Source of the DNA: a virus
Strand: one strand, 5' to 3'
Length of the DNA: 5,554 nucleotides
IMG/VR virus record: IMGVR_UViG_3300045988_005313
Coordinates: 1 to 5,554 of that record
The notes beneath the pieces were generated by a model that saw nothing but the letters and a program-made list of their open reading frames with translations, was not told the origin of the DNA and did not search any database. Both the position numbers and the translations under genes were made by a program. This document shows, one piece after another, positions 1 to 5,554 of the stretch. The number at the start of each line of letters is the position of its first letter. Positions within the stretch are counted from its first letter, which is position 1.

Positions 1-99
1 GTTTTTTTTTTTTTTTGGTAAAATGTAGAAAAAAGGAGGTGAGATTAATGAGCTACCGAAAAAGCGTAAATCCCAAGACGGACAAGAAGGTCTTTACCA
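1..99. repeat. Terminal direct repeat, copy 1 (identical to 5456..5554). It marks a circular genome linearised with overlap.
   Basis: Base-by-base comparison. G + T15 + GGTAAAATGTAGAAAAAAGGAGGTGAGATTAATGAGCTACCGAAAAAGCGTAAATCCCAAGACGGACAAGAAGGTCTTTACCA occurs at both ends with an offset of 5455 nt. Confidence 0.95.
16..24 (+). promoter_or_regulatory. Candidate extended -10 promoter, TGgTAAAAT, directly after the T15 tract. The second copy is at 5471..5479.
   Basis: T16 G17 g18 followed by TAAAAT at 19..24 fits the TGnTATAAT extended -10 pattern. There is no good -35, which extended -10 promoters can lack. The predicted start near 31 would leave the RBS at 33..41 and the ATG at 48 in the leader. 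Confidence 0.35.
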
Positions 100-167
100 A
101 CACCGCAAAAAAGACCAAGAAAATCAACGTGAATCCGAAACCCAGCCGGGGAGGAATCAGATTATGA
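48..167 (+). CDS. Small, highly basic 39-aa protein (MSYRKSVNPKTDKKVFTNTAKKTKKINVNPKPSRGGIRL). Putative DNA-binding/packaging protein, analogous to phiX174 J or gokushovirus ORF8.
   Basis: Hand translation. ATG 48 is preceded by AAGGAGGTG (33..41) with a 6-nt spacer. It has 9 K + 3 R against 1 D. The stop TGA 165..167 overlaps the next ATG (164) as ATGA. It is the first ORF after the terminator/promoter region. It is absent from the ORF track only because it is shorter than 60 aa. Confidence 0.65.
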   Translation: MSYRKSVNPKTDKKVFTNTAKKTKKINVNPKPSRGGIRL

Positions 168-346
168 AAGACGTGGTGAACGTTTACATCGACCACGAAT
201 GCAAAGACGAACTTCTGGACTGGGCAGAAGAATTTAAGACCAGCAGAAGCAAAGCAGCAGCAGTGGCCGTAAAGATCGGGCTGAAACACAAAGAAGAAAT
301 GTACAACCAGCTAGACAAAGAATGGAGAGAAAAATATGCTTTTTGA
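164..346 (+). CDS. 60-aa hypothetical protein with a ribbon-helix-helix-like pattern (possible CopG/Arc-type DNA-binding protein).
   Basis: GGAGG at 150..154 lies 9 nt upstream of ATG 164, and the ATGA overlap joins it to the upstream ORF. The sequence VNVYIDHECKDELLDWAEEFKTSRSKAAAVAVKIGL aligns without gaps to the beta-strand/helix/turn/helix pattern of CopG (LTITLSESVLENLEKMAREMGLSKSAMISVALENY). Confidence 0.55.
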   Translation: MKDVVNVYIDHECKDELLDWAEEFKTSRSKAAAVAVKIGLKHKEEMYNQLDKEWREKYAF

Positions 347-587
347 AATTTACAGCATCAAAGACGAACTCGCAGGGACTTTCGGCAACCTGATGGTGGT
401 CAACCCGAAGGTGGCAGCACGAACCTTCCGGTGGATGACCGAGGAGATGGAAAAGGCCGACTGCGCGGACAAGCGCGTGTACAAGATGGCAGAGTACGAC
501 AACGAAACCGGCAAGATCATGCCAATCATGCCGGAAATGGTGTACAACATCGAACAGGCGAAAAAGGAGATCACCGATAATGGTTAA
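336..587 (+). CDS. VP5: Gokushovirus VP5-like non-structural protein (83 aa).
   Basis: The N-terminus MLFEIYSIKDELAGTF...AARTFRW and the later YDNETGKI segment fit the VP5 family pattern as I remember it. GGAGA at 324..328 lies 7 nt upstream. It overlaps the upstream ORF by 11 nt and VP3 by 8 nt. Its position directly upstream of VP3 is as in gokushoviruses. Confidence 0.75.
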   Translation: MLFEIYSIKDELAGTFGNLMVVNPKVAARTFRWMTEEMEKADCADKRVYKMAEYDNETGKIMPIMPEMVYNIEQAKKEITDNG

Positions 588-1071
588 AATATACAAACCA
601 TACGGCGATGAGAAGCCGGAAGCCAAACCGAACAATCCCGGCAACCAGTACGAACCGGAGTATAAAGAGCGGTACGATGAAAACGGGGAAGCATACCTCG
701 AAAAAGTGGGCGAGGTGGACACCTACGAAAAAATCCAGAGCTACCGCGACGAATGCGATGTGATGGCAATCCTCAGCCGGTACGCTGCCGGTGATGAAAC
801 GGCACTCGCAAGACCGGGGTACTACATCGACACAACCAAACTGCCCGCAACGTACACCGAATATATCAACATGATGCGAGACCAGCGCGAGAAGTTCGAT
901 CAGCTGCCGCTGAGCATCCGTCAGGCGTTTGGCATGAGCTTCGAAAAGTGGGCAGCAAGCGCCGGTGAACAGGAATGGTGTGAAAAAATGGGCATTTTGC
1001 CGAAAACAAGCGCTGCAGCACAGCCTGATCAGAGCGCCGAAAATGACAAAGTGCACAAAAAGGAGGAATAA
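580..1071 (+). CDS. VP3: Internal scaffolding protein VP3 (163 aa).
   Basis: The segment SYRDECDVMAILSRYAAGDE...EKFDQLPLSIRQAFGMSFEKW resembles conserved gokushovirus VP3 blocks. AAGGAGA at 564..570 lies upstream. The gene sits directly upstream of VP1. Confidence 0.8.
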   Translation: MVKIYKPYGDEKPEAKPNNPGNQYEPEYKERYDENGEAYLEKVGEVDTYEKIQSYRDECDVMAILSRYAAGDETALARPGYYIDTTKLPATYTEYINMMRDQREKFDQLPLSIRQAFGMSFEKWAASAGEQEWCEKMGILPKTSAAAQPDQSAENDKVHKKEE

Positions 1072-1076
1072 AAAGC

Positions 1077-2798
1077 ATGAACCGCAACAGCGAACAGCAT
1101 TATAGCCAAGTGCCACACGCAGAAATCCGGCGAGCCAGATTCAAGCGAGATTTCAGCCTGCTGACAACCATCAACGAAGGCGATCTTGTACCGATCTACT
1201 GTGATGAGGTACTTCCTGCAGATACCTTCAAAATCAACCTAAACAGTCTGGTGCGCATGGCAACCCCACTTTATCCAGTTATGGATAACGCGTACATGGA
1301 CTTCTATTTCTTCTTTGTTCCGGCACGTCTGCTGTGGGATCACTTTGTAAATCTGATGGGACAGAACGATAAAACGTTCTGGGCAGAGACAACCGAATAC
1401 ACGACACCGGTAACCACTGCACCCGCTGGGGGCTGGAAAGTTGGCACGATCGCGGACTATTTCGGCATTCCTACCGGAGTAAGCGGGCTGAAAGTCAACT
1501 CCATGCCGTTCCGAGCTTATGTAAAGATCTGGAACGAATGGTTTCGAGACGAAAATCTCCAGCAGCCGGCACAGATGACCATGGGAGACGAAACAACCAC
1601 CGGCAGCAACGGCGAAGCAACCGGCAAGCAGAATGAGCTTAGCAAGTCGACCTTGCCGCTGACGCTGGGCGGAGAAACCGACTACATCACCGAAGCACAG
1701 AAAGGCGCAAAGCCGCTGAAAGTCTGCAAATACAAAGACTACTTTACCAGCTGTCTGCCTTCACCGCTCAAAGCAGCAGAACCGGTGAGCATCCCGATGA
1801 CAGGCAACGCAGCTGTAAGTCTGTATGACAATCAGCAACTGACGAACAAAACATCGACAAGCGAATACATCTTCCTGAACAGCACAGATAAAAACTTCAC
1901 AGTAGGAACAACGCCATATATCACGAACTGGCCAACAACATACAACAAGGGAAAACCGGCACTGATCAACGGAGCAAAAGACGTAAACAGCGCAACACAA
2001 AACGACGCATTTCTGGGGGCAGATTTGAGCACCGTGAGTGCAACGACCATCAACGAGCTGCGCAACGCAATCGCGGTGCAGCACATCTTTGAGAGAGACG
2101 CCAGAACCGGCACGCGGTACAAAGAAATCCTCAACGGTGCATGGGGCGTGACCAGCCCGGACGCACGGCTTGACCGAAGCGAATACATCGGCGGCTACAG
2201 AATGCCGATCAATATCAATCAGGTAATCCAAACGTCCAGCACCGACACGACCAGCCCGCAAGGCAACACAGCAGCGTACAGCATGACAACCTTGAGCCGG
2301 GAAATGTGCACATACTCGGCAACGGAGCACGGCTATGTGATCGGACTGGCAGCGGCGCGAGTAGATCACAGTTACCAGCAGGGACTTTCGAGGATGTGGA
2401 CAAGAAGCACCAGATTCACGTACTACGACCCGATGCTGGCAAACCTCGGTGAACAGGCAGTACTGAATCAGGAAATCTATGCACAGGGCAACGCAACCGA
2501 CACGGAAGTGTTTGGTTACCAGGAGGCCTGGGCCGATTATCGGTACAGGACTAACATGGTAACAAGCGAAATGCGCAGCAGCTACGCACAGACGCTGGAC
2601 GCATGGCACTACGCCGACAAGTACAACGAGCTGCCGAAGCTGTCTAGCAGCTGGATCAAGGAAGGTACGGAGAACATCGACAGGACGCTGGCAGTAAAAA
2701 GCGGTCTGTCTCACCAATTTATCTGCAACTTCTTCTATGATCAGACGTGGACGCGTCCCATGCCTATTTACAGCGTACCGGGTCTGGACACGATCTAA
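1077..2798 (+). CDS. VP1: Major capsid protein VP1 (573 aa), Microviridae F-protein family.
   Basis: Hallmark N-terminal blocks are present: FKRDFSLLTTINEGDLVPIYCDEVLPADTF, RMATPLYPVMDNAYMDFYFFFVPARLLWDHF, ADYFGIP, FRAYVKIWNEWFRD, DYFTSCLP and TINELRNAIAVQHIFERDARTGTRYKEIL. AGGAGG at 1061..1066 lies 10 nt upstream. Confidence 0.97.
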   Translation: MNRNSEQHYSQVPHAEIRRARFKRDFSLLTTINEGDLVPIYCDEVLPADTFKINLNSLVRMATPLYPVMDNAYMDFYFFFVPARLLWDHFVNLMGQNDKTFWAETTEYTTPVTTAPAGGWKVGTIADYFGIPTGVSGLKVNSMPFRAYVKIWNEWFRDENLQQPAQMTMGDETTTGSNGEATGKQNELSKSTLPLTLGGETDYITEAQKGAKPLKVCKYKDYFTSCLPSPLKAAEPVSIPMTGNAAVSLYDNQQLTNKTSTSEYIFLNSTDKNFTVGTTPYITNWPTTYNKGKPALINGAKDVNSATQNDAFLGADLSTVSATTINELRNAIAVQHIFERDARTGTRYKEILNGAWGVTSPDARLDRSEYIGGYRMPININQVIQTSSTDTTSPQGNTAAYSMTTLSREMCTYSATEHGYVIGLAAARVDHSYQQGLSRMWTRSTRFTYYDPMLANLGEQAVLNQEIYAQGNATDTEVFGYQEAWADYRYRTNMVTSEMRSSYAQTLDAWHYADKYNELPKLSSSWIKEGTENIDRTLAVKSGLSHQFICNFFYDQTWTRPMPIYSVPGLDTI

Positions 2799-2810
2799 TG
2801 AGGTGAAACC

Positions 2811-3734
2811 ATGGGATGGGAAGCAATCCTTCTGCAAGCACTGCCGACCCTGATAAACGTAGCTGGAAACCTCCTGCAAACCGGAATCAGCAACTTGGGC
2901 AGCGCAAAAAGCAGCCAAACAATGAACAATAGCACCGAAACGAGCAGCAGCACAAGCACCAGCACGAGCGGAAGCATGACAGAAAGCGGTGAAACAACCA
3001 GACAAGGAAGCATCTCAGGAATTGCAGATGCACTAAAAACGGCAATGGGAACACCGACCGGCAACAACAGCCAAACTGCGGGAAACTTCAACGCGATGCA
3101 AACGCAAACCGCAAACAACCTGCAAACCGGACAGTGGACAATGGCAAACATGATGAACATGTTCTCAAATCTGGTAAGCAACGGCCTAGACTATGCAAGC
3201 ATGACCAGCGCAAGGCAGTACAACAGCAAAGAAGCAGCTGTACAACGCGAATGGTCAGAAAGAATGAGCAGCACCGCATACCAACGCGGGGTGAAAGACC
3301 TACAAGCGGCAGGGCTTAACCCGGTACTAGCAGCATACAACGGTTTCGGGGCAAGCAGTCCAAGCGGAGGAACAGCAAGCACCGGTATGCAAAACTTTGC
3401 ACAGACCAGTGCAGCAGCAATACCGTCAGCGCACACCGCAACAATGCAAGCCATGTACGACTACGGCAACAACACAGCCCAGTTTCTGCAAAACGCAATG
3501 CAAGTTATCAGCAACGCGAAAGAAACAAGTCAGTACGGCATGGCACGAAGTATGCAGAACATTGCAAACCAGATCAGCACCAGCAGCGCAAAGACAGTGC
3601 AGAACATAACGCAAGATCAAAGTAGCCAAACATACACGGATAAACTTGCAGGAGTACCAAAGATCGACATACCAAGCGATAAGAAGAAGCAAGGAGGGTT
3701 TACACACGGGGGAGGCGGAGGCCGCGGGAGATAA
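2811..3734 (+). CDS. VP2: Minor capsid / DNA pilot protein VP2 (307 aa).
   Basis: It carries the conserved gokushovirus VP2 block MSSTAYQRGVKDLQAAGLNPVLA (nt 3267..3335). It is Q/N/S/T/A-rich, with a hydrophobic N-terminus. GAGGTG at 2800..2805 lies 5 nt upstream. It sits directly downstream of VP1. Confidence 0.9.
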   Translation: MGWEAILLQALPTLINVAGNLLQTGISNLGSAKSSQTMNNSTETSSSTSTSTSGSMTESGETTRQGSISGIADALKTAMGTPTGNNSQTAGNFNAMQTQTANNLQTGQWTMANMMNMFSNLVSNGLDYASMTSARQYNSKEAAVQREWSERMSSTAYQRGVKDLQAAGLNPVLAAYNGFGASSPSGGTASTGMQNFAQTSAAAIPSAHTATMQAMYDYGNNTAQFLQNAMQVISNAKETSQYGMARSMQNIANQISTSSAKTVQNITQDQSSQTYTDKLAGVPKIDIPSDKKKQGGFTHGGGGGRGR

Positions 3735-3737
3735 GCA

Positions 3738-3766
3738 TTGACAGATGTAGAAAAGAGGTGTATACT
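3738..3766 (+). promoter_or_regulatory. Near-consensus sigma70-type promoter: TTGACA (3738..3743), 17-nt spacer, TATACT (3761..3766).
   Basis: Read directly. The -35 box is perfect, the spacing is optimal at 17 nt, and the -10 box matches 5 of 6. It lies in the 75-nt gap between the VP2 stop (3734) and ATG 3810. The predicted start near 3773..3775 leaves the RBS AAGGAG (3797..3802) in the leader. Confidence 0.5.
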
Positions 3767-3809
3767 ATGGGTGTATCAATCGTACACTTTAAGCCAAAGG
3801 AGCAGTAAA

Positions 3810-4019
3810 ATGAAAAGCCAAGTGAGCAAGAGAATCAATATAAATCTAACAGACCGCGAGATCGTAGCACTCGAAAGGCTTCAAGACGAAATGACAACAC
3901 GGAACTGGAAGATGAACCAAAGCGACATCATCAGGGAAGCAATCGTATACTACTGCATGAGAGAGACGGGAGCAGTATTTGCAAACGAGTGGAAACCGAA
4001 GGAAAAGGAGCAAAGTTGA
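3810..4019 (+). CDS. 69-aa ribbon-helix-helix protein, CopG/Arc/MetJ-like putative transcriptional repressor.
   Basis: I chose ATG 3810 with AAGGAG 7 nt upstream over the track's TTG 3738 start. The sequence SKRININLTDREIVALERLQDEM-(loop)-NQSDIIREAIVYYCM matches the RHH pattern of CopG (KKRLTITLSESVLENLEKMAREMG-LSKSAMISVALENY): alternating beta-strand, helix A, then helix B starting with an N/S-x-S/D cap. Confidence 0.7.
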   Translation: MKSQVSKRININLTDREIVALERLQDEMTTRNWKMNQSDIIREAIVYYCMRETGAVFANEWKPKEKEQS

Positions 4020-4034
4020 CGCGGTTACACCGCG
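4020..4034 (+). repeat. Short GC-rich hairpin directly after the RHH gene stop (CGCGGT tac ACCGCG).
   Basis: 6-bp perfect stem (4020-4025 / 4029-4034) with a 3-nt loop. No T tail follows, so it is not a canonical intrinsic terminator. Confidence 0.6.
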
Positions 4035-4068
4035 CCAATGGGCAACAATAATCCATGGGAAAAAATGA

Positions 4069-4079
4069 GCGGGAGCTAA
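4069..4079 (+). repeat. 11-nt direct repeat GCGGGAGCTAA, copy 1 (copy 2 at 5379..5389).
   Basis: Exact match read in both intergenic regions flanking VP4. Each copy lies just upstream of a long bulged hairpin with a G5/C5 block. Confidence 0.85.
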
Positions 4080-4089
4080 ATTTTGTGTC

Positions 4090-4129
4090 AGTGGGGGGAA
4101 TAGACATCAAGAGGGTCTATTCCCCCACT
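4090..4129 (+). repeat. Long stem-loop: 15 bp, one bulged G, 9-nt loop ATCAAGAGG.
   Basis: AGT(G)GGGGGAATAGAC pairs with GTCTATTCCCCCACT. I checked the pairing position by position from 4090-4129 in to 4105-4115, with G4093 bulged. Confidence 0.85.
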
Positions 4130-4157
4130 CTCCCCGGGAAGGAGGAAACGTCCATAC

Positions 4158-5306
4158 ATGGCATGTGCAAGGCCGAACATAAGAATTTTTAGCGATACCG
4201 ACAAAGACTATTTTGCACCGCTGGACTGGTACATACAGCACGGCAAAAAAAGAACCGGCAAGCCGGACATGATAGCAACACAGAAAAGGCGCGAGCGCCA
4301 GCTGAAGGAGATGATCAAGACCGGCGAAGCAGTGCTATGCCCGTGCAAACGCTGCAATGGCTGCATCATGGACAGGGGCAAGAGCTGGGCAAACAGAATG
4401 GAGATGGAGCTGCCATACCATGATCAAGCGTGGTTTTTGACGTTGACTTATGATAACGATCACGCGCCAATGAGCTATGATCAGGGACTAGGCATAGACG
4501 AGCTGACCGGCGAGGTAGTAACGGAAAACTTAACGCTTGACTATACGGACCTAGAAAAATTCTGGAAAAGGCTCAGACGCTGGACAGAGTACAACGATAA
4601 AGCAATCTACATAGACTACAACGGCAAGAAAAAAAATGATCTGATGTATTACGCTGGCGGCGAATACGGAGGAAAAACACACAGACCGCACTACCATGCA
4701 ATAGTATACGGCTTAAAAATTGAAAAAGAGGAGCTGAAAGAGTACAAGAGGGCAAAAGGCAAAGTATACTATACCTGCGAATGGCTCACGAAGCTATGGG
4801 GCAAAGGCTTTGTAATCATCGGTGCAGCGGAATGGCAGAGCATGGCATACACCGCAAGATACTGCACCAAAAAAAGCTATGGAGCAGGTGCAAAGGAATA
4901 TTACAAGAATCTGGCGATACAACCGGAAGATAGCAGAATGTCAACCAATCCGGCAATCGGATGGAGGTACTACGAAGAACATAAAGAGGAAATCTATAAA
5001 AACGACAAAATCCAACTCAAGAAAGGAAGGAGCTGTAAACCGCCTACATACTTCGACAAGCTCTTTGATCTGGAGCACTCAGAAGCCGAACCGCTGACGG
5101 AAGAAGAGTGCAAAGGCATTGAGGATGTAATAATAAAAGCCGAATCCGAAGAACTGAAAGAAATCAAGCGAAAAAGGCGAAAACTTGCCAATGACGCACT
5201 GTTTAATCAGCTCAAACAGACCGGCCTAACTATGCAAGAGTATTATAAACTAAAAGACCAACGGAATCAAGAAAAATTTAAACAGCTGATCAGAACCGAG
5301 GTATAG
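4158..5306 (+). CDS. VP4: Rolling-circle replication initiator VP4 (HUH endonuclease, phiX174 gpA family), 382 aa.
   Basis: Motif I is FLTLTY (nt 4434..4451). Motif II, the HUH motif, is RPHYHAIVY (HYH at 4689..4697). Motif III is the two-tyrosine YTARYCTKK (4848..4874), comparable to phiX gpA YVAKYVNKK. A Cys cluster CPCKRCNGC lies at 4338..4364. AAGGAGG is at 4139..4145. Confidence 0.95.
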   Translation: MACARPNIRIFSDTDKDYFAPLDWYIQHGKKRTGKPDMIATQKRRERQLKEMIKTGEAVLCPCKRCNGCIMDRGKSWANRMEMELPYHDQAWFLTLTYDNDHAPMSYDQGLGIDELTGEVVTENLTLDYTDLEKFWKRLRRWTEYNDKAIYIDYNGKKKNDLMYYAGGEYGGKTHRPHYHAIVYGLKIEKEELKEYKRAKGKVYYTCEWLTKLWGKGFVIIGAAEWQSMAYTARYCTKKSYGAGAKEYYKNLAIQPEDSRMSTNPAIGWRYYEEHKEEIYKNDKIQLKKGRSCKPPTYFDKLFDLEHSEAEPLTEEECKGIEDVIIKAESEELKEIKRKRRKLANDALFNQLKQTGLTMQEYYKLKDQRNQEKFKQLIRTEV

Positions 5307-5379
5307 CCAGATAGCTGCAAACCAGTCAAGGGCAAGTGAACGCGCTTCGCGCGCCCTTGACTAGTCCGCAGCCATCCGG
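5307..5379. repeat. 73-nt composite imperfect palindrome starting at the first base after the VP4 stop codon.
   Basis: The outer arms are 5307-5318 / 5368-5379 (10 of 12 pairs). The perfect 10-bp core is AGTCAAGGGC (5324-5333) / GCCCTTGACT (5353-5362). The apical GCGC ttc GCGC mini-hairpin is at 5342-5352. Confidence 0.85.
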
Positions 5380-5389
5380 CGGGAGCTAA
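5379..5389 (+). repeat. 11-nt direct repeat GCGGGAGCTAA, copy 2 (copy 1 at 4069..4079).
   Basis: Exact match. It overlaps the last base of the palindrome and lies 2 nt upstream of the hairpin at 5392..5423. Confidence 0.85.
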
Positions 5390-5391
5390 TC

Positions 5392-5430
5392 AAGGGGGTT
5401 CACCACAAAGTGGTGACCCCCTTCTTTATT
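5392..5430 (+). terminator. Strong stem-loop (14 bp, one bulged T, loop AAA) followed by CTTCTTTATT. Possible first terminator after VP4, or an ssDNA structural signal.
   Basis: AAGGGGG(T)TCACCAC aaa GTGGTGACCCCCTT was paired position by position (5392-5423). The downstream tail is only partly T-rich. Confidence 0.4.
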
Positions 5431-5440
5431 ATGAGAACGC

Positions 5441-5471
5441 ACAAGGGAAGCCCTTGTTTTTTTTTTTTTTT
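5441..5471 (+). terminator. Rho-independent terminator: ACAAGGG aag CCCTTGT stem followed by a T15 run.
   Basis: 7-bp stem (5441-5447 / 5451-5457) with a 3-nt loop, running straight into 15 consecutive T (5457..5471, equal to 2..16 in copy 1). It lies downstream of the last gene of the single-strand gene array. Confidence 0.75.
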
Positions 5472-5502
5472 GGTAAAATGTAGAAAAAAGGAGGTGAGAT
5501 TA

Positions 5503-5554
5503 ATGAGCTACCGAAAAAGCGTAAATCCCAAGACGGACAAGAAGGTCTTTACCA
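5503..5554 (+). CDS. Second, truncated copy of the small basic protein gene (the same locus as 48..167 on the circle).
   Basis: It lies inside the 99-nt terminal redundancy. ATG 5503 equals 48 + 5455. The window end cuts it off. Confidence 0.6.
   Translation, partial: MSYRKSVNPKTDKKVFT

Follow-up and report, generated by a model that had tools for sequence, protein, structure and literature searches.

Regulators of the ribbon-helix-helix (RHH; MetJ/Arc/CopG) superfamily rank with the most frequent small proteins in phages and plasmids; CopG and ORF56 are copy-control proteins of small replicons, and the RHH proteins TraY and NikA assist relaxases. ORF56 of the Sulfolobus plasmid pRN1, a minimal RHH protein without a third helix, is encoded directly upstream of the replicase gene and autoregulates that operon. 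CopG (RepA) of pMV158 (2cpg, 1b01, 1ea4; PF01402), a basic protein of 45 amino acids, is encoded by a gene co-transcribed just upstream of repB, in a replicon that uses, like the microviruses, a rolling-circle HUH Rep. The immI region of P22 specifies two RHH proteins, Arc and Mnt (PHROG 3431/2639), and Mnt uses a C-terminal helix beyond its RHH core for the formation of tetramers. Microviruses are viewed as minimal phages whose fixed complement of 6–8 genes includes no dedicated regulators, and in the phiX174 model gene expression is set only by fixed promoter and terminator strengths. RHH proteins, common as they are as regulators, do not normally figure among the genes listed for microviruses. 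A literature search combining RHH, CopG or repressor with Microviridae or gokushovirus returned no relevant paper, and one RHH protein, the CopG-domain protein A0A8F5ML28 of Microvirus mar32, has already been annotated automatically in another microvirus. The small accessory proteins of microviruses, with an average length of ~65 amino acids, are mostly unassigned in a survey of their global diversity (PMC9239249).

The window analysed here, a stretch of 5,554 nucleotides that forms positions 1 to 5,554 of the IMG/VR virus record IMGVR_UViG_3300045988_005313, carries eight genes on the plus strand, for a J/VP8-like protein, VP5, VP3, VP1, VP2, VP4 and two small RHH-like proteins; the replicative form measures 5,455 bp. 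The first of the small proteins, ORF60, is the subject of this analysis (Table 1), and the coordinates of its gene, of its ATGA junction with the preceding gene and of its overlap with VP5 are all as the initial annotation had claimed. The preceding gene encodes a protein that matches phrog_10695 (E 6e-10), and the following VP5 matches Pfam Phage_ORF5 and bears the PHROG label of a DNA-binding protein. The start/stop overlap suggests translational coupling of ORF60 to the J/VP8-like gene. The GGAGG motif falls within the stretch that encodes ...SRGGIRL, the conserved end of the 39-aa protein; the RGG codons are kept in all relatives. Nearly all relatives start ORF60 with GTG, in a GTGA overlap, and the window with ATG; the GTG start had not been mentioned before. 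P1 would be the promoter of a J-ORF60-VP5-VP3-VP1-VP2 unit, and ORF60 would be translated from the structural-gene mRNA.

Table 1. Positions of the features discussed, in nucleotides of the window; residue numbers are those of ORF60.
Feature	Position	Strand	Remarks
P1, extended -10-like TGGTAAAAT after a T-run	16..24	+	repeated at 5471-5479; kept in relatives
J/VP8-like gene, upstream partner of ORF60	48..167	+	39 aa, pI 11.3, DNA-binding
GGAGG, Shine-Dalgarno-like	150..154	+	9 nt 5' of the ORF60 ATG; read from the sequence
ORF60 coding sequence	164..346	+	60 aa, MKDVVNVYIDHECKDELLDWAEEFKTSRSKAAAVAVKIGLKHKEEMYNQLDKEWREKYAF; stop TGA 344-346
ATGA start/stop overlap of ORF60 and the 39-aa gene	164..167	+	ATG 164-166, TGA 165-167
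Predicted RHH beta-strand, residues 3-9 (DVVNVYI)	170..190	+	alignment A5; aligned with the ORF56 strand
Helix A, residues 11-23	194..232	+	acidic; invariant W20
T26-S27-R28-S29 cap and helix B (residues 28-41)	239..286	+	S29 and G39 invariant
Extra amphipathic C-terminal helix, residues 43-58	290..337	+	after invariant H42; contains invariant E45
GGAGAG, possible VP5 ribosome-binding site	324-329	+	sequence motif
Overlap of ORF60 end and VP5 start	336..346	+	11 nt; VP5 ATG at 336
P2, promoter-like TTGACA-17-TATACT	3738-3766 (region 3738..3787)	+
P2 subsites	3745, 3758, 3771; 3783		(A/G)TGTA at the first three; inverted TACAC at 3783
Second small RHH-like gene	3810..4019	+	69 aa; directly upstream of VP4
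Rep gene VP4	4158-5306	+
Hairpin and T-run terminator	5441-5457		upstream of P1

The length of ORF60 alone is not beyond chance, because the minus strand of the window holds many spurious open frames of at least 60 codons, and a frame that is short, that lacks a curated family match, that carries no annotation in two GenBank relatives (MG945373, MT135351) and whose slot holds no gene at all in some relatives might be taken for a chance opening, with the J-like gene and VP5 separated by a non-coding spacer. The conservation pattern refutes this reading, which is left with hardly any probability. In line with the check that the initial annotation had proposed, conservation and dN/dS in related genomes, the frame is kept in 22 of 22 close relatives, with an in-frame 3-nt insertion in two of them as the sole indel; the variable sites at codon positions 1, 2 and 3 number 1, 0 and 22 in clade A and 2, 0 and 15 in clade B, so that third positions account for 37 of the 40 within-clade changes, and dN/dS is 0–0.25. 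The protein is identical between genomes that differ by ~5% in nucleotides at this locus, homologues down to 31% identity occupy the same position, and the predicted fold is of high confidence. ORF60 is therefore a real gene under selection. It is also, together with the VP1 loop and VP2, a hot spot of genome divergence: dS between its two allele types is 1.1–2.1, as against 0.15–0.5 in the flanking genes, and the amino-acid differences between these close types fall mostly in helix A.

The ORF60 family is rare, with ~14 homologous clusters, all of them in microviruses (~5.5 kb), and its members are always encoded immediately upstream of VP5, including distant homologues with 31–45% identity in other microviruses. 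In other relatives the same slot is empty or otherwise filled, and ORF60 is absent from most of those with a VP5 of 63–70% identity, which bears out the earlier view of a protein outside the canonical microvirus core. A first scan of IMG/VR with N-terminal patterns of ORF60 gave no match, possibly because the patterns began with Met and the relatives start with GTG; C-terminal patterns found 7 contigs. A 67-aa open frame fills the slot in two further genomes (L031 and L033), for which BLASTP with ORF60 gave no match and a comparison of the family profile gave a weak link (E 1e-4, probability 58%). A search of 185,579 reference genomes of bacteria and archaea gave no match to the ORF60 family or to VP1; a prophage or lysogeny link was rejected on this ground, and with no relatives of ORF60 or of the capsid protein in bacterial genomes nothing suggests a lysogeny-type switch. 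ORF60 is an accessory gene confined to one lineage of gut gokushovirus-like microviruses.

The assignment of ORF60 to the RHH proteins comes from its family rather than from the single protein, for which Pfam, NCBIfam and PADLOC gave no match and the PHROG matches were all insignificant (best E 0.057); a single-sequence match in the PDB, to the C-terminus of an E2 ubiquitin-conjugase (E 0.11), was discarded as a chance likeness of one helix. With the family profile, the only credible PDB match is ORF56 of pRN1 (2k9i/3ft7), a CopG-like RHH protein (E 0.0011 with alignment A3 and 0.012 with A5), with which ORF60 shares a V-Y-I strand motif. The hmmsearch alignment of the two proteins runs without gaps from the strand through helix A into the beginning of helix B, in keeping with the gap-free CopG-type alignment proposed in the initial annotation. 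A family member with 45% identity to ORF60 (P0004; BLASTP 1e-17) matches phrog_3431, 'Arc-like repressor', with an E of 3.8e-7 over 57 residues. The matches of the relatives to curated Pfam and NCBIfam models all lie under the curated cut-offs, and comprise the ORF56 copy-control family NF041793 in 5 of 14 members (E 0.0019), RHH_5 (E 0.003–0.013), RHH_1 (E 0.019) and, in one member, RelB (E 0.063).

The structural models point to the same fold. A first AF2 model of the single ORF60 chain, from 2 sequences, had a pLDDT of 65 and an uninformative fold search, and was superseded by a model from a 14-sequence alignment, which has a pLDDT of 89.4 and the expected RHH topology: residues 1–10 are extended (pLDDT 82 in the strand region), and helices follow at residues 11–23, 28–41 and 43–58. 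The predicted succession of strand, first helix, T-S-R-S cap, second helix and amphipathic third helix has good support, and the strand, helix and S-R-S-capped helix that had been read from the sequence before are matched by elements of the model. The conserved third helix had been left unmentioned. In the strand, hydrophobic residues (V5, V7, I9) alternate with polar or aromatic ones (N6, Y8), a pattern kept in 14 members, and N6 and Y8 would be the DNA-facing side chains. The cap, which takes the form T/C-S/T-x-S in the family, stands opposite the L-T-L-S of ORF56. Six residues are invariant (Y8, W20, S29, G39, H42, E45), and three of them (G39, H42, E45) sit at the junction of helices B and C, outside the DNA-reading strand. 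ORF60 is slightly acidic overall (pI 5.6, net charge -2) and its charge is polarised, with a net -6 in residues 10–24 (helix A) and +5 in residues 25–41 (cap and helix B), which resembles DNA-binding RHH proteins; a basic N-terminal arm occurs in distant homologues and is missing from ORF60.

In a Foldseek search with this model, nearly all of the top 50 PDB matches are RHH proteins (ORF56, CopG, VapB, TacA, SvtR, Arc, AmrZ, NikA), with probabilities up to 0.98, target-normalised TM scores of about 0.72–0.78 and rmsd values of 1.4–1.8 Å over ~42 residues; the E-values are just 0.2–5 because the domain is so short. The best match is again ORF56 (probability 0.98, TM 0.78, rmsd 1.6 Å), and CopG, which shares the beta-alpha-alpha topology of ORF60 and resembles it in the helix-B cap, gives TM 0.72–0.73 and rmsd 1.4–1.8 Å. 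In BFVD the matches are phage proteins of CopG, Arc and repressor type, among them A0A8F5ML28 of Microvirus mar32 (probability 0.99, TM 0.75, rmsd 2.5 Å), a protein of 47 amino acids without the third helix and 18% identical to ORF60; exhaustive sequence searches did not return it, and it was therefore probably acquired independently or is related only very distantly. The model of ORF60 thus superposes on solved RHH chains, in the order strand-helix-helix and with an S/T cap. Profile matches, the transitive PHROG link, the AF2 model and Foldseek all favour the RHH-like character first proposed in the initial annotation, and ORF60 most likely encodes a small RHH DNA-binding protein.

The likeness to the copy-control proteins does not extend to the arrangement of the genes. 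ORF60 and ORF56 are both small proteins of a small replicon; however, ORF60 has the third helix that ORF56 lacks and lies in the structural operon, far from rep, and compared with CopG it is longer (60 aa), mildly acidic and not encoded beside VP4, from which it lies 3.8 kb upstream, so that it does not form a cassette of the CopG/ORF56 type. A function as accessory of replication, in which ORF60 would sit on double-stranded DNA close to the origin or to the Rep promoter and either help VP4, the rolling-circle HUH Rep, or limit copy number, draws on ORF56 and CopG as the closest matches, on NikA among the fold matches and on the place of ORF60 between the DNA-condensing J-like gene and VP5, which would act, like protein C of phiX174, as the switch for packaging and replication. 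The hairpin upstream of VP4 (region 4068-4157), conserved with compensatory changes and an invariant loop, would be a possible origin-like target; an Rfam search of the window gave no RNA family. We regard such a function as unlikely, since ORF60 is not beside rep and the CopG-like position is held by the 69-aa gene, most related microviruses replicate without ORF60, no site was identified for it, and its likeness to ORF56 and CopG is one of shared fold, from which function does not follow.

The third helix and the conserved residues around it raise a different possibility, in which the RHH core is a dimer scaffold and the C-terminal helix, in the manner of an antitoxin, neutralises a host protein to which it binds, such as the toxin of an abortive-infection toxin-antitoxin system, or attaches to another phage protein. 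The cluster of G39, H42 and E45 where helix B ends and helix C begins and the mildly acidic character of the protein agree with this, as do the many fold matches to C-terminally extended RHH antitoxins (VapB, TacA, AtaR, KacA, MazE, CopA_SO) and two BFVD matches labelled 'Antitoxin', and the divergence hot spot with its raised dS would fit a host-interacting gene exchanged among lineages. Yet full-length superpositions on antitoxins are poor (rmsd 5–12 Å), RelB, in one member, is the sole antitoxin match in Pfam, and selection is purifying (dN/dS at most 0.25) and not diversifying. The adjacent genes are the J-like gene and VP5, without a match to a toxin family, so that the neighbouring cognate toxin gene typical of type II antitoxins is absent, and none of the 14 members has a PADLOC match, on which ground a link of ORF60 to defence or anti-defence was also rejected. 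A partner-binding function is accordingly judged improbable.

Regulation of a promoter by ORF60 has to be considered together with the second small RHH-like protein. For the 69-aa protein, the initial annotation had likewise proposed an RHH fold, and the signals are weak but consistent: 9 of 14 members have weak Pfam RHH_1 matches, and the family matches phrog_876, 'transcriptional repressor', with E down to 3e-4. Its N-terminal strand, KRININLT, is invariant across the family. Its gene lies between P2 and VP4, the position expected of a copy-control gene, and the 69-aa protein appears, from this arrangement, better placed than ORF60 to regulate the Rep gene in the manner of CopG. The GTGTA/TACAC subsites in P2 are spaced 12–13 bp apart, and a cluster of this kind has P ~0.009 in Markov simulations; it is a candidate operator for an RHH protein, which would sooner be the 69-aa protein than ORF60.

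The initial annotation had gone further and suggested a two-repressor circuit like that of Arc and Mnt, in which ORF60 and the 69-aa protein would act jointly on both promoters, with a late shut-off of the Rep promoter by ORF60 as one conceivable effect. There are points of likeness: this phage and P22 immI have two RHH-like proteins each, P0004 matches the Arc family, Arc structures are among the fold matches, and ORF60, like Mnt, has a C-terminal helix past the RHH core. The two genes belong to separate predicted transcription units, ORF60 behind P1 and the 69-aa gene behind P2, the motif ATGTAGAAAA(A/G)AGG is common to both promoter regions, and the spaced cluster in P2 would suit an operator. 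The layout of immI is nevertheless not found, because 3.4 kb separates the two genes, which lie on one strand and in different units, and because there are no divergent or overlapping promoters and no antirepressor, for which none of the eight plus-strand genes has a Pfam or PHROG match. The 69-aa gene has at least five allele classes, with which the two ORF60 allele types occur in free combination. The 69-aa gene type is present in GenBank relatives (H10–H12 and H15) in which no ORF60 homologue was found, and therefore works without ORF60; the two families align only weakly (hhalign probability 11%), and the invariant KRININLT together with the invariant P2 site points to the 69-aa protein as the binder of P2. 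The circuit proposed earlier is thus not borne out, and is a distinctly unlikely arrangement.

The search for operators in the P1 and P2 regions found none that can be assigned to ORF60. The motif ATGTAGAAAA was rejected as its operator, being purine-rich, overlapping with runs like ribosome-binding sites and varying in relatives; its conservation is only partial and its occurrence does not clearly exceed chance. For the palindrome that precedes the P1 T-run, the operator reading was rejected as well, since the compensatory changes in its stem do not track the ORF60 alleles, and the palindrome is for this reason read as a terminator hairpin.

Taken together, ORF60 is probably an RHH accessory protein, most likely a binder of double-stranded DNA that would tune P1 or P2. 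By analogy with all characterised RHH proteins, two ORF60 chains would pair their N-terminal strands into a two-stranded ribbon that enters the major groove, with N6 and Y8 of the ribbon facing the bases and the S/T-rich start of helix B clamping the phosphates; the conserved C-terminal helix may connect dimers in the way that Mnt does, or serve to bind a second protein. Sequence-specific binding of the double-stranded phage DNA in this way would allow ORF60 to tune one of the two promoter-like regions. The claim stays modest because RHH regulators are so common in phages and plasmids.

With few members and with candidate targets that all lie within ~450 nt of non-coding DNA, the family lends itself readily to a test of binding. 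If one or both of the small proteins are RHH DNA binders, a function class would be available for part of the "dark" gene set of microviruses, and this would suggest that some gokushoviruses regulate transcription or replication. A broader and doubtful proposal is that the two unrelated RHH proteins form a small regulatory layer in some gut gokushoviruses, in which the widespread CopG-like protein would control its own synthesis at the Rep promoter through the GTGTA repeats, and ORF60, specific to its lineage and produced in step with the capsid genes, would exert feedback on transcription or on replication, or would assist the HUH Rep at the origin in the manner of relaxosome RHH proteins; if true, such a layer would mean timed or dosage-controlled expression in a 5.5-kb ssDNA phage.

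The window corresponds to a complete circular genome of a gokushovirus-like microvirus, since its ends form an exact terminal repeat of 99 nt (1-99 = 5456-5554), giving a unit length of 5,455 nt, and all its genes lie on the plus strand. The nearest GenBank records, MG945373 and MT135351, are microviruses from pig faeces with about 89-90% identity to the window, and in both of them ORF60, the 60-aa reading frame, is left without annotation. The host may be Gram-positive (Bacillota-like), to judge from strong ribosome-binding sites of the AGGAGG type and a -10 element with a TG extension.

Genes of the window, with the supporting database match where there is one
Feature	Position	Strand	Evidence
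J/VP8-like protein, 39 aa, pI 11.3	48-167	+	phrog_10695, E 6e-10
ORF60, 60 aa	164-346	+	reading frame
VP5	336-587	+	Pfam Phage_ORF5
VP3 scaffold	580-1071	+	
VP1 capsid	1077-2798	+	Phage_F, E 1e-159
VP2 pilot	2811-3734	+	
69-aa ORF	3810-4019	+	
VP4 Rep	4158-5306	+	

The sequence and its ORFs bear out the position and translation of ORF60 given in the initial annotation, and the overlaps are as described there, ATGA (164-167) with the 39-aa gene and 11 nt (336-346) with VP5; GGAGG stands at 150-154, 9 nt ahead of the start codon. As the minus strand of the window contains numerous longer spurious ORFs, a length of 60 codons is not remarkable, and conservation is the test. The comparison covered 22 close relatives, namely 20 contigs from metagenomes of human and other origin and the two pig-derived GenBank records. 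All of these keep the gene order 39, 60 and 83 aa and an open ORF60 frame; the sole indel, present in two of the relatives, inserts 3 nt in frame. Over codons 2-57, the 11 genomes of clade A, which diverge by about 5% of nucleotides in the ORF60 region, have 23 variable sites, distributed 1/0/22 by codon position, and in clade B the distribution is 2/0/15; pairwise dN/dS is 0 inside the clades, 0.05-0.09 between A and B, and 0.25 against the more distant L046. The reading of this stretch as a non-coding spacer is refuted by the intact frame, the third-position variation and the low dN/dS, and on these sequence patterns ORF60 is a real, selected gene. Almost all relatives begin the gene with GTG (GTGA) instead of ATG and so retain its start/stop overlap with the J-like gene; this conservation suggests that the two genes are translationally coupled.

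Only five matches at E <= 0.001 came from an exhaustive HMMER search covering 1.84 billion representative proteins, a profile search across 5.8 billion sequences gave 13 ORF60-family clusters, and seven IMG/VR contigs carry a family gene. The members, of 60-75 aa when over-extended gene calls are excluded, are all encoded on contigs of about 5.4-5.7 kb or fragments of these, directly upstream of VP5 at every locus examined, and share six invariant positions (Y8, W20, S29, G39, H42 and E45); basic N-terminal arms precede the strand in the more distant homologues and are lost in the window clade. Neither a relative of ORF60 nor the window capsid gene turned up among 185,579 reference genomes of bacteria and archaea.

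Regulators of the ribbon-helix-helix (RHH) type occur throughout the phages and plasmids. The ORF60 protein alone has no credible match in Pfam, PHROGs, NCBIfam, PADLOC or the PDB (best PHROG E 0.057). In the PDB, the family profile has a single credible match, the CopG-like RHH protein ORF56 from the pRN1 plasmid (2k9i/3ft7; E 0.0011 with an 8-sequence profile, 0.012 with 14 sequences), and the alignment is gap-free from the strand to helix B, with VYI in both strands. P0004, a family member with 45% identity to ORF60 (BLASTP E 1e-17), aligns over 57 residues with PHROG 3431 "Arc-like repressor" (E 3.8e-7); sub-threshold matches comprise the NCBIfam "ORF56 family plasmid copy control protein" in 5 of 14 family members (best 0.0019) and, in other members, Pfam RHH_5, RHH_1 and RelB. 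The AlphaFold2 model, built from the 14-sequence alignment, is confident (pLDDT 89.4, pTM 0.61), with an extended N-terminus (1-10) followed by helices at 11-23, 28-41 and 43-58. When it is compared with the PDB by Foldseek, RHH chains make up nearly all of the top 50 (ORF56, CopG, StnY, CopA_SO, VapB, TacA, SvtR, MazE, AmrZ, Arc, CdbA, PutA, NikA and MatP), with probability up to 0.98, target-normalised TM of 0.72-0.78 and rmsd of 1.4-1.8 Å over about 42 residues, the E-values being only 0.4-5, as expected at a domain size of 40 residues. Among viral models, the matches are to CopG-, Arc- and repressor-type proteins of phages, one of them a Microvirus mar32 protein auto-annotated as "RHH CopG domain". 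These four independent lines (profile, PHROG via P0004, sub-threshold family matches, and model with Foldseek) lead to acceptance of the RHH fold, which ORF60 very probably adopts; the CopG-type pattern of the initial annotation is supported in both profile and structure prediction. A rival reading, in which ORF60 is a copy-control factor or an accessory of Rep or the origin, is unlikely.

The model also contains a third, amphipathic C-terminal helix (residues 43-58), absent from the initial annotation, and three of the six invariant residues lie in the stretch that leads from the end of helix B into it (G39, L40, H42, E45). The protein, slightly acidic as a whole (pI 5.6), has a polarised charge, -6 in helix A and +5 in the cap plus helix B. 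In the mechanism considered most likely, ORF60 chains would homodimerise via their N-terminal strands, N6 and Y8 would read the DNA major groove, T26-S29 would clamp phosphates, helix C would serve higher-order assembly or partner binding, and the protein would tune phage transcription or replication. An extra helix links dimers in Mnt and binds the partner in RHH antitoxins, and by analogy the ORF60 helix could do either. An antitoxin-like partner binder is another rival identity for ORF60, and an improbable one.

Relatives with 63-70% identical VP5 (loci L024-L039) show three arrangements of the slot between the J-like gene and VP5 that holds ORF60 in the window clade (167-336 in the window). 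In most loci it is empty, the two genes lying about 12 nt apart; in L031 (994-1197) and L033 (288-491) it holds a different, RHH-like 67-aa ORF, which keeps the RHH register when aligned by hhalign with the ORF60 family (E 1e-4, probability 58%) and matches repressor PHROGs; and in L029, L035, L038 and L039 it holds a hydrophobic peptide of 27-30 aa (e.g. MVDILQSTAIVLIAAYIIMNEIRNWRK) that may act in the membrane or in lysis. Genome-wide identity plots are mosaic, with divergence hot spots at ORF60, the VP1 loop (1801-2000), VP2 (2801-3100 and 3501-3700) and the 69-aa gene, which points to exchange of these modules by recombination. For ORF60, dS is 1.1-2.1 between allele types A and B versus 0.15-0.5 in the adjoining J-like gene and VP5, an excess that suggests recombinational exchange of its alleles. 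A second variable slot, between the promoter P1 and the J-like gene, holds an extra small ORF in some relatives (L009 3240-3377, L022, L040-L044), whose alanine- and isoleucine-rich hydrophobic product, e.g. ...ETILIIAAAAAVIASSAAITVLTLEMAQDLKERRKK, is a possible membrane peptide. The more distant L024-L026, without ORF60, carry a 127-aa Peptidase_M15_3 gene (E 5e-20, e.g. L024 44-427); a helical ORF of 34 aa, MITLKDVKGIFNQLRKILAMLDKIYHALNLDKEE, is also conserved in them, ahead of the J-like gene.

The RHH/repressor signals of the 69-aa family are weak but consistent (Pfam RHH_1 in 9 of 14 members, best E 0.0073; phrog_876 "transcriptional repressor", E down to 3e-4), and the placement of its gene is CopG-like, ahead of Rep and directly behind P2, a near-consensus promoter (TTGACA-17-TATACT, 3738-3766). 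Relatives carry at least five allele classes at the same position (69, 64, 63, 60 and 54 aa; L003-L046), with a nearly invariant N-terminal strand (MKSQV.KRININLT) and quite different helices and C-termini, which looks like modular recombination just past the conserved, putatively DNA-reading strand; the DNA around P2 is essentially constant as well. Within the span 3738-3787, (A/G)TGTA subsites occur at 3745, 3758 and 3771, followed by an inverted TACAC at 3783, with a spacing of 12-13 bp (P ~0.009 for such a cluster in simulations); L040 and L046 have an altered centre in the GTGTA-N7-TACAC repeat and largely keep its arms, L040 reading CACAC. This cluster is a plausible candidate for the autoregulatory operator of the 69-aa protein. 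A 13-codon mini-ORF, MGVSIVHFKPKEQ* (3767-3808), starts right after the P2 -10 element and ends 4 nt ahead of the 69-aa start; relatives keep its first 7-8 codons and stop after 9, and this conservation may simply reflect operator DNA.

With two RHH-like genes in one genome, the initial annotation envisaged a two-repressor circuit recalling Arc/Mnt of P22 immI. The 10-mer ATGTAGAAAA is common to both promoter regions, and it is purine-rich, ribosome-binding-site-like and variable among relatives; nothing comparable to the P2 cluster and attributable to ORF60 was found in these regions. Moreover, ORF60 and 69-aa alleles combine freely in relatives, and the 69-aa gene type is present in GenBank relatives where the ORF60 search found no homologue. 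A specific circuit of the two proteins is therefore possible but unsupported, with little probability assigned to it, and the immI likeness fails, as the divergent promoters and antirepressor of the P22 layout are absent from the window.

Upstream of VP4, the hairpin GTGGGGGGAATAGAC-ATCAAGAGG-GTCTATTCCCCCAC (4091-4129) is conserved, with an almost invariant loop and, in L042 and L045, four base pairs kept by two-sided changes (GGG to CCC, plus G-C to A-U); an origin-like or regulatory function ahead of the Rep gene is possible. The 10-mer GGGAGCTAA(A/T) occurs at 4069-4078 and 5382-5391, both copies being conserved in close relatives and each shortly preceding a G-rich hairpin (4091-4129 and 5392-5421). 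Right past the VP4 stop, a long imperfect inverted repeat (5306-5380; 35-nt arms, 77% complementary), conserved clade-wide, could be a complementary-strand origin hairpin in this ssDNA phage.

No description of RHH proteins in Microviridae was found in the searchable literature; one is already auto-annotated in a marine microvirus, mar32. In a standard survey, such small accessory proteins are mostly unassigned (PMC9239249). ORF60 represents a moderately interesting and easily tested case of a small microvirus accessory protein.

Follow-up and report, generated by a model that had tools for sequence, protein, structure and literature searches.

A conserved ribbon-helix-helix-like gene with its own promoter precedes the replication initiator gene in gokushovirus-like microviruses: a candidate autoregulator

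Introduction

Could a single-stranded DNA phage with a genome of about 5.5 kb control the synthesis of its own replication initiator? The question is raised by a viral sequence of 5,554 nt (IMGVR_UViG_3300045988_005313:1-5554, the whole of which is hereafter called the window), where a small ORF lies between VP2 and VP4, the gene of the HUH rolling-circle replication initiator (Rep). To our knowledge, the Microviridae are thought to have no regulators of their own, and the descriptions of microvirus expression that we know of, with phiX174 as the model, have it set only by differences in promoters, terminators and mRNA stability. An earlier note, made from the sequence alone, had pointed out that no dedicated transcription factors are known in classical members of this family, and had proposed that the ORF encodes a CopG-like ribbon-helix-helix (RHH) protein in a cassette resembling the cop-rep control unit of plasmids. 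In our literature search, no paper linking RHH/CopG-type proteins or transcription regulators to Microviridae was found; a global survey reported that microvirus accessory genes are almost nil beyond methyltransferases and lysis genes (PMC9239249). Here, we examine the proposal of the note.

Results and discussion

The ends of the window share an exact overlap of 99 nt, and the genome is thus a complete circle of 5455 nt. It carries, on one strand, the gene set of Gokushovirus-like Microviridae (VP1, VP3, VP2, VP4, VP5 and VP8), with ORFs matching PF02305 (1e-159), PF09675 (3e-32), PF20577, PF23343 and pilot-protein PHROGs, and its nearest GenBank records are Microviridae from pig faeces. Pfam and PHROG scans of the window ORFs revealed no integrase-like ORF, as the earlier note had it, and no ParA-type ATPase gene was found in the 5.5-kb genome. 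Likewise, there is no toxin gene among the other window ORFs scanned, the neighbours of the small ORF being VP2 and VP4. Two readings of its product were dropped for want of a partner gene: a type II toxin-antitoxin system, which would need a toxin, and a ParG/omega-type partition or plasmid-maintenance function, which would need an ATPase and a centromere repeat array. The features of the locus are listed in Table 1.

Table 1. Features of the VP2-VP4 region and of the flanking sequence, numbered along the window
Feature	Position	Strand	Description
Sigma-70/sigma-A type promoter	3738..3766	+	-35 TTGACA 3738..3743, 17-nt spacer, -10 TATACT 3761..3766
Conserved element over -10 to ~+15	3757..3787	+	Candidate RHH operator, or host-type promoter core with leader hairpin
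GGTGTAT copy 1	3757..3763	+	Overlaps -10
Mini-ORF, 13 codons	3767..3808	+	MGVSIVHFKPKEQ followed by a stop; inside leader
GGTGTAT copy 2	3770..3776	+	Direct repeat of copy 1
Inverted arm TACAC	3783..3787	+	Forms palindrome GTGTA-N7-TACAC, 3771..3787
Shine-Dalgarno AAAGGAG	3796..3802	+	7 nt upstream of the ATG of the 69-aa ORF; read from sequence
Gene of the 69-aa RHH-like protein	3810..4019	+	ATG 3810..3812, stop 4017..4019
GC-rich hairpin CGCGGT-TAC-ACCGCG	4020..4034	+	Directly 3' of the stop codon, without T-run
VP4-linked element	4083..4128	+	Flank TTGTGTCA 4083..4090, hairpin 4091..4128, loop ATCAAGAGG 4106..4114
VP4, HUH rolling-circle replication initiator	4158..5306	+	PF23343 1.2e-14, phrog_942 6e-89
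Two hairpins with T-runs	5393..5470	+	3' of VP4; terminator scan and sequence
VP1 F-type capsid protein, VP3 Chlamydia-phage-type scaffold, VP2 pilot, VP4 Rep		same strand	Gokushovirus-like set

A conserved gene between VP2 and VP4

The 69-aa ORF described earlier is present, with its start, previously placed at about 3811 to 3813, corrected to the ATG given in Table 1. A 93-aa version starting from the TTG at 3738 was dropped because all relatives start with MKSQ behind a Shine-Dalgarno sequence; this version is an artefact, the TTG being the -35 element itself. Homologues group into 25 clusters when cut at 90% identity, and 34 representatives stand for the family at 50%; they are all small and share the N-terminus MKSQ[IV]xKR[IV]N[IV]NLT and the motif SDIIR[DE]AI. 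The survey of relatives suggested in the earlier note returned the order VP2-ORF-VP4 in 28/28 loci; the same promoter, ORF and arrangement of genes are shared by 56 distinct microvirus-size sequences, and every one of the 41 viral contigs with a VP4 at 49% identity or more to that of the window has the ORF. No contig location was found for one homologue (P0045). Purifying selection is reflected in a median dN/dS of about 0.22 (29 pairs, dS ~1). Judging from these comparisons, the ORF is indeed a gene and evolves under purifying selection, and it is mainly their conservation that sets the features listed in Table 1 beyond chance.

The gene is carried by 6 of the 3091 GenBank records with a VP4 match and is annotated in none of these six phage records. 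An identical protein bears the NCBI name 'mRNA interferase EndoA' (DAV20313.1), presumably an automated match to a toxin-antitoxin complex that includes an RHH antitoxin. The gene is conserved and has never been properly annotated. Its body behaves as a hypervariable cassette: where the rest of the genome is 90 to 98% identical and the flanks of the gene are near-identical, the body shows 52 to 68% identity. The variable regions of VP1 and VP2 behave likewise.

A search of 185,579 species-representative genomes gave no family member, and no microvirus genes surround the bacterial matches to the DNA element described below. A prophage or lysogenic state was dropped on these grounds, and the low-copy carrier or pseudolysogenic form suggested in the earlier note has nothing in its favour.

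The product is most likely an RHH protein

The protein is predicted to form a beta-strand (K7-T14, KRININLT) followed by two helices (residues 15..30 and 37..53) and ends in a subfamily-specific tail, TGxxFANEWKPK. In the strand, R8, N10 and N12 face outward and I9, I11 and L13 inward, the alternation expected of the strand of RHH proteins; together with S/T-D at the start of helix 2, this alternation of polar and hydrophobic residues gives the family the conservation pattern of an RHH fold. R8, N10 and N12 are shared by 90% or more of 34 aligned members and by all of the 26 closest, and S38-D39, the pair that opens helix 2, does not vary within the close family. The inter-helix turn, where a G-x-S/T/N motif was sought, has no glycine, and the loop length differs among subfamilies.

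Structure and profile predictions of the kind proposed in the earlier note point the same way. AlphaFold returned an extended N-terminus and a core made of the two helices (pLDDT 77 overall, and between 87 and 91 for residues 11..50); this model, being a monomer, does not score the strand as beta, since the beta-ribbon needs a dimer. Foldseek matches of the model in the PDB all have E-values above 1, and five of the top seven (MazE-mt1, CdbA, NikR and VapB among the names) are, as we take it, RHH proteins. The window protein alone has no significant Pfam match. Across the 34 family members, 17 match Pfam RHH_1 (PF01402; best 1.1e-4), 16 match PHROG 876 'transcriptional repressor', 15 match NCBIfam aCcr1 and four match the ORF56 copy-control family; all these library matches are weak, and below the cut-offs wherever cut-offs are shown. 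A PDB sequence search with the close-family profile gave noise only; with a wider alignment, the family profile matched TTHA0139 (0.005), ParD and pRN1 ORF56, within a range of 0.005 to 0.4. A profile alignment of the family with CopG (hhalign, E 8e-5, probability 60%, 42 of 45 residues) pairs R8/N10/N12 with R4/T6/T8 of CopG, which we take to be its DNA-contacting strand positions. Every line is weak and all agree; the 69-aa protein is most likely an RHH protein. ORF56 is also among the best PDB and NCBIfam matches of the second small ORF of the window.

That the protein is a small non-DNA-binding protein whose likeness to RHH is fortuitous would fit the sub-threshold scores and a monomer model that cannot show a beta-ribbon, but is highly improbable given that RHH families come up in four independent libraries and in the PDB alike, that no other family recurs across many members, and that the strand alternation and the start of helix 2 follow the RHH pattern.

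A conserved promoter and leader element

The TTGACA-17-TATACT promoter announced in the earlier note was recovered: it matches the consensus at 11/12 positions and is the best of the window, where about 0.07 matches of at least 11/12 are expected by chance (5554 nt, both strands). Transcription is predicted to start near 3772..3774. Across 22 relatives, in which the adjacent 3' end of VP2 is not alignable, the TTGA of the -35 and the TATA of the -10 never vary, and the promoter together with positions -16 to +25 is invariant or nearly so (22 genomes). The promoter and ~50 nt surrounding it are nearly invariant despite a dS of ~1 in the ORF, whose synonymous sites are close to saturation. An AGGAG/GGGG-type Shine-Dalgarno sequence precedes the ORF in all relatives. 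As far as sequence conservation can tell, the 69-aa gene has its own conserved consensus promoter. The mini-ORF inside the leader is probably not a peptide gene, since relatives vary at codon positions 1 and 2 and keep position 3 invariant, the opposite of a coding pattern.

Within this nearly invariant stretch, three GTGTA half-sites lie across the -10 and +1 region. GGTGTAT occurs three times in the window against 0.38 expected, and the palindrome GTGTA-N7-TACAC once against 0.01; the third GGTGTAT lies inside the codons of the VP4 tyrosine motif, and there is no other intergenic copy in the window. The columns of the element (Table 1) are invariant in the alignment of 22 relatives. One outer pair of the palindrome covaries (GC 10, AU 8, GU 4, other 0), and where the leader palindrome departs from Watson-Crick pairing the mismatch is nearly always of G.U type, which suits pairing in RNA or single-stranded DNA. 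A DNA operator rather than an RNA hairpin would fit two divergent members with a different promoter layout (L117 and L147), because their inverted (G/A)TGTA half-sites sit in the untranscribed promoter spacer, overlapping the -10. Gene and element are found together in 56/56 microvirus-size sequences; in Dulem virus 202, which has no RHH gene, the VP2-VP4 gap contains neither, and no consensus promoter was seen in it. The members in which N12 is replaced by F or Y (L067, P0031, P0032) retain the same promoter core with the third outward-facing residue altered.

The core of the element, GGTGTATAnWATGRGTGTAA (20 nt), is also found at promoters of bacteria and dsDNA phages that have no family member. 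Five matches in Clostridia MAGs combine it with TTGACA at -35, those at trpS and at a DUF2089-like gene among them. When the -35 is not required, Firmicutes yield about 17 matches, nine of them at orthologous thioredoxin loci, and further promoters of Clostridia and of phages have the core as well. Even the layout GGTGTA-loop-ACACC-Shine-Dalgarno is present at thioredoxin genes of gut Eubacteriales. A literature search with the promoter core sequence gave nothing relevant. A type of host promoter may thus account for part of the presumed operator, and much of the invariance of the element may reflect a constraint on host-type promoter and leader, because the core recurs at promoters without an RHH gene. 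A core common to gut Clostridia would in turn point to Clostridia as hosts of a group of microviruses from the human and pig gut for which no host is in culture.

The spacer, VP4 and the end of the unit

VP4 carries the HUH and YxxxY motifs noted earlier, as HYHAIV from residue 178 (nt 4689) and YTARY from residue 231 (nt 4848). It matches no Pfam family other than PF23343 at E <= 1 and is thus not a RepB-type initiator.

The 138-nt spacer (4020..4157), which the earlier note had included in its cassette, is structured as stated (single-stranded DNA fold, z = -4.3 relative to shuffles), but its VP4-linked hairpin does not belong to a cop-type control element, because Dulem virus 202 (VP4 49% identical) has this hairpin too. 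The stem counts 14 to 15 bp, ATCAAG of the loop ATCAAGAGG is nearly invariant, and the element ends 11 nt upstream of the VP4 Shine-Dalgarno. In 16 diverse sequences, 96% of the alignment cells are paired and compensatory changes occur at 14 of the 15 pairs, a result equalled by 0/500 shuffles. It is a candidate Rep recognition or origin hairpin, or a candidate structure for the control of VP4 translation. Rfam gave only sub-threshold, miRNA-like hairpin matches. The short hairpin that follows the stop codon of the 69-aa gene has an analogue of different sequence in the same place at other loci, and may act as a weak attenuator or stabilise the 3' end of the mRNA.

No intrinsic terminator is predicted in the spacer, and its single promoter-like site, a weak 9/12 match, is not seen in the spacers of relatives; a terminator or second promoter between the two genes was dropped accordingly. 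Co-transcription is suggested by this spacer without a predicted terminator and without a strong or conserved promoter, and VP4 is likely the second gene of an operon. A minus-strand promoter-like site, sought in 4020..4200 as a sign of an antisense RNA II, was not found. Downstream of VP4, the first hairpin (GGGGGTCACC..GGTGACCCCC) is followed by TTCTTTATT; the second (ACAAGGG-AAG-CCCTTGT) is followed by T15 and abuts TGGTAAAAT, an extended -10 for the genes from VP8 to VP2. The T-run and TGGTAAAATG..AGGAGGTG are kept in many relatives, and this region is likely the end of the early transcription unit. The late region continues in the order T-run terminator, TGGTAAAAT extended -10 and VP8 Shine-Dalgarno, with no GTGTA site. 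A likeness between 1..50 and the promoter spacer (ATGTAGAAAA.AG.GGTG) was dropped as a second operator on account of this lack of a GTGTA site, and is treated here as a purine-rich, probably Shine-Dalgarno-like, sequence.

A tentative model of autoregulation and its alternatives

We tentatively propose, as a reading that comes close to an even chance, that the 69-aa gene and VP4 form an early operon repressed by the RHH protein. After conversion of the incoming single strand to the double-stranded replicative form, host RNA polymerase would fire at the promoter, and one early transcript would carry both genes. The beta-ribbon of the RHH dimer (R8, N10, N12) would then enter the major groove at the GTGTA half-sites over -10/+1, and its binding would shut down its own promoter. 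Such autoregulation would let Rep surge just after infection and then be throttled. The variable C-terminal part probably adds a lineage-specific property, such as contact with a partner or controlled turnover. Against the model stand the promoters that carry the core without an RHH gene, the members that keep it with N12 changed, the G.U-type departures in the palindrome, a half-site spacing wider than in the CopG and Arc operators, and RHH matches that all stay below curated thresholds.

In this model the RHH protein is an analogue of CopG. Of the cop-rep-like cassette proposed in the earlier note, the adjacency of an RHH gene with its own promoter to the HUH Rep gene stands, as an analogy of function; homology to the cop-rep cassette of pMV158 does not, because VP4 is not of the RepB type, the search for an antisense RNA was negative and the presumed operator would cover -10/+1 instead of the -35. 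The superinfection control also suggested there is disfavoured: immunity repressors usually diversify, unlike the DNA-reading residues and the promoter element, which are invariant across the clade.

A rather unlikely alternative is that the 69-aa protein serves as a DNA anchor for replication on the GTGTA repeats, its C-terminal tail recruiting or titrating host replication or repair proteins. About 9 of 55 members (viral contigs), or 5/34 representatives, end in an acidic tail with LPF or LPY (EEEDLPF, DDDDLPY, DDLPF), which copies the tip of SSB, whose C-terminal DDDIPF/DDDLPF docks PriA and other partners (PMC5531588). The gene also adjoins Rep and the conserved hairpin, and the hypervariability of its body, like that of VP1 and VP2, would suit such a role. 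However, an SSB-like tail is missing from the window protein, whose subfamily has TGxxFANEWKPK instead, and the GTGTA repeats overlap the promoter and not the VP4-linked hairpin. Moreover, LPF is a ClpXP degron in Streptococcus mutans (PMC5143411), which fits an unstable repressor equally well. A related reading, quite unlikely in our estimate, makes the RHH protein a promoter- or origin-proximal anchor whose fast-evolving tail hooks the replicative form to host machinery: the SSB-tip-like tail (..DDLPF) of several relatives would recruit or titrate SSB partners, e.g. PriA, or target the protein to ClpXP, and the FANEWKPK tail of the window's subfamily would have an equivalent role. We know of no precedent for mimicry of the SSB tip on a sequence-specific DNA-binding protein of an ssDNA phage. 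If this were true, microviruses would gain a host-interaction module that diversifies like capsid loops.

It is also unlikely that the protein is a transcription factor with its main targets elsewhere, in late phage genes or at host promoters with the GGTGTATAAT..GGTGTAA core, e.g. that of thioredoxin, the invariant leader being then a borrowed strong host-type promoter with a 5' leader hairpin. The recurrence of the core, and even of its hairpin layout, at bacterial and phage promoters and the wobble-type covariation of the palindrome would be expected here. This reading is at odds with the window, where the only further GGTGTAT lies within VP4 codons and GTGTA is missing from the late promoter region; with a start placed canonically 7 nt past the -10, which would leave the left arm of the hairpin only partly transcribed; and with the half-sites of L117 and L147, located in untranscribed DNA.

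Very unlikely is a leader element that would be a binding site of Rep (VP4) or part of the origin, in the manner of the promoter-adjacent iterons of geminiviruses, next to an unrelated small protein, e.g. antitoxin-like or anti-defence. Direct and inverted repeats beside a rep gene do look like iterons, and the EndoA name of the identical protein would suit an antitoxin; yet the other window ORFs scanned include no toxin, the RHH-less relative keeps the VP4 hairpin without the element, and the core is found at bacterial housekeeping promoters.

Should the autoregulatory operon hold, the 69-aa protein would be the first candidate trans-acting regulator in Microviridae, clade-wide and with its own consensus promoter before Rep, and the plasmid-style solution of a repressor plus an initiator would have arisen in, or been captured by, an ssDNA phage. 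In addition, the SSB-like tails of relatives suggest a new kind of host interface.

Comparison with known systems

In geminiviruses and other circular Rep-encoding ssDNA viruses, repeats beside the rep promoter limit rep transcription, and Rep binds the iterons. In contrast to the geminivirus Rep, which binds them itself, the candidate in the phage is a separate small protein, and the hairpin with the conserved loop (4091..4128) lies apart from the promoter repeats, unlike in the geminivirus-type arrangement.

RHH repressors are known in phages: according to PMC2724298, Arc and Mnt of P22 have 53 to 82 aa and short inverted operator boxes that overlap the controlled promoter. They belong to a temperate dsDNA phage and control an antirepressor rather than a replication initiator, and no sequence match of the 69-aa family to Arc or Mnt was found. 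Another parallel is the ORF56-ORF904 operon of the Sulfolobus plasmid pRN1, where, according to PMC4234260, ORF56 is a CopG-like RHH repressor that shares a transcript with the replication protein. The family has ORF56 among its best matches in PDB and NCBIfam, although these are weak (E 1e-4 to 0.4); pRN1 differs in being an archaeal plasmid with a primase-polymerase replication protein.

The pMV158 CopG-RepB unit differs in several respects. It belongs to a plasmid and not to a virus, and its initiator is of the RepB (Rep_2) family, whereas VP4 is a microvirus-type Rep (PF23343). CopG has 45 aa against the 69 aa of the phage protein, which has an extra conserved tail. The candidate phage operator covers -10/+1 and has 5-bp arms separated by 7 bp, plus a direct repeat, whereas that of CopG is a 13-bp element over the -35; the half-sites are spaced 12 to 13 bp in the former and 9 bp in the CopG and Arc operators. 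Furthermore, pMV158 has an antisense RNA II, for which no equivalent was found in the phage, and the phage has a long covarying hairpin between its two genes. What the two share is a small RHH gene (a predicted one in the phage) directly upstream of an HUH-type rolling-circle initiator gene, both genes being apparently transcribed from one sigma-70-type promoter with short repeats. The establishment of pMV158 involves a burst of Rep on entry and then autorepression through the CopG operator (PMC2724298, PMC5717011), and the same logic, a Rep burst at entry followed by autorepression, would be expected of the phage.

Genome layout and conservation of the 69-aa ORF

The termini of the window overlap exactly over 99 nt and the record is thus a complete circle of 5455 nt, with all genes on the + strand. 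In GenBank, the closest records are of Microviridae sampled from pig faeces (unverified entries; nucleotide identity about 89 to 90%). The arrangement described in the earlier note is present throughout, namely a promoter, the 69-aa ORF, a 138-nt structured spacer and the HUH and YxxxY motifs of VP4, the rolling-circle replication initiator (Rep).

Features of the window and extra early-cassette ORFs (58 to 81 aa) of related contigs
Feature	Position	Strand	Remark
VP8-like basic protein	48..167	+	
60-aa ORF	164..346	+	
VP5	336..587	+	
VP3 scaffold	580..1071	+	
VP1	1077..2798	+	
VP2 pilot	2811..3734	+	
GGTGTAT, first copy	3757..3763	+	overlaps -10
GGTGTAT, second copy	3770..3776	+	
Palindrome GTGTA-N7-TACAC	3771..3787	+	0.01 expected by chance
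69-aa ORF	3810..4019	+	ATG at 3810; AAAGGAG 7 nt upstream
Short GC hairpin	4020..4034	+	directly 3' of 69-aa ORF stop codon
TTGTGTCA flank, 14 to 15 bp stem, loop ATCAAGAGG	4083..4128	+	main spacer feature, just 5' of VP4 ribosome-binding site
VP4	4158..5306	+	HYHAIV at residue 178, YTARY at residue 231
Terminator-like hairpins	5393..5470	+	3' of VP4
Terminator hairpin and T15, then TGGTAAAAT extended -10, AGGAGGTG, VP8 start	5441..5500	+	= 1..47 via terminal overlap
Extra ORF, contig L001	3769..3954		
Extra ORF, contig L115	698..943		
Extra ORF, contig L117	2372..2548		
Extra ORF, contig L149	1279..1491		

The 69-aa ORF is a genuine gene, and its conservation and purifying selection among relatives were borne out. 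The order VP2, 69-aa ORF, VP4 is found in 28/28 of the loci first collected, and a gene of the 69-aa family (the ORF product and its homologues) is present in 41/41 viral contigs that share at least 49% VP4 identity with the window. Pairwise Nei-Gojobori estimates gave a median dN/dS of 0.22 (n=29 pairs) and values of 0.06 to 0.12 in close pairs, with dS frequently about 1 or above. Close relatives form 25 clusters, mostly from contigs about 5 to 6 kb long, and a search of 1.8 billion representatives with the family profile matched 34 proteins, 55 to 125 aa in length. Of the GenBank phage records, 3091 have a VP4 match; only 6 of them encode the gene, and none of these six annotates it. The protein identical to the ORF product in NCBI nr (DAV20313.1) is named 'MAG TPA: mRNA interferase EndoA [Microviridae sp.]', almost certainly a mislabel, presumably derived from an automated match to a toxin-antitoxin complex or structure with an RHH antitoxin chain.

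Probable ribbon-helix-helix (RHH) identity of the 69-aa protein

As proposed earlier, the 69-aa protein is probably an RHH protein; every similarity reported here falls below the formal threshold, and the case is made by the agreement among results. The family shows a strand of alternating polar and hydrophobic residues followed by two amphipathic helices, with conservation of M1, K7, R8, N10, N12, L13, T14 and S38-D-I-I-R-E/D-A-I45. AlphaFold, given the family alignment, predicted an extended N-terminus and helices at residues 15..30 and 37..53 (pLDDT 77). Foldseek E-values were poor for this very small monomer, yet the top PDB matches were mostly RHH proteins (MazE-mt1, CdbA, NikR, VapB); ranks 7 and 13 in BFVD were proteins named RHH or CopG. 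One-by-one scans of the 34 family members gave sub-threshold matches to PF01402 RHH_1 (17/34), PHROG 876 'transcriptional repressor' (16/34), NCBIfam aCcr1 (15/34) and the copy-control family of ORF56, the RHH repressor of Sulfolobus plasmid pRN1 (4/34), and no non-RHH family recurred in more than three of the 34. The family profile searched against the PDB retrieved TTHA0139, ParD and pRN1 ORF56, again below threshold. Aligned by hhalign with CopG, the repressor of plasmid pMV158, the family covered 42 of 45 CopG residues (E 8e-5, likewise below the formal threshold), R8, N10 and N12 being paired with CopG R4, T6 and T8, the positions by which CopG contacts DNA.

The 60-aa ORF of the window (MKDVVNVYIDHECKDELLDWAEEFKTSRSKAAAVAVKIGLKH..), located between VP8 and VP5, appears to encode another protein of RHH type. 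Four contigs (L002, L010, L038, L099) carry homologues of it, its profile best matches pRN1 ORF56 (E 0.0049) and ArtA in the PDB, and hhalign against the 69-aa family gave a probability of 54% (E 1.3e-4); the single-sequence AlphaFold model has an extended N-terminus and two helices (pLDDT 71). Dulem virus 202 (L112), which lacks the RHH gene, encodes after VP4 (4083..4295) a 70-aa 'hypothetical protein' (MRNNIRRKGRYKIQRTVYVSEKMEKIIQKH..SYQDTIIDIIEEGL) of strand-helix-helix pattern, and other gut microviruses may carry small RHH-like genes at different positions. The most distant match to the 69-aa family profile, P0057 (L113, 431..610; E 1e-4), lies outside the microviruses; its gene adjoins a divergently transcribed, XRE-like-looking gene, as in early regions of dsDNA prophages.

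Promoter, candidate operator and host

TTGACA-17-TATACT (3738..3766) is the sole 11/12 promoter match in the window, about 0.07 being expected by chance. Alignment of 22 upstream regions showed that the 3' end of VP2 is unconserved and that the stretch from -35 to about +25 is near-invariant (TTGACA, AGAAAAGA, GGTG, TATAnT, ATG, rGTGTA, nnAATCnn, ACAC). The only further GGTGTAT in the genome (4847..4853, minus strand) falls where VP4 encodes its catalytic tyrosine motif (AYTARY) and is probably a coding coincidence. The core, a GGTGTAT-containing stretch over -10/+1, matched 66 viral contigs; a 69-aa family member starts about 50 nt 3' of it in 55/55 microvirus-size contigs, as in the window, and in 0/11 of the remaining ones. 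Dulem virus 202, whose VP4 is 49% identical, has neither RHH gene nor core in its VP2-VP4 gap, where no consensus promoter was seen.

Several sequence features count as evidence for the repeats as a candidate operator. The leader is conserved in sequence beyond mere pairing, with covariation in one outer pair only, and the outward-facing strand residues of the family are as strongly conserved as the candidate operator DNA. Two distant members with another promoter layout, L117 (TAGACA-17-TATCAT; half-site pair ATACATCA-N5-TGATGTAT) and L147 (TTGACA-17-TATAAT; ATACAT..AGTGTAT), carry inverted (G/A)TGTA half-sites that fall in untranscribed spacer DNA and overlap the -10. Against this reading, the core is unchanged where N12 is replaced by F or Y, and the non-Watson-Crick positions of the leader palindrome are almost all wobble-type.

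The operator assignment is compromised by occurrences of the core at host promoters. A search of 185,579 bacterial species genomes for the core plus a -35 TTGACA (23 bases fixed, expected matches well below 1) gave 5 contigs, assigned to Agathobacter, Lachnospiraceae, Oscillospiraceae, Clostridiales and a putative Muribaculaceae MAG, on which neither microvirus genes nor a 69-aa family protein were found; the downstream genes include an apparent T-box-leader trpS, a DUF2089-like regulator and small phage-like ORFs. Without the -35 requirement, the 20-nt core (-16 to +6) gave 28 matches against about 17 expected, about 17 of the 28 being from Firmicutes. These include nine orthologous thioredoxin loci from gut Eubacteriales, whose leader (GGTGTATAATATGGGTGTAA-loop-ACAC(C/T)C-AAAGGAG-ATG) has the same layout as that of the microviruses. 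The form GGTGTATAnWATGRGTGTAA occurs in bacterial MAG contigs L119 to L123, L128, L130, L132, L137, L138, L140, L143, L145 and L146, and three dsDNA-phage contigs (L043, L050, L056) carry the core with TTGACA at the correct distance. These occurrences mark the core as a type of promoter or leader used by gut Clostridia and the mobile elements of these bacteria, and its invariance therefore need not derive from the RHH protein. This suggests a Clostridia host for the window clade, and a conserved promoter or leader type undescribed so far.

Spacer and predicted transcript ends

The spacer folds better than 200/200 shuffles (z = -4.3). Among 16 diverse sequences, its main hairpin shows compensatory changes in 14/15 pairs, with 96% of cells paired; loop core ATCAAG and flank GTCA are fixed or nearly fixed, the loop consensus being ATCAAG(A/T)(G/A)G, and the stem covaries almost freely. 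Since RHH-less Dulem virus 202 also has this hairpin (about 2655..2700), it belongs to VP4 and not to a cop-like circuit; it might serve as the site nicked by Rep or as an origin, or might control VP4 translation. No intrinsic terminator was predicted within the spacer, and its sole promoter-like site is a weak 9/12 match with no equivalent seen in the spacers of relatives. Upstream of VP8, the T-run and TGGTAAAATG..AGGAGGTG arrangement, a likely late promoter, is kept in about half of the relatives, the remainder having an extra ORF 5' of VP8.

Divergence of the RHH gene and its C-terminal tails

Identity between the window and contig L018 is 90 to 98% across most of the genome and drops to 52 to 68% in the RHH gene body (window 3814..4047). 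Because conserved non-coding DNA flanks this island (leader 95%, spacer 95 to 98%), it probably arose through cassette exchange or diversifying selection. Further divergent islands are variable regions of VP1 (1800..2040) and VP2 (2820..3160 and 3520..3750). Contig L023 has two RHH genes in tandem, and P0034 is a duplicate fused into a two-domain protein. The promoter heads a small variable early cassette, because extra ORFs lie between leader and RHH gene in L001, L115 and L117, and after the RHH gene in L149.

C-terminal tails differ among subfamilies, that of the window group being TGxxFANEWKPK. About nine other viral contigs (L041, L062, L064, L070, L071, L074, L076, L078 and the second copy in L023) and five representatives (P0038, P0039, P0041, P0043, P0047) end in EEEDLPF, DDDDLPY or DDLPF, the form of the bacterial SSB C-terminal tip, a tail that the window protein lacks. 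The SSB tip DDDIPF/DDDLPF docks partner proteins (PMC5531588), and in Streptococcus mutans LPF also serves as a degron for ClpXP (PMC5143411). The divergent gene body, the subfamily-specific and SSB-tip-like tails and the degron likeness leave some room for an RHH protein acting as an adaptor beyond a simple repressor, which we consider unlikely, and slightly more so in its novel form.

Proposed circuit and comparison with plasmid cassettes

The best-supported model, to which we would give just under an even chance, is an early RHH-VP4 operon with the RHH protein as negative autoregulator. The RHH gene and VP4 would be expressed early as one operon, which the RHH protein would repress, limiting the initiator. 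In the CopG logic, establishment needs an unrepressed promoter and the repressor afterwards limits the initiator (PMC5717011, PMC2724298). The carrier state, pseudolysogeny or immunity suggested in the earlier note finds no support, as the 185,579 bacterial species genomes yielded no family member, the window has no integrase gene, and neither the DNA-reading head of the protein nor the promoter element shows diversification.

Our literature search turned up no member of the Microviridae reported to encode an RHH or CopG-like protein, or indeed any dedicated transcription factor. In the 2022 global microvirus survey, the accessory genes listed are limited to methyltransferases, genes for lysis and small proteins left unexplained (PMC9239249). 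The RHH gene, clade-wide and unannotated, offers a testable circuit and a host clue, all on computational evidence. RHH autorepressors preceding rep genes are familiar from plasmids. The microvirus cassette is no member of the pMV158 family, given that its Rep is of another family than that of cop-rep, that no antisense RNA was found in it and that the candidate operator would be differently placed; the resemblance first noted holds only as an analogy, with the same repressor-then-initiator logic.

Follow-up and report, generated by a model that had tools for sequence, protein, structure and literature searches.

A conserved CTTGAT-loop hairpin beside rep as a probable Rep nicking site, inverted relative to the genes, in some gokushovirus-like microviruses

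What does the structured non-coding spacer of 138 nt (4020–4157) ahead of the replication gene of this phage do, and on which of the two strands does it act? The window, i.e., the whole 5,554-nt stretch of virus DNA that was analysed, represents a circular genome of 5455 nt, with positions 1–99 identical to 5456–5554. The spacer is followed by rep (VP4; 4158..5306, + strand), which encodes an HUH rolling-circle initiator (Pfam PF23343 REP_ORF2-G2P, E = 1.2e-14), presumably the enzyme that works on the hairpin at 4090–4129. An earlier note on this DNA had listed a GC hairpin (4020–4034), an 11-mer (4069–4079), a hairpin with a bulged G and no T tail (4090–4129) and a weak promoter candidate. 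All of these elements are present at these positions, and the promoter candidate (GTTACA-17-AATAAT) has 9/12 matches in the promoter scan. The view that the spacer holds a structured cis element is sustained, and among the functions offered for it, a Rep recognition site or origin is now the best supported. No prophage relatives were found among 185,579 species genomes, and the nearest GenBank relatives, MG945373 and MT135351, come from pig faeces.

The conserved hairpin (4090..4129, assigned to the - strand) has + strand arms at 4090–4105 and 4115–4129 that enclose the loop ATCAAGAGG at 4106–4114, which reads CCTCTTGAT on the - strand. Its DNA folding energy is -13.1 kcal/mol on both strands (z ~ -3.3), and in the window it carries one extra G and no T tail. 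The flank TTGTGTCA (4083..4090), likewise assigned to the - strand, where it reads TGACACAA, is the same in 38/38 distinct clade sequences. On that strand the element is composed of stem-CCTCTTGAT-stem-GACAC, and the sequence of the candidate origin is 5'-GAATAGACCCTCTTGATGTCTATTC-3'. The covariance model of this upstream element (R1) gave one match per genome, on the same strand, in 44/44 clade genomes and in 12 further genomes (56 in total). Covariation in relatives, which the earlier note had proposed as a check on both hairpins, is strong for this one, whereas the hairpin downstream of rep is conserved in the nearest relatives only. With pairs counted in the model-guided alignment (MAFFT alone put gaps in the wrong places near the loop), 14 of the 18 pairs are altered on both sides and 95.3% of stem cells are paired, which none of 500 shuffles equalled. 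One-sided G-U changes are almost absent from the stem, and none occurs in the 17 inner pairs, suggesting a DNA-level element able to pair on both strands. No clade member departs from the loop core TCAAGA (+ strand), while the Rep proteins of these genomes are 49–99% identical. In the sister clade B (80 genomes, Rep ~33% identical to that of the window), the same element lies right after the rep stop codon, indicating that it is not bound to the rep 5' UTR. The combination of a stem of at least 8–10 bp, a CTTG[A/T] loop and GAYAS 14–20 nt 3' of the nick occurs a single time in the window. The breadth of the element was mapped by protein-anchored sampling instead of a pattern scan of viral contigs (TTGTGTCA-N13-19-TCAAGA, 14 fixed bases), in which, among the matches listed, almost all were due to chance.

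Judged by its sequence, the informative strand of this element is the complementary one, which the earlier note overlooked: there the loop holds CTTGAT, the nick core of phiX174. The putative Rep nick motif occupies 4106..4111 on the - strand (ATCAAG on the + strand, CTTGAT on the -), and the cut is predicted at CTTG^AT, between the bases opposite + positions 4108 and 4107. GACAC (opposite 4089–4085) begins 18 nt 3' of this predicted nick, and GACAC lies 17–20 nt past the putative nick in 165 distinct elements. The phiX174 record gives the origin as CAACTTG^ATATT (annotated rep_origin 4306), with GACCAC 17 nt past the nick; in the older literature the phiX origin has a three-part organisation, with a second, 3' 'key' recognition block. 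The element of the window appears to be a homologue of this origin (CAACTTG^ATATTAATAACACTATAGACCAC) in which the spacer forms a hairpin. Both have the CTTG^AT core with GAC(C)AC 17–18 nt 3' of the nick and adjoin rep, and both belong to phages of the same virus family with homologous HUH initiators that carry a two-tyrosine motif (...AYTARYCTKK... in the window's Rep). However, the window has a covarying hairpin at this site, with the nick motif in the loop and the 3' arm spanning the distance to GACAC, whereas the spacer of phiX174 (Bullavirinae) is AT-rich and unstructured. The phiX174 origin is also located within gene A, unlike the intergenic element of the window, and its motif is on the gene-sense packaged + strand, while the window and 137 other genomes have it on the non-coding strand. 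CTTGAT is short, and seven copies occur in the T-rich complement of the window; the case for it rests on the invariant loop position and the GACAC spacing.

Taking these features together, we consider it probable that the hairpin at 4090–4129 and its flank at 4083–4090 form the Rep nicking site, i.e., the rolling-circle origin/terminus, inverted relative to the genes, and that the antisense strand is displaced and presumably packaged. In its general form, the element (a stem of 12–18 bp, the loop YYTCTTGAT and GACAC 17–18 nt past the G^A step) is most likely common to most gokushovirus-like microviruses. In the mechanism that we propose, the palindrome would extrude from the supercoiled replicative form, leaving CTTGAT single-stranded in the loop, and Rep, placed by GACAC, would cut CTTG^AT and remain on the 5' end. 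The 3' OH would then prime displacement synthesis, and after one round the regenerated site would be cut by Rep and the displaced strand circularised. The motif lies opposite the coding strand of every gene, so the strand that Rep displaces, and that is presumably packaged, would be complementary to the mRNAs; for these genomes we infer both the nicking and the polarity of the virion strand. As a counterpoint, an inverted origin would set rolling-circle synthesis head-on against transcription.

Ordinary gokushoviruses (Chp2, KT264759, MG945674, etc.) carry a CTTGAT-loop hairpin with the same architecture, loop, flank and spacing, mostly intergenic before rep. The differences are the orientation relative to the genes, which is reversed in the window's clade, clade B and the L351/L353/L370 group, and a flank of TGACACAAAAT rather than TGACACCA. 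In the literature that could be searched, we came across no account of this hairpin or of a replication origin in gokushoviruses, and searches for CTTGAT in microviruses and for negative-sense or ambisense microviruses gave nothing relevant beyond PMC9865509 and PMC10378824. The Cap-Rep hairpins of reekeekee- and roodoodooviruses, likened here by their description, have an identical loop and compensatory stem changes and are located ahead of rep (PMC9865509). Compared by nick motif alone, pC194/pUB110-type (Rep_1) plasmids are similar in the nick consensus of their double-strand origins, CTTGATA (PMC10378824), but differ in Rep family and replicon type. The stem-loop origins of CRESS-DNA viruses (geminiviruses, circoviruses and nanoviruses) also combine a covarying stem, an invariant nick loop, iteron-like repeats and a position adjacent to rep, and several of our genomes have repeated or inverted GACAC copies next to the hairpin. 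However, the CRESS-DNA loop contains the nonanucleotide TAATATTAC instead of CTTGAT, the Rep lineage is another one, and the host here is bacterial.

The element is on the coding strand in 65 ordinary genomes; in 60 of them all matches are on that strand, and the remaining 5 also have one on the opposite strand. These carriers, nearly all T-rich and mostly with the element in an intergenic position ahead of rep, include Chp2 (NC_002194; hairpin at position 2922), KT264759, MG945864, PQ007014, PP511666, MG945674, PQ007232, L207 and ~50 IMG/VR genomes. The inverted element was found in 138 genomes from three A-rich, T-poor lineages, namely the window's clade, clade B and the L351/L353/L370 group, and unbootstrapped NJ trees point to at least two independent changes of orientation. 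The element was undetected in SpV4, phiMH2K and ~16 other sampled genomes and hence is not universal.

Across 203 genomes, orientation and synonymous-site composition separate perfectly: every genome with the inverted form (138, in three groups) has 4-fold T <= 0.15, and every genome with the ordinary form has T >= 0.29. The complement of the window (T 0.38, A 0.09) mirrors the viral strand of phiX174 (T 0.59, A 0.09). C>T changes are reported to accumulate on the single-stranded viral strand (PMC4032129). Recent singleton changes, scored for the coding strand, are more often C>T than G>A in ordinary clades (OR 2.25, p = 2e-6; OR 6.4 at third positions), whereas G>A exceeds C>T in inverted clades (OR 0.67, p = 3e-5; OR 0.63 at third positions), an asymmetry that is not independent evidence from equilibrium composition. 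Among the six inverted subgroups, one (A3) went the other way for C>T versus G>A and another (A2) for T>C versus A>G. Singletons were counted over all sites and at third positions, as a strictly 4-fold rare-allele spectrum had too few sites and suffered from saturation; the control clade consisted of relatives of MG945674, and L207 gave three genomes only. Composition itself is an imperfect proxy for orientation: the coding strands of L298, L366 and L368 are A-rich (A 0.42–0.45, T 0.28–0.32), yet their elements have the ordinary orientation.

The broader proposal, which we regard as evenly balanced, is that there are negative-sense microviruses, namely the window's phage and two or more other lineages (138 sampled genomes). 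Their origin would be inverted, the capsid would receive the mRNA-complementary strand, and replication would run head-on to transcription, after at least two flips with composition following; the CTTGAT-loop hairpin would be the gokushovirus origin. To our knowledge, Microviridae have been taken as uniformly positive-sense. Three computed lines, i.e., element orientation, synonymous-site composition and recent C>T asymmetry, agree on the opposite polarity in some abundant gut lineages. If this is true, strand polarity would be evolvable and set by the orientation of a ~60-bp palindromic element, microvirus genomes would sometimes be deposited in the orientation opposite to the virion strand, and antisense packaging would have to be allowed for when mutational bias in ssDNA viruses is modelled; strand-specific virome methods may also need change. 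Additionally, the hairpin with its CTTG^AT loop and GACAC 17–18 nt downstream provides a precise, widely conserved and testable candidate for the gokushovirus origin, carried by cultivable systems such as Chp2, and origin orientation is a possible design variable for synthetic microvirus replicons.

Alternatively, the hairpin may be a complementary-strand (single-strand) origin that folds on the packaged ssDNA and on which host RNA polymerase or primase primes the second strand; G4 oric, M13 ori(-) and plasmid sso elements are complementary-strand origins of this type. Such a role is in keeping with the stability of the hairpin as DNA, with its non-coding location and with the conservation of loop and flank, and since such origins function in one orientation only, it would also fit the link between orientation and composition. 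Cap-Rep hairpins of other microviruses have been tentatively discussed as sites of negative-strand initiation, with their function left open (PMC9865509). However, phages of very different hosts (Chlamydia phage Chp2, gut and environmental lineages) have kept this loop and flank, suggesting recognition by a conserved phage protein over host machinery. A complementary-strand origin would leave the double match to phiX174 (CTTG^AT and an equally spaced GAC(C)AC) to coincidence, and reading by eye revealed no ssoA-like signature (RSB, CS-6 TAGCGT or a primase start triplet). We thus regard a complementary-strand origin as unlikely, and under it the strand packaged here would still be the non-coding one. 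The earlier note had also raised translational or antisense control of rep. As part of the rep mRNA 5' UTR, the hairpin could act as a translational operator, processing site, stabiliser or antisense-RNA target that sets the Rep dose; it lies 28 nt before the rep start and ~10 nt before the Shine-Dalgarno AAGGAGG (4139–4145), in a region presumably transcribed from the promoter at 3738–3766. Such control is highly improbable given that the clade B element lies beyond the rep stop codon, that ordinary gokushoviruses have the same DNA loop sequence turned the other way with respect to transcription, and that the inner pairs lack G-U intermediates. Rfam 15 likewise gave nothing that reached a gathering threshold in the spacer 4020–4157, with sub-threshold matches only elsewhere in the window, and the only overlapping small ORF (4055–4192), rejected as a leader peptide, has an unconserved ATG (ATA or missing in relatives). 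Although a GC-rich stem between the RHH-like gene and rep might recall a transcription terminator or attenuator, there is no T/U run on either strand (tails: + strand, CTCTCCCCGG; - strand, GACACAAAAT), the hairpin is unlisted in the terminator scan, and its invariant loop and flank would be unexpected, as would a position that differs between clades, which makes termination extremely improbable. A dif/XerCD-like site was rejected because the arms of the palindrome covary freely, unlike a host-protein site.

The earlier note had viewed the 11-mer and the bulged G5/C5 hairpin as a unit repeated around rep, and such a pair could be functional, marking either Rep initiation and termination sites or the ends of a mobile rep cassette. 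The upstream 11-mer, GCGGGAGCTAA (4069..4079, + strand), recurs exactly downstream of rep at 5379–5389, where TCAAG directly follows it (together 5379..5394, + strand; CCCCCTTGATTAGCTCCCGC on the - strand), and CCCCCTTGAT on the - strand resembles the origin loop context CCCTCTTGAT. The chance of such a shared 11-mer, put by the note at 0.01 or lower, was well judged: 200,000 shuffles gave P ~0.005 for an exact 11-mer common to the two non-coding stretches. The whole genome contains 34 repeated 11-mer pairs, and a third copy with one mismatch, GCGGGAGATAA, is located at 3724–3734, at the end of VP2. However, a local (gapped) alignment of the two non-coding stretches recovered the 11-mer only (P = 0.02) and nothing significant beyond it, and the 11-mer already varies in relatives that are 93–99% identical, the upstream copy being ACGAGAGCTAA in L042 and ACGGGAGCTAA in L043 and the downstream copy GCGGGAGCCAA in L008/L051. 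Only the last bases of the upstream copy, CTAA, lie in the conserved flank CTAAATTTTGTGTCA, and its part CTAAATTTT is common to the L029, L072 and L370 groups. The downstream copy was found only in L008/L051, L042 and L043, and in L044 and L045 (Rep 94% identical) the 11-mer ahead of rep is retained, yet the sequence past rep is unrelated and lacks the whole module of 11-mer copy and hairpin. Given also that R1 rejects the downstream hairpin and that the bulge is confined to the window, a functional pair bracketing rep is very unlikely.

The hairpin downstream of rep (5392..5423, + strand) has one bulged T, followed by CTTCTTTATT, and its DNA folding energy is -13.7 kcal/mol (z = -6.0). In the genomes of the window's clade, R1 matched nothing downstream of rep, and this hairpin is not homologous to the one at 4090–4129; it probably belongs to the terminator region that follows rep, with a canonical terminator and T15 past it at 5441–5457. 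A sub-threshold match to a miRNA family at 5306–5380 (Rfam) was rejected, as it reflects a long hairpin there. The bulged base in the upstream hairpin, described earlier as a feature, is a one-base difference peculiar to the window and no feature of the element: the close relatives L001, L002, L042, L043 and L051 have a perfect G6/C6 stem, of which the window is short of one C. The duplicated 11-mer, the bulge and the downstream hairpin thus lie outside the conserved element, none of the three is conserved beyond the nearest relatives, and the downstream 11-mer copy is possibly a relic or pseudo-origin.

The small GC hairpin CGCGGT-TAC-ACCGCG (4020..4034, + strand), immediately 3' of the stop codon of the RHH-like ORF, has a DNA folding energy of -8.1 kcal/mol (z = -2.9) and is lineage-specific, being kept in the nearest relatives, with analogous but different GC hairpins in other subgroups. 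The clade-specific conserved box AACAATAATCCAT (4044..4056, no strand assigned) is at the 5' edge of conservation of the putative origin–rep module; it is kept in most clade A genomes, and the sequence 5' of it is wholly different between genomes.

The window is a gokushovirus-like microvirus whose closest GenBank records are two genomes from pig faeces. Its genome is circular and 5455 nt long, with 99 nt of terminal redundancy within the 5554-base window. The + strand carries all the genes: an ORF5-like protein (336–587), a Chp2-type scaffold protein (580–1071), VP1 (1077–2798; Pfam Phage_F), VP2 (2811–3734), a small RHH-like ORF (3810–4019) preceded by a near-consensus promoter (TTGACA-17-TATACT, 3738–3766), and rep/VP4 (4158–5306; PF23343).

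A hairpin upstream of rep (4090–4129, flank 4083–4090) is conserved in structure. We compared the 160 nt upstream of rep in 41 IMG/VR contigs (Rep 49–99% identical) and two GenBank genomes. The octamer TTGTGTCA is invariant in every relative and is followed by the hairpin, whose arms vary between subgroups yet remain complementary and whose loop always contains TCAAGA. A covariance model of the hairpin (R1), built on 13 sequences, matched each genome exactly once, in 44 of 44 and likewise in 12 further ones. The covariation check proposed in the earlier note was positive when run in relatives: in a model-guided alignment, which was fitted to the structure and somewhat inflates pairing, pairing held in 95.3% of cells and 14 of 18 pairs had changed on both sides. 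This covariation level was reached by none of 500 shuffles, slid controls dropped to 33–52%, and hand tabulation gave the same arm swaps (GTGGGGGGAATAGAC, GTGGGCCCCAATAAC, CCTAGCCCCAATAAC, GTAAGCCCCTATAAC), with the closing pair alternating between C-G and G-C. The box AACAATAATCCAT (4044–4056) marks where conservation of the putative origin–rep module stops abruptly on its 5′ side in the window's clade (clade A).

Control of rep at the RNA level had been entertained for this spacer. A model match in a genome with Rep only about 33% identical led to a sister clade, clade B, from which 80 genomes were obtained. There the same kind of element, GGTGTCA-stem-TATCAAGTAAG-stem, lies directly 3′ of the rep stop codon and hence is not a rep 5′ UTR device. 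One-sided changes of the G-U type were absent from the 17 inner pairs, an unusual pattern for an RNA structure and one consistent with a DNA palindrome obliged to pair on both strands. Both observations make RNA-level control of rep, and an RNA-level role for the hairpin, unlikely.

On the strand opposite the genes, the window's loop sequence is CCTCTTGAT and that of clade B TTACTTGATA. Its CTTGAT core is shared with phiX174, whose viral-strand origin is annotated at 4306 within CAACTTG^ATATTAATAACACTATAGACCAC, and pC194-type plasmid origins have CTTGATA as their conserved nick (PMC10378824). The invariant flank on the complementary strand, TGACAC, begins 17–18 nt after the G^A step, and phiX174 has GACCAC at the same distance after its nick as the element's GACAC. 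This two-part architecture of CTTGAT loop and spaced GACAC occurs at a single site in the window. The hairpin appears homologous to the phiX174 origin and is probably the rolling-circle origin, at which Rep nicks and joins the DNA. The spacer between nick and GACAC would be folded into the stem, displaying CTTGAT in the loop, a loop presentation shared with the origins of CRESS-DNA viruses and several plasmids; we infer that VP4 cleaves exactly at CTTG^AT in an extruded cruciform.

When other microviruses were searched for hairpins displaying CTTGAT in the loop, the same element emerged on the coding strand of ordinary gokushoviruses. Chlamydia phage Chp2 carries CTAGCGTATAACAG-TCTACTTGAT-CTGTTATACGCTAG-GTGATAGC at 2922, between VP3 and ORF8/rep, and the element is also present in L207, a T-rich microvirus. 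It was found in 6 of 12 GenBank genomes picked at regular intervals along the ranking by Rep similarity (one more has only a short 7–8 bp stem), and in about 50 of 69 IMG/VR relatives of MG945674. In L207, the GenBank genomes and the MG945674 relatives, the coding-strand element mostly precedes rep, its stem covaries richly and its flank is GTGACACC. SpV4, phiMH2K and about 16 further genomes yielded no such element. In L213, L319, L341, L364, L369 and L207, direct (GACACCATGACAC) or inverted (GACAC...GTGTC) repeats of GACAC lie next to the CTTGAT hairpin, 3′ or 5′ of it, and resemble iterons for Rep binding. The searchable literature contained no description of a CTTGAT-loop hairpin, nor of any gokushovirus origin; the nearest report concerns Cap–Rep hairpins of two other microvirus clades, with identical loops, compensatory changes and a function left open (PMC9865509).

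Element orientation and base composition go together. The coding strand of the window is extremely T-poor (T 0.09 and A 0.38 at 4-fold sites), and clade B has T 0.12–0.14 and A about 0.50, whereas phiX174 has T 0.59 and A 0.09, and T is 0.50–0.65 in Chp2, SpV4 and L207. Among 203 genomes with a detected element, sampled unevenly with most contigs from one IMG/VR dataset and scored by a rule defined after the element had been seen, the separation had no exception. Elements on the non-coding strand (inverted) occur only at 4-fold T ≤ 0.15, namely in the window's clade (56 genomes), clade B (79 genomes, three of them with an additional coding-strand match, probably by chance) and the contigs L351, L353 and L370; coding-strand elements occur only at T ≥ 0.29, in 60 genomes plus five with an extra chance match. 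L351, L353 and L370 were found within the control sample, and their A-richness was recognised before the element was located. NJ trees of VP1 and Rep, built without bootstrapping, place clade B as sister to the window's clade and the L351 group beside the large ordinary clade, a topology that requires orientation to have changed two or more times. Composition by itself is not decisive for orientation. L298 (MH572342), L366, L368 and phiMH2K (NC_002643) form a third compositional type with a moderately A-rich and above all G-poor coding strand (A 0.42–0.47, G 0.07–0.11 and T 0.23–0.32 at 4-fold sites), and the orientation is ordinary in all three in which the element was found. The 10.9-kb contig L206 (IMGVR_UViG_3300045988_007630) contains two different rep genes, one of clade B (A-rich, inverted element) and the other 94% identical to that of T-rich L207, and so appears to be a chimera or concatenate in which two microviruses with oppositely oriented elements were assembled together.

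In ssDNA phages, the single-stranded form is known to accumulate C>T changes (PMC4032129). Singleton differences in VP1 and rep were tallied for nine sets of close relatives, with the majority base treated as the ancestral state. For C>T versus G>A per site on the coding strand, the odds ratio was 2.25 (p 1.7e-6) at all sites and 6.4 (p 4e-15) at third positions in ordinary clades, versus 0.67 (p 3e-5) and 0.63 (p 4.5e-4), respectively, in inverted clades; the pattern held in 5 of 6 inverted and 3 of 3 ordinary subgroups, in metagenomic assemblies and with an asymmetry that is not independent of composition. These counts show that the asymmetry is current, with the sign as predicted. We suggest, with evenly balanced confidence, that the window's lineage may be negative-sense, packaging the strand opposite to its genes. 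Were the hairpin a complementary-strand origin instead, this polarity inference would still hold, since such origins act only on the displaced strand.

The putative nicking site aside, the earlier note had emphasised an exact 11-mer (4069–4079) recurring after rep (5379–5389), each copy beside a hairpin with a bulged base. All the elements it listed were found in place, and its low chance estimate for an 11-mer common to two non-coding stretches was borne out (P about 0.005). The relatives gave the repeat little backing. In those 93–99% identical, the upstream site reads ACGAGAGCTAA and ACGGGAGCTAA and the downstream one GCGGGAGCCAA, and the stem is a perfect G6/C6, the bulged G occurring in the window only. 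Two genomes with Rep 94% identical retain the upstream copy and have an unrelated region after rep, and R1, the covariance model built on the upstream hairpin, gave no match to the downstream one. The varying 11-mer, window-specific bulge and unmatched downstream hairpin argue that the repeat is chance or, at most, a shallow relic. Its presence upstream is partly accounted for by the flank CTAAATTTTGTGTCA, which contains its final four bases and is common to other inverted groups. The downstream 11-mer directly abuts TCAAG (5379–5394), giving on the − strand CCCCCTTGATTAGCTCCCGC and a second CTTGAT, with a 5′ context like that of the origin loop but without the GACAC block or loop position. 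This site is dispensable in close relatives, being missing from L044 and L045, and may be a pseudo-origin, a recombination scar or a relic of origin-associated rearrangement.

The region after rep in the window also holds a long imperfect hairpin (5306–5380), a hairpin at 5392–5423 and a canonical terminator (5441–5457 plus T15). At this place most clade A genomes (L046–L050, the L009 group, L023, L024 and L067) carry a different, GC-rich two-hairpin module, GGACGGCGTAG...CTACGCCGTCC TTTTCATT CGGCGCACCAGCGCCG ACCGGACGGCC, about 40–130 nt past the rep stop, with the first arm recurring 3′ of the second hairpin. This module may serve as a terminator or a complementary-strand origin, or combine the two roles. 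Immediately 3′ of the T15 run, TGGTAAAAT at 16–24 (= 5471–5479) resembles a promoter of the extended −10 type that would serve the late-gene block, and the same TTTTTGGTAAAAT junction recurs in many relatives. Near the promoter of the RHH-like ORF, GGTGTAT occurs twice (3756–3762 and 3771–3777), and ATGTAGAAAA[A/G]AGG lies at 3745–3758 and again at 23–36; both repeats are candidate operators for the RHH-like protein. In their place, related genomes carry TTGACAAGTGTAT...AGGTGTATAATAAAGGTGTAGAAAGG 3′ of rep. After the TGA that ends the RHH-like ORF come 20 in-frame sense codons, up to a TAA within the upstream 11-mer (4017–4079), and the final codons and stop of VP2 are made up by a one-mismatch copy of the 11-mer, GCGGGAGATAA (3724–3734).
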